Shown: one piece after another, positions 1 through 64,000 of the stretch
How the letters are laid out: each line of letters opens with the position of its first letter
How positions within the stretch are numbered: position 1 is the first letter of the stretch
Virus record (IMG/VR): IMGVR_UViG_3300030433_001358
Span: 19,876-83,875 of that record
From: a virus
Lineage: Duplodnaviria > Caudoviricetes
DNA: 64,000 bases
Direction: 5' to 3' (one strand)
Position numbers and translations under genes: made by a program
The notes under the pieces: generated by a model
Databases searched by the model: none
What the model was told of the DNA's origin: nothing
Seen by the model: only the letters and a program-made list of their open reading frames with translations

Positions 1-68
1 ACCGCTTAATAAAGCTAATGAGGGGCGGGGAGATTAGTTCTCCCCCTTCCTTAATATAAGGAGTCCCT

Positions 69-521
69 ATGGCTTTAACCCCAATCCAACAAGTTAGGTT
101 GCTAATTGGCCTAACTGCCAGCAGTCCTTTTATTGACCTTGTTGATCTAACAGACGAAGAAATCCAATGGTTCTTGGATCATAATGGTGGGAGTGTTATT
201 GCCGCTGCAAAGATGGCTGCTATTGCAGTATCTTTTCAGGTCACAGGAATAAATACCCGTGAAATCACGGGCGATATTCATGTGTATAATGACTTGTCAA
301 GTCAATACCTAAAAGCACTGGATAATTTCATCAAAGACGCTTCAGCGTATACTCTCCCTAACGGTCTTATGCCTTACGCTGCTGGGATTAGTTGGCAAGA
401 CGTTTGTGATAATAACAACACACCTGACAATGTAAGACCAGCGTTATCTAAGATTCAAGTTTGTGACGGGAAGGGATTGTTTTATTCTGATCCGTTTAAC
501 TCTGAATCTTGTGGTTGCTAA
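69..521 (+). CDS. Putative head-tail adaptor/connector protein
   Basis: 150 aa; N-terminal 'QQVRLLIG...LTDEEIQWFL' adaptor-like motif; first gene of the neck cluster. Confidence 0.6.
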   Translation: MALTPIQQVRLLIGLTASSPFIDLVDLTDEEIQWFLDHNGGSVIAAAKMAAIAVSFQVTGINTREITGDIHVYNDLSSQYLKALDNFIKDASAYTLPNGLMPYAAGISWQDVCDNNNTPDNVRPALSKIQVCDGKGLFYSDPFNSESCGC

Positions 522-523
522 CC

Positions 524-1009
524 ATGATCACATCAGATAAGAGAGTGTGGGAACGTCTTAAAAAGAACTTCCTTAAACAAGAACAAACTAAATTGAACTT
601 GGGTTGGTTTGAATCTGACAGGTATGGTCCTGAGAATGACAACCTCCCTATGGCTCAGGTAGCTAAATGGAACGAGGAAGGTCACAACAACGGGGAAGGA
701 AGTCTTGTTCCCGGTGCTGAAACTCCTCCACGTCCTTTCATGCGTGTAGGGCTTAGGAAAGAGCTTAAAGCTGGATCAAACGATAAAGAGTTTAAGAAGA
801 TTGTTCAAGCTGTTGCAGAAGGGAAGTCGGTATTCCAACCAATGCGTGAATCTGGTTCTGCCTTCAGAAGAACTTTACAAGAGACAATGATGAGGTGGGA
901 TACACCCCCTAACGCTGATTTCACTATCGACCTAAAAGGTTTTGACGATCCGTTGTACCGCACAGGGCAACTTATTAGTAGTGTCGGATTTAAAGTAGGA
1001 GAAGATTAA
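524..1009 (+). CDS. Neck/tail-completion type virion morphogenesis protein
   Basis: 'VAKWNEEG...TPPRPFMR...PPNA...KGFDDPLYRTGQL' pattern of myovirus neck proteins; start refined to ATG 524. Confidence 0.55.
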   Translation: MITSDKRVWERLKKNFLKQEQTKLNLGWFESDRYGPENDNLPMAQVAKWNEEGHNNGEGSLVPGAETPPRPFMRVGLRKELKAGSNDKEFKKIVQAVAEGKSVFQPMRESGSAFRRTLQETMMRWDTPPNADFTIDLKGFDDPLYRTGQLISSVGFKVGED

Positions 1010-1371
1010 TGCTAAAACCAAAGTTTCTCCTAACTAAGAAAATCCCCCTCACTATCTACAGGGTTGGTCTTGGTAGTTGGGTGGATGGTAAGTGGGTGGA
1101 AGGAAGTGAAACACAGGTGCAAATTGAAGTAAACATCCAACCATTCAAAAACCATGAGTTGATGATGCTCCCTGAATCAGAGCGTTCCCGTAAGTGGTAC
1201 AAACTCTATTCTGCTGATGAGATACGCACTCTTAACGAAGGTGAGAATGGGAGTGATGAGTTTATCTTTGAAGGTGAGCGTTATCGTGTAATGTCCACTC
1301 GCAGGTTTTCTATGGGCACATTGGATCATTGGAAGGCTACTGCTGCTAGAATCCCTCTTACTCCGAATTGA
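1009..1371 (+). CDS. Putative head-closure (stopper) protein
   Basis: 120 aa beta-rich protein with 'GSWVDGKWVEG' and 'DEFIFEGERYRV'; position in neck cluster. Confidence 0.55.
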   Translation: MLKPKFLLTKKIPLTIYRVGLGSWVDGKWVEGSETQVQIEVNIQPFKNHELMMLPESERSRKWYKLYSADEIRTLNEGENGSDEFIFEGERYRVMSTRRFSMGTLDHWKATAARIPLTPN

Positions 1372-1380
1372 GGATAATGA

Positions 1381-1914
1381 ATGACAATTTATTCCAACCT
1401 TGAGACGGCTGTAAGGAATGTTTGTTTGGTTGCAAATAACAACTATCCAAACATGCTGATGAATTTTTCTCACCAAGGGGGAAGTGAACCTGTAACATCT
1501 TATGCCTCTATTAACATCCTAGATATGCAACAGATGGGTCATCACTCCACACCTGCACTAACAAACCAACTAAAACAACTTGATATTCGTGTTGCTTACG
1601 AAGTAATGGTTCAGATTAGCTTCTTTGGAACAGATGCTGGAGATGCTTCACATCTATTCACTAACGCTGTAAATAACAACCCTCTTGTTCTAGAAGCAAT
1701 GCAACAAAACAATCTAGGATTGATGAGAAAGTCTACATTAAGACGTAATCCCCAGAAGAGGGATAGTCAGTGGGTAGATTCTTTCAATATAGATTTAACA
1801 TTTAGCTATATCATTAACACAGCTCAACTCGTAGATGTTGTTGAAGCAGTGATAATTCAAGATGAGTATTCGGGGGATGTTTTTACAGTACCTCCTGATG
1901 CTGTAACCCCATAA
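1381..1914 (+). CDS. Putative tail terminator/completion protein
   Basis: 177 aa immediately upstream of the sheath gene. Confidence 0.55.
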   Translation: MTIYSNLETAVRNVCLVANNNYPNMLMNFSHQGGSEPVTSYASINILDMQQMGHHSTPALTNQLKQLDIRVAYEVMVQISFFGTDAGDASHLFTNAVNNNPLVLEAMQQNNLGLMRKSTLRRNPQKRDSQWVDSFNIDLTFSYIINTAQLVDVVEAVIIQDEYSGDVFTVPPDAVTP

Positions 1915-1935
1915 TAAAATAATAGGATAGTATAC

Positions 1936-3225
1936 ATGAGTGACTTGAATGACGTAGTTCAGGTGGTGATCTATGATCAGTCCACTGCTATCGCCACAAC
2001 CTCTTTCTCAATTCCCCTAATTCTCTCTACCTTTACAGATTTCTCTGAGCGTACTCGCACTTATACCGGCATCACTGGTGTAGGTGAAGATTTCAGCTCA
2101 ACGTCACCAGTGTACAAAATGGCAGAAAAGCTATTTGGTCAAGCTGGTGTTCTCGGGGCTATTCCTCCGAGCATTGTTGTTGGTCGTCGTCAAGTTGATG
2201 AAGTAACTATCACCCCGACAGTAGCTAACAACCAAACATATACAGTTACCTTGAACGGTGTTGATTACAATTATACCTCAGATGCTGATGCAACTGCTGC
2301 TGAAATTGCAACTGGTCTTGTAACAGCAATTGGTGTTGTTTCTGGTATTACTGTTACCGACAATACTGGTTCTCTGACTGTAGAGGTTACTACTCCCGGT
2401 GATGCTTGGAGTATTACTGTTTCTAGTAACCTAGTTAAAGTTGATACCACTCCCACTGAGACTTGGGTGGAAGCTCTTGAGGCTGTAGAGCAAGAGAATG
2501 ACAGTTGGTATTGCCTTGTTTCTGATGTTCAAACCACTGCTGATCAAGAAGCTCTTTCTGACGCTATTCAAGCTCGTGAGAAGATTTATGGTCTGAGTTC
2601 TGCTGATGCTGTAGCTCCCACCACTGGTACTACCGACATTGGTTATCTGCTTAACGCTAAGTCTGCCGCACGTACATTCGGTGTTTATTCTCCAACTGCT
2701 GCAACTGAATATCCAGAAGCTGCTTGGGTGGGTAGTCAACTAGCCGTAACTCCCGGTAGCAATGATTGGGATTTCAAACGGGCCAATGGTGTTACTGTTA
2801 GCAAACTAAGCTCCACTGCAATCACCAACCTGAAAGCTAAGAGCTGGAACTACTACATTGCCAAAGCTGGTGTAAACATTTTCCAGAATGGTGATATGTT
2901 TGATGGTAAGCCAATCGACACGGCTGTAGGTAAAGACTGGCTGAAAGCACGACTGCAAGAAGCTGTGTATTTCCGCATGATTAACGTACTCAAGATTCCG
3001 CTGACTGATCCCGGTCTTCTGATTATTGAGAATGAAATCCGCTCTGTAATGGCTCAAGCAGAGTCTAATGGTCTTGTTGACACTGGTTGGACTGTTTCTA
3101 CTCCTCCTGTTTCAAGCATCCCTGAGAATCTTCGTGCTCAACGTACTGCCGGTGTGTTTGTTATCCGTGCCCGTCTTGCTGGTGCAGTTCGTAAAGTAGA
3201 CATCGAAGTTTACCTTTCAGTATAA
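1936..3225 (+). CDS. Contractile tail sheath protein (DUF3383-like)
   Basis: 429 aa; 'YPEAAWVG', 'DWLKARLQE', 'ARLAGAVRKV' sheath motifs; synteny. Confidence 0.9.
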   Translation: MSDLNDVVQVVIYDQSTAIATTSFSIPLILSTFTDFSERTRTYTGITGVGEDFSSTSPVYKMAEKLFGQAGVLGAIPPSIVVGRRQVDEVTITPTVANNQTYTVTLNGVDYNYTSDADATAAEIATGLVTAIGVVSGITVTDNTGSLTVEVTTPGDAWSITVSSNLVKVDTTPTETWVEALEAVEQENDSWYCLVSDVQTTADQEALSDAIQAREKIYGLSSADAVAPTTGTTDIGYLLNAKSAARTFGVYSPTAATEYPEAAWVGSQLAVTPGSNDWDFKRANGVTVSKLSSTAITNLKAKSWNYYIAKAGVNIFQNGDMFDGKPIDTAVGKDWLKARLQEAVYFRMINVLKIPLTDPGLLIIENEIRSVMAQAESNGLVDTGWTVSTPPVSSIPENLRAQRTAGVFVIRARLAGAVRKVDIEVYLSV

Positions 3226-3237
3226 TAGGAGAATAAA

Positions 3238-3774
3238 ATGGCAGTTATCGGAAATTACAGTCCAGACGACTACACAGTAGTTATCTCTGTTCCGGGTAAA
3301 AACTTCACTCACCGAATCACTGGGTTCTCTGAAGGAAGTTTCATTTCAATGGAACGTCTTGTTCCAACCTCAAGTGCATACCAAGGGGTCGGTGCAAAAT
3401 CACAGGGTCGCGTGAAACGTAAAATCACTTCTCTCTCTGTAACCATTACACTTAGTCAACTATCAAGCTCTAATGATGTGTTGCAAGCCTTGCAAGCAGC
3501 AGATGCCCAAGACTCTACAAGTAATGAGTGGGTGTTTTCTTGCACTATGGCAGACCTCTCTGGTACTCATAAAGTATCAACCAATACGGCCATCATCCAA
3601 GCACCAGCTACTAAAGCCTTTGGTGACACTATTGATAGCCGTGACTGGGTGATTCACATGTTTGACTCCAATGAAGAGGGTGGCGGTAACATGCTTCTCT
3701 CTGAGGCAGAAGTTGCATCTATTACTGCTGCGGGCGGTACTGTAGACGACCGTTGGAAACTGAGCAATCAATAA
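3238..3774 (+). CDS. Tail tube protein (DUF3277-like)
   Basis: 'YSPDDYTVVI...ITGFSEGSFI...VTITLSQLSSSNDVL'; follows sheath. Confidence 0.75.
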   Translation: MAVIGNYSPDDYTVVISVPGKNFTHRITGFSEGSFISMERLVPTSSAYQGVGAKSQGRVKRKITSLSVTITLSQLSSSNDVLQALQAADAQDSTSNEWVFSCTMADLSGTHKVSTNTAIIQAPATKAFGDTIDSRDWVIHMFDSNEEGGGNMLLSEAEVASITAAGGTVDDRWKLSNQ

Positions 3775-3775
3775 A

Positions 3776-3796
3776 TAGAGGGGAGAAATCCCCTCT
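3776..3796 (+). terminator. Hairpin after tail tube gene
   Basis: agagggga GAAA tcccctct perfect 8-bp stem, weak U-tract. Confidence 0.45.
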
Positions 3797-3812
3797 TACA
3801 AGGAGTATATGA

Positions 3813-4307
3813 ATGTTTAATTACGCTCCTGATGAAGTGAATGTAGTTGTTGCTGGGTTTATTCCTTTAGTCGGTTTTGTTGACGGAACATTTATTGAGA
3901 TTAGTAAAGATGTTCCTCCGTTCACTTCAAACACCACATCAGATGGATTTGTAAGTAGGGTGTATAACAACAGTCCTGTGTATACTCTAAAGATCACGTT
4001 GATTGCTGCTAGTAATTCAAATCAAGTGATGGACAAGTTGTGGAAGATTGATCAGATTACACAAAAGGGAAAGTTCCCTATTATCATTAAAGATCAATCT
4101 GGTAGTGATTTGTTTTTTAGCACTACAGCTTGGATTGAAGACCCACCAAACATGGTTAAAGGTACGACCATTGAAGGTAATGTTTGGACATTGAAGTGCA
4201 GCCAAGCAATTATCAACTTTGGTGGTAATGAGGAAGTATCGTCTCTTGTAGATGATCTGGCTAATGCTGCTATTGCTTCATTACCAATTCTTGAGGGGAT
4301 TATTTAA
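3813..4307 (+). CDS. Tail tube-like protein (DUF3277 paralogue)
   Basis: 'YAPDEVNVVV...GFVDGTFI...ITLIAASNSN' parallels the tube protein. Confidence 0.6.
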   Translation: MFNYAPDEVNVVVAGFIPLVGFVDGTFIEISKDVPPFTSNTTSDGFVSRVYNNSPVYTLKITLIAASNSNQVMDKLWKIDQITQKGKFPIIIKDQSGSDLFFSTTAWIEDPPNMVKGTTIEGNVWTLKCSQAIINFGGNEEVSSLVDDLANAAIASLPILEGII

Positions 4308-4792
4308 TGGCTCAAATGCAAGTCACTACATACAGCCCTCAAGACGTTAAGTTGGTGATTGGTGGATACACTATTGTAGGGTGGGATAGTATTACAATCT
4401 CGCGTCTACAAGAGACATTCAAAGTGATTAGGGGGATTAGGGGGAAACATACAAGGGTGAGTAGTGGGGATACATCAGCTACCCTCACTGTTAGTCTTGT
4501 TCAAACATCCCCTAGTAATTCATTCCTCACAGAGGTTCATCGTCTTGATGAAGAAAGAGGAACAGGACGACTAGAACTTACGCTGAAAGATAATTCTGGA
4601 ACAAGTGTGTTTAACAGTAATGAGGCTTACATTGTAAGCTATCCAGAAGCTACAAATACTGCTGGAATTGAAATGCGTAATTGGAATATCTTTTGCCAGA
4701 CAACAGGAAGTTATGTTGTTGGCGGCAATACCAAAGCAGAGACAACTATTGTAGATGCTTTGGCTGGTGTTATTGGTGGTAACATTTTTTAA
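4307..4792 (+). CDS. Tail tube-like protein (DUF3277 paralogue)
   Basis: 'YSPQDVKLVI...LTVSLVQTSPSN' parallels the tube protein. Confidence 0.6.
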   Translation: MAQMQVTTYSPQDVKLVIGGYTIVGWDSITISRLQETFKVIRGIRGKHTRVSSGDTSATLTVSLVQTSPSNSFLTEVHRLDEERGTGRLELTLKDNSGTSVFNSNEAYIVSYPEATNTAGIEMRNWNIFCQTTGSYVVGGNTKAETTIVDALAGVIGGNIF

Positions 4793-4816
4793 TTTTCTAT
4801 TTTATCCGAGGTAAAT

Positions 4817-5146
4817 ATGAGTAAGATTGATTTGAGCAGTATTGCTCTCGATCAAGATGAAGTTGAGGTTGATGGTGTAGTGTATATGCTCACTGCCCTC
4901 CCTGCAACAGAAGGCTTGAAGTTTCTTGAACAATATCAAGAACAGCTAGATACAGGTAAAGTTGATCTGTCTGTGATGAAACATTTAGTATGTAAGTCAG
5001 TGACAAAAGATAATAAAGTTATCTCTGACAAGACTTTTGACGTAATGTTCGCTCGTAAGCTGGGTCATCTTCGTAATCTATTCCAAGAGATTCTTCAGTA
5101 CAACTTTAGCGACATTTTCGGAACGAGCGATGGAGACGAGGAGTAA
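4817..5146 (+). CDS. Tail assembly chaperone (G-like)
   Basis: 109 aa acidic protein two ORFs upstream of the tape measure gene. Confidence 0.7.
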   Translation: MSKIDLSSIALDQDEVEVDGVVYMLTALPATEGLKFLEQYQEQLDTGKVDLSVMKHLVCKSVTKDNKVISDKTFDVMFARKLGHLRNLFQEILQYNFSDIFGTSDGDEE

Positions 5147-5376
5147 GTCCATCGCCAAGACACCCATCTCCTCTTGAAAAAGATATTGAAAATAAGTTTT
5201 CCCAACGATGGGAAATCTATAGGGTGGTTACACACGAGCTTGGTGGTTTGCATCTACTTCCGTTGTTTAGTACGTCAATATCTGTAAAGCAGTTGTTTGA
5301 CATATTAGAAATCATTGAAGTCCACGATGCCTTGAAAGAACAAGCATACGAAAAAGCTAAAAACAATAAGGGTTAG
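5110..5376 (+). CDS. Unannotated -1 frame extension of tail assembly chaperone (GT-like)
   Basis: Open -1 frame with no ATG (...SPLEKDIENKFSQRWEIYRVVTHELGG...VKQLFDILEIIEVHDALKEQAYEKAKNNKG*) filling the gap up to the TMP start. Confidence 0.65.
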   Translation, partial: RHFRNERWRRGVSPSPRHPSPLEKDIENKFSQRWEIYRVVTHELGGLHLLPLFSTSISVKQLFDILEIIEVHDALKEQAYEKAKNNKG

Positions 5377-5378
5377 TC

Positions 5379-7301
5379 ATGCCTGCCATCGCAAATTATT
5401 ATGCTAGTCTTGGTTTCAGGGTAGATAAGAAAGAGCTTCGTAAAGTTGATACTCACCTGAAAAAGATTGAGCGTAGACTTAAAAGGTTTAGTAAAGGTGT
5501 TGATAATGGGATGCGTCTCAAGATTGACCTCAAGAACTTCGATGTTGATGAACGTAAGTTACGGATGACTCTCGGTAATGCTTTTGACAGAATTAGTCAA
5601 GGGTTAGTATTTCAGATTAACAAGTTTGCTGTAAACGAAAGAAATCTTAGAGCTTCGATGTTGAGGGCCGCAAGACGTGTTGGTGATATTCCTGTAAATG
5701 CTAATGTAAGAGATATAGGTGGTGTAAACCACAGGACGGCTCTGGGTGCTGGTGGTATAGCTGGTATGACTTCCAGCTTGTATTATGGAGCTATGCGTCC
5801 TGCTTTTGTGGCTGGTGCAGCTATGTATGGGCTAGGTCGTGTTAATAGAATGAACCAAGAAGTTGTTTCTGCACAACTCCAAACTCAGGCCGTTGCTCAG
5901 GCTTATGGTGGTACAGCAGCTCAAGGGGAAGCTAACTTCAATTGGTTACGGGAGCAGGCAGATCGTGTAGGCTTTTCCTATATGGATGCTTCCAGTGACT
6001 TTAATATGCTGACTTCCAACCTTCTAGGTACTGGTGCAACAAATGAAGAAGCCCGTCAAGTCTTCATGGGTTTTTCTGAATATGGTCGCGTAAACAAGTT
6101 GTCAAACGCTAGGCAGAACTTAGTGTTCAACGCCTTGGGTCAGATCGCAGGTAAGAATGCCCTGCAAGCAGAAGAATTGACAAAGCAGTTGGGTAACAGC
6201 TTACCCGGTGCAAAGTCTATTTTTGCTGAGGCATGGCAGAGGAAAACAGGAGGCCGTTTACAAGGACAACAGGCAATTGCTGCTCTTGAAGAAGCCATGC
6301 AGAAAGGTTTGGTTAAGGGAGATATCCTAACAATCGCTGCCCAGATTGCTTCGGAGATGGCCCAACCCGGATTGTCTGCTGCGTCCAGAGCATCTCAAGC
6401 AGAACAGAATAGATTTAGAAACATGGTGGCCAATTCTTCCATCATAGCCTCTGATAACGGTCTTGAGCAAGGATACGCCCGGTTATTCAGATCAATGACT
6501 GTAGCTCTAAAAGAAGCAGAACCTACTATTGTAGCAATCTCAAAAGCCTTCAATGAAATTAGTAAAGTAGCATCTGCAATCATCCTAATTCCCCAGTCTA
6601 TCAGACGTGCATTTGAAGGAAGAGATAGTCTTGTAGCTGATCTTCTAGGAGAAGAGAATGTTCAACTTCTCAAGTCATTTACAGAAGGCTTGTCTGATAT
6701 TACAAGTGACTTGAAGGGAATCTTAACAACTGCTGTTGAAGGGTGGAAATTACTTTTCAATGAGTTTGGAGATGAAATCTTAGCTGTAATCACAAGCATG
6801 ACTAATGTTTTGCGTTATTCCATTAAGGCACTGAACCAAGGGTTGAGTGGTGATATATCAGGGATGAATAACTCCCTTAGGGCTGTACGTGGTTCTCTTG
6901 CAGGTATGTCTCCAACAGAAGTTGCACAAATCGCCCAAGGGCAAGGAGAAACACCGAGTCTGGCTTCTATGGCTGCTGGCTATTATGGAATGATTTTGCA
7001 AAACAGTCCTCCGGGTCAAGCATGGGAGAGAATGGTTAAACCTGCTTGGCAATATGGTCTTGCTTCTGTTGTTGGACCGGGATATTCCAAAGACGTTCCT
7101 TGGATGGCTAAGCGCTGGGAAGATTATTACAATCAGCAGAATATGGCTAACGGCAATAACACAGAAGTCACTTTCGGTCCTAATAGTCTTATCATCCAAA
7201 CACAAGCTACTGATGCTGAGGGTATTGCAAGAGATTTGAAGCCTGCCCTGAACAGTCTAATTGGCGAAGAACTCCTCATGTGGGGTCAAGGAGAGAACTA
7301 A
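5379..7301 (+). CDS. Tape measure protein
   Basis: 640 aa Ala/Gly-rich helical protein; 'LQAEELTKQLGNSLPGA' tape-measure domain motif; position. Confidence 0.9.
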   Translation: MPAIANYYASLGFRVDKKELRKVDTHLKKIERRLKRFSKGVDNGMRLKIDLKNFDVDERKLRMTLGNAFDRISQGLVFQINKFAVNERNLRASMLRAARRVGDIPVNANVRDIGGVNHRTALGAGGIAGMTSSLYYGAMRPAFVAGAAMYGLGRVNRMNQEVVSAQLQTQAVAQAYGGTAAQGEANFNWLREQADRVGFSYMDASSDFNMLTSNLLGTGATNEEARQVFMGFSEYGRVNKLSNARQNLVFNALGQIAGKNALQAEELTKQLGNSLPGAKSIFAEAWQRKTGGRLQGQQAIAALEEAMQKGLVKGDILTIAAQIASEMAQPGLSAASRASQAEQNRFRNMVANSSIIASDNGLEQGYARLFRSMTVALKEAEPTIVAISKAFNEISKVASAIILIPQSIRRAFEGRDSLVADLLGEENVQLLKSFTEGLSDITSDLKGILTTAVEGWKLLFNEFGDEILAVITSMTNVLRYSIKALNQGLSGDISGMNNSLRAVRGSLAGMSPTEVAQIAQGQGETPSLASMAAGYYGMILQNSPPGQAWERMVKPAWQYGLASVVGPGYSKDVPWMAKRWEDYYNQQNMANGNNTEVTFGPNSLIIQTQATDAEGIARDLKPALNSLIGEELLMWGQGEN

Positions 7302-8107
7302 TGTCTTTAGCCCTAAAATGGGGAGATAATAACACAGAGGATGGCGGGTTTATCTTCTTTGATGCTATTACAGCATACTCCCAAAATTATAGTGGTCAGG
7401 TAACTAAACATCCTATTGATGCTGGTGCTTCTGTTGTAGATCATTATGTTAAGAATAACCCTGTCTTCACTCTGTCTGCTGTTATTACAGGGGTGGATGT
7501 GTCTACAGGGTCTTATCTTATCCAAGACACGGAAGGGAATACTCCTGTCAACACAAGACCTGCACCTTCTGCTGTATCTGTAAACTCAACAAACGATAGT
7601 ATTCTTTCTCAATACCTTCCAAGTTCTATTGGGCAGTTTCTTCCATTTTCAACTCCGAACGTAGTAATGGATGAGGCACGAGAAGAACTGATTGACCAGA
7701 TCAGAGATGCTTTGATTGATCTTACGTCTGGTAGTAGGTTTAATGAGCAGACAGATCAAGTTGAAAGTAATATTCAGTTGGTAAAACTCTTTGAATATAA
7801 AGAGACATTCCTGAACAGAGTGGTGAATAATCTAGTTATCACCAATATTAAGTTTAATGAAGTAGCTGATACAGGTTATGCCTTGTATTGTGATATTACT
7901 TTTGAACAAGTGATGTTCGCCTCTCTCAGACTGGAAGAGATTCCCAAGGATGTACAAGAAGCTCTAAGACCAAGAGCAAGTACAAGGCGTTCACAAGGGA
8001 TGTGCGATAGTACAGAGAGAAACACAGAAGACCCAGACAACACAGACCCAGACTCTAAGAAAGAGGCTATTGAGGACTCTGATCCATTACGGACAGTAGG
8101 AGAATAA
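7301..8107 (+). CDS. Baseplate/tail-tube initiator-type protein
   Basis: 'FDAITAYSQNYSGQVTKHPIDAGASVVDH' typical of post-TMP proteins; start refined to 7301. Confidence 0.55.
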   Translation: MSLALKWGDNNTEDGGFIFFDAITAYSQNYSGQVTKHPIDAGASVVDHYVKNNPVFTLSAVITGVDVSTGSYLIQDTEGNTPVNTRPAPSAVSVNSTNDSILSQYLPSSIGQFLPFSTPNVVMDEAREELIDQIRDALIDLTSGSRFNEQTDQVESNIQLVKLFEYKETFLNRVVNNLVITNIKFNEVADTGYALYCDITFEQVMFASLRLEEIPKDVQEALRPRASTRRSQGMCDSTERNTEDPDNTDPDSKKEAIEDSDPLRTVGE

Positions 8108-8109
8108 TA

Positions 8110-8442
8110 TTGGTTATTTATGTAGATATTCCAATTATCCAGTATCCTCATTATGACTTGTCTATTTCTTTAGAGGGTAACTCTTACATTCTTGAGTTTA
8201 AGTATGTTGAGAGGATGGGGTTGTACACACTCTCTCTCTATGATGCTGAACGTAATCCGATCATTCTTGGCTCTGCTGTTGTTCCTGAATATCCTATGTT
8301 TGCAGACTACGCTATCCCAAATCTCTCAGGGTACTTCCTACTTACAAGTAAAGGTAACGTAGGTCCAGAGCCATACAAGCTGTACCCAGAAAATATCAAT
8401 GAATACTACTATATGGTTTATGTTTATAACGCGGAGGAATAA
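8110..8442 (+). CDS. Baseplate protein
   Basis: 'LSISLEGNSYILEFKY...YTLSLYDA...I' motif; synteny; TTG start. Confidence 0.5.
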   Translation: MVIYVDIPIIQYPHYDLSISLEGNSYILEFKYVERMGLYTLSLYDAERNPIILGSAVVPEYPMFADYAIPNLSGYFLLTSKGNVGPEPYKLYPENINEYYYMVYVYNAEE

Positions 8443-9341
8443 TGGTTGAAGTTAATAAGCTCTACCAAGTAAACCGCGTTTACAGATTCCAAGTAGGGGA
8501 TGCTATTACAGGGCAAGGTCTTGATCTTAGTCAACACCAAGTAACTTTCGATATCAGTAAAACTTCAGACAATACTAACAAGACAAACTCTGCAAGTATT
8601 GAAGTTTATAACTTGTCTGACGAACATTTGAAAGTTGTTGATATTGATTATCCTGCTGCTGTGTTTGAATGTGGATACAGAGATATTGGTATTAAGAGGT
8701 TGTTTGCTGGTAAGGTTGCAGATATTACCACACGTAAAAGTGGTACAGATAGGGTCACACAGTTTGTCCTTGGTTCTGCATACACAGAGATTAACCACAA
8801 TCTAATGTCATCTTTGGTTGCTCCGGGCAGGACAGTACAAGATGTAGCGGAAGATATTCGTAAAGCTATCCCCGGTGTTAATCGCGGTGTATACAATGGA
8901 ACCAATCTAACCAATCCCATTCTTTATGGTTATCCTCTGCAAGGTACTCCACGTCACATGCTAGATGAACTGGCTAAGAAGTATAGTCTAGAGTGGCAGA
9001 TTGACGATGATGTTCTATATGTCCATGATAACGATAGAGCAAATACAGAGAACTTTGAACAAGCCTATGTTGTGTCTAAGTTTACAGGTTTGATTGAAAA
9101 TGCTTACCGCGTAAGTGGAGACTCAAGGCGTTCTTCAAGAGACAAAGCAAAGAAACCTGCTGTTCAATGGAAGATGCTACTTAACCCAGATATTGTTTGT
9201 GGTTCAATTGTTAAGTTGGAAGACACTCTCCTTTCTGGTTGGTATAAAGTGACCTCACTACGGCACTATGGAGACTTCAGAGGTACTAACTGGTACACAG
9301 ATATTCGGGCAGAAGCCATCACAAAAGTTAATAAGTTTTAG
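8442..9341 (+). CDS. Baseplate hub protein
   Basis: 299 aa; 'FDISKT...NSASIEVYNLS...LEWQIDDDVL...LLNPDI...G.YKV..LRHYGDFRG'. Confidence 0.75.
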   Translation: MVEVNKLYQVNRVYRFQVGDAITGQGLDLSQHQVTFDISKTSDNTNKTNSASIEVYNLSDEHLKVVDIDYPAAVFECGYRDIGIKRLFAGKVADITTRKSGTDRVTQFVLGSAYTEINHNLMSSLVAPGRTVQDVAEDIRKAIPGVNRGVYNGTNLTNPILYGYPLQGTPRHMLDELAKKYSLEWQIDDDVLYVHDNDRANTENFEQAYVVSKFTGLIENAYRVSGDSRRSSRDKAKKPAVQWKMLLNPDIVCGSIVKLEDTLLSGWYKVTSLRHYGDFRGTNWYTDIRAEAITKVNKF

Positions 9342-9349
9342 AGGCTAAT

Positions 9350-10120
9350 ATGAGCGATAAACAAGGCACTCTACAAGAGCTTCTAGTGGCCTCCTTTAAC
9401 TACCAAACAGATAACCTATACACCGCTATTCCTTGCATCGTTATCGCTGTCAGAGAGGCTGGTGACACTGCTCTCGTGGACATTCAGCCTACAGTCAATC
9501 AAAGATTAGTAGATGGAACTGTAAGTGAAAGAGCACCTATCCTTGGTGTTCCTGTTAGCTTCCCTATCAGTAGTGATGCTGGAGTAATATTCCCTATCAA
9601 AGTTGGTACTACAGGCACTGCTATCTTCTCTATGAGAAGTATTGAGTCTTGGAAAGCTGGGAACGGTAGACCACGTTCACCAACAGTACAGTCTAAGTTT
9701 GATAAGAGTGATGCCATCTTCTTTCCCGGTATTCAACCCCCCGGTGTAACTATAGTTAATCCTACTAAACATGTATGGTCTCACACCAACGAAGATGTTG
9801 TTGTATTCAACAATGTAGGGTCTGGTACAGAGAATGAAGTGCGATTGAAGGCTTCTGGTGAGATAGTGATTAACACAAACCAGAATGTATCTGTTAATTG
9901 TAATAATGCCTCTATCACTGCTCAAGGTGAAGTAGCGATTGATTGTTCTAATTTTGATCTAACGGCAGATACAGCAACCTTTGCTATTGGGAACACAACA
10001 TGGCAAGGAACCTTCACTGGCAATGGTGCCAGCTTCACATTCAATGGTCTTGAGTACAACACACACTATCACACCAATGTTTCACCGGGTAGTGGTAATT
10101 CTGGTGGTCCTGTTAGCTAA
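9350..10120 (+). CDS. Baseplate central spike (gpV/Gp138-like)
   Basis: OB-fold N-terminus 'TAIPCIVI...VDIQP', beta-helix repeats and terminal HxH 'THYH' iron-binding tip. Confidence 0.8.
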   Translation: MSDKQGTLQELLVASFNYQTDNLYTAIPCIVIAVREAGDTALVDIQPTVNQRLVDGTVSERAPILGVPVSFPISSDAGVIFPIKVGTTGTAIFSMRSIESWKAGNGRPRSPTVQSKFDKSDAIFFPGIQPPGVTIVNPTKHVWSHTNEDVVVFNNVGSGTENEVRLKASGEIVINTNQNVSVNCNNASITAQGEVAIDCSNFDLTADTATFAIGNTTWQGTFTGNGASFTFNGLEYNTHYHTNVSPGSGNSGGPVS

Positions 10121-10129
10121 GGAGATTTA

Positions 10130-10516
10130 ATGGATATCAAATTAGATTTAAACCCCATCTCTCCTAGCTATGGGGATGCTGTATTTAAGAATGGTCCGCT
10201 GACAAAAGAAGATGTTACCCAACCTTTTACAGAGAATGTAGGGCAGAGGTTAAGACTTAGATTGCTAACCTTTGAAGGAGAATACTTCCTTGATACAACC
10301 TACGGAGTGCCTTGGTGGCAACGCATTCTCGGACGTAAACCAACTAAGTCAGCAGTAGATCAGATTCTACAACAAGAGATTCTAGATGAACGTGGTGTAA
10401 AGGAGATTACATTCTTCTCCTCCACGTTTGCTAACAGACAATATTCAGCTTCATTCCGCGTTAAGTGTGTGAATGGAGAGGAAACACAAACAATCAATAT
10501 CAATCCTGTAAACTAA
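10130..10516 (+). CDS. Baseplate wedge protein (gp25/DUF2634-like)
   Basis: 'QRLRLRLLTFEGEYFLDTTYGVPW'. Confidence 0.75.
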   Translation: MDIKLDLNPISPSYGDAVFKNGPLTKEDVTQPFTENVGQRLRLRLLTFEGEYFLDTTYGVPWWQRILGRKPTKSAVDQILQQEILDERGVKEITFFSSTFANRQYSASFRVKCVNGEETQTININPVN

Positions 10517-10524
10517 GGTAGATT

Positions 10525-11988
10525 ATGGCAGATTACGGACTTACAGATCAAGGCTTTAACCTACCACGGCTTGAAGACCTCCTCACAGCTCAAAGACAAA
10601 GAGCTGTCACTATTTTCCAAGACCTTTTAAGCCCCGGTGATGTAGTAGATACTTCCCCATCTTCTCTACTAGGGCGATTGATTGCAATTGATGCAGCAGG
10701 GGATGCTGACCTGTGGGAAGTAGCTCAACTCCTCTATTCAGCTTTTGATCCTAATAGTGCCACTGGTGTAGCTCTAGATAACCTAGTACAATATGCTGGT
10801 ATTGAAAGGGAAGGGGATTCCTATTCCACGGTATCAGGGTTATTTGCAGGTAGCACAGGTACACTGATTAGCTCCGGTAGTGTTGTCTCTGACGTTAATA
10901 CAAATAATCAGTTTGAAGTGGTGTCTAGTGTTGCTTTATCTCCAACAGCCTGTGCTGGTGTTACTCTCACTATTCAATCTGTTGCAAACAACACTAACTA
11001 TTCTCTGACATACACAACCTCTGGTGGTAGTTCTGTAATTACATACACCTCAGATGCTGATGCTACAAGCTCAGAGATTCTAAATGGTTTACAATCTCTA
11101 ATTGCATCCAGTCATCCGCTACTGATTGCTTCTGTTGTTGGTAGTACATTGGTTGTCAATAGGGCTGATGTATTCCAAACAAGTACATTCTCTGTTACCA
11201 ACAACCTAGCTATTAGCAAAGTACGGAAAGTAGGTGATCTACAAGCAGTTGAGGCAGGTGCTATTGAACAAGAAGCTAATACTATCAGCACTATTGTAAC
11301 TCCTGTTCTCGGTTGGGATAGTATCACAAACCCTTTAGCAGCTTCTCCCGGTAGACTTAGAGAGACAGATGAAGAACTGCGTCTACGTTTCCGCAGCACT
11401 AAGCTGGATCGTAGTAGTAACATTCTAGATAGTCTCTATTCAGCTCTCCTGAACGTAGAAGGTGTAGAGGAAGTAGCAATCTATGAGAATGATACAAACG
11501 TCACAGACAGCAATGGTGTTCTTGCTCATAGCTTCCTTCCTGTAGTGCTAGGCGGCAGTAGTCAACAGATTGCAGAAGCTATTTGGTTGAACAAACCTGC
11601 TGGTATTCTCAGTCAAGGTAATACAACTATTTCTATCCTAAATAGTCAAGGGTTTGCACATAATATCTCTTTTGATCGTCCTATCCCCGTCACTATCTAT
11701 GTTGAAGTGAACATCTCCATTGATCCTGAATCAGATGTATCCTTCCTCGGTGATGGTGCAGATCAAATTAAAGCTGCCATTATTGACTATGCAGGTAACA
11801 ACTTTGGTGTTGGTAAGGATGTTATCTATAGCCGTTTGTTCACACCTATCAATACAGTAGGTGGTCACCAAGTAGATAGCTTGTATATCGGTACTTCCCC
11901 TTCCCCTGTTGGTACTAGCAATTTGGTTATTGACTTCAATGAACTTTCTAGCTTTGAGACAGCGAATATCGTTGTTAATGTAGCATAA
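10525..11988 (+). CDS. Baseplate J-like wedge protein
   Basis: 487 aa; 'ATGVALDNL', 'GRLRETDEELRLR', 'IAEAIW..KPAGI'. Confidence 0.9.
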   Translation: MADYGLTDQGFNLPRLEDLLTAQRQRAVTIFQDLLSPGDVVDTSPSSLLGRLIAIDAAGDADLWEVAQLLYSAFDPNSATGVALDNLVQYAGIEREGDSYSTVSGLFAGSTGTLISSGSVVSDVNTNNQFEVVSSVALSPTACAGVTLTIQSVANNTNYSLTYTTSGGSSVITYTSDADATSSEILNGLQSLIASSHPLLIASVVGSTLVVNRADVFQTSTFSVTNNLAISKVRKVGDLQAVEAGAIEQEANTISTIVTPVLGWDSITNPLAASPGRLRETDEELRLRFRSTKLDRSSNILDSLYSALLNVEGVEEVAIYENDTNVTDSNGVLAHSFLPVVLGGSSQQIAEAIWLNKPAGILSQGNTTISILNSQGFAHNISFDRPIPVTIYVEVNISIDPESDVSFLGDGADQIKAAIIDYAGNNFGVGKDVIYSRLFTPINTVGGHQVDSLYIGTSPSPVGTSNLVIDFNELSSFETANIVVNVA

Positions 11989-11997
11989 GGAGATACA

Positions 11998-12789
11998 ATG
12001 GCTATCGTACCTTACGAAAGTATAGACTACTTAACAGAAGCTAGAGGAAGGGTTACAGAACAGCTTAAAGAGAAGGATGTTTTTGATAGGTACATTCAAC
12101 TCCTGATTGCTGAACAGACAGAGATTCAAAACACGTTCAAAGACCTTCTTCAAAAGAGAAGTATTGATGAGGCTGCTGGTGCTCAACTAGACATCATCGG
12201 AAGAATCGTAGGGCAATCAAGAGAACTAATCTCTGTAGACAACTTTGACTTCTTTGGTTTTGCTGGAGCACCTAAAGCTGGTTCTTTTGGTACTGTTGGT
12301 AATCCTCAGATTGGTAGTAAGTTTTGGAGTATTGGAACACCTTTAGCTGGTAACGTCCTTCTTGATGATGAAACATACCGGCTGTTCATTAAGGCTAAGA
12401 TTCTAAAGAACCAAACAGCATCTACCCCTGAAGAAGTGTTGGCATTTGTCAACTTCTTGTTTGGAACAGAACAATCTGCAATCTTTGAAGGACAAGCTGA
12501 ATACACCATCATGTTTGGTAGGGTGTTGAGCTTGTTTGAACAAAACCTACTGAATTACATCACCAACTCTCCCGGCTATCCATCACGACTAATCCCTAAA
12601 ACAGTGGGTGTAAGGATTAACTTTGGTTACTTCTTGGCTGGACAATACTTCGGATTCCAAGGTGTTCCGGGTGCTCTTGGGTTTGGTGATCTAAGCGGCA
12701 CCTATGGATATGGTCTTGGTTACGGTATTGGTTATGGTGCATCTGACTTTTCATTGGAAGGTGGCGGGTACTTCGCATCTCTTTTTTAA
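11998..12789 (+). CDS. Baseplate protein (DUF2612-like)
   Basis: 'AGAQLDIIGRIVGQSR...FFGF...LDDETYRLFIKAKI' plus FGF/GYG repeats. Confidence 0.75.
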   Translation: MAIVPYESIDYLTEARGRVTEQLKEKDVFDRYIQLLIAEQTEIQNTFKDLLQKRSIDEAAGAQLDIIGRIVGQSRELISVDNFDFFGFAGAPKAGSFGTVGNPQIGSKFWSIGTPLAGNVLLDDETYRLFIKAKILKNQTASTPEEVLAFVNFLFGTEQSAIFEGQAEYTIMFGRVLSLFEQNLLNYITNSPGYPSRLIPKTVGVRINFGYFLAGQYFGFQGVPGALGFGDLSGTYGYGLGYGIGYGASDFSLEGGGYFASLF

Positions 12790-12815
12790 TTTTTAAATAT
12801 ATCTGAGGAAACAAA

Positions 12816-13682
12816 ATGGCACAGATTTTAAAGCCTTCCGATCTTAGTTTGATTTGGGCTTCTGCTGGGGATTCTCTCGACCCCGGCCCTACTAAATATG
12901 CATCTGGCTGGGGAGTTGAGATTCCTCCTCTCCAAACTTTCAACTACCTTGATAGTCGTCAAGACCAAGCTATTGCTCATATCAACCAACACGGTGTTCC
13001 TGTTTGGGATAGTAATACAGAATATCAAGAAGATAAGTCTTATGTACAGGGTGTTACAAACGGCACTATCTATCGTTGTGTACAAACCCACACCAACCAA
13101 GACCCAGAGACTGATGTATCCAACACATACTGGATCATTGCATTCGCTTCTGCTGGTGACTTCTATACCAAGACAGAGGCTAACAATCTCTATCTAGCTA
13201 AAGCGTCTAATGGTAGTGACATTCCTAACGCTGCTACATTCCGTAGTAACATTGATGTATACCAAACCACTCAGGTTTATACTAAAACGGAAGTGGATGC
13301 AAAGACTACTGTAGCTTCCACTGCACAAGCACAGGCAGGTACATCAAACATTACTTTGATGACTCCCCTGCGTACAGAGGAGTGGGGTAATGCTAACGTA
13401 TTAGGTATGGGGCAGACTTGGCAGGATGTTACTGGATCAAGAGTGCTGGGGGTGAATTACACCAACACAACTGGACGAGCTATTTGTGTTGTCGTTGCCT
13501 CAACGACAACCCTGAACCAGACTGCTGTGTCAATTACTGTAGACGGCATTGTGGTCAGCAGTATTTCAGTAGATCAGGATGCTGGTGGTGGATTCTTGTC
13601 ATCATCTGCAATTGTACCAGCGGGTTCTGTTTATTCAGCCACTGTAGCACCGGGACTTAATTATTGGAGGGAGTTGAGATAA
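12816..13682 (+). CDS. Short tail fibre protein
   Basis: Baseplate-attachment N-terminus, 'WDSNTEY...GTIYRCVQTH' CBM5/12-like motif, tip 'GQTWQDVTGSR...NYTNTTGRAI'. Confidence 0.75.
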   Translation: MAQILKPSDLSLIWASAGDSLDPGPTKYASGWGVEIPPLQTFNYLDSRQDQAIAHINQHGVPVWDSNTEYQEDKSYVQGVTNGTIYRCVQTHTNQDPETDVSNTYWIIAFASAGDFYTKTEANNLYLAKASNGSDIPNAATFRSNIDVYQTTQVYTKTEVDAKTTVASTAQAQAGTSNITLMTPLRTEEWGNANVLGMGQTWQDVTGSRVLGVNYTNTTGRAICVVVASTTTLNQTAVSITVDGIVVSSISVDQDAGGGFLSSSAIVPAGSVYSATVAPGLNYWRELR

Positions 13683-14023
13683 TGATATACTATAAAGATA
13701 AAAACAACACTGTTTTTGCATACGAAACAGAAGAAGATCGTAAGAAGTTTGGTTCTCCCACTCTTGTAGAAATGAGCGCAGAGGAAGTAGTACAACATAC
13801 TGCTAAACCTAAAACAGACACCACTGAGATTCAAGAGCGTCTATGGCGTGACTCAGAACTATCACGTGCAGATATTGAACTATACAAAGTACAAGATAGC
13901 GACCCTAAAGCTAAAGGCTCTGTATCTGAATGGCGTGAGTACCGCAAGGCTCTCCGAGCTTATCCTGAATCTGAAGGATTCCCAAACCAAGAAAGTCGCC
14001 CTGTTGCCCCGGATGCAGCGTAA
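13682..14023 (+). CDS. Tail fibre assembly chaperone
   Basis: 'ERLWRDSELSRAD...WREYRKALRAYPE...FP...RPVAP'; start refined to 13682. Confidence 0.7.
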   Translation: MIYYKDKNNTVFAYETEEDRKKFGSPTLVEMSAEEVVQHTAKPKTDTTEIQERLWRDSELSRADIELYKVQDSDPKAKGSVSEWREYRKALRAYPESEGFPNQESRPVAPDAA

Positions 14024-14033
14024 GGAGTAGTAT

Positions 14034-16385
14034 ATGGTACAGCAAATTTCTCCATTCATTGAAGCCAAGTACGGGTGGGGGTATGGGGCTGATAATTGGG
14101 ACCCCGGAATGGATGAGAACCTTCTAAAGTTCTCTTTCATGTTTGATGGTAGGGTGGACGGTGTTGTTGCTTCCCTCCCTGCTGCTATTAATGGGCAATC
14201 TTATTTCCTCACGACAGATAATCGTTTCTATTTTGCTGTAGGAACTACATGGTATTCGTCTCCTTGTCCTCAATACTTCGTATTTAAGATTAAGGGTACA
14301 GGAGACTATTATCAATACGATGGGAGTAACGCCGTACAGATTGACAGTCCTGCACAAGCTGAATCTCGCTTCACTGCTATCGAAGCTACTCTATCCTCTC
14401 TAGGTACTGCTGCTTTCGAAGATGTAGCTGACCTTGCAACACAAGCTGAGTTGGATGTTGTAAGTGCTCAAGCTAACGCTTATACGGATACTTTGAGGGA
14501 TGATCTAGCGGACGACACAAACCCCGCGAAAGGGGCGGCGATTGTGGGGCGTTCGTCCGTAACCGTGTATTCCCTTGCTGAGATGGCGGCACTGCCTACT
14601 AATCGCAAGTTGTCTGCATCTCTTTCGCTTGGCGGTCGCTCTGGTCATTTCTTCTTCAACTCGTCGGACCTTTCCGCAGAGGTCTCAGCTGACACGCTGC
14701 AAGGAATCTACATTGCCACATCATTCGACCCCACTGGCGCGTCCGGGGCGTGGGTTCGACAGTTTGGGCAGTCTGTAAGCGGCATGCCCGAGGTTAGTCC
14801 CGCATGGTGGGGGTCTGATCCTGCGCTCCCAGACAACACGGCAGCATTTCAGGCTGCGCTTGATACTGGCTTAAATGTAAAAGATACCCGAGACGGAGTG
14901 TTTGCCACTGGCGGCTTGTTAATGAGTACCGCCGGCCAGCGTTTTGAAGGTAGTGTCACGCTTAAAAAAATTGCAAATACAAACATCCAGCATATTCGGG
15001 TATTTGCGGATAACTGTTCGGTGCGCGGGCTTACACTTGACGGAACAGAGCCGCAAAGCGGGTCTACTAACGCGAACGACTCCATCAGGATCGGCACGTT
15101 TGAGACTGGCGGCTTTGATGGAGTAGAAATTCGGAATTGCACGGTGATCGGGGGCAAGGGTGGCGGTATTATGGCCTACCGCTCAAGTAACTGCAAAATC
15201 ATGTTCAATACCACCCGCAATACTGGGACAAATGGCATTTTCTTTGGCGGCGGCGGGTCGGACGACAACCAGATCATCGGCAACACGGTTGACGGAACCG
15301 CAGGGCAAAACGGAATTTTTATTACAGCTAGCCCTGACTCCAGCCCTACGGCTGAATTTATCTACGGGAATATTATTTCGGGCAACACCGTGCGCAACTG
15401 TGCGGATACCTGTATTGAATCGGGAATCCACGCCGTAGGCACCCGCATATTCGGCAACGTGACAGAGAACTCACCAAATCCGGGGATTTTGGTCCGCGAC
15501 GGGCTGCGCGTCTCTGTGACTGGGAACGATGTTATATCTGGAGCGTCGTCGCTTTCGACATGGGATGGGATTGCTTTCGTTCGGCAAACTGAGCCGTCAA
15601 CGTGGGCTTATGATTCAAACGTGTCCAGCAATACTATTTTGCGCAATCATGGACGCAACGGTATTTACATTATTGGCTCGGATGTTTCAGTCACAAACAA
15701 TACCATCACTGACAATCTAAGAGTCCCAGCCGCAGACGGATCAGGACTTACCGGATTCGGCATTGCTCTAGGCATAGAAGCTGGCGGGGCAAAAGGAATT
15801 GTTATTCGCGGCAATGACGTTTCCCGAGTAAGCACCGGCATAAATATGAACTTTGCGAACCTAGCGGGCGCAATTCTGACTAACTCAGTGGTGGACAACA
15901 ACACAGTTAGAGAAACGTCTACCGGAATCAGCCTTTTCAGATGCGATATGTCCAGATGCTCTGTGTCTCGAAATAGCATTTTTACTGTGGCGCTAAAGGG
16001 TTTTGCTACGGCGTCCATGATCGGAAACAATACAACCGCATGGATTGACAATATTGTCATGCCGGAAGGTTTTACAGTTGTAGGTGGTATTGGTGATCTG
16101 CCGCCCGTTGACGTGTACCGTGGCGATGACAGAGCTTATGTGGCTAACATCACGCCCGCATCTGTCGCTGCTGGCGCTACGTCTTCTCAAAACTTTACCG
16201 TTACCGGCGTTACGGTGCGAGACACGGTTTCTGCAAACCCGCCGACAGGGCTGGCAGCAGGGCTAATAATCGCCAGCGTCAGAGTTTCTGCCGCAAACAC
16301 TGTGACAATCGGTTTTGTAAACGTCTCCGGTGGCGCAATTGTACCTCCGGCCGGGGAGTGGAAATTTTCGGCGTTAGTTCGATGA
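14034..16385 (+). CDS. Tailspike/depolymerase with right-handed beta-helix (pectate-lyase-like)
   Basis: 783 aa; DUF2793-like N-terminus, 'DNTAAFQAALD' motif, repeated 'IIGNTV/ISGNTV/VSSNTI' rungs, C-terminal beta-sandwich. Confidence 0.85.
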   Translation: MVQQISPFIEAKYGWGYGADNWDPGMDENLLKFSFMFDGRVDGVVASLPAAINGQSYFLTTDNRFYFAVGTTWYSSPCPQYFVFKIKGTGDYYQYDGSNAVQIDSPAQAESRFTAIEATLSSLGTAAFEDVADLATQAELDVVSAQANAYTDTLRDDLADDTNPAKGAAIVGRSSVTVYSLAEMAALPTNRKLSASLSLGGRSGHFFFNSSDLSAEVSADTLQGIYIATSFDPTGASGAWVRQFGQSVSGMPEVSPAWWGSDPALPDNTAAFQAALDTGLNVKDTRDGVFATGGLLMSTAGQRFEGSVTLKKIANTNIQHIRVFADNCSVRGLTLDGTEPQSGSTNANDSIRIGTFETGGFDGVEIRNCTVIGGKGGGIMAYRSSNCKIMFNTTRNTGTNGIFFGGGGSDDNQIIGNTVDGTAGQNGIFITASPDSSPTAEFIYGNIISGNTVRNCADTCIESGIHAVGTRIFGNVTENSPNPGILVRDGLRVSVTGNDVISGASSLSTWDGIAFVRQTEPSTWAYDSNVSSNTILRNHGRNGIYIIGSDVSVTNNTITDNLRVPAADGSGLTGFGIALGIEAGGAKGIVIRGNDVSRVSTGINMNFANLAGAILTNSVVDNNTVRETSTGISLFRCDMSRCSVSRNSIFTVALKGFATASMIGNNTTAWIDNIVMPEGFTVVGGIGDLPPVDVYRGDDRAYVANITPASVAAGATSSQNFTVTGVTVRDTVSANPPTGLAAGLIIASVRVSAANTVTIGFVNVSGGAIVPPAGEWKFSALVR

Positions 16386-16446
16386 GAGCGAGCGGCAATG
16401 CTAAAATGACACCACTAGTCACGGGTGGATGATGAGGCGTTCGCAG

Positions 16447-16585
16447 ATGTCAAAGCAATCTATCAAATCCAAACTAATCGCAGCATTCGCAGCAGCAGGT
16501 ATTAGTGCCTCTGCTGCTTATGTAGCATATGATTTAACATACCCCTCTGAAGGATTAGTACAAGAAGTATACCTTGATCCTGTTA
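16447..16585 (+). pseudogene. Truncated 5' relic of a SAR endolysin
   Basis: MSKQSIKSKLIAAFAAAGISASAAYVAYDLTYPSEGLVQEVYLDPV then runs into the antisense endonuclease stop; contains the catalytic E...D but no T or body. Confidence 0.8.
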
Positions 16586-17293
16586 TTGATTCCATAAACA
16601 CACAGTCTCCCTGCCAACCAACATATCCGTCTGTATGGAGGTAATTACGGTCTCAATGGAATCAATAACCCTTAAGTTTACTTCTGGCTCTTGTATGTAC
16701 CTACTAATAGCAAACCTCAGTGCTCGTATTTTCGCTTCTTGCCAAGCGTGGTGAGCAATCATAGGTTCTGTGAAATACCCAAGAATTTCCCGCTTACCGT
16801 TACCTGTCGTCTTACAATAAGACATGAACTTTCCTGTAGATTCTACTTTGCTTACACCCAAGGGGTACTCACCTCTTATTGCGGAAGAAGTTCCTGTTAT
16901 CTTGTTTAGGTATTGCGGTATAAAACAGCAAGAATTTTCGGAGTATATTTTATCGCCATCCCCTAAAATATCTTTGTCTAGAGACCAATACCTTCCGGGA
17001 GCGTCTTTGCAAAGATATCCGGGTTGGTCTGAGCACCACTCCGCAAAGAAGTCAAAGCTCTTAAAAGCGTTGGTAGCCCCGCATACTGAAGCACTCTTTG
17101 TTTGGTAGTGCCCACCCTGAAGACAGCGTGAGTTAATTTTACTCCAGACACTGAACGCCCTTGTGGAGTAATTGTGCTTCACACCAGATAAGGTATCTGT
17201 AAAGGAGAATGTTTTTATATAAAAACCATCCCTATCCTTGAAGTCTGGTAAATTTACTATAGATACAGTTTTTCGTGTGTCTTTCTTACGCAT
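16583..17293 (-). mobile_element. Free-standing homing endonuclease (HNH-like 'LDKD' family with AP2-like C-terminus)
   Basis: 'WSKINSRC...F..FAEWC...WSLDKDILGDGDKIYSENSCCFIPQYLN...YPLGVS...LG.F...AH.AW'; antisense to lysis genes. Confidence 0.8.
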
Positions 17294-17308
17294 GTAGAGG
17301 TCGCTCCT

Positions 17309-17830
17309 TTGAATTTAAAAAGTAACAAAAATATACACCGCTGGTTAATAGCCGCCGGCTTATCTTCAACAATTGCACTGTCTGGCGGTATTGTTTCATA
17401 CTTTGAAGGAAAAAGCAATACCGCGTACCTTGATCCGGTAAATATCTGGACAATTTGTTATGGTGAGACTAGAGGGGTTAGTGAAGGGGATTTCAAGACG
17501 GATGAAGAATGCCTTCAATCCCTTTCAGAAGAGCTCCAAGTCCATCACCAGCAAATGGTTAGGTATATCAAAATCCCTATCACAGAAAAAGAAGAGGCTG
17601 CATATCTGTCCTTTACCTATAATGTAGGTGACGGTGCTTTTAGACGCTCCACTCTTCTGAGGAAACTTAACGAGGGTGACAGGGTAGGGGCTTGTAATGA
17701 GTTGCTGCGTTGGAATAAAGCTGGTGGTAAGGTACTCAGGGGTCTTACTTTACGTAGAGAAACTGAAAGAACTCTTTGTTTGGAGGGTGTGGCAGAATAT
17801 GAAAAAGCTCGCAAAGAACTGGAAGAATAG
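17309..17830 (+). CDS. SAR endolysin (GH24 lysozyme)
   Basis: Gly/Ala-rich N-terminal TM, E-x8-D-x5-T triad 'EGKSNTAYLDPVNIWT', 'GLTLRRETER'; TTG start with GAGG RBS. Confidence 0.9.
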   Translation: MNLKSNKNIHRWLIAAGLSSTIALSGGIVSYFEGKSNTAYLDPVNIWTICYGETRGVSEGDFKTDEECLQSLSEELQVHHQQMVRYIKIPITEKEEAAYLSFTYNVGDGAFRRSTLLRKLNEGDRVGACNELLRWNKAGGKVLRGLTLRRETERTLCLEGVAEYEKARKELEE

Positions 17831-18044
17831 ACTGCTACGTTCCTATTCCTCCTTGGCTATTATTGCCAACGTTCTTGTTGCTGCTTCTGTCTCTGGTTTA
17901 TCTGTACTAGGGGTAATCAGCAATGTCATTACGATTCCACTTCTGGTTGGTCTTGCTGCTATTTTTGGGGTTCTTGGTTTGCTTGGCAGGGTATTGGATC
18001 AGGGTATTGATGATCTTAAAGGAGAAGATGAGGATGTTCAATAA
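17799..18044 (+). CDS. Putative holin/pinholin
   Basis: 81 aa from ATG 17799, basic N-terminus, two TM segments, acidic tail; overlaps endolysin end. Confidence 0.6.
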   Translation: MKKLAKNWKNRLLRSYSSLAIIANVLVAASVSGLSVLGVISNVITIPLLVGLAAIFGVLGLLGRVLDQGIDDLKGEDEDVQ

Positions 18045-18471
18045 GTATATCCTAATTGCATTTCTCATCTCTCTTTCTGCCAACTTCGGATTAACATACG
18101 CAACATATCAGCTCCATTCTAAAGTGGCTGTTACAGAAGAGAAGTTATCTCTGTGTCAACAGAGCAATAAAGAAAAAGATGAAGAGATTGAAAAGCTAGA
18201 ATTAGCTTGTGCTGTCTCTGAAGATATTATTGCTGAGTATGCAGAGACGAAGAAAGAAGTTGACCAAGAGGAAGAAGACGCTCTTTCCCAACTAGAAGAA
18301 TTGCATTCAGAGCAACTACGTTCAACTGAATCACAATCAGCACCACTCGTTAAACAAGAACCGCAAGTACAGCCAGAGGCAACCAATGAAGACAATACTG
18401 CTTCCCTTGACGATAAGCTGCCTGCTGTTGTTACAAGGATGCTCGACCAGCACTATAGAGTATCGAAATAA
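18034..18471 (+). CDS. i-spanin (Rz-like)
   Basis: N-terminal TM 'YILIAFLISLSANFGLTYA' then coiled coil; start refined to 18034. Confidence 0.75.
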   Translation: MFNKYILIAFLISLSANFGLTYATYQLHSKVAVTEEKLSLCQQSNKEKDEEIEKLELACAVSEDIIAEYAETKKEVDQEEEDALSQLEELHSEQLRSTESQSAPLVKQEPQVQPEATNEDNTASLDDKLPAVVTRMLDQHYRVSK

Positions 18472-18655
18472 ACTTCATTTAATGCCAGATGCTTTACTTG
18501 TTGACCCATGTGAGATTAGTCCTGCTGGAGATACAGTAAGGAGCTTGGCTGAAGGGTATATTAAGAATACGTCTTGTGTAAAACAATATAGACTCCTCCT
18601 TGATAAACAGAGACAATACAAAACAAAAATAATTGAGGTGTATGAAGATGGCTGA
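18386..18655 (+). CDS. o-spanin lipoprotein (Rz1-like), overlapping i-spanin
   Basis: Lipobox 'LLLQGC'; Pro/Cys-containing body; overlaps i-spanin 3' end. Confidence 0.8.
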   Translation: MKTILLPLTISCLLLLQGCSTSTIEYRNKLHLMPDALLVDPCEISPAGDTVRSLAEGYIKNTSCVKQYRLLLDKQRQYKTKIIEVYEDG

Positions 18656-18938
18656 TAGCACAGGTCATAGTGCAAACCAAAGGATCAACAATCTTACGGA
18701 GCGATTAGCCATCGGGCTGTTAGTTCTTATGTTGGGTGGTGTTCAAGCACAGTATTGGGCAGATAAGACAGAATCTAAGGAAGAGATTAAAGAGCTTAAT
18801 GTTAAGGTGTTAGAGCTATATAGAACATCTGTAACCAAACAAGAACTAAAAGAACTTGAAGCTAGGATGACCCAGAATGTCGAGGGGATTCGTAGTGATG
18901 TAAGGAACATGCTCACTCTTTATTTAAAAGATAAATAA
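18648..18938 (+). CDS. Single-TM hypothetical protein in lysis region
   Basis: TM 'LAIGLLVLMLGGV' then coiled coil; start refined. Confidence 0.55.
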   Translation: MADSTGHSANQRINNLTERLAIGLLVLMLGGVQAQYWADKTESKEEIKELNVKVLELYRTSVTKQELKELEARMTQNVEGIRSDVRNMLTLYLKDK

Positions 18939-18962
18939 CAAACGGAAAGAAGGAAGAGTGAT

Positions 18963-19316
18963 GTGTTTTGGAAAACGCTTAACCTTGTCGTAAACTTAAC
19001 TTTCCTTCTGCTTGCTATTACAATTATGACCATGCTGTTGAGGAATGATTCATATAGGACAGACCTATCTAATTATGAAATCTCTCTTGAGCAATTAGGA
19101 CAAGAAATAAACAGAGTAAATAGAAGTAACTTTACATACTTAGAAGATAAGATCAATAGAGTGGCTGCAAGTCAAGACAGCTATCAAGCGAATATCACTA
19201 GACGTATTGAAGTTATTGAGGCGAGACAGAAAGCCATACTAGAAAGCCGTAGCAACACAAGAGTTATTAACAATAACACGGCTACAGCTAATGGTGTTCC
19301 GTTGAATGCGGAGTAG
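18963..19316 (+). CDS. Single-TM coiled-coil hypothetical protein
   Basis: N-terminal TM then heptad-like region; last gene of the + late operon. Confidence 0.6.
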   Translation: MFWKTLNLVVNLTFLLLAITIMTMLLRNDSYRTDLSNYEISLEQLGQEINRVNRSNFTYLEDKINRVAASQDSYQANITRRIEVIEARQKAILESRSNTRVINNNTATANGVPLNAE

Positions 19317-19392
19317 AATAAAATAAAGAAGCTGCTAATAAAGCAGACGAATAATAATGGAAATGGTTGTTATATTTCCTCCTCGGATATAG

Positions 19393-19437
19393 AAAAGCCC
19401 CGCCACTTCGTAATTGAGGTGAGCGGGGCTTCTTTTT
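19393..19437. terminator. Bidirectional intrinsic terminator between converging late and replication blocks
   Basis: aaaagccccgc-cacttcgtaattgaggtg-agcggggcttcttttt: long stem with A-tract before and T-tract after. Confidence 0.85.
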
Positions 19438-19442
19438 GTCTG

Positions 19443-19661
19443 TTATTTGTACAGTGCTTGAACTAGCCTCCACATCGAGAACTGTTTAGTCTTTGCCGAC
19501 TCTTCACGATCATCAGAGATGGTGCTACCAAGGGCATCACGTGCGGATTTAAATGCTTTACCATCCACATTTAGGCAAATAAGTAACGCATCTACTTCTG
19601 CTTGACTCTCCAAAACAATTGTTACAGGTTTAAACTCTTTTTCCTCTTGTGTTACTTTCAT
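19443..19661 (-). CDS. Hypothetical protein
   Basis: 72 aa; coupled to upstream gene by overlap. Confidence 0.65.
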   Translation of the reverse strand: MKVTQEEKEFKPVTIVLESQAEVDALLICLNVDGKAFKSARDALGSTISDDREESAKTKQFSMWRLVQALYK

Positions 19662-20194
19662 TGTTCTTTCTCCTTAAACATTTGGAAGCGTTCTTCATAG
19701 AACTTGTCCTTAGCTCGACAAACAGCAGAACGTCGCTCTCCTGCTCCCCCAAACAATTCATCACCAACAAACATTCCTTTCATGTCAGGACTTGTTGTTG
19801 GGATAGGGGAGCCTTTACCATACACATCAAAGAACTTTGCCTCATTTTGAATAGCTTGGTAATGATTGCCAGCAATACCGTAACCTTTACCCCAACTCTC
19901 CAGAGCATACACAGTCTTACCTAGATTCCGAGCAAACTCAATTTCTTTCATGGTAGACTCTCCGATATAGGCATGTCTGTTTAACACAAGGATGGCATCA
20001 GAGTTCCGAATCTTATCAAGATGTACTTGGTCCAACACTTGTTTTTGTTCTTCGGTGTACCAATCCTTCCCACTTTGTTTATCACTAGGGTAAACGCTTA
20101 GACTGTACACCACATGTCCACACAATGAGAGTTGTTCATTCCAGAATTTAAAATAATCTTCAAATCGTGCACTACCGCATAGCGTAATTTTCAT
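19658..20194 (-). CDS. Nucleoside 2-deoxyribosyltransferase-like (NDT/DUF4406-type) protein
   Basis: 'ITLCGSARF...HLDKIRNSDAILVLN..AYIGESTMKEIEFA' Rossmann-like NDT signature with conserved Glu. Confidence 0.6.
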   Translation of the reverse strand: MKITLCGSARFEDYFKFWNEQLSLCGHVVYSLSVYPSDKQSGKDWYTEEQKQVLDQVHLDKIRNSDAILVLNRHAYIGESTMKEIEFARNLGKTVYALESWGKGYGIAGNHYQAIQNEAKFFDVYGKGSPIPTTSPDMKGMFVGDELFGGAGERRSAVCRAKDKFYEERFQMFKEKEQ

Positions 20195-20619
20195 TGCTGT
20201 TTCTCCTCTTGTTCTTGCAGCTCTTCTTCTAGACGAGATACCCGCTGCTTGAGATAATTGTTTTCTTCACTAAGTTTAGTGTTCTTTTCGTGTAACTTCT
20301 TCATCTGATCTTTGACACTAATCATTTGTTCCATTGGCAGAGCTTCATACTTCTCAAGAATAGCTGTGCTCTCCCCTGCATGAATGATTAGGTCGGGACG
20401 GGGTGGTTCATTATAAGGTTCTCCACCCTCAAACTTAACGCTACTCCCGACAGTGATGGTACAGTCCAGTTTGACACCCTTAGCACCATAATAGTCTTTT
20501 TGTACTGCCACTACGTTCGTTTCAAACATACGCAACATGTCTTGCACATATTCAACCTTCTCCACAGGAATGTTGATAATTAGGTCAGTTGCACCATTGG
20601 TTTTTACTTGCATCAGCAT
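20191..20619 (-). CDS. Hypothetical protein with C-terminal coiled coil
   Basis: 142 aa; RBS and overlap with neighbour. Confidence 0.65.
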   Translation of the reverse strand: MLMQVKTNGATDLIINIPVEKVEYVQDMLRMFETNVVAVQKDYYGAKGVKLDCTITVGSSVKFEGGEPYNEPPRPDLIIHAGESTAILEKYEALPMEQMISVKDQMKKLHEKNTKLSEENNYLKQRVSRLEEELQEQEEKQQ

Positions 20620-20648
20620 ATTTTAGTTCTCCTTCGTTTAATTAAACA

Positions 20649-20951
20649 TCAATTTTCAATAGCAAGGATAAGACGATCTCCCTTACCTGCTTCCATACAT
20701 CCTTCGTAAATATTACCACTCTCATCTCCAAACCATTTCAGATAGAATACAGATTGAGGGTATTCCTTGTCAAGCTCTTTTACAAGATCAAGAGCTTCTT
20801 GTAGAGATAAACCGTGAACAATTGTCTCCTTGTGTCCTCCGGCATTACTCTCTATCTTCATAATAAATTCAGCTACGTTCATACTGTCCTCCTCCACTCG
20901 TTTAAATCCAAAGATACCCATAAACGTATCTGCTGCTTGTAAGTTACTCAT
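20649..20951 (-). CDS. Hypothetical protein (possibly two coupled small ORFs)
   Basis: 'MSNLQAADTFMGIFGFKRV' then internal Met with RBS-like GGAGG. Confidence 0.55.
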   Translation of the reverse strand: MSNLQAADTFMGIFGFKRVEEDSMNVAEFIMKIESNAGGHKETIVHGLSLQEALDLVKELDKEYPQSVFYLKWFGDESGNIYEGCMEAGKGDRLILAIEN

Positions 20952-21210
20952 TCTTACCCCTTTCTATCAGCATGGTGTCGGCCATCTTGTACGCAAAATG
21001 GGCAATAACTCCATCCACGTCGCCGTCGCCGTTGGCGGCAATAGACTTCATTTCGAGAATCTGCCATTCGGGGCCAGATAGAATAGCCTGCATCACCTTG
21101 GCCGCAAAGTAATCACGCAGGGTCATACCATCTGTAATTACGTGACCCTCGTAACGCTCGCCCGGATTAAGCCGAATCGGAAACGCTGGACCACCTGTGT
21201 CTTTGCTCAT
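20944..21210 (-). CDS. Temperate-phage-type 'GGPAFP...GMTLRDYFAA' protein
   Basis: Recognisable motif; start refined to ATG 21210; locally GC-rich. Confidence 0.75.
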   Translation of the reverse strand: MSKDTGGPAFPIRLNPGERYEGHVITDGMTLRDYFAAKVMQAILSGPEWQILEMKSIAANGDGDVDGVIAHFAYKMADTMLIERGKNE

Positions 21211-21223
21211 AACACCATCCTCC

Positions 21224-21433
21224 TCAATACCCACAACTATCTTCTTCGTAGAAGTGATCTTCGGCAATTACTCCAGCTACGATTAGTGCAGGCCATGTTA
21301 GAGTAGCAATCCCAACATCAGCAACATCTACTTTGATGGGGTGTCCACAGTCTTTTGATACTTGAACAATACTACCACCAAAGATTGCACCACCAATAAT
21401 CAGATAGATAATAAATGCAATTATGTTTTTCAT
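21224..21433 (-). CDS. Small membrane protein
   Basis: Two hydrophobic segments, 'TLTWPALI'. Confidence 0.65.
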   Translation of the reverse strand: MKNIIAFIIYLIIGGAIFGGSIVQVSKDCGHPIKVDVADVGIATLTWPALIVAGVIAEDHFYEEDSCGY

Positions 21434-21491
21434 GTCACCTCCTTTTTAGTTTAATAACAATTGAATTTACGCCGATTATTACCGTAAACTC

Positions 21492-22199
21492 TCAATTCCA
21501 TAAACTCTTACGAATCTTAATCAGAGCAATCAGCATCTGACCCTCTTCCTGTTGATACTTCTCTTCAAGTTCCTTGAGCTTCTCCAACACTATAACATCT
21601 TCTTCTGATCTTTCAAGCATAAATGTTTTACTGTCGCACAGAGTACTCCAACCACTCTCCTCCATGAGATCACGATCTTTGTTAGCCTTCCACCACTCAT
21701 AGATACGTTGTTGCTCTTTAGCAGCTAACGCTTGTCGTGTAGGCTGTCCGTATTCTGGATGGTCTTCAGTATATCCCATACCCTCATCACATACAAGACC
21801 CATTTCCCAAAGAAGATGATCCAATCCTTTCTCTTTCTCAATGTACTTCTCTAACTCTCCAAACAGACAACGAGAGATACGATGATCGAGGTCATACCAC
21901 TGTCCTTTCTCCAGTCCCCCATCCAGAACGTGAGTGTTCCCCATTACATTACGAACGTATACACGAATGCTGTGTACAATGTCAATAGGGAACATTAGAA
22001 CATTCTGAAGATGGTCAGGAGCCTCTTCCAGCATCCAGTGAAGGATTGGGTAAGACTTCTTAAAATCTTCTTCATACTTATTCCACCCCTCCATAGAGGC
22101 ATACTTAGGCTTTTTGATTCCTAATAGTTTCTCACGAATAAACGATACAGGGCGTGAGCATGACCAATATGTGTAACGTTGTTTACGATAGAATTTCAT
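21492..22199 (-). CDS. Hypothetical protein (Trp-rich, 235 aa)
   Basis: Long ORF with RBS GAGGAGG. Confidence 0.75.
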   Translation of the reverse strand: MKFYRKQRYTYWSCSRPVSFIREKLLGIKKPKYASMEGWNKYEEDFKKSYPILHWMLEEAPDHLQNVLMFPIDIVHSIRVYVRNVMGNTHVLDGGLEKGQWYDLDHRISRCLFGELEKYIEKEKGLDHLLWEMGLVCDEGMGYTEDHPEYGQPTRQALAAKEQQRIYEWWKANKDRDLMEESGWSTLCDSKTFMLERSEEDVIVLEKLKELEEKYQQEEGQMLIALIKIRKSLWN

Positions 22200-22220
22200 T
22201 TAATGTTCCTCCTCTGCAAA

Positions 22221-22258
22221 TAAAAATACCCCCACCAACTTTTTAGGGTCAGTGAGGG
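22221..22258 (-). terminator. Intrinsic terminator after nrdA
   Basis: Minus strand ccctcactgac-loop-gttggtggggg followed by tatttttattt. Confidence 0.75.
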
Positions 22259-22260
22259 CT

Positions 22261-22289
22261 AGTGTAGTGTAGTTATTGTCGTGTGTCAA
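22261..22289 (-). promoter_or_regulatory. sigma70-type promoter overlapping the nrdA terminator
   Basis: Minus strand TTGACA-N17-TACACT. Confidence 0.6.
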
Positions 22290-22301
22290 GGAATTATTTA
22301 C

Positions 22302-23993
22302 TTACATACAAGCAGCACAGTCATCCTTACTTGCTTGAACACCAGCTTTTGAGTAGACGTAGTAAAGACCAAGAATCTTCTCACTTTCAATAGCATATTG
22401 ATGTACTTGAGAAATGTATTCTTCATCTTCCCCGGCAGCGAAAAACAGATTTAGGCTCTGCCACTGATCCAGATAGTCAGAACGTGCCTCTGCTTGCCGT
22501 AGGATTGCCATTTGGTCAATCTCAAAAGCTGTTCGGAATACCAATTTCTCTTCGTCTGTGAAGCAGTCTTCTTGCTGAATACTCCCCATGTTATCCCGAA
22601 TACGTTCAATCAGCGCTCGACTATAGATTCCTTTCTCTTTCATCAGTTTTAGTAAGAAAGGATTGACCCGATCTACCTCACCACCAGCACTCCGTTGTGT
22701 GAACACCATTGCGGTATCTGGGTTAATACCTTCACTAACACCGCCCATAATAAGGGCTGTTGACTTTGTTGGAGCCACTGCAAGAAGGTGACTATTAGCC
22801 CGCCCATAACCTTTACACCATTCTGGTTCTCCCCATTGCTCTGCAATCCATTTGGTTGCCTTCTCGGCCTCTTCACGAATATGTTTGAACAATTGACGGT
22901 TCAGCATGTGAGCTTCTAGGCCTTCAAAAGTCACCATCTTACTTTGGAACAACGAGTGTAGACCGCAGACGCCTAATCCAAGAGCGCGAGACTTCTTAGT
23001 GAAGGCAACAGCCTTTTCCAAACCAGCAATGTTTTTAGCACGCTCAATAAACTCTTGAGCTACACAATCAAGAAAGACAGTTGCAACAAAAACAGCATCC
23101 GTATTTTTCCACTCATCAAAATGCAGAGCATTCATGCTGGCCAGTACGCAAGTATATGTATAATCCTTGCTACTGTGTAAAGTGATTTCATCGCAAAGCT
23201 GAGCTGCCTTAATATCTAGGTTGTGGTCCTTATACCATTGTGGACGTTTACGGTTTGCTTTGTCTGGGAAGAAGAAATACCCCTTGCCAGTAACCATCTT
23301 AGTTTTTAGTAGTTTCTGATACTTACGCACTGCTTCTGGATCGCCCGAGCGCATAGCTTCTGTATCACTATCGTGCCAATTCCATCCAATATTATTTCCA
23401 TCTGGGTGTTGTTCTAGGTAACTACATACTTCATCAAAATCCCCATGAGACACTGGCAAATACCCGGCCCAACTACCACGTCTAGCAGTTCCTTGTACTA
23501 CATACTCCATATCGTTCTGTACACCTTCGATCACAGGAAGGACGCCTGTAGATTTACCACCAGCACTGATCGCAGAACCACGAGGACGAATATCACCAAG
23601 ATAGCCAGCAGTACCAAAACCATACTTAGTTAGGATTGCAGTCTCATGCTTGGCTTTGTAGATACCGTCAATACTGTCTGGGAAATAACTTCCTGCACAA
23701 GAAACTGGTAGCCCTCTTGTAGTACCGCAATTAGCTAAAATGGGAGTGGATGGACTAAGCCATCCTTTCCACATAATATCAAAAAACTTTTCTTTCCACA
23801 GAGCCGGGTCTGGGGTATGTGCTGACAATGTAGCAGCAATACGTTGGTACTGCTCTCGCGGATTTACTGCTTGGTACAGATATTTTTCTTTAAACAACTG
23901 CCACCCGCCTGTACTCCACCACTCAGGCATATTCCCTTCAGCCTGTAACTTCTTACGCTCTTCGCTTAGTTTGTCGTACACACCGCTTGTCAT
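22302..23993 (-). CDS. nrdA: Ribonucleotide reductase class Ia alpha subunit (no ATP cone)
   Basis: 'LSPSTPIL', 'QLCDEI', 'LAVAPTKST', 'GLYYVYS', C-terminal CxxC. Confidence 0.95.
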   Translation of the reverse strand: MTSGVYDKLSEERKKLQAEGNMPEWWSTGGWQLFKEKYLYQAVNPREQYQRIAATLSAHTPDPALWKEKFFDIMWKGWLSPSTPILANCGTTRGLPVSCAGSYFPDSIDGIYKAKHETAILTKYGFGTAGYLGDIRPRGSAISAGGKSTGVLPVIEGVQNDMEYVVQGTARRGSWAGYLPVSHGDFDEVCSYLEQHPDGNNIGWNWHDSDTEAMRSGDPEAVRKYQKLLKTKMVTGKGYFFFPDKANRKRPQWYKDHNLDIKAAQLCDEITLHSSKDYTYTCVLASMNALHFDEWKNTDAVFVATVFLDCVAQEFIERAKNIAGLEKAVAFTKKSRALGLGVCGLHSLFQSKMVTFEGLEAHMLNRQLFKHIREEAEKATKWIAEQWGEPEWCKGYGRANSHLLAVAPTKSTALIMGGVSEGINPDTAMVFTQRSAGGEVDRVNPFLLKLMKEKGIYSRALIERIRDNMGSIQQEDCFTDEEKLVFRTAFEIDQMAILRQAEARSDYLDQWQSLNLFFAAGEDEEYISQVHQYAIESEKILGLYYVYSKAGVQASKDDCAACM

Positions 23994-24997
23994 TGACCCT
24001 CCTTATTTACCCATTTAAAACTGTTTGAATCCCAGTTGCGTTGATATTGGTTTCCCTGACTACTAAAGAAGTCTTGCATTTGGTAGCCATTTATTCCACG
24101 GTAGAACCAATCTGCGATAGGATTGTAATCAACTTCCCATTTATTCTTATAACCAAGCTCTCTCAAGCACTTATTGATACGGCTCTTCGCAAAGTGCTCA
24201 AGCTGAACTTCGGTGATACCTTCAATCTTACCCTTGCTGAAAATCTTCTTGATAATGATACGCTCATGTTCTAGGACGGTTTCAGCAGCCTCATAAATAT
24301 CTTTCTCCAACTCTTGCAAGTATACATCGTCAACCAGTCCGGCTCCAATCTTTTCCTGCTTCAGTGTTCGGAATAACCAAGCAGCGGCTTCAGAGTGGAG
24401 AGCCTCATCACGGGCTGAAAAATTAATTCCACTTACAACATTAAGAAGTTTATTTTTCCCTTGACTCTGAAAATGTTTCAGGAACGCAAAGCTAGTATAA
24501 AGAACAGCACCTTCACCAAACGTAAATCCACCCAAAGCACGAAGGTCATCTTCCTGATGCAAGACAGTCTCAAGATACTCAATTCGCTGGTTAAGCTCCT
24601 CATCTGTTTTATAAGAGTCATAAAACTCATCTGTAGCAATACCTAACTCTTCATTTAGCGTCTTGTAGAAAAAGAGGTGAACACCAAGCTCAGTTGCACC
24701 AAAGAATGCAGCCATTGGTTGAATATCCCCAGCACGAGGAAACTTCTTCATTACAAAATTAAGCCAAAACTCATCTCCAATAATAGCTTCATATTTAGCA
24801 AACAAACGTAATGTTTCGATTACACCATGACTTTCAGCTTCTGTCATATTGACAAGAATATCTTGTTTATCCTTAGCAACCTTCACTTCGAAATGAGGCC
24901 AGAAGATAGATTGTTGTTTATTCATAAACTCCACTGCTTCAGGATAATCTACAGTAAACGTATCCTTTGGGGTTTCAATACGTGTTTTCAAAATCAC
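23990..24997 (-). CDS. nrdB: Ribonucleotide reductase beta subunit
   Basis: 'FW...E', 'ELGVH..FY', 'EGAVLYTSF', 'RDEALH' di-iron ligands. Confidence 0.95.
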   Translation of the reverse strand: MILKTRIETPKDTFTVDYPEAVEFMNKQQSIFWPHFEVKVAKDKQDILVNMTEAESHGVIETLRLFAKYEAIIGDEFWLNFVMKKFPRAGDIQPMAAFFGATELGVHLFFYKTLNEELGIATDEFYDSYKTDEELNQRIEYLETVLHQEDDLRALGGFTFGEGAVLYTSFAFLKHFQSQGKNKLLNVVSGINFSARDEALHSEAAAWLFRTLKQEKIGAGLVDDVYLQELEKDIYEAAETVLEHERIIIKKIFSKGKIEGITEVQLEHFAKSRINKCLRELGYKNKWEVDYNPIADWFYRGINGYQMQDFFSSQGNQYQRNWDSNSFKWVNKEGQ

Positions 24998-25368
24998 TCC
25001 TTACTATAATTTTTACTATCATACTTATCAAATGCTTTATCAGCACTACCTTCACGTCCCATATTAGCTAGATCAGCTCGTAGTTCAGGATCACGAATCA
25101 ACTCTCTCTTCACTTCCCAGCTAGCCAACCCAGAAGCAATATAGGCTTCATCCCGTCTTTCGTTTCCAATCGCTATAGGTCCGTTGAATGTAAGAGGTTT
25201 ATCTGGATATGGACGATGTTCTACACTCTCCACATCATAAGGGAGGGATGTATCAATCCCAGCTTCATACAGAATACTTTCAAATGTTTCTCTATCATTC
25301 TCTTTCACAGCCTTAGCAAAAGGAGGGTACTGCATTAGAATGTGAAAACTAATTTCTTTTTGTGCCAT
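24994..25368 (-). CDS. Hypothetical protein between thyX and nrdB
   Basis: 124 aa; coupled to nrdB. Confidence 0.7.
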   Translation of the reverse strand: MAQKEISFHILMQYPPFAKAVKENDRETFESILYEAGIDTSLPYDVESVEHRPYPDKPLTFNGPIAIGNERRDEAYIASGLASWEVKRELIRDPELRADLANMGREGSADKAFDKYDSKNYSKE

Positions 25369-25373
25369 ATTTA

Positions 25374-25952
25374 TTAACCTGCCTTATAGTTATTAGGGAT
25401 TAGTTGACGCTGTTCACCATGATTACAAGTATAGCCAGCTCCTTGTAAGTTTAGCAAATCAATTTGCTGCTGTCTATACTCTGCTGCTAAAAATATTGCA
25501 AGCTCCTCCCCATATTTCAGAAAAGAAAACGCCTTTGACTTGTGCTTCCCCGATAAATCTCGCCACTGAGCTACAGCATAAGTATAGTTCTCCGTTTTTT
25601 GGTCAATTGAAACACCGTTATATCCTGTCTTATTGAATTTGTTTCTCTTCATATTACGAGAGTTCACTTTCCTACTAACCGCTCGGAGATTGTCAATATG
25701 ATTATTAAAAGGGTTTCCGTCGATATGATCTATGACACACCCTTCAGGAATCCAACCATTTACTACCTCATATATTATTCTATGCACTTTATAAAACTTA
25801 CCTTCCAACCATATACGATAAGATTGATTTTGTTGGATAACTCCTGCGACGTCATTGACATAATGTTTACTAACGCCTCTGCCGCCCTCTACTCTCCAAC
25901 GCAACCCAGTAGGGGAAGTTGGGTCTATGTATACATATTTTTCAAAATTCAT
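25374..25952 (-). mobile_element. HNH homing endonuclease with AP2-like domain
   Basis: 'VHRIIYE...IDHIDGNPFNNHIDNLRAV...N..GYNGVS...AQWRD...KAFSF.KYG..A...A..YR'. Confidence 0.85.
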
Positions 25953-25953
25953 A

Positions 25954-26889
25954 TTAACCCGACCTATAGTTATTAGGGATCAACTTTCGATGCTGAATCC
26001 ACCCTTGTAGATTACCACTCCAGAACTTCCCATTACGATCAACATGTGTGATACCTTTTTCCCAAGATTTAGGGAAAGCTGGTTCATTTATAATACTAAC
26101 ACCCCATTCGTTCTCTGATTCTTTCATAGGAGTAGCTTGGTGTTCCAACGGGCTTGCGTGGACTGGATCATCTGGTTGCTCTCCCTTCAAGTTTAGATTA
26201 GCACTGACTCGCTTAGCTTTCTCAATAGTATCATCTAGTGTGCGATAGGACGCCTGAGCGCAACAGCTCTCACTAATAGCTAACGCATCCTCTAGCCGCC
26301 CGTCTTGATTTTCGCTTCGCCAGTACCCTTCATTAAAGTATGGAACGTGCCACATCCCCGGTTTCAATGTAACTGGACTGCTATTCTCCTTAGCTTTCTT
26401 AATAGCCTTGGCTAGTGCCTCAATAGTAGGGTCTGCTGCCGGATGGTCACGAAGCCAAATAAAGTTATTAAGCTCTGTAGCTGTCATTACTACTTTCATC
26501 ATTTGGAACGACTCAACCAGCCGATTACAGACTTGTTTAGCATATCCTGCTTTATCGTACTCATCTGCAAAGTTCGCTGCACTGAGGGCCGCTAGACGCC
26601 ACCACTCTTGGGGAGTATACATACCCTTAATTAGTTCATTATGTTCTCCTGCATCCTGCATTCCTTTATTCTTCTTACCAAAGCGTACAGGCATTGCAGG
26701 GTCACTACGAACACTACTGATCATTGTCTGTACAGGGATTGCACGAGACGAACTTGAGTTTTTAGAGAGCATGTTATGTGTGTTGAACTCAGCCAGAACA
26801 ATCCGAGGGAACTCTAGCTCAAACGTAATAATCTCTTTACCGTTTACACTACTTTTACTGTGTGCAATTACTTTTGCCTTAATCTCCAC
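25954..26889 (-). CDS. thyX: Flavin-dependent thymidylate synthase (phage type)
   Basis: 'EFNTHNMLSKNSSSSRAIP', 'AKQVCNRL', 'LRDH..A.P.I', 'HASPLEHQA'; probable GTG start 26889. Confidence 0.85.
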   Translation of the reverse strand: MEIKAKVIAHSKSSVNGKEIITFELEFPRIVLAEFNTHNMLSKNSSSSRAIPVQTMISSVRSDPAMPVRFGKKNKGMQDAGEHNELIKGMYTPQEWWRLAALSAANFADEYDKAGYAKQVCNRLVESFQMMKVVMTATELNNFIWLRDHPAADPTIEALAKAIKKAKENSSPVTLKPGMWHVPYFNEGYWRSENQDGRLEDALAISESCCAQASYRTLDDTIEKAKRVSANLNLKGEQPDDPVHASPLEHQATPMKESENEWGVSIINEPAFPKSWEKGITHVDRNGKFWSGNLQGWIQHRKLIPNNYRSG

Positions 26890-27127
26890 TAACAACCTCC
26901 TTTTCAATCATACCTTGTTGCACACCTACCAGAATACGAGAGACTTCCCTTTCTCGCTCAATAACTGTAGTAGGCAGAGAACGTACAGTATACTTAGTAG
27001 CTTCCTCACCCCCTTCCTCTGTGTCGATGTCGTAGTATGTATACTCAACACCCCTCACGTCAAGGTAATCTTTTAACTGCTTACACCCACTACACCAACC
27101 CGCCCCGAATACTTTAATTGTCTTCAT
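26879..27127 (-). CDS. Glutaredoxin/thioredoxin-like protein
   Basis: 'FGAGWCSGCKQL...VRSLPT' CxxC and cis-Pro motif; start refined. Confidence 0.85.
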   Translation of the reverse strand: MKTIKVFGAGWCSGCKQLKDYLDVRGVEYTYYDIDTEEGGEEATKYTVRSLPTTVIEREREVSRILVGVQQGMIEKEVVSGD

Positions 27128-27332
27128 TGATAATCTCCACTTTACTCCTGCCCAATTCTTTAATCTGTGCCACGTTGCACAAAGGCCACCACACACTTTC
27201 TGACCCCTCTGCCACGAGTCTCAATAAACCTCCCTCGGTCAAGACGTTTTGAACACCATCCACATATATTGGAGTGGGGGAATCCTTAAAATGAACCACC
27301 AAATTATACACACGTATCTTACTCACCTTCAT
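27114..27332 (-). CDS. Hypothetical protein
   Basis: 72 aa; overlaps both neighbours. Confidence 0.6.
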   Translation of the reverse strand: MKVSKIRVYNLVVHFKDSPTPIYVDGVQNVLTEGGLLRLVAEGSESVWWPLCNVAQIKELGRSKVEIINEDN

Positions 27333-28203
27333 TCTCCTCTAATATTCGTTTAGCCTCATCCCACGAAAACGGCAACGATGGATACCATTCATAAGCCATA
27401 CCTGTCGATATTAAATCTTGGTAGGTCTTGCAGTCAATCACAAAATCTTGCCACCTACTGGTTGAAAGTTCTAGTAGTCTTGCATAGACATTCTCATCCA
27501 ACTCTTCCTTATACTCATTAGCTAACAACCAAAGGTTATATTTCTTGTAGTTTTTATAAGCCATCTCTGCCTGTTTTTGAGTTGGAAAAGTCCCCAACTT
27601 TCTCCCATTCGCAGCCGCCCTATAATTACCAGACTCCATCTTAGTGACACCCTTCGCCAAATTTTTATCTCTTTTCTGGGCAGTTCTTCCTTTTAAGAAG
27701 AATTTGTTTATAACTTGGGGCAAAAAGCAGCACACATCAGGGCCGTACACCCTATTACCCTCTACCAGAAAATCCTTATCCAGTTCAAAGTGCCTGTTAG
27801 AAAAACCTTTCTGTGTTCCACACCATGCAGCAAAGTTTTGAAAATTATGCCAATCTTCACAGACTATCACATCTTCATAGTTCTCATAGTGAGGGTGTCC
27901 TTGATAGTAACACCTTTCCAACATCTTACTCCATATTAAATGCTCTCTTTTATTTTTATCTGTAGAGTAGTCACCGTATCCCAGATATCCAACACCTTGC
28001 TTAGTTATACTGTAAGGGTTTTTCACATTCCCGCTTCTGATAGCTGATTTATGCACCTCTCTCACATGCTTGTGTTTGTCTGTAAATTCAATTAAGCACT
28101 TTTTGTGATTCAAATCCTCAACCACAACAAACTCTTCCCCTTTCGTATTCTTGCACAAAAGGCCCTTTTTAATGTCTTTAATATCTACAAAAACATCACT
28201 CAC
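27319..28203 (-). mobile_element. Homing endonuclease ('LDKD' HNH-like family) fused at its C-terminus to a small-gene homologue
   Basis: 'WSKMLERCY...VCEDWHNFQNFAAW...ELDKDFLVEGNRVYGPDVCCFLP..IN'; probable GTG start 28203. Confidence 0.8.
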
Positions 28204-28226
28204 TATATACCCCTTTCTTATTCTCT

Positions 28227-28343
28227 CTAGACAAAATCCCAATACATCCCTGAAGCCATCCACTTATCGTAGTCTTCCTTACTTTGGATACACTTCCTCC
28301 AGTCTGGGTGTTTCCTTCGTTTAGGGATAATTGCTTCAATCAT
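28227..28343 (-). pseudogene. Truncated small gene (38 aa) interrupted by endonuclease insertion
   Basis: Unlisted ORF MIEAIIPKRRKHPDWRKCIQSKEDYDKWMASGMYWDFV*; homologous to the C-terminal tail of the downstream endonuclease. Confidence 0.65.
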
Positions 28344-28344
28344 A

Positions 28345-28842
28345 TTACATCTCCGGTTGTTTAGGACAATATTGTTCAAGCTCTACAGCTTTAAACCCCA
28401 CCTTCTTCATAATCTTCCCATCTAGTCTACGCACTGTAAAATATGGAACTCCTATAACGTAAGCTGTTTCAATATAGTATTCTACATCGTCACGTTCTTC
28501 AAGTAGTTCTTTTTCTTCCACAGCTTGATAATAGCTATTTAAAATCTTTTCATCATTGTTATCACAGATAGTCTCAAATGCTCCCATTACATCATACCCT
28601 GCTTGGTGGAGCATATCAGCTAGTTTGAAGGCGATAACTAGGTTGTCAATGCACCCATCAAGTAGTTCTACGCTATTTCCATAGCGTGCAGCATCATAGC
28701 ACTCTTCTGATTCTTCTACAAGAAGTTTAGACTGAAGTTCAACGGCTTTCCACCACTCGAAAGAAAAAGGAACTTCATCCTTAACACCAGCCTTCAGATT
28801 GAAGTTGATAACACGATCATACATCTCAACAAAACCTTTCAC
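28345..28842 (-). CDS. MazG-like/all-alpha NTP pyrophosphohydrolase
   Basis: 'LLVEESEECYDA...ELLDGCID...V...NNDEK' ExxE...ExxD motif. Confidence 0.8.
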   Translation of the reverse strand: MKGFVEMYDRVINFNLKAGVKDEVPFSFEWWKAVELQSKLLVEESEECYDAARYGNSVELLDGCIDNLVIAFKLADMLHQAGYDVMGAFETICDNNDEKILNSYYQAVEEKELLEERDDVEYYIETAYVIGVPYFTVRRLDGKIMKKVGFKAVELEQYCPKQPEM

Positions 28843-28851
28843 ACATTCTCC

Positions 28852-29115
28852 TTAAATAATAAATGCTACTTCAACAATTTTATAATATGGACCTTCTTCC
28901 TCTGGCATTTCTTCCAGATTGTAATTAATTGTATATGTGACTGTGTTCTTCTCTGTACAATTACGTTCAACCTTACTCCGGACCTTCCAGCCAATAACGT
29001 CTTTAGGCAGGACGGCAGCTTTCTTTAGTTTATCAATGTCGTGTGAAAACAGGTAACTCCCACTCCAATAGCTTTCTTTATCCTTCAATACTTGCAAACC
29101 ATACAACTTTTTCAT
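28852..29115 (-). CDS. Hypothetical protein
   Basis: 87 aa with RBS. Confidence 0.65.
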   Translation of the reverse strand: MKKLYGLQVLKDKESYWSGSYLFSHDIDKLKKAAVLPKDVIGWKVRSKVERNCTEKNTVTYTINYNLEEMPEEEGPYYKIVEVAFII

Positions 29116-29125
29116 TTAGTTCTCC

Positions 29126-29665
29126 TTAATAAAACAACATATCATAAAATTTAACTAGAAACTTACTATCCCAACTACTGAAAGACATTGCAACATCACA
29201 CTCAACATCTTGTATATATTTAGTAGAATATCGCACACGTTTTGTCTCTTTAAACTTAGCTAGGATACTGTTTCTGTCATCAATCATAGCAACTACAGAA
29301 TCATTCATCAAGTGTTTTTCTTTCGTAGCAATATACCCTTCCATAAAAGGAAAGTGCTGTTGTAACCAATAATACTTACTCTTGTTGTGATTCCCCTTGA
29401 CAGAGCTAATAAAGACAATACCAAAATCCTCAGAAAGGTATTTAAGAGTATCAACACTACCTTCAATTGGTTGGAATTGATTGTAGTTCAAGTCTCTCCA
29501 ATAAGCATAGGGGTCTCCGCACTGTGGATAGTATTTACTGAAATCATACTCAATCATTGGTGTCTTAACATAACCATGCTTCTCAGCCAACCACTCACAC
29601 CACCCCACATCACTAGGACAAACTGTCAGGTCGCAATCAACTCCAATCAATTTCTTAGGCATCAT
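29126..29665 (-). CDS. HAD-family 5'(3')-deoxyribonucleotidase
   Basis: 'IGVDCDLTV' DxD motif, 'KYYWLQQHFPF', 'MIDDR'; start refined. Confidence 0.8.
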   Translation of the reverse strand: MMPKKLIGVDCDLTVCPSDVGWCEWLAEKHGYVKTPMIEYDFSKYYPQCGDPYAYWRDLNYNQFQPIEGSVDTLKYLSEDFGIVFISSVKGNHNKSKYYWLQQHFPFMEGYIATKEKHLMNDSVVAMIDDRNSILAKFKETKRVRYSTKYIQDVECDVAMSFSSWDSKFLVKFYDMLFY

Positions 29666-30281
29666 CTTTCTCCAAACTTTCGTAATACATCTCTCGTGCT
29701 CTGTCAATAGTACATTGCAGCTCTTCAATTAGCTCAATTTCTGTATGACCTTTTCCTGTCCCTCGTAGAGTCTTCTTGACCAGATGTTCCTGCCATCCTC
29801 CAAGATTATAGACAGTGGATACACGGTAGGGGTCAACCTTCACCATCACAAAACCGTTAGCAATATCTTCTTCAGAAAGATTAAGACGGAAAGAATAACG
29901 ATAATGTTTACCATAGTCTTGAATAACACGTTCTACTTCTTCCTCCATCTCTGGAGGAGAAACAGCTACATATTCCTCATCTGCTCCAAGTGTACGATTA
30001 TCCCATTGTTCTGTGTTGTCATCTTCAAGCGTATTGAGTTTAACAACAGGACAAACCCCAAAGGATTCTAGTCCTACAACATTGTTTATTCCGGGTTTTT
30101 CTGTTTCCAGTTGTGTATCGTAAGGGATAATACGAACACCTGCTGTATTCACATCCCTAAGCACATCGCGATACTCGCCATGCTCCACAACTTCAACATA
30201 CTTACCAACATCGTCCCATTTAAAACCATAACCACCTTGTTTAATTAGGACAACATCCCCAACCTTTAGTTTAGTCTTCAT
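29655..30281 (-). CDS. Hypothetical two-domain protein
   Basis: 208 aa; KOW/SH3-like N-terminus, 'GKHY...VDPYRV...EHLVKK.LR.G.KG' C-terminal domain. Confidence 0.7.
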   Translation of the reverse strand: MKTKLKVGDVVLIKQGGYGFKWDDVGKYVEVVEHGEYRDVLRDVNTAGVRIIPYDTQLETEKPGINNVVGLESFGVCPVVKLNTLEDDNTEQWDNRTLGADEEYVAVSPPEMEEEVERVIQDYGKHYRYSFRLNLSEEDIANGFVMVKVDPYRVSTVYNLGGWQEHLVKKTLRGTGKGHTEIELIEELQCTIDRAREMYYESLEKDDA

Positions 30282-30315
30282 TTATTCCTCCTTTACTATG
30301 TACTCAAAGTATTGC

Positions 30316-30882
30316 TCATCCATGATGTCTCTCTGTGTATCCTGCACCTAGTGAGTTTAATTCATCAATCATCTTCTGTCTATACTCAACTGCAAGATTG
30401 TAAGCATTTTCATAACCATACTTCCTTACATTGAAGGATTTACTCCTAAGTTTACCATCAAGGTCAGACCACACAGCCCTCCAGAGGTAAGACTTATTCC
30501 CACTTCTCTGAGTATTAACACAAAGATTCACACCAACTTTACCGGACGTGTTGTCTCGTCTGGGAGTACAGTTCCTTGCATTCCCCTTTCTATCAACAAC
30601 TCTTAGATTGCTAAGTTTGTTATTAGTCTTGTCACCATCTATATGATCAATGAACATCCCCTGTTCGATTGGTCCAAAATGCAACTCCCAAATTATTCTG
30701 TGAACTAGGATCAACCTCCCTTCTTTGCGTACTTGGTAGTAACCACTGCTGTTAATGCTGCCGGCAACATCCCCTACGCTCACGTTCTTAAAATTCTTCC
30801 ATCGTCCTGAATAAATGTCTACAGCCCACCTAAGGCAAGAAGGGCTGGACTCATCGTAGACATAAAGTTGGCTGATTTCCAT
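30316..30882 (-). mobile_element. HNH homing endonuclease with AP2-like domain
   Basis: 'LVHRIIWELHFG...IDHIDGDKTNNKLSNLRVV...NTSGKVGV'; paralogue of 25374..25952. Confidence 0.85.
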
Positions 30883-30960
30883 AACTAAACAATAGTCCTA
30901 AGTAAACATTCATCTCTAGTGTAGGTAATACCACCCTTCTCACAAACTTCCCAAACAGCA

Positions 30961-31743
30961 TCAGAGTTCATTGCGTCCATACCTCTCCTTCAAGTAGTTT
31001 AATGAGACTGGCATTGGTAATGCAAAACCATCTTCAACTTCATGCAACATTACAACACCTCGAAAATGGTTATTACCCGTAAAACCTTTATAGTCTTCAA
31101 GGTGTTCATAGCAAGCGCCATTCACAATACCAAGCTGATGTTTACCATCAATAGTTGGTCGGATTGCAATATCCAACACCTGACGATGACCCACAACAAA
31201 ACTACGACCTACGGTTTTCAACACATTCATTGCAGTACCAGCATACGGCTTTCCGCTCATAGGGTTAGCTAGGTAATGCACAAAGAAGATACCATCAATC
31301 TCTACAGGTTGCAAGAAAGGATGTACTTCCCAGCCGTATTGTTCAAGGTTCAGTGTATCCATCCCAACAAAACCTTCAAACTCTGGCATCTCACTTGAAA
31401 CACGATCAAAGCGATTTTCATGATTACCTGTGCAAAAAACCATCCGTGGAGAGTATACTTTCTTTTTGAATCGGCGCTGTTGGCGCTGAAGCTCCCAAAG
31501 AGGTTTTACTAGATTCTTTAGTCCTTGATTTCCAGCTTCAATATCAGCTTTGAGACGACGACCTTCAAAAGACAGTTTACCTCTGTCGTAAGTGCTAAGG
31601 GACTCGAAATCGTAGTTATCTCCGATGTGTACAACAATATCTGGCCGCTTGTCAACAATGTACTTCCCAATCCAAGTCATATAGTCCAAACTAATCCCCG
31701 GTTTACACTGTGTGTCACCAATTACTAAAATCTTCTTACTCAC
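30961..31743 (-). CDS. Calcineurin-like metallophosphoesterase
   Basis: 'IGDTQ', 'HIGDNYD', 'GNHE', 'VVGH' motifs. Confidence 0.85.
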   Translation of the reverse strand: MSKKILVIGDTQCKPGISLDYMTWIGKYIVDKRPDIVVHIGDNYDFESLSTYDRGKLSFEGRRLKADIEAGNQGLKNLVKPLWELQRQQRRFKKKVYSPRMVFCTGNHENRFDRVSSEMPEFEGFVGMDTLNLEQYGWEVHPFLQPVEIDGIFFVHYLANPMSGKPYAGTAMNVLKTVGRSFVVGHRQVLDIAIRPTIDGKHQLGIVNGACYEHLEDYKGFTGNNHFRGVVMLHEVEDGFALPMPVSLNYLKERYGRNEL

Positions 31744-31963
31744 CCTTCTCCTCCTCTTTCATATTCTCAATCAATGCTGTAATAACCACTTTACTAAATC
31801 CACAAACAGCCCAAAACACTTCTGTTCGGTCTGAATCAGGCATTAGATGATATGTGTTTTCACAGATACCTAGCAATTCAAGAAACTCCTCGCATTGCTC
31901 TAAATCTGTCATCTGTTGTCTCTGCTTCTGTTTTGAAGCAAAGTCTACAATATTATCTGTCAT
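31736..31963 (-). CDS. Hypothetical protein
   Basis: 75 aa; overlaps neighbour. Confidence 0.6.
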   Translation of the reverse strand: MTDNIVDFASKQKQRQQMTDLEQCEEFLELLGICENTYHLMPDSDRTEVFWAVCGFSKVVITALIENMKEEEKGE

Positions 31964-32054
31964 TAAAGAATTCCTGTAGAGAAAGACCAGAGGTGCCAGA
32001 ACACCACCCCTTCAATGTATTTACTGCACCAATAATAAAGCCAATAGTTTTCCA

Positions 32055-32252
32055 TTATTCCCTCCATTTCTGCATTGTACCAGCATCATCAAAACTACCT
32101 TCTTCCAACAAACCCTCCACCCCATCTACCACAACAATAACCGGATTATTAAGCTGTTGTTTAATAAGCAACAGTTCTTGTTCCGCTTTGTCTAAACGAT
32201 CAGAGAATTGTTGAAATTGTTTCTGAATACAATCCCATTCATAGGCGTTCAT
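32055..32252 (-). CDS. Hypothetical coiled-coil protein
   Basis: 65 aa. Confidence 0.55.
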   Translation of the reverse strand: MNAYEWDCIQKQFQQFSDRLDKAEQELLLIKQQLNNPVIVVVDGVEGLLEEGSFDDAGTMQKWRE

Positions 32253-32769
32253 TGTGTTCCTCCCTCAGCTTATTCACAATCTGCTCACGTCGCTTTGCAG
32301 CAGTTGAAGCAGGAGTTATATTATGATCCAATAGCCACTGTTTGTCCAGCTTTTGTTTGCAAATAGCAATAGCTGTCTTTTCTACATAGGCTTCTTGGAA
32401 TGTGAGTCCCTTTCGTTGGCTGAGATTGATAACTTCGTGACATTCCACACACACCTCCTGAACATCATCAAAACCGACCCACAAGATCATTCTAGCCCAT
32501 TCAGTGAAAGACTCCCAGTCTGTAAAGCCATAACCACCGTGTAGATGATCTACTTGACAGTCTCTAGATTGCTTACCACAAACTTCACAATCACTAACCC
32601 ACACGTCCTTCCCGTTCTTACCAACAGGGGCTTTATAACGCCTACTCTGCTTATAGGCAATCTTAACTGGATGACGTGACCAGATACGTCTGATTGAACC
32701 TCTTAGCCAATTAAGATAGGCTTTCTCATCCTTCCAAGGTGAGTTTGGAATTTCCCAAGGCTCTTTCAT
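32239..32769 (-). CDS. Zn-finger HNH-type endonuclease (probably core replication nuclease)
   Basis: 'CEVCG...QVDH...VCVECHEVI' CxxC-DH-CxxCH. Confidence 0.75.
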   Translation of the reverse strand: MKEPWEIPNSPWKDEKAYLNWLRGSIRRIWSRHPVKIAYKQSRRYKAPVGKNGKDVWVSDCEVCGKQSRDCQVDHLHGGYGFTDWESFTEWARMILWVGFDDVQEVCVECHEVINLSQRKGLTFQEAYVEKTAIAICKQKLDKQWLLDHNITPASTAAKRREQIVNKLREEHNERL

Positions 32770-32770
32770 A

Positions 32771-32953
32771 CTACCCCATCATAATCAATGTTGGTTTATC
32801 TAGGCCAAGTTCTTCACAGATACGGGTAAGTTCTTCGTCTGCTGCTTTCCACTTAGCTAAAGCATCTAGAGTTTTCTTCTTACTAGATTCCAAGTCAACG
32901 TCTTTCGGCTTTTTAAGGTCAAAGGTTTGAGCACCATCCCAGATTCCTGTCAT
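32771..32953 (-). CDS. Hypothetical protein
   Basis: 60 aa; coupled. Confidence 0.55.
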   Translation of the reverse strand: MTGIWDGAQTFDLKKPKDVDLESSKKKTLDALAKWKAADEELTRICEELGLDKPTLIMMG

Positions 32954-33903
32954 ATGTTTACTCCTAGATATCTATTTAAGTCCCACTCATCCTTTTCATG
33001 CCTCAACAAATACAGAAAGAAACCGTTATCATCTAGCCGTTCTTCCCAACCATCATCCTCACCGTACATTGCAGAGTAGCATTCATATACTCTAGAGGCT
33101 AGATCAGCTTCTGTCTTACAATCAGCAAGAATCTTCTTAGCTGTAGCAGGGCCAACTCCACTAACTTTAATGTTAAATTGCTCCCTTGTACTCTTGGCTA
33201 GTTGTTCAATACCGGGAATGGCATCAGCATTGTCACCTACTAACAACTGCGTGGCAAAGTTGTAAGATTGTTTAAATCCATCGTTCCAGAAGATTCCGTC
33301 CTCTAGCTTGTTGTAGTTCAGCATCCATCCTCGACTGTTGGCAGCTAAATCTTTATCACAATAAGCCAGAACAACATTACACTTCTCTTTATCCCTAGAA
33401 CTAACCCCTTTGTTGTAGCTCTCCCAAGCCATGATGTTGCAAGTATCGTCAGTCTCCCGTCCTTCTGAGAGAATCACTTTATCTTTGTACTTCTTTAGGA
33501 AATACTCCCTGCAATCTTCAAACAGGATTGGTTTTTCACTCCTACCCCCTTTATAGTTTACAAACTTGGATGTGTAGTCTTTACGGAAGTTCCCTTCCCC
33601 TTCAATACAGAGAACATAATCCCCACACCCAGAGGCATCTACAATCTTCTCCACTTTCTGTTTGATTGCTTGAAAAGCAAATCGTGGTTCTGCGTCTGGT
33701 TTAAGTTCTGATATTGTTTCAAACGAATAGCCTACTTTGTCTCGATTGTTCTCTTTAGCCCACTCATTAAATGCTGTCTTAGATTCAAACAAACGCTGAC
33801 TTCCGTACTCATTGTTTGTAGCTAGGCATTTGTTAAGTTGCTGTTGGGCTGCTGAACTATATAATAAAGTATCAGCATCAATAACTAATATTTTGTTAGT
33901 CAC
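32950..33903 (-). CDS. 5'-3' exonuclease (T7 gp6/FEN-like)
   Basis: 'VIDADTLLY', 'NFRKD...YKGGR', 'ETDD', 'DKDL', 'GDNADAIPGI...GVGPATA'. Confidence 0.9.
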   Translation of the reverse strand: MTNKILVIDADTLLYSSAAQQQLNKCLATNNEYGSQRLFESKTAFNEWAKENNRDKVGYSFETISELKPDAEPRFAFQAIKQKVEKIVDASGCGDYVLCIEGEGNFRKDYTSKFVNYKGGRSEKPILFEDCREYFLKKYKDKVILSEGRETDDTCNIMAWESYNKGVSSRDKEKCNVVLAYCDKDLAANSRGWMLNYNKLEDGIFWNDGFKQSYNFATQLLVGDNADAIPGIEQLAKSTREQFNIKVSGVGPATAKKILADCKTEADLASRVYECYSAMYGEDDGWEERLDDNGFFLYLLRHEKDEWDLNRYLGVNI

Positions 33904-34478
33904 CTAACTACCTCCGTTGCTGTCAATCTCAATAACATCCTCCGACAATCTCTAGTTACAATAGGTCCACGATGAAGCTGGAATCTGTTATAAGCAGATA
34001 TATGGCTTGGCTTTGCTGTAACATACGGAAGACTTTCAGCGTCTAGGTCAGACAAGCATGAATTGAAATGATTTGTTGTCGCAGTGTATTCAATTGGTTG
34101 TGCTACAAAATCTGTACCAAACTCCGTAGAGTAGATTAAGTGATGATCTGGATTACTTTTATGGTTAGGGTTTGAGACAACATCCAGATGCCATCCTTCT
34201 AATATGCAACCACAGTCACCTACCTTCAAGTCCCTCACTTTATAATCGACTAACCAACGCATCCCTTTGTCATCAATAAGGCTCATCATATCCAACATCT
34301 TTTCTAAAAGTGGCTGAACAGATTTGTGAACACCTTTATCAAAAGCCCAATCCCAGCGTTTATATTTAAACTCTTGAACAGGGAGCGAAGCAAAGGCTTC
34401 GTCCCGGTATTCAAACAAATCCAATGAAAGACTATCTTTGTTTAGATAGAGGTTAGTATCCGCAGTCATAATCATCAA
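33900..34478 (-). CDS. 2OG-Fe(II) dioxygenase-like protein
   Basis: HxD 'GWHLD', distal H 'LHRG', terminal 'RMLLR' 2OG-binding Arg. Confidence 0.7.
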   Translation of the reverse strand: MMIMTADTNLYLNKDSLSLDLFEYRDEAFASLPVQEFKYKRWDWAFDKGVHKSVQPLLEKMLDMMSLIDDKGMRWLVDYKVRDLKVGDCGCILEGWHLDVVSNPNHKSNPDHHLIYSTEFGTDFVAQPIEYTATTNHFNSCLSDLDAESLPYVTAKPSHISAYNRFQLHRGPIVTRDCRRMLLRLTATEVVR

Positions 34479-34932
34479 CGTCTACTTTAACTTTCCCGTC
34501 TTCATTTCGTGTCACTACAATGCGGAAGTCTGTATGAAAGACACGTTCAATAATTTCCTCATACTTATCAATATCGGCTTTCGCTTCCGAGAGAGTAAGG
34601 CACTCAATGTTTAGGTGAGTACGTTCTTCTTCATCCCACTCAAAATCTTCCTCGAAGTTACCAGATTCGTCCTCAAAATCTGGATATGAATGATCCCGCC
34701 AACTAGAAGTATGCATTTCTCCTGTGTAGGTGCATTGTTGGTGGTAACAAGGCTCACCATCATTGAAACCCATTGTCCACCCTACAATACCAACAACATT
34801 CAAACCCGGATGCTTGTCAAACACTTCTTGAAAAAGAGATTCAATAAAAGCCTCTCCGTTTGCAACAATCTGGTCATTAAGTTCTGCATTCACTTCTTCA
34901 TATTGTTTCAACAGCGTTTTGATATCAGCCAT
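34453..34932 (-). CDS. Acidic hypothetical protein
   Basis: 'FDKHPGL...GWTMGFNDGEPC' motif seen in phage proteins. Confidence 0.7.
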   Translation of the reverse strand: MADIKTLLKQYEEVNAELNDQIVANGEAFIESLFQEVFDKHPGLNVVGIVGWTMGFNDGEPCYHQQCTYTGEMHTSSWRDHSYPDFEDESGNFEEDFEWDEEERTHLNIECLTLSEAKADIDKYEEIIERVFHTDFRIVVTRNEDGKVKVDVDDYDCGY

Positions 34933-35189
34933 CAGCTCAACTCCTCAATTAGAGTATCTAGTTCCATTAGCTCTTCAGCCTTCTCCTTCAGATCATTCTG
35001 TTTAGCATAAGCCTTAGCAGCTTTTAGTGTTTTAGCTACAACATCTTTAGACAGACCATCAGTATTTGTATCAGCATCGTATGTGTATTCGGCTTTCAGT
35101 TCTTTCAGAAACTCTTGTGCATCAATAATCTCTGTTTCATAGCCGTAGGCTTTCTTGAATAGTTCTTGTTTCATTTGTTGTTCAGACAT
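34932..35189 (-). CDS. Helical protein, possibly DsbA/GapR-like dsDNA-binding
   Basis: 85 aa all-helical protein in the replication module; weak resemblance only. Confidence 0.4.
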   Translation of the reverse strand: MSEQQMKQELFKKAYGYETEIIDAQEFLKELKAEYTYDADTNTDGLSKDVVAKTLKAAKAYAKQNDLKEKAEELMELDTLIEELS

Positions 35190-35199
35190 TTAGTTCTCC

Positions 35200-35619
35200 T
35201 TATTTATCGTTAGTTGCTTCTAGACGTTGGAGTGCTTTTGAGTATACATCAATCATCTGTGCATTGTTTGATTTGGTAGCATTCCACAGACCAAACATGA
35301 GCCATTGTTTAACTGATTCCTTTGTAACTTCATCATAATCTTCTTCAAACAATTCGTAAGTCAGCGCATTTGATATTCGACTTATTTTCATAAAACGAAG
35401 ACCGAGTTTCTCAATAGTGTTTTCAAGAACACAGATACTATTTGCATTTTCAGGCATGAAATCAACGGGTTGATTAGGGTTTCTAAGGGCTAGTGTGATG
35501 CACTCTAGAACATTAGCTGTTGTTTTACCAGTAATACCTCCATCTGCACCTACAGCCTTTTCAAAAATCTTATAAGAGTCTTCACCAAGAATCTCTTTTG
35601 CTAGTTTGTTTACTTTCAT
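35200..35619 (-). CDS. Hypothetical protein
   Basis: 139 aa with RBS. Confidence 0.65.
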   Translation of the reverse strand: MKVNKLAKEILGEDSYKIFEKAVGADGGITGKTTANVLECITLALRNPNQPVDFMPENANSICVLENTIEKLGLRFMKISRISNALTYELFEEDYDEVTKESVKQWLMFGLWNATKSNNAQMIDVYSKALQRLEATNDK

Positions 35620-35698
35620 AATCTCTCCTTATTTGGATTTAAAAGTCGGGTTATCAAGAATATTTCCCAATAACCCGCAGTTTATTGCTGATTAGACC

Positions 35699-36703
35699 TT
35701 AAAATGGGCAGTCGTCTAGATCAGGATCATGCTCAGTATTTACTTCAGCATTATAGCCCTCGTTTGGAGCTTTTTCAGCCTTCTTAGCTTTAACAGGCTT
35801 AGACGCCTTAACTTCTTCCTTTGGAGCTTCACTGGAAGAGCTACCACCACGTAGGGATTCAATCTGCTTCTGAATAACACTACCCTCGTAGTTGCTAGCC
35901 TTCTTGATTGTGTTGACTACATGAGCACGAAGCTCTTTAACAGCATCCTCTGGGTTTTCCTTGTTAAACTGAATCAGCATTGGTGTAGTGATATGCTCTG
36001 GTGCTGTCTGACCACGACCAAGACCACTTACAAACTTAACATATTCAGTATAATACTTCTTACCCTTGCTCTCCTTGAAGAACACTTGAGCCTCAAACTG
36101 GAATGCTTTACCGAGCAGTTCGTCAATTCGTTGAGGAACAAATACTTCATTTGGTTTAATGATCTTCGCTGCTACAGCCATCTTGTGAAACAGATTCTTT
36201 TGATCAAGGCTCCAATCACCAAGTTTCTTGTTCACTTTGAGAGGCGTAGGACGACCGACCACCATGCCAACATTCTCAATGTAGAACTGACCCCCAAGCC
36301 ACAGACGTAGAGGAAGAGGTTTACTCTCACCAAAGAAGCTGCCTTTGTCTACGATAATTTCGGGGAAGTCTACAGCTACAGCAACACACTGCACTGGTTT
36401 CTGCGGCCAGCATTTGTAACGTACCTTGTTCTTACTTACAGGATCAATACCATCCTTAAAGTATGTATCAGGCATTTCAGCTACAGCTTTACGCTCATCT
36501 TCCTCTGTCCCATTGAACACCACTTCAGCATCTGGTTGTTCTTGTGTACCAAGGTCTACAATCATAGACACATAACCAACCAGAGTTTCACGTTGTTCAA
36601 GCTCTGCTGTCTCGACCACATAAGCATTTAGCTCATCGAAATTGACAGACTTAGTTGAAGTGTTACCACCATTTTGTGCTGCACCGTATGAATCAAAACT
36701 CAT
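35699..36703 (-). CDS. Putative single-stranded DNA-binding/recombination protein
   Basis: 334 aa; low-complexity linker and acidic aromatic tail 'DPDLDDCPF'. Confidence 0.65.
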   Translation of the reverse strand: MSFDSYGAAQNGGNTSTKSVNFDELNAYVVETAELEQRETLVGYVSMIVDLGTQEQPDAEVVFNGTEEDERKAVAEMPDTYFKDGIDPVSKNKVRYKCWPQKPVQCVAVAVDFPEIIVDKGSFFGESKPLPLRLWLGGQFYIENVGMVVGRPTPLKVNKKLGDWSLDQKNLFHKMAVAAKIIKPNEVFVPQRIDELLGKAFQFEAQVFFKESKGKKYYTEYVKFVSGLGRGQTAPEHITTPMLIQFNKENPEDAVKELRAHVVNTIKKASNYEGSVIQKQIESLRGGSSSSEAPKEEVKASKPVKAKKAEKAPNEGYNAEVNTEHDPDLDDCPF

Positions 36704-36761
36704 ATTTTAAATCTCCTATTTCACATTTAGATTGGAGGGAGCAATTGTCCCTCCGTTTACA

Positions 36762-36980
36762 TCAAGCACTTTGCTTGAATTCTGTTTTCATATCTTGATA
36801 AATCTTCCTTTGGCTATCCTTCAGCTTTGCTGTGTACACAACATAACTAAAAGCTCGTCCTGTCAAATCCATCCATTGTTTCTGATATGTCTTAAACTCG
36901 TAGTCTACATAAGGAAGATTGTCTTGTACAGCTAGGACAAGAGCAGCCTTACGAAGTTCTTTACATTTTTTAGCGTTCAA
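36762..36980 (-). CDS. Basic hypothetical protein
   Basis: Probable TTG start 36980 after AGGAG. Confidence 0.55.
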   Translation of the reverse strand: MNAKKCKELRKAALVLAVQDNLPYVDYEFKTYQKQWMDLTGRAFSYVVYTAKLKDSQRKIYQDMKTEFKQSA

Positions 36981-36993
36981 TCTGTTTCTCCTT

Positions 36994-37197
36994 TTATTTA
37001 AGCATTTTACCGATAACGAAAAGAATACCAAATACACCCAGCAACCCTAGTACGAAAGCAAACGGAATCCAGAAAGGACTCAGTACCCAAATCCAACTCC
37101 ATGTTGCTACAACACCCCAACCACCAAGTTTCAGTGTTACAAAGATCAGACCAAGAATTCCCAGAATTGGGAAACTTACAGTAGTTTTATTTTCCAC
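36994..37197 (-). CDS. Small membrane protein ('TLKL...WSWIWVLSPFW' family)
   Basis: Two TM helices with Trp-rich motif common in phages. Confidence 0.75.
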   Translation of the reverse strand: MENKTTVSFPILGILGLIFVTLKLGGWGVVATWSWIWVLSPFWIPFAFVLGLLGVFGILFVIGKMLK

Positions 37198-37632
37198 ATT
37201 CCCTCCTTAACGAATCACACATTCAATAGTTTTCTGTTGAACAATCTGTACATCAGGGTAGCGACTTTTGAGACGTTGTTTAGCCTCCCGTGCATCCTTC
37301 CGTGTGAATTGTTCGTCTACAACAAGGTCATTGCTTACAAGTTTATAAAAGTAGTGTTTCATTTAATTTCCTCCTCAAGTATTACACGGTAATTTACAGA
37401 ATTACGGTATTCTGGGTTTTCAAGAGTAATCCAACCGAACGGGGTTGAACACTGAACAATATAATTCTGGTTCTTAGAAATCGAGATGAAATCTTCACTC
37501 ATCTCCCCATCAGCTTTACACAACTCTTGCAAGTGCATTTCACATCTCCTCTTTTAATAAAGCCATAGTGGCGTTTGAACGACAGGGACTAGCGTAGTCT
37601 ATCCCGTCTCCTTTTTCATTTGATGTACTAAT

Positions 37633-37660
37633 ATTCTATCACATTTCTGGGGTATGTCAA
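37633..37660 (-). promoter_or_regulatory. sigma70-type promoter downstream of polA
   Basis: Minus strand TTGACA-N16-TAGAAT with TGn extension. Confidence 0.7.
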
Positions 37661-37695
37661 GGAATATTAGCAGATTATTTCAAGTATTTTCATGA

Positions 37696-39837
37696 TTAGT
37701 GAATCTCGCTGTAACGCTGTCCAAATTGTGTTTCACAGCCAAGCTTACGTCTTAGCTTGTAGGTTACATTAACCTTCTCAATTGAATCAAGAATAATCTC
37801 AGAAATCTCATCACGAAATTTAGGTAAGTCCTTGATTACTAAGATATTTTCGTCATGAAAACTTCCAGTTAAAGTCTTTCTACCATATCTATTCTCCATA
37901 CTTGTTAAGATGTTGTCAACCCACATATCAAAAAAGAAGCTGCCTGTACCTTGGGCAAGAGTTGAGAACCTATCAGATTCCTTGCGAAGTGAGTAGCAGA
38001 ACCCGTTAATGGGGTTTACCAGCCACTTACCGCCACGACTATCCTTGATCACAACCTGCTCTTCTGCAATAGCCTTTACAGCCCAATTAAGCTTCCAGTA
38101 AGCTTCGTGAAGGGTTTTACCTTCAGCCAACGAAACTCCAGCAGCTTGAGCAATCTTAGCTGCACCGGCATTGTACACGGAAGCATAGTTTGTCGTCTTG
38201 CCTTTCTTGCGTGCAGCCTTGGCGTTGGCCGACTTAATTCCTTGTTTAAAATCCTCGTACTCCTTTTGAGTAATCATTTTAGCTGTAAGTGCCATGAGAA
38301 TGTGGGGGTCAAAGTCATCTTCTTGCATTGTGGCAACATATTCAGGGTCATGAGGCAGCATGAAGTGGTGTTTAGTTCTGTCTTCCAAGCTGCTAAGGTC
38401 TGATCCAACACTAATTTTACCCTCTCCAGCAATTAAAACACCGCGAACAATATCACCATAAGCCTTGTCAACACCGGGCAGATTCACAATTTCAGAGTGC
38501 TGTACTCTTAAAGTGTTGGTAAACCCGTTAATACGAGCTTGTAGCTTTCCATCTTTTAGATTTTCCTTAAAGCCTTTAAGTACGCCAAGCCTATGCTTGA
38601 GAACGCAATACTTAGAATACACCCGAATCTCTGGTACTTCTTCAGCAAGCTCCTCTAGGCTAGGGCACAGTTCCTTTCCTTCTTCACCTGCAACAGTGAT
38701 TTGTGGAATGGCTCTTTCTTCTGGTCTAGAGTCTTTCCATGCTGTCCACTCCCAACGTGGAGAGCCTTCAGCAGGTTTCCTTGCAATCCATGCATTAAAT
38801 GCCTCTTCATCTTTTTCATATTTGAAGGTCTGTGGAACCCAATTTTTTGAGTACAGAAAAGCTTTAATTTGATCTGGGCTGTTTCCGTTAGGTTGCTCAT
38901 AACCCACCAAAAATTTAACTACGCCATCTTTTGTTGACGGCTTTACAATTGGGTTTCCATGCTCGTCTTTTGACTTGTTATGGACGTGTGTTTTAATCTC
39001 TTCCCAAGCTCTACCAGAAGCCGACAGTTCCCCACTTTTCAAGTACGGTTTTGCCGGCTTCTTGCGGTCTGCGTATTTTGGGACTAGAGGCATCACAGAC
39101 TCTAGTTCTGCCTTAGCTGCCTCGCCTTCTGTAGTAAGTTCAGCAATAGACTTCTCCAAAAGCTCGACATCAACTTCCCATCCTGTTTTTTCTTGCAGGC
39201 GGGCACAATCCATCTTGAACATCAAGAATGTTAGCAAACTATTAATGGCGTCAGATACGGAACTGCCTACAAACTGATCTAGATAAATCCCCTCGTCCTC
39301 GCTCATCCTTTTACCGCCGACACTGCCGCTATCAATCTCAGCCTGAGCAAGTGTGTACATTTCAATCAAACGAGCCTTCAGGTCTTCCCACAAAGCTTTA
39401 TTGATTTTAACGTCCTCTTGGCAACGATGCTTGTACTCTTCAAAAGTCAAACCCTCCCAGTCGTCAATTAGTGGCTTTTCAATCCCATAATCCTCATGAA
39501 AAGAAGCAAGGCCGTGTCGTTGTCTCGTTGTGTTGAGATACCAACTGAGGGCGAGGCTGTCAATAACCATAAGCTCGCTGAGGTCAATGCCCAAGACCTG
39601 CTCCACCATAGGAATGTCATAAGAAATTCCATTGTGGATCACCATAGGAATGTTATTTTCAATGTGATATTGAAAGCAAGCTTTGATTCGTTTGCAATTC
39701 TCTTCTGTGCCGAGTGAAAGGATAGGCTTGTCTTGCATTTGCAATGACACTACATGAATCTTCGTCACTGTATCCAAAAGTCCATCAGCCTCAAGGTCTG
39801 CAACAGTGGCTTGCTCCCAGTTGTAAATCTGTTTCAC
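37696..39837 (-). CDS. polA: Family A DNA polymerase with 3'-5' exonuclease
   Basis: Exo 'ADLEAD', 'HNGISYD'; motif A 'SDLSSLEDR', motif B 'KTTNYASVY' (Tyr at the 762-equivalent), motif C 'FHDE'. Confidence 0.95.
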   Translation of the reverse strand: MKQIYNWEQATVADLEADGLLDTVTKIHVVSLQMQDKPILSLGTEENCKRIKACFQYHIENNIPMVIHNGISYDIPMVEQVLGIDLSELMVIDSLALSWYLNTTRQRHGLASFHEDYGIEKPLIDDWEGLTFEEYKHRCQEDVKINKALWEDLKARLIEMYTLAQAEIDSGSVGGKRMSEDEGIYLDQFVGSSVSDAINSLLTFLMFKMDCARLQEKTGWEVDVELLEKSIAELTTEGEAAKAELESVMPLVPKYADRKKPAKPYLKSGELSASGRAWEEIKTHVHNKSKDEHGNPIVKPSTKDGVVKFLVGYEQPNGNSPDQIKAFLYSKNWVPQTFKYEKDEEAFNAWIARKPAEGSPRWEWTAWKDSRPEERAIPQITVAGEEGKELCPSLEELAEEVPEIRVYSKYCVLKHRLGVLKGFKENLKDGKLQARINGFTNTLRVQHSEIVNLPGVDKAYGDIVRGVLIAGEGKISVGSDLSSLEDRTKHHFMLPHDPEYVATMQEDDFDPHILMALTAKMITQKEYEDFKQGIKSANAKAARKKGKTTNYASVYNAGAAKIAQAAGVSLAEGKTLHEAYWKLNWAVKAIAEEQVVIKDSRGGKWLVNPINGFCYSLRKESDRFSTLAQGTGSFFFDMWVDNILTSMENRYGRKTLTGSFHDENILVIKDLPKFRDEISEIILDSIEKVNVTYKLRRKLGCETQFGQRYSEIH

Positions 39838-39852
39838 TTTTTACTCCTTAGA

Positions 39853-40530
39853 CTAAAGTTTTGTTTCTCTATAACTCGCGTGATCTTCCTGAATCTTGTC
39901 CAACCATCTGTTCAACCCTTCATACAGTTTAGGGTGACAGTCCTCAAAGCTTTTTGCAAGCTCACGTCCAACAGAGACTTTTCCTACTTGCCAAGCTCTG
40001 TGCGCTTCCTCTGCTGTCTCATACAAACCAAGGTAGAGACTCGTGCCGTTTCCACGCACTCTTGCCTGAAATTTTTGATTTTTGTCTTTCCAAGACACAC
40101 CAATTGGGTACTCCCCTCGTAGAGTATTTCTAGCTGTCAAGAAAGTGTTTATGTTAATTGGTACAAAAATACATGTATCAGGTGAGTATACTTTAGAGTC
40201 TCCACCAAGAATATCTTTGTCTAAACTCCATGCCCAAGATTTTCCGCCAACTAACTCTCTTTGTTCGTAACCTACTTCCATCCTACTCCAGTTCACAAAG
40301 TCTTGGAAGTCTCGAAACTTGTTTGTAACCCCTTCATACCTAGGGTGTTTTATTTGTTCTGAACCACTGCTTGAGCACCTTTTAAGCAGGCTTTCCCACC
40401 GTTGGCCAGAGAGTGTCACACAACGCTCATACAAACCCTCTTCAGTTGTTCGGTGAGTTCGTATTTGCCACTCACCATCCTTAAGCAAATCTTCATATAG
40501 TTTTACGTGTACAATTTTGTTTTTAGTCAC
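39853..40530 (-). mobile_element. Homing endonuclease ('LDKD' HNH-like family, AP2-like C-terminus)
   Basis: 'WESLLKRC...FRDFQDFVNW...WSLDKDILGGDSKVYSPDTCIFVP..IN...YPIGVS...YLGLY...AHRAW'. Confidence 0.8.
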
Positions 40531-40545
40531 AAGCTAGCTCCTAAG

Positions 40546-42171
40546 CTAAATAAATGGTGGCTTATAAACCCACCCATCATCTTCTGGGACAACGTGAAGC
40601 CGACCATCTTCTAATTGCAACATAGTGTCACAGACGCCAAGTTCCCCCCACTCACGATCTTTAAGAACCTTTGTCCGAACTCGGCCACGAGTTTCATCAG
40701 GAAGAACCTCATTCTCTAGTGCAATGATACAACTACTCATCTGTTCGATCCCGCTGCTGCCTCTTAAAAATTCCTTCTTCACTTGACGCCAGTAAGCTTT
40801 AGGTTCTTCACCCTCTTTTACCTTTGGTGCGTTATCTTCCACGCGCTTGAGGTGACAAACAGCATGGACAGTGACGTTATTGTTTGTCATAAATGCTGCA
40901 AGCTCTTCGTAGAGCATATCAATATCTTTACGTTCGTTGTTACTTTCAAGTCCAGCAACAACCATAGAGATATGGTCAATAAAGATATGTTCACACCCAC
41001 AAATGAAATGCAGGTATTTAATCTGTTGCATTAGCTTGTCAACTTTCATTGAACCAAAGTGATCCAGAAAATAAGTACGCCCATTTGAGATAACCTTATT
41101 TTTTGCTTCTAGTGCTTGCTCTCTTGTTGCCACTGCCAGAGGATTCTTTCGGAAATCAGGGAGTCTGACGCCAAGCTCAAGTGCAACCAAGGATTGTTGT
41201 GTCTTTTTTGTAGGCTCTTCTAGAAAGATAAAGCCAACTTTGTAACCAGCAGCTACAAGCTCCCAAGCAATCTCACGGTTTAGCGTAGACTTACCAACAC
41301 CACTAAAAGCGGTGTAGGTGATAAGTTCGTTGCCTGTACGAATGCCGTGTAGTTTTTCCATGAGCTTGGGGTAGCGGTCAATGTAATGCCCTTCACGAAG
41401 TGGCTCAAGTAGACTATCTAAATCTACATCATCACCACAGATAATCTTTTCTGGGCTGTACTTCTCCAAACCAAAAGCAAGAATCTTGCCGAGTTCTGAA
41501 GAGTGCCCATTCAGCAGGCAGTCACGAGAGTCCTTCATACCGTGTGGGTGTGTGATGGTGTATATATTATCAGAAAGAAGCAGACCGGCAACTTCTTCTT
41601 TAGCCTCCTTGCCTTTTAGAATACCCTTCTTCAGCTCTTTTGCTGTCGCTTGGTCGCTATCAAAGGCCAGTACAATATCATTAAAAGACTGTACGAAGTC
41701 TAGGTTATGTGCTACGCACTCTGCTGCATTAGCTGTCCCCATAGAAATAGAAACTACACTTGGTTCAATCTTACCTTCGTATTTAGTTCCTTTTAGGCTG
41801 TCAAGAATAGCACGGCGAGTTGCTGGTACTTCTTCCTCACCCTCTACAATAATCAGCTTACGACCGCCCTTTGGCGTCTGCATCTGACCAAACATCTGCG
41901 CATTGACCTTTACAGTGCCAACAGTAGTAAAGTGAAAATCGTGATCTTTTGTGACAGTCCAATCACGTTTCTTAAAGCCAGTAAGCTCCCCAGCTTTGTT
42001 ATAGTATGGAAAATAAGTTGCCTCTACAGTTTTACCGTCTTTTTGGTTTACAGCAGACCGGATGCCATAAAACTCAGCATCTGCTTGAGTAAGCCCGCGC
42101 TCTGGTAGTGCTAGACATTTGTATTGCTGTACATCAGCAACAGTTTCTTTTGGAACATAACTTTCAGACAT
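40546..42171 (-). CDS. DNA primase-helicase (T7 gp4-like TOPRIM plus SF4 helicase)
   Basis: TOPRIM 'IVEGEEE', 'FDSD'; Walker A 'AFSGVGKST', 'FIDHIS', 'LRGSSGIEQ'; start refined to ATG 42171. Confidence 0.92.
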   Translation of the reverse strand: MSESYVPKETVADVQQYKCLALPERGLTQADAEFYGIRSAVNQKDGKTVEATYFPYYNKAGELTGFKKRDWTVTKDHDFHFTTVGTVKVNAQMFGQMQTPKGGRKLIIVEGEEEVPATRRAILDSLKGTKYEGKIEPSVVSISMGTANAAECVAHNLDFVQSFNDIVLAFDSDQATAKELKKGILKGKEAKEEVAGLLLSDNIYTITHPHGMKDSRDCLLNGHSSELGKILAFGLEKYSPEKIICGDDVDLDSLLEPLREGHYIDRYPKLMEKLHGIRTGNELITYTAFSGVGKSTLNREIAWELVAAGYKVGFIFLEEPTKKTQQSLVALELGVRLPDFRKNPLAVATREQALEAKNKVISNGRTYFLDHFGSMKVDKLMQQIKYLHFICGCEHIFIDHISMVVAGLESNNERKDIDMLYEELAAFMTNNNVTVHAVCHLKRVEDNAPKVKEGEEPKAYWRQVKKEFLRGSSGIEQMSSCIIALENEVLPDETRGRVRTKVLKDREWGELGVCDTMLQLEDGRLHVVPEDDGWVYKPPFI

Positions 42172-42204
42172 CTTTTCTCCTCTTTCTTTCTTAAAATAGC
42201 CCAA

Positions 42205-42396
42205 CTAAATATCCTCCAAATCAACCAACCTCTGCATTTCATTCATAATAAATTGCTCATTGATCTTACAATTCATAAGGGCTTGATGAATACGTGGATC
42301 ATCTAACACTTCTGGATAATATTCTTCAAGAGCATATTCAAATCCGTATTTATCCACCATGTATTCCCACATGCTCAATGGAGTTTTAGTTTTCAT
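42205..42396 (-). CDS. Hypothetical protein
   Basis: 63 aa with RBS. Confidence 0.6.
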   Translation of the reverse strand: MKTKTPLSMWEYMVDKYGFEYALEEYYPEVLDDPRIHQALMNCKINEQFIMNEMQRLVDLEDI

Positions 42397-42406
42397 TTAA
42401 TCCTCC

Positions 42407-43390
42407 TCACCATTTACTATAATATTCTTGAAGTGCATTATAATCTTTCAACACTTCAGTATCTGCTTTACCGTAAAGAACTGAGTAATTCCACTCGCAG
42501 TCTCTAAACGTGCGTCCATCACAAAGGTCTTCATCATACGCAAGTTCGTGCAAAGAATCAAAGATTTCTTGGTCCTCTGGTGTTTCTACTACAAAACTAT
42601 CCACAGCATATTGAACACGATCAAAACCCTCTGACCAATCTCCACGCTGGTCTTCCAGAGCACGAGCTAGAGCAAAGTATTTACATTTGCTGTCCAGTGC
42701 TTCAAGAACATCAGTCCAATTGCTATCCTCATCAAGCCCATATTTCACTTGCATACGAGCTAGAGCTTGAACAGATTTCTTTGCTTTTTCTTCCTTCTCT
42801 TTTTCAGCCTTTTCTTTATTGATGTTGGCAATAAACTGGTCAGCAATCCTTGAAAACGTCGAGGGATAGGACTTCATTTGAGAGATAGTATAATCATAGC
42901 TATCTGAAGTCTTAATATTTCGGGTCAGATCGCCAAAATAGCCAGCAGTATGCTTAATTGTTGTTTTATTCTTACTACGGCTTGTTTTGTACTCCGAAGT
43001 AGTGTAACTAGAAGGGATACCAAGAGTATCACGCATCAAGAGAGTCACCTTCTCGTGAATCTTTAGGTTGTTCTCAATTGCTCCTAGATTAGCTTCATGT
43101 ACGACTTTCATGTTTTCAAGGTCTTTTGCATAAAGCTCATTAGCTTGTTTCAAAAGGTGCTGTACCTCTTCAACGGTGTTTGGTTCTCGTGTACTAGCCC
43201 ATAAGCGGCCATCAATCTTCCAATTGTAACTGCTGGTAAACTTGCTACTAGCAGCTTTAGGTAGTGTCTCCACTTCCATTGGTTTAGGAAAAGCCTCGTC
43301 AGCTTTCTTCTTCAGTACCTCAATCTGCCCACCAAGAGCGGCATACGCATCATCTACATTTTTAATCCAAGTCATATCAATCCTCCTCAA
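42407..43390 (-). CDS. Hypothetical helical protein (327 aa)
   Basis: Long ORF; no recognised motif. Confidence 0.75.
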   Translation of the reverse strand: MRRIDMTWIKNVDDAYAALGGQIEVLKKKADEAFPKPMEVETLPKAASSKFTSSYNWKIDGRLWASTREPNTVEEVQHLLKQANELYAKDLENMKVVHEANLGAIENNLKIHEKVTLLMRDTLGIPSSYTTSEYKTSRSKNKTTIKHTAGYFGDLTRNIKTSDSYDYTISQMKSYPSTFSRIADQFIANINKEKAEKEKEEKAKKSVQALARMQVKYGLDEDSNWTDVLEALDSKCKYFALARALEDQRGDWSEGFDRVQYAVDSFVVETPEDQEIFDSLHELAYDEDLCDGRTFRDCEWNYSVLYGKADTEVLKDYNALQEYYSKW

Positions 43391-43607
43391 TTTCTATGTT
43401 GCTGCATCCAATATCATCCAACCCATACCCCATACTATCACATTCTTCAGAAATGTCAATACTTTCTTTCTTGCAATATCTGCATTTTGTGTATGCATCT
43501 CCATCCTCATCATATCCGTAGATATACCAAGAATGTCCATCCTCTAGGCAATCGTGCTGTGGAGTAGTAAGGATGATATCTAGTGTTTCTCGTTGTGAGC
43601 GGTTCAT
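43377..43607 (-). CDS. Small acidic Cys/His protein
   Basis: 'C...GHSW...CRYC' zinc-ribbon-like motif. Confidence 0.6.
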   Translation of the reverse strand: MNRSQRETLDIILTTPQHDCLEDGHSWYIYGYDEDGDAYTKCRYCKKESIDISEECDSMGYGLDDIGCSNIEIEED

Positions 43608-43924
43608 TGTTTGTTTTCTTCCACAAAGTCTAGGAGGATTTTATCATACAGTGCAGATGCTTCTGAAGCAAGCTCTTCTGCTCCAGACAAAGCCTCAAGG
43701 TTTGTGATGCACTCTTTCAGAGCATCTAGGGCGAAAGTTTTTGATTCTAGTACAACATACTCATCTCCATCCATATACCACTCACCATTGATATCAGATT
43801 TAAAGCCCACCCCACACCCGTCAACACCATCATACTCAAGGTACACACGAGTTACAATTTCACCAATATCAAAATCGTGTCCTGCATGACGTTCAATCAC
43901 TTTCACTTTAGTTCCGGCTTTCAT
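43604..43924 (-). CDS. Hypothetical protein with SH3-like N-terminus
   Basis: 'GTKVKVI...GHDFDIGEIVT'. Confidence 0.65.
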   Translation of the reverse strand: MKAGTKVKVIERHAGHDFDIGEIVTRVYLEYDGVDGCGVGFKSDINGEWYMDGDEYVVLESKTFALDALKECITNLEALSGAEELASEASALYDKILLDFVEENKQ

Positions 43925-44069
43925 TCATATTCTCCTCTATAATGCTCTGTAGTGCTCTGTATGAGCTTTTAGCCCTTCCCCTGTACCATCGCATAGCCTC
44001 TATATAGATCGTTCAATATAGGACGCTGTAGAAAGCCAGAGAAGGCTTTTGGATGGCATCACTCCGTTC

Positions 44070-44267
44070 TTATTGTTGTTGCCACCCATCATTTGCAATC
44101 AGAGAGGACAATTGTTCCAGTTGTTCAGCTTCGCAAAAGAAATCATCTTCTGTGTAGGCTGGAGTTAGTCCTTGTGAGAATCGTACATCATTCTCGACTT
44201 TCATCCCTTCAATCCTTGCTATGCAAGCAAATCCTCGTAGTTGGTATGCTAGTGCTAAGTGATTCAT
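44070..44267 (-). CDS. Hypothetical protein
   Basis: 'IEGMKVEN..R..QG...AY.EDDF' motif seen in phages. Confidence 0.65.
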   Translation of the reverse strand: MNHLALAYQLRGFACIARIEGMKVENDVRFSQGLTPAYTEDDFFCEAEQLEQLSSLIANDGWQQQ

Positions 44268-44270
44268 TTG

Positions 44271-44720
44271 TCAATCCTCCCATTTCTTGTAGAAGTCTTT
44301 CATAACATCATACCCCATAACAACACCAGAATTCAATAGATCGGCTAACTCGTTCGCACACGCAATTGCTTTTTGTTCTTCTTCCATGAGCTGATTCTCA
44401 GGCCACAGTGTACCAGAACCGGTACCAGACTCTTTACACATATAGACCACACCAGCATCATAACCAATAGTAGCCCGCACCTGTCCAATTGTAAGTTGCC
44501 GTACCTTCGGAAAATGCTTGAATTTAGCAATCTTACCGGGGTTATTCACCCATGAACCTTCCTTATTACACGTATGACAACCCACTTCCTTATCTTTACC
44601 TGCAATTTGCCAATAACCTGTACCACCACAGTCCTCGCACTCAATATAATACCGATCGTGGGTGCAGTATGCATTATATACCACCTGCTTCAAATTGTAT
44701 TTCGTTTTAATCGTGCTCAT
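44271..44720 (-). CDS. Protein with DnaJ-like zinc finger
   Basis: CEDCGGTG ... CHTC..EG. Confidence 0.65.
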   Translation of the reverse strand: MSTIKTKYNLKQVVYNAYCTHDRYYIECEDCGGTGYWQIAGKDKEVGCHTCNKEGSWVNNPGKIAKFKHFPKVRQLTIGQVRATIGYDAGVVYMCKESGTGSGTLWPENQLMEEEQKAIACANELADLLNSGVVMGYDVMKDFYKKWED

Positions 44721-44947
44721 TATGTATCCTCCTCACAAAACTTCTTGAAATAGTCCATAGAATCCTTATCATGTTCATCGAGGATGTGTACAGTGATCTT
44801 TGGTTCATACTTACCACCTCGAAACTGCTGCTCTGCTTCTCCAGCCTTCTCAGCTTGAGCTTTCTTAGTGAACACACCTTGCACATAGTTGTGTGTCCCA
44901 TCATCACCCCAACGACGCATTGTAACAACGTATACTTCTGTTTTCAT
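44720..44947 (-). CDS. Hypothetical protein
   Basis: 'YVVTMRRWG...HNYVQGVF...A...GE.E..FRGGKY'; first gene after the leftward promoter. Confidence 0.7.
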   Translation of the reverse strand: MKTEVYVVTMRRWGDDGTHNYVQGVFTKKAQAEKAGEAEQQFRGGKYEPKITVHILDEHDKDSMDYFKKFCEEDT

Positions 44948-45021
44948 TAAACAATCCTCCTTTAGATGCCCTTGTGCTACAACTTCATGTGTTTAGGCTG
45001 TTTTAGTAGCCTGTGAGACAC

Positions 45022-45049
45022 ATTCTACACGATATTCTGTAGGTGTCAA
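45022..45049 (-). promoter_or_regulatory. Leftward sigma70 promoter of divergent pair
   Basis: Minus strand TTGACA-N16-TAGAAT. Confidence 0.8.
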
Positions 45050-45092
45050 GCCCTCTTTGTAAAAATATTCTCTTTTCTTTTAGTCAAAAGGG

Positions 45093-45120
45093 TTGACAGA
45101 TTGAATTTATCATGTATAAT
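45093..45120 (+). promoter_or_regulatory. Rightward consensus sigma70 promoter of divergent pair
   Basis: TTGACA-N16-TATAAT with AT-rich upstream region. Confidence 0.85.
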
Positions 45121-45127
45121 GTATCCC

Positions 45128-45485
45128 GTAGCAGCATATTTATGTACGCCTCTAACCGCAAGGACATTGGCAGCTACTCGACTTGAAAGAGAATGGTCAT
45201 CTTAACAGATTCACCAACCGAGTCAAGTTTAAAGACAAGAAAGAAGACACGTGGTCAAGGTGTGGGGTTGTGAGAGCATAACACCGTGTCTACCCTTTGC
45301 AATAGGGGAAATGCTCAAGCTGAATGGATTGCAACAGGATTCAGCGTGTGGGGTTGACAGGATCAATCCTCTAGCGTAGGCTAGCTGTAGATGGCTCCGA
45401 AGAGCAAAGCAGACACCAGAACCATTAGTTCGCTCTTAGGTCATCTGTAGAGGTGATATGAGTGGGCTGGGTTTCTTGTGTCTGT
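45128..45485 (+). ncRNA. Candidate large structured non-coding RNA (about 360 nt)
   Basis: No ORF on + strand; at least nine contiguous stem-loops with GCAA/GAGA/GTAG/CGAA loops and many G-U pairs; starts about 7 nt after a consensus -10. Confidence 0.7.
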
Positions 45486-45544
45486 AAATTCACCAAAGAG
45501 CAATGGATATATAATATAGTAATAAGAGATAAGGAGAATAGAAT

Positions 45545-45763
45545 ATGAGTAACATCACTCTCAATGTAGAGTTCCTAGCTGGGACAGACTTCACTGAAGC
45601 TGTAGAAGAAGCTAAACAGAAGTGCCAGCAATGGGATGTGGCTTTGGTATGCTTTAAGTTCAATGGTGTTGAGTGTTCTGTTTCTAGAAATGCTGATGCT
45701 GAGAATCTACATAAACGGTATATGAAAGCCTTGGGTAGCGACAAGAAATATATTATTGGTTGA
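45545..45763 (+). CDS. Early hypothetical protein
   Basis: 72 aa; RBS AAGGAG. Confidence 0.7.
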   Translation: MSNITLNVEFLAGTDFTEAVEEAKQKCQQWDVALVCFKFNGVECSVSRNADAENLHKRYMKALGSDKKYIIG

Positions 45764-45773
45764 GGAGGAATAT

Positions 45774-46124
45774 ATGAACAAGTCTTATCTAGAGATGTAT
45801 GCTAATGTTGAAGGTGTTGTAGAGGCGACTAGATTTGAAGCCTTTTGTCTTTGGAAACAGTGGCACGAAGAAAATGGTTATCACTGGTATAGCGAAAATC
45901 ATGGACCCCTGATTACAGTGGGTCACTTAGAAGGACGACCTGTTGCTATTGCTCCACTGCTGCATACAGTCAACGGTAAATGTATCATGTTCCTTGAGGC
46001 TACAAGCGTTGTTGTAGATTGGGATATGATTCGAGAGTGGTTGAAAGAAAATGTCCCGAGCGTTTGTGATGGGGAATATGTTAAGATTTGGGATGCTGGT
46101 AATTTTCACTGCCTTGTACACTGA
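45774..46124 (+). CDS. Early hypothetical protein
   Basis: Start refined after GAGGAGG. Confidence 0.7.
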   Translation: MNKSYLEMYANVEGVVEATRFEAFCLWKQWHEENGYHWYSENHGPLITVGHLEGRPVAIAPLLHTVNGKCIMFLEATSVVVDWDMIREWLKENVPSVCDGEYVKIWDAGNFHCLVH

Positions 46125-46306
46125 GGGGTAAATAATGAAAATCATAATTGATACACTAGACTTAAAAGAACGTGTCTATAGGATGCTTCGTGATATTGAT
46201 GATGGGAAGTATAAAGAGGTTCCTTCTGTTTGTGCTGGAATGTTGAATAAAGAACAGACAGCAGGATTGGATGCTCTTATTAAATAGATTGAGGAGGAAA
46301 GCTAAG

Positions 46307-46489
46307 ATGTTAGTTAAAGACCTGATTGAAAAGCTGAAAGAATTTGATGAAAATGCTGTCGTAGAAGTTTATCGCGGCTATGATCCTGAATATGGAGAGT
46401 GTTACGATTATCCAGAGAATTTTATTCTTGAGGATACAGGTTGGGATTATATATCGAACTCTACTACAAAAACCTTGTATATTAGTTGA
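46307..46489 (+). CDS. Small acidic early protein
   Basis: 'MLVKDLIEKLKEFDENAVV' common phage motif. Confidence 0.65.
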   Translation: MLVKDLIEKLKEFDENAVVEVYRGYDPEYGECYDYPENFILEDTGWDYISNSTTKTLYIS

Positions 46490-46498
46490 GGAGGATGT

Positions 46499-46915
46499 AT
46501 GAATAAGAATGTACAAGTGGGAGATACAATTAAGATTGTTAAGGCTATGAAACCTTCTTACTGGTATGTAGACAGGATTGGTGAAGAGTTTGAAGTTTCT
46601 GGTATTTTACCTGATAATTTCATAGTTTACACCGAAGATTTGGAGGGTGCATGTTATGTATCTAAAGAAGATTGTATTCTTGTAAGCACTACAAATCATA
46701 GCAAACAAGTACCTGAAAGTCGATATACATCCTCTATCAATGAAATCGAAGTGTTTGATGAGGTAGGAGAGATTGTATCTACAATTATGCGATTTGATGA
46801 ACATACAGCTTCTGTTCAAATTAAAGAGGATTATGTAACAAATGCAGATGAGTGGACAAACATTTCATTCACTATTCATAAGGCTCTTGTGGATATGGGA
46901 TTGTATAGTGAATAA
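46499..46915 (+). CDS. Early hypothetical protein with KOW/SH3-like N-terminus
   Basis: 'VGDTIKIVKA...WY.DRIGEEFEV'. Confidence 0.7.
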   Translation: MNKNVQVGDTIKIVKAMKPSYWYVDRIGEEFEVSGILPDNFIVYTEDLEGACYVSKEDCILVSTTNHSKQVPESRYTSSINEIEVFDEVGEIVSTIMRFDEHTASVQIKEDYVTNADEWTNISFTIHKALVDMGLYSE

Positions 46916-47062
46916 AGAAACCAGAATGCCACTTGACAATCCCTTTCTGGCTTGCTACAGTGCAGCATATTGAACGATAAGGGCATACCCCTATGCTCCC
47001 TATTACTTTAACACTGGCGCTTCATATACGACGCTACAGAGCGTTATAAAAGGAGAGACAAA

Positions 47063-47337
47063 ATGAAAGTAGTAATTTACAAAGCACCACACGGTCGTCA
47101 AGAAGTTGTTGATATTACTAACGTCAACAAAGAAGATGAAAAGTTCTTTAACACCAACAACATCGTTATTAGTATGGAAGAAGTTATGCAGATACGGGGT
47201 ATGAAAACAAAGATGGAGACCCTGAAGAATTTATTGAGATTGCGCAGGGGCGTAACTGTGAGGATGTTCTAAATTCTCTTCGCATTTCTTGTGAAGAATT
47301 CTTGAGTAGTGTTGACAAAAGAAGTTATGGTTGGTAA
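47063..47337 (+). pseudogene. Early gene with apparent -1 frameshift near 47180
   Basis: Frame-2 ORF degenerates after 'ISMEE' while the -1 frame reads YADTGYENKDGDPEEFIEIAQGRNCEDVLNSLRISCEEF. Confidence 0.5.
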
Positions 47338-47369
47338 GGTATTACAAAATCTAATTCAGGAGAGATATT

Positions 47370-47594
47370 GTGAACAATAAAGAATTTTTCCAAGCAGACT
47401 TGACAGACGAGCAGTTTGAAGCGAACAGGGAGTTTGCAGAATCGTTGTACGTACTTGGAATTGAAAAGCCTCGTTATTCGGCAGGCATTTGTGGGAGTAC
47501 AACAGCCGGTTATGGTCAGCTTGACAAATATGGTTATTTTGAGTATCCTCTGATTGTTGATCAAGACACATACGAAATAATTTTGGAGAAATAA
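47370..47594 (+). CDS. Early hypothetical protein
   Basis: 'YSAGICGSTTAGYGQLDKYGYFEYPL'. Confidence 0.7.
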   Translation: MNNKEFFQADLTDEQFEANREFAESLYVLGIEKPRYSAGICGSTTAGYGQLDKYGYFEYPLIVDQDTYEIILEK

Positions 47595-47837
47595 AATGCA
47601 AACAGAATCATTTTATAGCTGGACAAAGCTAAAGAAACAGATTACATTAGAGAAACCAAAACAATTTGCTGTAATCTTTGATGAAGGGATGTGGAAATAT
47701 AGTCGTCCTTTTGAATATGTTAAATACTTTGAAAAGAAGGAGAAATAATCCTTGACACCCCACAGGCGCTTAAGCTACTATAGAAAATATAGAGGCTGAG
47801 CGCCTTTTCTTTTGTCTATAATTTAGTGAGGTGGTTT

Positions 47838-48488
47838 ATGTGGAATGGCAAAGGTCGATCAGGTATTGGTGATACAAACATTCAAGGGACGTGGGAAGAC
47901 TGGGGCGGGCTTAGTCCTAACGGAAGGGAATACAAAAATGCTTTGACACAAGAAGCCCGTAATTTGTCAGGGGCTGATTATTGGCATGTGCGCAAAGCAG
48001 ATACACCAGATCAAGAGCCTGATGTTTGGAAGAATGGGAAAGCTAATATCAAAGCCTTCGCAGACGCCCCTAAAAAGCCCGCTAAGAAGCGTTCGGCTTT
48101 TGAGCGTATCTGTACAATGGAAACAGCTTATGAACGCCTGCAAGAGCAGCTAGAGGAGCTAGACGAGGAATATTATGACCATCAACTAGAGCTAGAAGAT
48201 TGGTTATATGCTCGCAAGATCATCACAGAGAAACTAGACAAGCAATGGAAGAAGATTTGCAAGGCTAGAGGATGGGACGCAGACGAAGAAGATAGCAACA
48301 TAGCTGCTGGCATTCGTGAAAGTGCAATGTCTCAATTGGCACAAGACATGCAGCAAAAGAAACATTCACATTGGACAGAACAACCTGTTGCAGAAGGGAA
48401 TAGCTTCTGGCATGATGTGTTTTATGGATTGGATGAAAGCAACGCTTACAGAAAACTGTATTTCTTTGTCAAACGTCTTTTCAAATAG
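47838..48488 (+). CDS. Early hypothetical protein with coiled coil
   Basis: Start refined after GAGGTGG; follows promoter 47752. Confidence 0.7.
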   Translation: MWNGKGRSGIGDTNIQGTWEDWGGLSPNGREYKNALTQEARNLSGADYWHVRKADTPDQEPDVWKNGKANIKAFADAPKKPAKKRSAFERICTMETAYERLQEQLEELDEEYYDHQLELEDWLYARKIITEKLDKQWKKICKARGWDADEEDSNIAAGIRESAMSQLAQDMQQKKHSHWTEQPVAEGNSFWHDVFYGLDESNAYRKLYFFVKRLFK

Positions 48489-48499
48489 AGAATGACATC

Positions 48500-49051
48500 A
48501 TGTTTAAAATTGTTTGTTGTGTTGTTGTAGCTGGGTCATTAGCTTATAGTCATTGGCTTGCTGATTACAGAGCAGAGCATTATAACGTACAGGCTGAAGA
48601 TGTTCCTCTTATGCCGTACATTCCAGAAGATGCAGTATTGATTAGGCGAACAAACGAAGAGAAAGAGCAATTGTGCAAGCAAAGTGCGGAGTGCTCAAAG
48701 CTGGCACAGGCTGTTGTCTGGGAGAGCAGAGGAGAGAGCAGACAAGGTCAAAGGGCTGTTGCTTCTGTCATCCTCAATCGTGTTGATAGCAGTCGATTTC
48801 CTGATACTATCACGGAGGTGGTGAATCAATATAAGCAATTTTCCTTCATGGAAGATATGCACGTCCAGAAACAACCTAGCAAAAAAGACTGGACAACTGG
48901 ATATATTGTGGCCTATAATCTGTTGCATGGCGTGATAGACAGGGTAACACAAGCCGATCACTACCACGCAAAAAGTGTCTTGCCTTTCTGGGCAAAGCAT
49001 TTTAGAATGACAGAACAGATTGGTAATCATGTATTTTATGCAAGTAATTAA
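48500..49051 (+). CDS. SleB-like cell wall hydrolase (Hydrolase_2)
   Basis: 'LAQAVVWESRGE...AVASVILNRV...FPDTI..VV.Q..QFS...HYHA...W...IGNHVFY'; N-terminal TM. Confidence 0.9.
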   Translation: MFKIVCCVVVAGSLAYSHWLADYRAEHYNVQAEDVPLMPYIPEDAVLIRRTNEEKEQLCKQSAECSKLAQAVVWESRGESRQGQRAVASVILNRVDSSRFPDTITEVVNQYKQFSFMEDMHVQKQPSKKDWTTGYIVAYNLLHGVIDRVTQADHYHAKSVLPFWAKHFRMTEQIGNHVFYASN

Positions 49052-49312
49052 GAGGAATAAACAAATGAAACAATATAACGATTTTGAATATGAAGCCTTT
49101 AAACGTCAATCGCGCAAGCAGCATAAACAATTCCGCGATGTTCGGAAGAGTAAGAAAATGTTGTGGAATGGGAAGGAAGACAGTTAATTAGAAAATTAGT
49201 TCTAATAGAAACATTGAATAAAGAATCTTGTTGACTAAGCGAAACGGCTAGACTATGCTTTACACAAGCCTAGAGAAAAGGCTAACAAAGCGAATTATTG
49301 AGGAATGTAGAG

Positions 49313-49537
49313 ATGAAAATTAAACTTTGTGGAACTGGAACTCTTTCCAAAGAAGTGACCCAATACTTTACCGTGGGGCGCTCTTATGAGGTTACTTCTG
49401 CATCTATTTCGGATACAGTTTTCGATGTCCTCGGAGATGACGGGTTGACTCATTCCCCTGCGATTTTTAAAGATGGTACTCCTTGTGCTTATCTTGAAGA
49501 TTGTATTGGAAATCTTTACTGGGAGATTGAAGAATGA
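49313..49537 (+). CDS. Early hypothetical protein
   Basis: Start refined; follows promoter 49231. Confidence 0.65.
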   Translation: MKIKLCGTGTLSKEVTQYFTVGRSYEVTSASISDTVFDVLGDDGLTHSPAIFKDGTPCAYLEDCIGNLYWEIEE

Positions 49538-49893
49538 ACATTGAACAGCTTGCAAACGACTTCGCAAAGCAATCCAAAATTAGCAAAGCAAAGACTATGG
49601 CTTTCGCTCAGGCTATTCTTGAGCAAGCTAAACAAGAAATGCCTAAAGCCGGACGTAAAACCAGTGAAGAAAGCATCCGTATTCGTAATGCAATTAAAGA
49701 TAGTATTGATTCTTTGCGTGGTGTAGTGTTTACGTCTAAAGACTTGGCAGAGAAGTTTAACGCCGATCAAGCATACATTGTGAACAATCTTAAATACCTT
49801 GCAGAGCATGATGGGATTGTCAAGGCTGTAGGGAAGAAAGAGAAAGAGCCGGGACAGGCAGGACGAAAGGAAATTCTGTGGAGTGTTGCATAA
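49534..49893 (+). CDS. Winged-helix DNA-binding protein
   Basis: 'FTSKDLAEKFNAD...NNLKYL..DGIVK...GQAGRKEILWS' HTH plus wing. Confidence 0.7.
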   Translation: MNIEQLANDFAKQSKISKAKTMAFAQAILEQAKQEMPKAGRKTSEESIRIRNAIKDSIDSLRGVVFTSKDLAEKFNADQAYIVNNLKYLAEHDGIVKAVGKKEKEPGQAGRKEILWSVA

Positions 49894-49948
49894 AATAAAT
49901 CAGCCCTGACGCTTGACAGCCTTGGGGCTTTATGCTTTAATAAACATT

Positions 49949-50158
49949 ATGAACAAACCAGACATTACATACAGATACATCACCGCCAAGACAGCCCTAT
50001 TCACTGCGCATACAGAGAAAGGCGAGAAAGGTTTGGGGTCAATAACTAATGTTCCAAGTTATAAAGCCTCTGATTTAGCCTTGCAATTGAGGATTAAAGG
50101 CTATATTGTGTGCTTTATCGCAGATAAAGCTAATAACGAAGAGGAAACAGAAGAATGA
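49949..50158 (+). CDS. Early hypothetical protein
   Basis: Start refined; follows promoter 49913. Confidence 0.55.
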   Translation: MNKPDITYRYITAKTALFTAHTEKGEKGLGSITNVPSYKASDLALQLRIKGYIVCFIADKANNEEETEE

Positions 50159-50403
50159 AGCGTGAACGTTTTTTAATCACCAGCACAAAAGGCCACAATG
50201 TAATTAAATACTCATGGAATGCAGCACGAAAGGAAGTGCAGCGCCTCATGCAGGAGTATGCAAATGAAAATGGCGGGCAATGGATGCTAACAAGTAAAGC
50301 AGAGAAACAAGGCTTTTATTTTGTATCTGGTGTTATGATTTATACAGATACACAAGCCGGTAAAGAAGTGACATTCAGTATTAAGAAGCAGGAGGATATC
50401 TAA
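50155..50403 (+). CDS. Early hypothetical protein
   Basis: 82 aa; coupled. Confidence 0.65.
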   Translation: MKRERFLITSTKGHNVIKYSWNAARKEVQRLMQEYANENGGQWMLTSKAEKQGFYFVSGVMIYTDTQAGKEVTFSIKKQEDI

Positions 50404-50609
50404 TGATTATTGTAAATATCCATAATTATAAAGGTGGCGGCATGATAAAAACAATTGAAAGATACACCACACCAGAAAAATATCTAGTTGCATTAGAGAC
50501 TACAGGTTTTGATGGCTGTTTGTCCAATATGTTAGAAATTTTATACAGTGGTCGGACAGTCAAGCTAGAAGACTTCTCGATTAGTTTTTCATATCGCCCT
50601 GATAAGTGA
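50403..50609 (+). CDS. Early hypothetical protein
   Basis: 68 aa; coupled. Confidence 0.6.
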   Translation: MIIVNIHNYKGGGMIKTIERYTTPEKYLVALETTGFDGCLSNMLEILYSGRTVKLEDFSISFSYRPDK

Positions 50610-50853
50610 GATAGAAAATTTCAATTAGACACCAACGCAAGGTGCAGCTAATATTATCCCATCGAAAGCAAAAACATAGGAAAGCATAAAATGTACACCT
50701 TAATGACTCAAGAGCACAGCACCAGCAAGCCAGAGTATCGGGAAATCGAATCTGTCGCATTTGCTCATAAGATGGGTGAGAATGGCGGCTTTTATAAGGT
50801 ACAGTTGATTGATGAGAATGGTATTATCATCGCTGAATGGAAGGCATAAAACT

Positions 50854-51150
50854 ATGAATAATAAAACTTGGGATCAAGAAGTAAAAGAAATTAACGCACA
50901 GTTCAGGTATGAGCGTTTGATGGTCATTGGTAGAGATTTATATAAGCTGTTGTTTGATTATCAGAATCCGGGTTATAAATGGACTTCAAACGAATATAAT
51001 TTAATGTTCGTGCAACTAAACAAACTTTGCAAAGAGTACGACGGCAAAGATTGGCGAGACAGTGACCTTTTAACAACTGACCATAAAATTAAACCTGTTA
51101 TTGAAAAAGCCAATGCTGAATGGCTGACTGTGCAAGGTTTTAACAAATAG
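50854..51150 (+). CDS. Early hypothetical protein
   Basis: Start refined. Confidence 0.6.
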   Translation: MNNKTWDQEVKEINAQFRYERLMVIGRDLYKLLFDYQNPGYKWTSNEYNLMFVQLNKLCKEYDGKDWRDSDLLTTDHKIKPVIEKANAEWLTVQGFNK

Positions 51151-51280
51151 TCATCCTCTATCAGCAACAGAAGAACGATAGAAATAAACATTGAAATAAA
51201 TGCTTGACCAGATCGAAACCTAGTGCAATAATTGGCACAACACAACAGGAAAGCGCATAAGGCGCTAAGGATGAAATGAA

Positions 51281-51589
51281 ATGACTACCAACCTTGCTGA
51301 CTTTGGCAACCGTGAATTGGAAATGGTTCGTGACCTGCTGACTGCCATGATTGAACAAGGATTACCAGATGACTTCTGTAATGATGAAGTCGTGCCGATG
51401 TTCAACCAATCAAGCGGCTATGTTTTCCTGACAAACTCTGAACATCAAGTGGCAATGATCAATGGTGACAAATTGGAATCTTTCTATAGCAGTCCCTATG
51501 AAGGCTTGGAGGGCTTTTATGACGACCTGAAAGAACAATACGAGGATATGCACGAAGATGACAAAGAGTGGTTTGATAGCCTGAAATAA
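51281..51589 (+). CDS. Highly acidic early protein
   Basis: About 24 D/E versus 6 K/R in 102 aa; own promoter at 51204. Confidence 0.75.
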   Translation: MTTNLADFGNRELEMVRDLLTAMIEQGLPDDFCNDEVVPMFNQSSGYVFLTNSEHQVAMINGDKLESFYSSPYEGLEGFYDDLKEQYEDMHEDDKEWFDSLK

Positions 51590-51671
51590 GATTTTTAACA
51601 GAGGCGCTTGACAGAATCAGGCGCTTCGATTAAACTTCTTATCAGTGAACAACGAAACAGGGAATAAGAAC

Positions 51672-51902
51672 ATGACTCATGCAATCAAATTGACAGAATC
51701 AACAGACGCAAAGAATGCCCGTCTGAATCAAGAATGGCGCACAATCCGCCGTGAGTGTGTGATTCTGGAACGTATGGACAAAGAAACAGAAAAAGGATTT
51801 GTTTCTAAATTCTTTGTTGAGCATGATGGCGGTGAGTGGTACTGTTCTATGCTGAATGGGCAAGTGTCACGACTTAAAAGATTGTGGGACATTGAAAAAT
51901 AA
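51672..51902 (+). CDS. Early hypothetical protein
   Basis: Start refined; own promoter at 51608. Confidence 0.65.
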   Translation: MTHAIKLTESTDAKNARLNQEWRTIRRECVILERMDKETEKGFVSKFFVEHDGGEWYCSMLNGQVSRLKRLWDIEK

Positions 51903-51967
51903 TTCTTGACAGGGCAGCAATGCTGCCCTATTATTCTAGGTACAGCAAACAAACAAGGCGTAAAAAG

Positions 51968-52267
51968 ATGAATAAAGCCCTAGAGAATAACCTATCTGTT
52001 GAGGAGTTTTTCCACTATATAGAGCTGCCTGAAAACCTGTCTGCAAAACTTGATGAATTGTTAGATAATTTGCAGGAACAACAAAAAGAAATTAAATATC
52101 TTGAAAAGCAGTGCGAGTTGCTATCAGAGCAAACTGGCTTTGCTGTTGACCTACTGGAATCAATTGATCATTTGGTTGACAGCTTACCAAGCAAGAAAAC
52201 CGGCGTGATACCGGAGTTTCAAAAAGCCTATGCAATCGTTTGTGAAAATTCGTATTTTGAGCGATGA
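51968..52267 (+). CDS. Early coiled-coil protein
   Basis: Start refined; own promoter at 51906. Confidence 0.65.
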   Translation: MNKALENNLSVEEFFHYIELPENLSAKLDELLDNLQEQQKEIKYLEKQCELLSEQTGFAVDLLESIDHLVDSLPSKKTGVIPEFQKAYAIVCENSYFER

Positions 52268-52458
52268 GGTATTGATTATGGCTGATTTTATGGTCGAGAA
52301 TGTTTTACAGGCTGCTCTCTGGTCTATTCTCAAACAGATAGCAGCGAATAGAAAGATCAAAAATAAATCAAAAAGATGTTGACAGCACAGTTCAAGCTGT
52401 TAGAATGACCACAAGAAAGGCGAACAGGTCGCCTTTCAAACAAAAAGGAAATAAAGCA

Positions 52459-52734
52459 ATGAACATCAAAAACGTTAAGACATTCCGTGGCTTCAATGTT
52501 GTTAATGGTCAAGTAGACATCAGCAACAGCGAATATATGGAATTTCTGAATGATGTGTACGAACCTGTAAACATCTGTGGCATGGAATACGATGCTGGCA
52601 ATGCACTTGAAGCAATTGATCCTGTGGCATTCCGTTGTGGTCTGAGCGATTACGAATCAGAGATTCAATCAGAATTAGAAGACGCTATCGAAAGTGAAGA
52701 CGATAGTGAAATCGAATGGTTGGATGAGGAATAA
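52459..52734 (+). CDS. Highly acidic early protein ('DPVAFRCG' family)
   Basis: About 24 D/E versus 4 K/R in 91 aa; own promoter at 52379. Confidence 0.75.
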   Translation: MNIKNVKTFRGFNVVNGQVDISNSEYMEFLNDVYEPVNICGMEYDAGNALEAIDPVAFRCGLSDYESEIQSELEDAIESEDDSEIEWLDEE

Positions 52735-52846
52735 TCCATAGAGAAAATATATCGAAGCCCTCTAGTTGATAGAAACAAACAATTGGAGGGTTTTAGTATG
52801 TTGTCTTATAGTGTTTATAACAAACAAAGATCAGGAGTGCAGAAAG

Positions 52847-53059
52847 ATGACTATTCAACAGCGATTCGAGATTGGTACTAAGTACAAAACAGGTGGCAAA
52901 CATCCTAAAACTTGCGTAGTGGTTGATGTGCTTCGCACGTATAACAGTAAAGGCGATCTGGTAAAATTGCGCTATGTTTCAGAGCATGAATTTTTAGGTC
53001 AGACAGTGACAGACTACGATGTCCCTGATGCTGCTGTTGCAAAGGGTAAAATTGATTAA
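52847..53059 (+). CDS. Early hypothetical protein
   Basis: 'RFEIGTKYKT.GKHPK.C.VVD...TYNSKG.LV..RYV..HEFLGQ'. Confidence 0.7.
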   Translation: MTIQQRFEIGTKYKTGGKHPKTCVVVDVLRTYNSKGDLVKLRYVSEHEFLGQTVTDYDVPDAAVAKGKID

Positions 53060-53131
53060 AATAAATTGTTGACACGCAATCCGTGAACGTGTTTTAATGC
53101 TTGCAAGCTAAACAAGTGAAGGTGTAGAGAA

Positions 53132-53440
53132 ATGAAACCAACAACAGAACAAGGTAAAAAAGTTTTTCATGTTTACTATGATGGTGAAGATTTTGTATAT
53201 CGTGAAACAGATGCACACGGCGTCTATGATGTTCTAGTGGATTTTGCTGTTATGGATAATGCTTCAAATGGTTTTATTTGGACAATGTACCATAAGACAC
53301 TTAGTCAACGCAAATTTAGATCGCTGTCAATGACTGGTCGCAGTGTTTATGTGTTTTTGGATGCTGTGAAAGAGAAGCTGCGAGAAGGTGAGATTGTCTA
53401 CTGTCAAACCCCGGACGTTATGGTTAAATTTTATTCTTAA
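53132..53440 (+). CDS. Early hypothetical protein
   Basis: Own promoter at 53069. Confidence 0.65.
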   Translation: MKPTTEQGKKVFHVYYDGEDFVYRETDAHGVYDVLVDFAVMDNASNGFIWTMYHKTLSQRKFRSLSMTGRSVYVFLDAVKEKLREGEIVYCQTPDVMVKFYS

Positions 53441-53509
53441 AAGCATTTGACTACTGATCAGCACCATGCTTTAATGTTTACAAGCTGAATAAACAAAGGA
53501 AACACTAAC

Positions 53510-53851
53510 ATGACTACTATCCTACAAGCTGTAAAAGAAATCGTTAAAATTGCTGATATGATAGAACTTAAGCATATGGGATACGCTCAAAACAGCCTGT
53601 TTGACATTTATATGGCCGAATACGGCAACTATAACGGATTCACACAAAAGGCTGTTACAGAGTATTGCAAAGGATTGCCGAACATTGCAGACTATCCTTA
53701 CATGAATTATGACATTCTGTCAGCCTTTGAAGGGTACGGAATCCAGCGCAAAACAGAAAAGGCAAAAGAGAATCTGGTCGATGCATATTGGTGCAATGTT
53801 GGTTATGTAGTATTCAAGGCGCTAGAAAAAGAAAAGAAAAAGGAGGCTTGA
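53510..53851 (+). CDS. Early hypothetical protein
   Basis: 'EYCKGLP...NYDIL...YW' motif; own promoter at 53447. Confidence 0.7.
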   Translation: MTTILQAVKEIVKIADMIELKHMGYAQNSLFDIYMAEYGNYNGFTQKAVTEYCKGLPNIADYPYMNYDILSAFEGYGIQRKTEKAKENLVDAYWCNVGYVVFKALEKEKKKEA

Positions 53852-53910
53852 CAGCCTCTATTGCATAGCATAGAATGGCACCAACACCAACAGAAAAGAG
53901 GTTATGAGTT

Positions 53911-54141
53911 ATGGCACTGTCAGATTGGCAATTCTGCTCACCTGCTGCACTGATTACACCAATTAAAAACGGCGATTCATGGTCTGTTCTGGTTGATGGG
54001 AAAATAGCTTGTTCTATGTCATCTGGAGGTGCTCATCGGTTCCGTTTGCGTAGTGAGGCAGAACATTTCGGAAATTGTTTAAAACGTGGGTATGTAGTAG
54101 GCACCTATCTGTCTATAGAATTAGAAAATTACATTCAATAG
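53911..54141 (+). CDS. Early hypothetical protein
   Basis: RBS GAGG; promoter at 53848. Confidence 0.6.
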   Translation: MALSDWQFCSPAALITPIKNGDSWSVLVDGKIACSMSSGGAHRFRLRSEAEHFGNCLKRGYVVGTYLSIELENYIQ

Positions 54142-54661
54142 GCAAAGGTATTCAGAAATAAAAGAGGATTAATTTAAAATAATCGCTTGACAGCGTGGGG
54201 CGAAAGCCCCACAATGTGCGAATCAACAGCGAAAACCAAAAGGCGATCAGACAAAGATTATATATTCAGCGCCTCAAAAGAGGCGCTATTCTGCTCTGTT
54301 GATGATGTTGTCTCTAGTGCTTTGCTGGTTTGCAATAATGATCCGACAGAGGCTATCCGATGGCTTGAACAATATGACAGCATGGATACAGCAGACCCTT
54401 TTAATCAAGCCGTTTATGCTCGATTGGAGCAGATGAAAATAAATCAAAAATAATCCATCAAACGGCTTGACGTGCTGTTCTGAGCTTGTATACTGACCCC
54501 ATCAGACAACGAAACGGAGTAGCACAACATGAAAAGCACCATCGACAAAATGAACCAATCAGCCATGAATAAAGCAGTAGCACAGGGTCTCCCCTTCACT
54601 ACACTGCCGGTCTTTGAATACAAGTTTTTAACAGCCCCCATCACACACAACCATTAACCCA

Positions 54662-54682
54662 TAAGGGGCTTCGGCCCCTCTT
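54662..54682 (+). terminator. UUCG hairpin between early cassettes
   Basis: aggggc TTCG gcccct followed by ctt. Confidence 0.55.
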
Positions 54683-54772
54683 GTGAAAATCTATTGACAC
54701 ACACCAATAACCATATATACTGACCACACAGCAGCAGAAAAGCTGCGCAACAGAAACCACGGAGACGCTAAA

Positions 54773-55015
54773 ATGACTACTACCACCAAAGGCTACAACG
54801 GATACAAAAATTACAATCAGTGGAATTGCGCGCTCTGGATCAATAATGATCAAGGCTTGTATGTGACAGCAACACACTACGCAAACCAATACAAGAACAA
54901 GAAACAAGCGGCAAGCGCCATGCTTGAAGAATTAAAGGAATACGGCAGCACTTGCACACCTGATGGTGTTAAATGGTCTAAGGTAGGTATCATGGCCGCG
55001 ATGCAAGAAATGTAA
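54773..55015 (+). CDS. Early protein of 'YNG..NY..WN..LWI.ND.GLY...TPDG' family
   Basis: Motif widespread in phage early regions; promoter at 54694. Confidence 0.75.
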   Translation: MTTTTKGYNGYKNYNQWNCALWINNDQGLYVTATHYANQYKNKKQAASAMLEELKEYGSTCTPDGVKWSKVGIMAAMQEM

Positions 55016-55098
55016 AAACATCCTCATATAGCCTTGCATGAATCACTTTGCAGGGCTATAGTTCTCCCTAATTAAACACGACATAGGAATACAAAAGC

Positions 55099-55353
55099 AT
55101 GAATACAACAGCCATCATCCATACACTGCCTGAAGCCATTTATCAGACATTCATCGCAAGCCTGATGATTGCAGTTATCACTAGCATTGCCGCTTTCTTT
55201 GCATACTGCTCTGTCACTACTCCTGTACTCTGGTTTGCTGCTGTGACTGGCTTTGTTTCAGCTGGGCTGATGCTCCTCTGTGGTGCTATCGGTGAACAGG
55301 CTTGGAGCAACATTAAAGACGAATATGAGGATAATTTTTACAGGTACGCTTGA
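55099..55353 (+). CDS. Early two-TM membrane protein
   Basis: Two hydrophobic helices; promoter at 55034. Confidence 0.7.
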   Translation: MNTTAIIHTLPEAIYQTFIASLMIAVITSIAAFFAYCSVTTPVLWFAAVTGFVSAGLMLLCGAIGEQAWSNIKDEYEDNFYRYA

Positions 55354-55432
55354 CGGATGCGGATAGCCTATCTATAGTTCGCCTACGGTCTAGGGAAATT
55401 CATCCCTACCGCAGCAGCCTAGGAGGCTTACC

Positions 55433-55666
55433 ATGACTCACACACCCGTCACCTTTGAAGTCAAAGGCTACAACAGCAAAGGCGTATGCGTTGATTCTCG
55501 CACCTATCACACTCCAAAGCTGAATGCGCTTGGAGGTCATTGGATGGTCTGTCAACGGATGGCATCAACACTGCTCAAAAATCGCAAGGTCAAGGTTGTA
55601 CGCTACTACATGGACGGCATCGAATACGTCTATGATGCTGATCAATACGAATTCATCAAAGCGTAA
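55433..55666 (+). CDS. Early hypothetical protein (last of block)
   Basis: RBS AGGAGG; promoter at 55350. Confidence 0.7.
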   Translation: MTHTPVTFEVKGYNSKGVCVDSRTYHTPKLNALGGHWMVCQRMASTLLKNRKVKVVRYYMDGIEYVYDADQYEFIKA

Positions 55667-55686
55667 TCCATACCCTAGTACACAAC

Positions 55687-55711
55687 AGCCCGCTCAATGC
55701 GGGCTTTTCTT
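55687..55711 (+). terminator. Intrinsic terminator ending the early block
   Basis: agcccgc tcaat gcgggct tttctt. Confidence 0.8.
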
Positions 55712-56520
55712 TGCCTGTCTATCCCCATCCACCCAACATCCTCTTTATACGCTCTATAAGCTCATATAAAGCCCCTTCTAGCATTCATCCAGCCTACCCT
55801 ATACCATACAGCACAGGTCGTCATACAGAGGCATACAGAGCCTGTATCCTACATACTTAGGTATACTCCATCAGACTACCCTATCCACTCCAAAGCCTTA
55901 TAAAGCCTACATATATACATGTTCTAGTGTATGTATATATCCTCATATGAGAGTAGTAATAGCCTCTGTTATATGCCTGTTAGGTTGTTGTCTATTAACC
56001 AAGTAGACCCTGCATCTAACATCATAGTGTTAAGCACACCTACAAATAACTTTCTAGTTATTACTCTCTAACAATACCCCATTATTAACCTGTAATTATT
56101 AACTTCCAAGTTATTAACATCACCTTAACATTATCCCATTCTATACTCTTTATTATTATACGACGTTAATTAAACAGCACTAGTGGGACAACTAAACAAC
56201 ATCGAATGAATAAAGTGATGTTGATATTTGGGAGAAGTAGAGGAGTGAGGATGGTGTGGGGAGGGACAAGTTAACCCCCGGTACTCTATATCCAGTATTT
56301 TCAAGATTTAGAAGACAGCCCTAGTAGGATATTTTCTGAGGTGTATATTCTGAACAGGCAAAAATACCCCTCCCATTTCTGAGAGGGGGTGTGTAAATAT
56401 ACAATTATAATAATACCTTCATATACCTTTGTCCTTTAGGGCACCACCTCTACAACCCCCGGAATAGAGCCTTCCAGAAGCAATTTTAGAACTTTTGGTA
56501 TAGGTAAAACTTCTAAACCA
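55712..56520. repeat. Repeat-rich non-coding convergence region (probable genome terminus or origin)
   Basis: Tandem CATACAGAG, 10-bp inverted repeat 55911-55940, TTATTAAC at 56082, 56096 and 56111; no ORFs. Confidence 0.55.
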
Positions 56521-56525
56521 TTTTA

Positions 56526-57833
56526 CTATACTACCTTACCCTCCATCCATAGGAGTAGTAGAGTACGCATTCTCTTGCTAGGTATGTATAGGTTTATCTC
56601 CTCATCACAACGTATCCTACTTCTGTATATCCATTGTAACATCTCACTTAGTGCATATCTGTCCTTATCTGGAGCATACTGCTCTCCTCGATCTATTAGA
56701 TATTTGTAAGGTTCTGGATGTAAGAATGAGTTATAGACGTAAGCTAGGTGGAAGGTGTTACGGTAGTCATTCACAGCCTTTGTGTTTTGAGCAATATGTC
56801 TCTTGGTATACCCACCTCCTTTGAATACAGGGAATGCTTGGTCTAAGCAAGTCCAGAGTCTGTCATCTGGAGATGATCTTCCGTAGGTAGAGTTCTTAAA
56901 GAAGTTTTCAAGATTAGCTCTTACAGTCTTTGCTACAGCACTCTCCTTAGTGTAGGTTCTTTGATCTGATGCAGAGAAGATATGTTCCCTTTCTCCTATG
57001 CGATTCATCTTATCATTGTCCACTAGATGTATGAGATCAAAAGGGTTTGAGGGTAATTGAATACCTATTTCTGTTTCGTGTGGTATGTTGTAGAAGTCTA
57101 GATATTTCTCAAATACACTACCCTTGAACATATAGGTTAGAACGTCAATTTGATCAAAGGCTTTTAGAAACTCTATTGGGTATTCCCACATGAATAAGTC
57201 TCTGTTCCCTTTGTCGTCTGCAATCAGCACCAGACTACCATTGTCACATAGTGCTTTGATCTGCATATCCCAGCTATACCCTGTACCGTCTACATCCTTT
57301 GTGTCGTCTATTATGAAGTCTTCATTCCATCGTAATAGCCCTATCTCATCTTCGTATACAGCACCAGATGAGAGGAGCATCTTACGTCTATGAGCTTTTA
57401 CAGGGTGTGGTTTAATGCATTCTAGTTCTTCATCAATCACCAACCTGTATCCAGCATCTTTTACGTCTTTGACTGTCTCTGGTGTAAACAGCTTTAGTGC
57501 TGCATGTGTTGTTACAATATCTTTTCCTTCATGCACCAGCTTTGCTATGTGTTCTACTTTCGAGAGGTGTCCAGCAACAGGGTGAACAAAACGTCTACCA
57601 GATGCAGAGCATCCTTCTCCTGTGTATATAACATCGTTGTTGTCTCGTTTTGGTAGTTGCCTTTCTTCTGATTCTGGGTCAACGATAGTGCCAGCATATC
57701 TGTGGCATTCTTTCAGGAACGGAGTAACAACAATCCACCTCTGATCTGATGGGCTATTATTGATTTGCTCAATCATTCTTGTACTCTTGCCCGTCCCCAT
57801 CAAACAATCATGTACTAATACTTTAGTCAACAT
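56526..57833 (-). CDS. SF2/DEAD-like P-loop helicase-family protein
   Basis: Walker A 'MGTGKST', Walker B 'LVIDEE', motif III-like 'LTY', motif VI-like 'QWIYRSRIR'. Confidence 0.7.
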   Translation of the reverse strand: MLTKVLVHDCLMGTGKSTRMIEQINNSPSDQRWIVVTPFLKECHRYAGTIVDPESEERQLPKRDNNDVIYTGEGCSASGRRFVHPVAGHLSKVEHIAKLVHEGKDIVTTHAALKLFTPETVKDVKDAGYRLVIDEELECIKPHPVKAHRRKMLLSSGAVYEDEIGLLRWNEDFIIDDTKDVDGTGYSWDMQIKALCDNGSLVLIADDKGNRDLFMWEYPIEFLKAFDQIDVLTYMFKGSVFEKYLDFYNIPHETEIGIQLPSNPFDLIHLVDNDKMNRIGEREHIFSASDQRTYTKESAVAKTVRANLENFFKNSTYGRSSPDDRLWTCLDQAFPVFKGGGYTKRHIAQNTKAVNDYRNTFHLAYVYNSFLHPEPYKYLIDRGEQYAPDKDRYALSEMLQWIYRSRIRCDEEINLYIPSKRMRTLLLLWMEGKVV

Positions 57834-58137
57834 CTCCTCCTAATAGCATATCTTCTAGTCTATTCATCTGTTCTTCGTATTCAGCTTCTTTGTAATAGTC
57901 AATGGTATCAAGCCTTTCCTTGAATTCCTCGTAAGGAACACCTTCTTCTCCAGATAAGAACCATTCTATATCTTCCACATTCAATCCTCCCACCCCTCAT
58001 CATCAGTATTGAGTTCTTTTATACTTTCCAACCACATTAACATGATAACAGGATTCACCTCCCTTACCCGCTGTTGTAGCTCTTCATGTGAAAGAGCCAT
58101 AATCTCCTCGTAGGCTTTTCTAGAAGCCTCTATCTCT

Positions 58138-58650
58138 TTAAGTGAGTTCACTAAAATGTTTCTCCTTATACTTAATCAAATCCTCAATTGTCTGGTCTTG
58201 TGCTTTCTGCCAAGATTCAACCCAAGGAAGTTGATCTTCCGCTGATGCTTTTACTGGATTATCTTGTAGATATTTAATAGCTTCGTCCAGAGTAGTTCGA
58301 TCTCTGCCAAAGGCTTTCTGTAGCTTGTAAGGTTCTCTGAACCTTTCTAGAGTGCTAATGCCAAGGCAGTATTCAGCATAGCATTTGCTACACGAACAGC
58401 ATATTTTAATGCAATCGCCACAATGCCATTCTTCTGTTAAAGCTCTTTCGTAATAAGGGTATGCACGTTCCACCTCGTTCTCCGCAGCTAAGATAGCATT
58501 GTCAAAAGACACTGTAACTCCACCATCACAAACGTCCCACAAGATATTCTGCAACTCCTCTGCCAACAGTGCTTTACGGAGAGCTAGCTTATCCATCTCT
58601 GTAAGCTCCACAACAGAAGCTAATGGATTTTGATTATAGATAATTTTCAT
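58138..58650 (-). CDS. Hypothetical protein with Cys cluster
   Basis: 'HCGDCIKICCSCSKC'; start refined. Confidence 0.7.
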   Translation of the reverse strand: MKIIYNQNPLASVVELTEMDKLALRKALLAEELQNILWDVCDGGVTVSFDNAILAAENEVERAYPYYERALTEEWHCGDCIKICCSCSKCYAEYCLGISTLERFREPYKLQKAFGRDRTTLDEAIKYLQDNPVKASAEDQLPWVESWQKAQDQTIEDLIKYKEKHFSELT

Positions 58651-58885
58651 ACACCACCTCCACACGTTTCATTACTTCGTTAATGTATTCTTTTGTCTTA
58701 AAATCCCCCATAAGACAATATTTTATCTTATTTTTACATGTTTTCTGTTTCCATCCTGCTTTCTTTGCATCTAGGCAGAATTGATACCAATCTACTTGTA
58801 TTCCTTGTTTAACTACTTCATCATAGGCACATTCCAGAGGAAAGCCGTATGTATCACATAGTTTGAATAAGTTCTTATAGATCAC
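58634..58885 (-). CDS. Alanyl-tRNA synthetase-fragment-like protein
   Basis: 'FKLCDTYGFPLE' matches the AlaRS 'FKLYDTYGFP' motif. Confidence 0.65.
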   Translation of the reverse strand: MIYKNLFKLCDTYGFPLECAYDEVVKQGIQVDWYQFCLDAKKAGWKQKTCKNKIKYCLMGDFKTKEYINEVMKRVEVVYENYL

Positions 58886-59337
58886 TCTCCCTCCTCACAA
58901 TAGATTTTGATATACTTCTGACGTGTTAGCTCATGTTGTCTTGCTTTACGTTGTTGTTTAATAGCTTCTAGCTTTGCTTTACGTTCTTGATATACTTTAC
59001 GAATCTCCTCCAATAGGTAGAGCTTCTCATCCGTAGTTAGCCAAGAATCTACGTGATTAGACATATATCCTATATGAACATCAAAGTATTCTTTAGTCTT
59101 CTTATCTAGGATATATGCTGATATACTAATCATTCCCTCAACATAACCCCCATACCCCTTCCCAAAATCCTCTTCTACATAATGTGTAGCAAACCTCCCC
59201 GGATGCTTCCTGACAGTTTCAACAAAAGAATAGACAGGTTCTGAGATGTTTGGTGAGGTGGTGTCTACCTCTTCCTTCAGTGTAACTGCTGGTAGTTCGT
59301 TATTGCTGTTCTTAAACAAGCTCTTAAACCAATTCAT
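58882..59337 (-). CDS. Hypothetical protein
   Basis: 151 aa; coupled. Confidence 0.65.
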   Translation of the reverse strand: MNWFKSLFKNSNNELPAVTLKEEVDTTSPNISEPVYSFVETVRKHPGRFATHYVEEDFGKGYGGYVEGMISISAYILDKKTKEYFDVHIGYMSNHVDSWLTTDEKLYLLEEIRKVYQERKAKLEAIKQQRKARQHELTRQKYIKIYCEEGE

Positions 59338-59625
59338 TTAGCTATCCTCCAATCTTAGGTTTCTCCCCATATCAGCTATAATCTTACCAAAATCCGCTTC
59401 TGGTTTCATTCCTTTATCTTCTAGCAAATCTAATACTTCCTCTAATGCAGATACACGTCCTTCCCAATACCCAAGATTCCACCCAGCATGGAACGTCAAT
59501 GTCCCCTCTTTACCATCGTATTTGCGTTCGTAGCGTTCTTGCTTACGTTCATTACGTTGTAGAATACGGACTACTTTTTCATAGACACATTCTTCTACAC
59601 GCTGGTTGACATAATCATGGTCCAC
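59338..59625 (-). CDS. Hypothetical protein
   Basis: 95 aa. Confidence 0.6.
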   Translation of the reverse strand: MDHDYVNQRVEECVYEKVVRILQRNERKQERYERKYDGKEGTLTFHAGWNLGYWEGRVSALEEVLDLLEDKGMKPEADFGKIIADMGRNLRLEDS

Positions 59626-59932
59626 TGTTCTCTCCTCGTGTTCTTGATAGCAAATACATCCTCACTTCTTTGTTTACATTCTCAGAGCAATACACCCAAG
59701 AATACCTACCCCCACCAAAGTGCATACCTGCTTCCTCTAGTGTAGCAGCATAAGAGAATTGCAAGCAAGATATTTGTCCGTTGTAGTCTAGATATAATTT
59801 GTTGAATTTATCATTAACAGAAAATAGGGATTGTTTGTAAAGCTCTTTATGATTGTGGTATTCACTTAGTGCTGTAATACGATCTTCATAGACATAGAGA
59901 ATGTGCCTTTTAGCTGTGATGTTATTGCTCAT
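59615..59932 (-). CDS. Hypothetical protein
   Basis: 105 aa; RBS GAGGTGG. Confidence 0.6.
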   Translation of the reverse strand: MSNNITAKRHILYVYEDRITALSEYHNHKELYKQSLFSVNDKFNKLYLDYNGQISCLQFSYAATLEEAGMHFGGGRYSWVYCSENVNKEVRMYLLSRTRGENSGP

Positions 59933-59943
59933 ACTCCACCTCC

Positions 59944-60219
59944 TCAGTATTTTAATGAATACTGCTTTGTAACAGTTATGTTAATGTCACCGGGAATAGA
60001 ATCTAACCACATGACAAAATGTTCCTCTGGAAATTCATAACCATCACATCGGATGTTTAGGGAGAATGTGTGTTTAACTCTGTTATCTTCTTTGTGTTGT
60101 TCTGATGACAAACAGTATTCATACGAATGTCCCCAATATCCGTCTACATTCTTCTTGAAAGAGAAGTGTTCACCGAAGTCAACTGTTATTGATCCACCTA
60201 TTTCAGTCCATATACTCAT
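59944..60219 (-). CDS. Hypothetical protein
   Basis: 91 aa. Confidence 0.6.
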   Translation of the reverse strand: MSIWTEIGGSITVDFGEHFSFKKNVDGYWGHSYEYCLSSEQHKEDNRVKHTFSLNIRCDGYEFPEEHFVMWLDSIPGDINITVTKQYSLKY

Positions 60220-60220
60220 C

Positions 60221-60400
60221 TTACAATTCCTTCAACAGTTTACCAACAACCTTCACTGGAATAACAACCAACGTACCACTTTCATACACAAAAGATGATA
60301 TTCCTATGTGACGAACATCCTCAGTAGTGTCTACCACCCTAGCTATCACCGGGGATGGGCAAGATTCCAACCACTCTCTTATTTCTTTGTCATGCTTCAT
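60221..60400 (-). CDS. Hypothetical protein
   Basis: Start refined after GGAGGTGG. Confidence 0.55.
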   Translation of the reverse strand: MKHDKEIREWLESCPSPVIARVVDTTEDVRHIGISSFVYESGTLVVIPVKVVGKLLKEL

Positions 60401-60758
60401 ATTCCACCTCCTCCACTCGATAATAAACATCACAATCATCGTGTTCTGCTGTTAGATGAGGATACTTCTTATCCATCTTAGCAATCAAAGCATCATGCAC
60501 TCTTGTATATTCATCCCAATAAGTATCATCCCAAAGAATGTTATGTTCCTTCTTTGCAGCCAAATGAGCAAAATCCCCAATCTTACATGTAAGACGTTCA
60601 ATGTATTCACTGTATTCAGGGATGTTCTCTTCTTTATGCGAACAGAAGGCTTCTGCTTTCTCAAGAGAGCTAAATGCTTTGATATTCTGTTCCCACTTGT
60701 CTTCCCACTCACCACCATAAGCTACAACAATGTAAATGCTAGTCATCATTTCCTCCAT
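60390..60758 (-). CDS. Acidic hypothetical protein
   Basis: 'YIVVAYGGEWEDKWEQNIKAFSSLEKAE'. Confidence 0.65.
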   Translation of the reverse strand: MEEMMTSIYIVVAYGGEWEDKWEQNIKAFSSLEKAEAFCSHKEENIPEYSEYIERLTCKIGDFAHLAAKKEHNILWDDTYWDEYTRVHDALIAKMDKKYPHLTAEHDDCDVYYRVEEVEYEA

Positions 60759-60942
60759 ATTTCTCTTCTAAAATACGTCTTGTTCCTGTTCCTTTCTCCA
60801 ACAGGTCTACAATATACTCCAAATCTTCAATGTATTCAAGTAATACTCCTACAGAGCAGATAGGAGTCATACATTCATTCCTGACAACAGCATTGGCTGT
60901 ATCTCGTATTACATCATCTACAGAAGGAGGACGATACTTCAT
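60739..60942 (-). CDS. Hypothetical protein
   Basis: 67 aa; coupled. Confidence 0.55.
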   Translation of the reverse strand: MKYRPPSVDDVIRDTANAVVRNECMTPICSVGVLLEYIEDLEYIVDLLEKGTGTRRILEEKYGGNDD

Positions 60943-61295
60943 TCCTCCTCCGGGTATTTCTCGTAGTAAATCTCTGGTACTTCTTCTGCCTCATCCAGCA
61001 TTGCATGGTAAGCATCAATGACTCTCTTTGCGAAATCAACATCTTTCGATGCACCAAGTTCCCTAGCATGTTCTATTTTGAGATAGGCTTTCCAAGGAAC
61101 GGGGTCGTTGTCACAGTACATCCGAACTAACATTGAAGGGTAGGAGTCACTAAAGCTCACCCACTCAGTAATATTCGTACAAGGATAACGATACTCCACT
61201 TGTGCATCAGAGAACGATTTGTTTTTGTATTTAGTGCGTTTGATCCGTGTGTTTCTTGTATATGGCATTCTAATCCCTCCATCTGAACATTTCAA
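60939..61295 (-). CDS. Hypothetical protein
   Basis: 118 aa. Confidence 0.6.
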   Translation of the reverse strand: MKCSDGGIRMPYTRNTRIKRTKYKNKSFSDAQVEYRYPCTNITEWVSFSDSYPSMLVRMYCDNDPVPWKAYLKIEHARELGASKDVDFAKRVIDAYHAMLDEAEEVPEIYYEKYPEEE

Positions 61296-61551
61296 ATCGT
61301 TTCTTAAAACGTCCTACATTCTCTTGTCGTTGTGACCATGTAGAACATCCTTCATCTTTCAGTAAACTCCTAAAATACTTAACACCCATCGGACTACGAT
61401 GCTTAGCCCAAGAGTGACAAAGATCATTCCAACCAGCCTTCTCATAGAGTCTACAATACTTCTTGAAACGAAGAATGTCAACATTTGAATAACTCTTCTG
61501 TCCCCAGAGTCCACGAGAATTCAACATCCCTTCGTATTTACGTTCTTTCAT
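61270..61551 (-). CDS. Basic hypothetical protein
   Basis: 93 aa. Confidence 0.55.
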   Translation of the reverse strand: MKERKYEGMLNSRGLWGQKSYSNVDILRFKKYCRLYEKAGWNDLCHSWAKHRSPMGVKYFRSLLKDEGCSTWSQRQENVGRFKKRFEMFRWRD

Positions 61552-61775
61552 ACCACCTCCAAATACATACCTTTTTTACCATCAACAATAATTTTCATTC
61601 CCATAAACTCATCAGGCTTTGTTGTATTAGGTGTATTCCACCCGAACAAGTAAAAGTCAGCATAGCTTATCAACAGGTGGTAACTCAATACCCCTATATG
61701 TAATTCCTTTGGAGTATAACCCTTGTACTCTGTATGATGTACAACCATTTGATGTATTTGATCAACGATATTCAA
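61548..61775 (-). CDS. Hypothetical protein
   Basis: 75 aa; 'DEFMGMKIIVD'. Confidence 0.6.
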   Translation of the reverse strand: MNIVDQIHQMVVHHTEYKGYTPKELHIGVLSYHLLISYADFYLFGWNTPNTTKPDEFMGMKIIVDGKKGMYLEVV

Positions 61776-62068
61776 AACCCACCTCCATGCACATTCCTAG
61801 GTGGTGGTGCCTTTGGTGGTATATCAGGGCGTACAGAGCCGCCACCTAGAGGATTGACATTATACTGACCATCGCCAAATGTATTTCGTTTCTTCTGAAG
61901 ACTCTGCAAAGCAGCAATCTTCCTGTCAATATCTTCCTCTTCTTTACCCTTTTCTGCCAATCTATACATATCTTCTACATCTTTTGGCTTAAAAATACAC
62001 ATTACTAGCACAACAAGAGTAATAAAGAATAGTTTTGTGCGTAACCACTTAGAGTTGCTCATTTTCAT
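61772..62068 (-). CDS. Single-TM protein with Pro/Gly-rich tail
   Basis: TM 'LFFITLVVLVMCIF'; tail 'PDIPPKAPPP'. Confidence 0.6.
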   Translation of the reverse strand: MKMSNSKWLRTKLFFITLVVLVMCIFKPKDVEDMYRLAEKGKEEEDIDRKIAALQSLQKKRNTFGDGQYNVNPLGGGSVRPDIPPKAPPPRNVHGGGF

Positions 62069-62306
62069 CTTCCTCCTTCTTGATCTTATTCCACATATAC
62101 ACTCCCACCATCACCATACCTACTAGCGTCTCCAATACAACCAACCACCAAGGTTGCGTCATAACAAAGAGAATAGCAAAATGAAAAACGCTAGCTCCAG
62201 CCATAGCTACAATAAACCCAAGAAACACCCAAACAATAATACCTAATGCCAGTTTCATTACTTTTCCTCCTAAATAACCAATTTCTGTGTAATCATGCAC
62301 TTCCAA
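62049..62306 (-). CDS. Two-TM membrane protein
   Basis: Strongly hydrophobic core. Confidence 0.65.
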   Translation of the reverse strand: MEVHDYTEIGYLGGKVMKLALGIIVWVFLGFIVAMAGASVFHFAILFVMTQPWWLVVLETLVGMVMVGVYMWNKIKKEEDENEQL

Positions 62307-62509
62307 TGATAATACTCCCTAGCTTCCTCCTTGTCAACATCAGGAAGAAGCTGAGACACTACAATTTCTACAGCTTTATTGCATACTTCCAGCTTTACAG
62401 CTCTATTAGCATCATACCAATAATTACTAGCCACTACAGTTTGCTGTGGATGATAGTTTGTCTCAACACACGCTGCCAATAGGAGGCAGCTTAGAAGGAG
62501 CGTTTTCAT
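62270..62509 (-). CDS. Putative lipoprotein
   Basis: Signal peptide with lipobox 'LLAAC'. Confidence 0.65.
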   Translation of the reverse strand: MKTLLLSCLLLAACVETNYHPQQTVVASNYWYDANRAVKLEVCNKAVEIVVSQLLPDVDKEEAREYYHWKCMITQKLVI

Positions 62510-62763
62510 TCAATAATCTCCACAATAATATCTAGACGTTCTGACATATTCAATAGCTGATCAGAGGATAGAGTGTATATAGCCATCTCCATCTCTCGTG
62601 TTACATTCTTCTCTCCAAGGACAGACATAATACTTAGGATATAGCATTCATCTTCATAATCAGCATCAAACATATTTGGATCAGAAGGGATATATGTTGT
62701 AACAGCACAATCGTAAGGCCAGTCATCCCCAAGACAGCGTGTAAATTTAAAATGTTTGTTCAT
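62506..62763 (-). CDS. Acidic hypothetical protein
   Basis: 85 aa; coupled. Confidence 0.6.
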   Translation of the reverse strand: MNKHFKFTRCLGDDWPYDCAVTTYIPSDPNMFDADYEDECYILSIMSVLGEKNVTREMEMAIYTLSSDQLLNMSERLDIIVEIIE

Positions 62764-63059
62764 TTCTTACTCTCTTGGTTAGCGATTAACATTAGTGCGT
62801 AAGCCTTCCCATTGATAAGCAGTTCTGTATCATCTTCTCCGTAGAGAATAATGTTAGCAGCACCAAACATTGTATTCCAAGGCTCATACTGAGTCATAAT
62901 CATCCAGTAGTCTTCTGTAGAATTACATGGTTTGTATGATGGTTTTGAGAACAGTCCACCCTTTGTTGTATGACCACCATACGTCATCTTCTGCATGTGG
63001 TAATCTATAGCGTTTGGTAGATGATCTCGCAACCACTTCACTGTCACTTTAGCTTGCAT
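62760..63059 (-). CDS. Hypothetical protein
   Basis: 99 aa; coupled. Confidence 0.6.
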   Translation of the reverse strand: MQAKVTVKWLRDHLPNAIDYHMQKMTYGGHTTKGGLFSKPSYKPCNSTEDYWMIMTQYEPWNTMFGAANIILYGEDDTELLINGKAYALMLIANQESKK

Positions 63060-63071
63060 GTTTATTCTCCT

Positions 63072-63338
63072 TTAACAAAATGGACGACATTTACGGCAAG
63101 GGCAAGAAATCCCCATTGGTTTATTCCAATCCTCTTTAGGCATAGTATCCCACACACAGGGAATGTCGTCAATACGTCCACCGTAAGGTTTTACTGTAAT
63201 GTCTACAGGAATCTCCTCTGGATATGTGTAAGGATTACGTTTGATAGGCCACAGCTTATCATATTCTCCTTTCACCATCTGTTTCAGATCGCTCAAGTCC
63301 TTCTCCATTTGTTCTATCTTATCAAGAATGTTTTTCAT
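63072..63338 (-). CDS. Hypothetical protein with C-terminal Cys motif
   Basis: 'PCVWD...GISCPCRKC.PFC'. Confidence 0.65.
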   Translation of the reverse strand: MKNILDKIEQMEKDLSDLKQMVKGEYDKLWPIKRNPYTYPEEIPVDITVKPYGGRIDDIPCVWDTMPKEDWNKPMGISCPCRKCRPFC

Positions 63339-63757
63339 TTATCTCCTCCTACATTAACAACAGGAACTTCCACTTTCTTACAATTACTGAAACGACTGTA
63401 GCAGTCATACCTGCCTACGTCAACAAATGCCTCTCCCCATGAATAGAAGTCTCGTTCCTCTACAGTATCTGGAATAACAAACTTCTCTCCTGTAGTGAGG
63501 CATTCCCACTGCGTACCACACCACTGTGCTTTAAACGCATAACGATGTTTATGCATATGGAATGCTTCGTCTTGAGAGAGTCCCCACAAGGATTGCAACT
63601 GAAATTCCAGTTCTTCAATCTTGTCATAAACAGCTTGATGGAACACTCCTAGAGATGATCTTCCAATAAGGAAATCAATCTGTTCGTGAATCTCATCAAT
63701 AGCTGTTCGTGTTTCTTCTGTTAGTCCTTGCTTATCTGCTAATCTTTTGTTTTGCAT
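63335..63757 (-). CDS. Hypothetical protein
   Basis: 140 aa; 'ELEFQLQSLWG...FH'. Confidence 0.7.
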   Translation of the reverse strand: MQNKRLADKQGLTEETRTAIDEIHEQIDFLIGRSSLGVFHQAVYDKIEELEFQLQSLWGLSQDEAFHMHKHRYAFKAQWCGTQWECLTTGEKFVIPDTVEERDFYSWGEAFVDVGRYDCYSRFSNCKKVEVPVVNVGGDK

Positions 63758-63996
63758 TATTCAAGTTCTCCTACAAAATAAGATACAGCTCGTTGAGCCT
63801 GTTGTCTATATTCTTCCCACAGATATGTCTTAGGGAATACGTCTTCTCTCCAACCCTCGTAATCCTCTGAATGTGTCAGACAAGCAGCAGCACTACGATC
63901 AAACTCTTCATAATAGTCGTCTGGGTCTTTGTGATCTTGTTCACATAGCCATCGAGCATACTGCTCTACAAGTTCTTCATATTTATCCCAATCCAT
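63757..63996 (-). CDS. Acidic hypothetical protein (at window edge)
   Basis: 79 aa; coupled to neighbour. Confidence 0.6.
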   Translation of the reverse strand: MDWDKYEELVEQYARWLCEQDHKDPDDYYEEFDRSAAACLTHSEDYEGWREDVFPKTYLWEEYRQQAQRAVSYFVGELE

Positions 63997-64000
63997 TTCT

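Follow-up and report, generated by a model that had tools for sequence, protein, structure and literature searches.

The divergent gene junction of a marine phage carries, on its rightward strand, a non-coding RNA leader that comparison with relatives places in a small, previously undescribed family, members of which occur in certain Ounavirinae-like phages from seawater and wastewater. The leader opens with a 5' domain (stem P1, a GNRA mini-hairpin and stem P2) that is conserved, with covariation, in L038, L031, L034, L047 and the phage vB_PsaM_M1, and a long imperfect hairpin stands shortly before the first gene. Our best explanation, to which we give an even chance of being right, is that this stretch of about 418 nt heads the rightward early operon as its structured, cis-acting 5' leader and carries a probable RNase III-type hairpin.

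Structured early leaders and 5'UTR-derived RNAs of virulent phages are a kind already known. Undescribed, as far as we can tell from searches of Rfam, of phage records and of the literature, are the early-leader family, the 5' module that covaries within it and the swapping of non-coding leader cassettes between relatives. To our knowledge, long structured leaders heading phage early operons have been well studied in T7 and lambda only, and the present leader would be a sequence-unrelated example from Ounavirinae-like phages of marine and wastewater bacteria, one with covariation and a conserved 5' module. The initial annotation had read positions 45128-45485 as a large ornate RNA with sponge or decoy function; the feature is real, and that description overstates the evidence.

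Promoters, genes and transcripts at the junction

The window, by which we mean the whole 64,000-nt stretch of DNA analysed here, corresponds to bases 19876-83875 of an 83,875-bp IMG/VR phage record that has 90-bp direct terminal repeats and was recovered from marine metagenomes. The family A DNA polymerase of this phage shares about 60% identity with its counterparts in the phiPsa374 and KIL groups of Pseudomonas phages. Two sets of genes diverge at the junction (Table 1): leftwards, on the minus strand, a 75-aa DUF7336-like gene (o75) is followed by several small genes, a DnaB-type helicase and the polymerase, and rightwards, on the plus strand, lie small genes without known function. The rightward promoter P1, already proposed in the initial annotation, was confirmed and is the sole match to the sigma-70 consensus at all 12 positions in the 83.9-kb genome. 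It is best explained as the strongest promoter of the phage, with host RNA polymerase as the transcriber, and transcription from it would begin near 45127. The leader that follows is single-copy within the genome, and the block between its long hairpin and the first gene, which is kept in L031, L034 and L047, comprises an A/U-rich stretch holding TATAAT (45510-15) and AUAGUAAUAA, a ribosome-binding site (RBS; AGGAGA, 45531-36) and the ATG at 45545.

Table 1. Features of the divergent junction and of the leader, in window coordinates.
Feature	Position	Strand	Details
Leftward sigma-70-type promoter of the o75/DUF7336...helicase, polymerase operon	45022..45049	-	TTGACA-N16-TAGAAT, 11/12 match
Rightward early promoter P1	45093..45120	+	TTGACA-N16-TATAAT, 12/12; TG directly 5' of the -10
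Non-coding leader RNA, about 418 nt	45127..45544	+	Inferred start to first early ATG; no conserved ORF, Rfam match or terminator
Stem P1	45128..45177	+	Outer 45128-32/45173-77, inner 45148-50/45169-71
Stem P2	45180..45229	+	GACUUG (45180-85) with CAAGUU (45224-29), small hairpin enclosed
Purine-rich single-stranded linker UUAAAGACAAGAAAGAAGAC, then ACGUGG block	45229..45250	+	From alignment with relatives
String of short hairpins	45245..45405	+	45245-91, 45293-308, 45319-45, 45350-70, 45371-84, 45394-405
Long imperfect hairpin, 31 bp, 7 G.U	45409..45485	+	Five coaxial helices; 59 nt 5' of the ATG
Block before the first gene	45488..45547	+	UUCACCAA, A/U-rich stretch, RBS, ATG
First early gene (p72), 72 aa, no known family	45545..45763	+	L017 homologue 79% identical

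Searches for known classes left the region unassigned. Rfam 15 at gathering score gave no covariance-model match in the whole window, GOLLD, ROOL, HEARO, riboswitches, introns, RNase P and 6S included, and with E relaxed to 10 across 44900-45700 returned only two chance-level matches, sR15 (19.9 bits, the cut-off being 40) and HOTAIRM1_3. ARAGORN found no tRNA or tmRNA gene in the window. The plus strand of the leader has no ORF of note, and no open frame is conserved among the window, L031, L034, L047 and L038, where frame and position differ; a 57-aa CDS annotated inside the leader of vB_PsaM_M1 is absent from L031 and L047. The view that this is a plus-strand, non-coding, structured RNA, absent from Rfam and neither tRNA nor tmRNA, is upheld, and the Rfam comparison that the initial annotation had proposed matched no known family. 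There was no match when the region was compared by blastn with 50,697 phage records, when viral and metagenome contigs were scanned for the exact promoter pattern, when an exact-pattern scan was run with the P1-loop motif, or when the p72 and o75 proteins served as single queries against viral contigs. A scan for the UUCACCAA...AUAGUAAUAA block found 39 loci, among which only L047 is related. Several candidate identities were tried and rejected. The 127-aa gene of L017 leaves no tblastn trace in the window, which disposes of a decayed gene remnant; the GGA and ARN motifs expected of a CsrA or Hfq sponge occur and, on inspection, are neither enriched nor conserved in relatives; and by eye there is no match to the RfaH ops element.

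Two metatranscriptome runs from one sample (X4 and X5) contain the phage. Contigs from these RNA libraries cover 45256-45714 and 45337-45509, and the former runs unbroken from the leader across the hairpin into the first ORF, which weakly supports co-transcription of the leader with the first gene, such contigs being unable to show ends, strand or level and DNA carry-over being possible. Positions 44898-45255 are without contig cover in X4 and X5, and contigs cannot show absence.

Relative loci were found through homologues of the two flanking small proteins in Logan, ENA, JGI and IMG/VR assemblies. The divergent gap spans 550-660 nt in most of them (L031, L034, L036, L038, L039, L017) and about 300 nt in L026, L030 and L092, whose leaders measure 100-190 nt. 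All-against-all comparison of the rightward leaders gave a type A (L017, L002, L036, L039), with a 52-160-nt element in common, and a type B (L031, L034, L047), 78-98% alike; the leader of L038 and that of the window are each untyped and stand alone. L034 is 99% identical to vB_PsaM_M1, a cultured seawater Pseudomonas phage classed in the Ounavirinae, the helicase of which is 47% identical to that of the window phage; its leader occupies 3176-3622 of OP714164.2.

The 5' domain and the long hairpin

The order of elements at the 5' end is shared between the window and its relatives: stem P1, a loop UYUAAS, a mini-hairpin of 2-3 bp, (G)RCAYU, the closing arm of P1, CUCG, stem P2, a purine-rich linker (UUAAAGA...) and ACGUGG. 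In the window, P1 begins a few nucleotides from the putative transcription start and pairs GUAGC with GCUAC in its outer part and GCC with GGC in its inner part, the 5' arm being split by a 15-nt insertion found in this phage only; its loop reads UCUAAC, the mini-hairpin CC[GCAA]GG (45156-63) and ACAUU. The mini-hairpin is CA[GAAA]UG or CA[GAGA]UG in type B and GC[GCAG]GC in L038, and the window linker aligns with UUAAAGAGAAAAGGAAAG...ACGUGG in L031, L034 and L047. The window thus has UYUAAS, mini-hairpin and (G)RCAYU in succession, then CUCG and P2, and its leader lies, free of ORFs, between a sigma-70-type promoter beside a DUF7336-like gene and the first gene of the operon.

Homology of this domain is evident in direct alignment, the first 140 nt of the window leader scoring z 7.55 with L038 in semi-global alignment (0 of 2000 dinucleotide shuffles) and z 2.4 with L047. 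A covariance model (R2, from alignment A3) was built only from L031, L034 and L047, the window being excluded. It detects L038 at 20.5 bits (E 4e-4 in 47 kb), and its best match in an unfiltered 4-kb scan falls in the expected place, 45137-45274 on the plus strand, at 12.7 bits (E 0.005), a score valid as a targeted test only, an unrelated coding site reaching 14 bits in 200 kb. Type-B sequences taken by themselves are 91% identical, and what differences they have are concentrated in the two arms of P1, where five of nine pairs change on both sides. In A6, a five-sequence alignment fitted to the model structure, which favours pairing and makes the counts upper bounds, 98% of cells pair and 13 of 26 pairs change on both sides (7 of 9 in P1, 2 of 2 in the mini-hairpin, 3 of 6 in P2); none of 500 shuffles was as good, and controls in which the partners were slid by 1-3 columns paired at 31-38%.

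By energy alone, only the long hairpin of 77 nt exceeds chance, and it is clearly non-random and strand-specific. It folds at -38.0 kcal/mol (z -6.47, equalled by 0 of 200 shuffles), and its complement at -19.4 kcal/mol (z -2.36). For the whole of 45128-45485 the folding energy is -112.7 kcal/mol (z -1.99), a value matched by 4 of 100 shuffles, and its minus strand gives z -0.19; the small stems taken singly range from z -0.9 to -2.6, and sliding 80-nt windows over 45128-45400 lie near z 0, like shuffles. The inverted repeats listed in the initial annotation are all present where it had placed them. Its description of the region as almost fully tiled by stems has only weak backing from folding energy; comparison with relatives strengthens P1, the GCAA mini-hairpin, P2 and the long hairpin, and in the middle z is near 0. 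The same division runs through its proposed checks: covariation in homologues was found in the 5' domain and is without statistical support in the middle hairpins, and shuffled controls are surpassed by the 77-nt hairpin and not convincingly by the full 358 nt.

The middle 160 nt of the leader are accordingly without statistical support, the individual hairpins of 45245-45405 scoring z -1.3 to -2.6 each. The hairpin at 45350-70 contains TTGACA (45354-59) and that at 45371-84 has a GUAG loop. Counterparts in the same order can be seen in type B by eye only, examples being a GUAG-loop hairpin nine nucleotides before a conserved UGGCUCCG and a hairpin of 5-7 bp before it. When L031, L034 and the window were aligned plainly by MAFFT, blind to structure, the window stems fell out of register. 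One copy of GGTTGACAG lies in this middle part, at 45352, and because relatives have the motif with a good -10 behind it, a second, internal promoter in the leader is plausible.

The long hairpin has a 10-bp helix at its centre, a UUAG/AU internal loop and, at its apex, a 7-bp helix closed by a GUAG loop, and UAAAUUCACC lies directly 3' of it. Type B and L038 have a hairpin of 100-118 nt that ends about 40-45 nt 5' of the start codon, contains 7-13 G.U pairs and scores z -5.8 to -8.4, compared with -0.8 to -3.6 on the other strand. The type-B hairpin model detects the hairpin of L038 at 22.3 bits (E 0.0025), and in an alignment of four relatives' sequences 96.8% of cells pair and 16 of 39 pairs change on both sides. 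The order of helices and the position of the window hairpin are as in these relatives. The central helix is UAGUUCGCUC/GAGUGGGCUG in the window and UAGUUCGGUC/GGCUGGGCUA in L047, with U.G, U.G and G.U at the same positions and one compensatory exchange of C-G for G-C, and the pattern common to the window and its relatives is UAGUUCG.UC/G..UGGGCU. The internal loop is UAG/AU in L031, L034 and L047, and the apical helix of the window has the G.U opening seen in relatives and is otherwise wholly different. The relatives' hairpin models score the window hairpin non-significantly (R1 7.1 bits, E 1.1; R3 5.2 bits, E 5.9), as do sequence tests of the hairpin only (z 0.2-1.6). By position and architecture it is a candidate member of the family.

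Exchange of leader cassettes

Similarity between the window and two of its relatives breaks off at regulatory signals. L026 is 95% identical over 44950-45049, and the similarity ends exactly at 45049, the -35 of the leftward promoter. L017 is 95% identical over 45044-45124 (81 nt), through the -10 of promoter P1; beyond this point L017 has a non-coding leader unrelated to that of the window, about 490 nt long, and the extra 127-aa gene, and similarity resumes with 16 identical nucleotides at the RBS and ATG and with the p72 homologue. In wastewater run X6, a relative has 45050-45544 replaced, and matches the L017-type locus. Because the breaks fall at these signals, whole leader cassettes are taken to be exchanged precisely between the promoter -10 and the RBS among relatives. 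This makes swapped non-coding leader cassettes units of modular phage evolution, as genes are.

The genes that follow the leader vary as well, the first genes of the window, L031, L034 and L038 being unrelated. Since downstream genes differ between family members, the leader is tied to the head of the operon, and probably serves the operon as a whole and not one gene. The specific fold, for its part, is dispensable in kin, given the short leaders of L026, L030 and L092 and the unrelated L017 leader behind the same promoter. Compared over its whole length, the window leader shows weak similarity to type B (z 1.2-2.3 in global and semi-global tests) and none to type A (z about 0). The relatives identified by their helicases (L002-L011) are mosaic and without the element; model R3 found no further members among 37 loci, and model R2 none among L080-L091. 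Type-A leaders are nonetheless strongly structured, with a strand-specific, Y-shaped domain (z -4.6 to -4.9) at the same distance from the first gene.

A proposed cis-acting early leader and its alternatives

A leader acting in cis is favoured by its position between promoter and RBS, by the variable genes downstream and by the swapping of cassettes. On this reading, host RNA polymerase would transcribe the leader from promoter P1 ahead of the early operon, and the 5'-terminal stem P1 would shield the 5' end of the transcript; a stem in this place is a classical protection of bacterial mRNA from 5'-end-dependent decay. The long hairpin, in which an asymmetric internal loop is conserved, would be a processing signal for a double-strand-specific enzyme, most probably the RNase III of the host. 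A cut there would detach the leader from the coding part, and the early mRNA would owe its stability and translation to it. RNase III substrates comprise about 22 bp, or two helical turns; internal loops in them lead to single-strand cleavage and stable hairpin ends, and T7 has five early RNase III signals (PMC3867540). These rules suit a coaxial helix of 31-48 bp in which an asymmetric internal loop is conserved, which is the ground for the RNase III reading, and the 31 pairs of the window hairpin exceed the required length of at least 22 bp of mostly regular helix. That the enzyme cleaves the window hairpin itself is purely our inference.

A cis-acting leader with a processing hairpin is further suggested by the layout, which parallels the T7 early control region and, less closely, the leader of lambda N. 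Dunn and Studier, in 1983, reportedly described for T7 the tandem host promoters A1-A3, an untranslated leader, the RNase III site R0.3 and gene 0.3. Both systems have one or more very strong sigma-70 promoters and a leader some hundreds of nucleotides long; in both, a long imperfect hairpin that contains an internal loop stands some tens of nucleotides before the first early gene of a polycistronic transcript. There is, however, no sequence relation; the covarying 5' domain of the phage leader has no counterpart in T7, and its hairpin (31 bp in the window, 39-48 bp in relatives) is longer than the T7 signals. The leader of the lambda N gene has nutL and an RNase III-sensitive hairpin before N, and here too a small 5' RNA signal is combined with a large hairpin just before the RBS of the first gene. 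The window leader differs in having no boxA match, a mini-hairpin far smaller than boxB and a downstream gene that is not conserved. If the hairpin is an RNase III site, then the promoter, leader and hairpin together could be used as a part for expression and processing.

Of the other readings, we hold as doubtful the one in which the conserved 5' domain is a new recognition module, reprogramming host transcription or RNA decay in cis, by way of processive antitermination or anti-Rho activity, or else cleaved off at the long hairpin as an abundant, trans-acting first-wave RNA. Were it true, the unrelated leader cassettes would be alternative versions of one host-takeover function, exchanged like genes.

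In a related and unlikely scheme, hairpin processing or pausing would release the 5' 280-360 nt as a regulatory or decoy RNA acting in trans on a host protein or RNA. In its favour, the promoter is of great strength, phage genomes seldom retain as much as 400 nt without coding function, and the leader cassettes swap as units; the conserved P1 loop (UCUAAC ... GACAYU) with its GNRA mini-hairpin offers a possible binding site, and 5'UTR-derived small RNAs are reported in virulent Pseudomonas phages (bioRxiv 10.1101/2023.10.13.562163). Against it, there is neither a terminator nor another defined 3' end, no intrinsic terminator being predicted on the plus strand after the promoter within 44000-47000, and the RNA-library contig passes without a break from leader to ORF. 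We found neither a target or partner nor any repeated motif for binding, relatives do not conserve GGA-type motifs, and some of them have short or unrelated leaders. We see no sign of the discrete free RNA envisaged in the initial annotation, given the missing terminator and the contig that runs from 45256 into the first ORF, and the roles it had suggested (sponge, decoy, scaffold or primer) found no supporting evidence.

It is quite unlikely that the leader is instead a cis-acting element of processive antitermination or anti-Rho activity, like put, nut/boxA or the rrn leader, enabling polymerase to read through the long, multi-cassette early region. The conserved, single-stranded UCUAAC beside a small GNRA hairpin does loosely resemble boxA-boxB, but the mini-hairpin has merely 2-3 bp, and the rrn boxA consensus (GCUCUUUAACAA-like) is matched within 3 mismatches neither at the P1 loop nor elsewhere in the leader, while its matches across the window (88, with 86 expected) are at chance level. 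The leader heads an operon with variable downstream genes, and so long an untranslated stretch would otherwise be open to Rho; plus-strand terminators after it, however, are not predicted in the same 44000-47000 interval.

We consider it improbable that the region works mainly as DNA, through tandem promoters and protein-binding inverted repeats, with RNA folding incidental. The promoters in question would be P1, a GGTTGACA site at 45352-59 with a poor -10, and a proximal TTCACC-N17-TAATAT. GGTTGACAG is conserved: it occurs twice in the window, with a copy at 45352, and also in L031, L034, L047 and L038, where it lies at the 5' foot of the long hairpin and is followed by a good -10 (TATAGT, TAAGAT, TATAGA). 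The UUCACCAA...TA.A.A block is conserved too, and T7 likewise has tandem early promoters. An operator, however, would conserve sequence rather than pairing, whereas here compensatory changes preserve RNA pairing in P1, P2 and the relatives' hairpin, and the hairpins are strongly strand-asymmetric, their many G.U pairs being A.C mismatches on the opposite strand. This asymmetry and these changes favour, as the initial annotation did, a plus-strand RNA over DNA cruciforms. A transcription-primed replication origin, with the structured RNA as R-loop or primer beside the replication genes, is very improbable: the site lies next to the operon of helicase and polymerase, and cumulative GC skew has its turning point at 44-46 kb, but the turn coincides with the switch in gene orientation and requires no origin, and iterons or an AT-rich unwinding element were looked for and none found.

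The leader also bears comparison with RNAs described from other phages. Candidate 5'UTR-derived ncRNAs have been reported for the virulent Pseudomonas phages 14-1, LUZ19, LUZ24, YuA, PAK_P3 and phiKZ (bioRxiv 10.1101/2023.10.13.562163); like the present leader they are structured, conserved in close relatives and of unknown function, but they are mostly shorter than 250 nt and defined by a terminator within the 5'UTR, whereas the window leader has no predicted terminator. The likeness to GOLLD and ROOL suggested initially extends to being phage-borne and non-coding only. The window element is at most half their size, has no demonstrated multi-domain long-range architecture and directly precedes a gene, and the idea of a large ornate RNA of their kind is not sustained, statistical or comparative support being confined to the 5' domain and the 3' hairpin. 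A cultured member of the family, suited to experiments, is at hand in Pseudomonas phage vB_PsaM_M1, which grows on Pseudomonas sp. ZM01.

Type A leaders and apparent cassette joints

In other relatives the position of the window's structured leader is occupied by a second family of non-coding leaders (type A), which is unrelated to it and for which no Rfam match was found. In L017, a wastewater relative, the type A leader lies downstream of the same promoter as that of the window. Type A leaders share a conserved element of 52-160 nt (GGCGUUUC...AAAGCAAAACCUGACA), approximately 25 nt past their start, and a Y-shaped structure ahead of the first gene, with folding energies at z -4.6 to -4.9 relative to shuffled sequences. 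Similarity between the window and the relatives L026, L038 and L017 begins or ends exactly at promoter hexamers and at the ribosome-binding site. At promoters and ribosome-binding sites, gene and leader cassettes appear to be joined by recombination.

L017 also carries a 127-aa gene between its leader and the homologue of p72, the window's first early gene. The product contains the motif VLCVCSAGLLRSP (CX5R-S), which resembles that of low-molecular-weight phosphotyrosine phosphatases or ArsC.

Features of the window and its relatives
Feature	Locus	Position	Strand
Type A leader	L017	707-1202
Type A leader	L002	3310-3790	minus
Type A leader	L036, L039	divergent gaps
Similarity breakpoints	window	45049/45050, 45124/45125, 45533
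127-aa gene	L017	1203-1586
Direct repeat AUUCACCAA, 2 copies	window	45209-45217, 45488-45496
Direct repeat pair UAGGCUAGCUGUAGA / UAGGUCAUCUGUAGA, spacing 60 nt	window	45377-45391, 45437-45451
UZS00817	OP714164.2	3441-3614
Helicase	window	40546-42204
Group I intron	L006	7856-8075
Gad2-domain gene	L026	4235-5225

Repeats and an annotated gene within leaders

The window leader contains short direct repeats, and CUGUAGAGG is also present in one hairpin of the type B leaders. In vB_PsaM_M1, a Pseudomonas phage in culture, the annotation places a hypothetical protein of 57 aa (UZS00817) within the leader and long hairpin; this gene call is probably spurious, because the reading frame is not conserved in the type B relatives L031 or L047.

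Signs of mosaicism around the replication module

The window helicase is 84-89% identical to the helicases of the L002-L008 phages, while the genes neighbouring it are otherwise very different (polymerase 22-27%), which suggests that the surroundings of the replication module are strongly mosaic. In a helicase-related IMG/VR contig (L006), a match to RF00028 (66.8 bits, E 1.8e-14) identifies a group I intron close to the DNA polymerase region. In the leftward operon of L026, the closest relative by the 75-aa gene o75, one gene encodes a Gad2 domain (PF26128), a defence-associated family.
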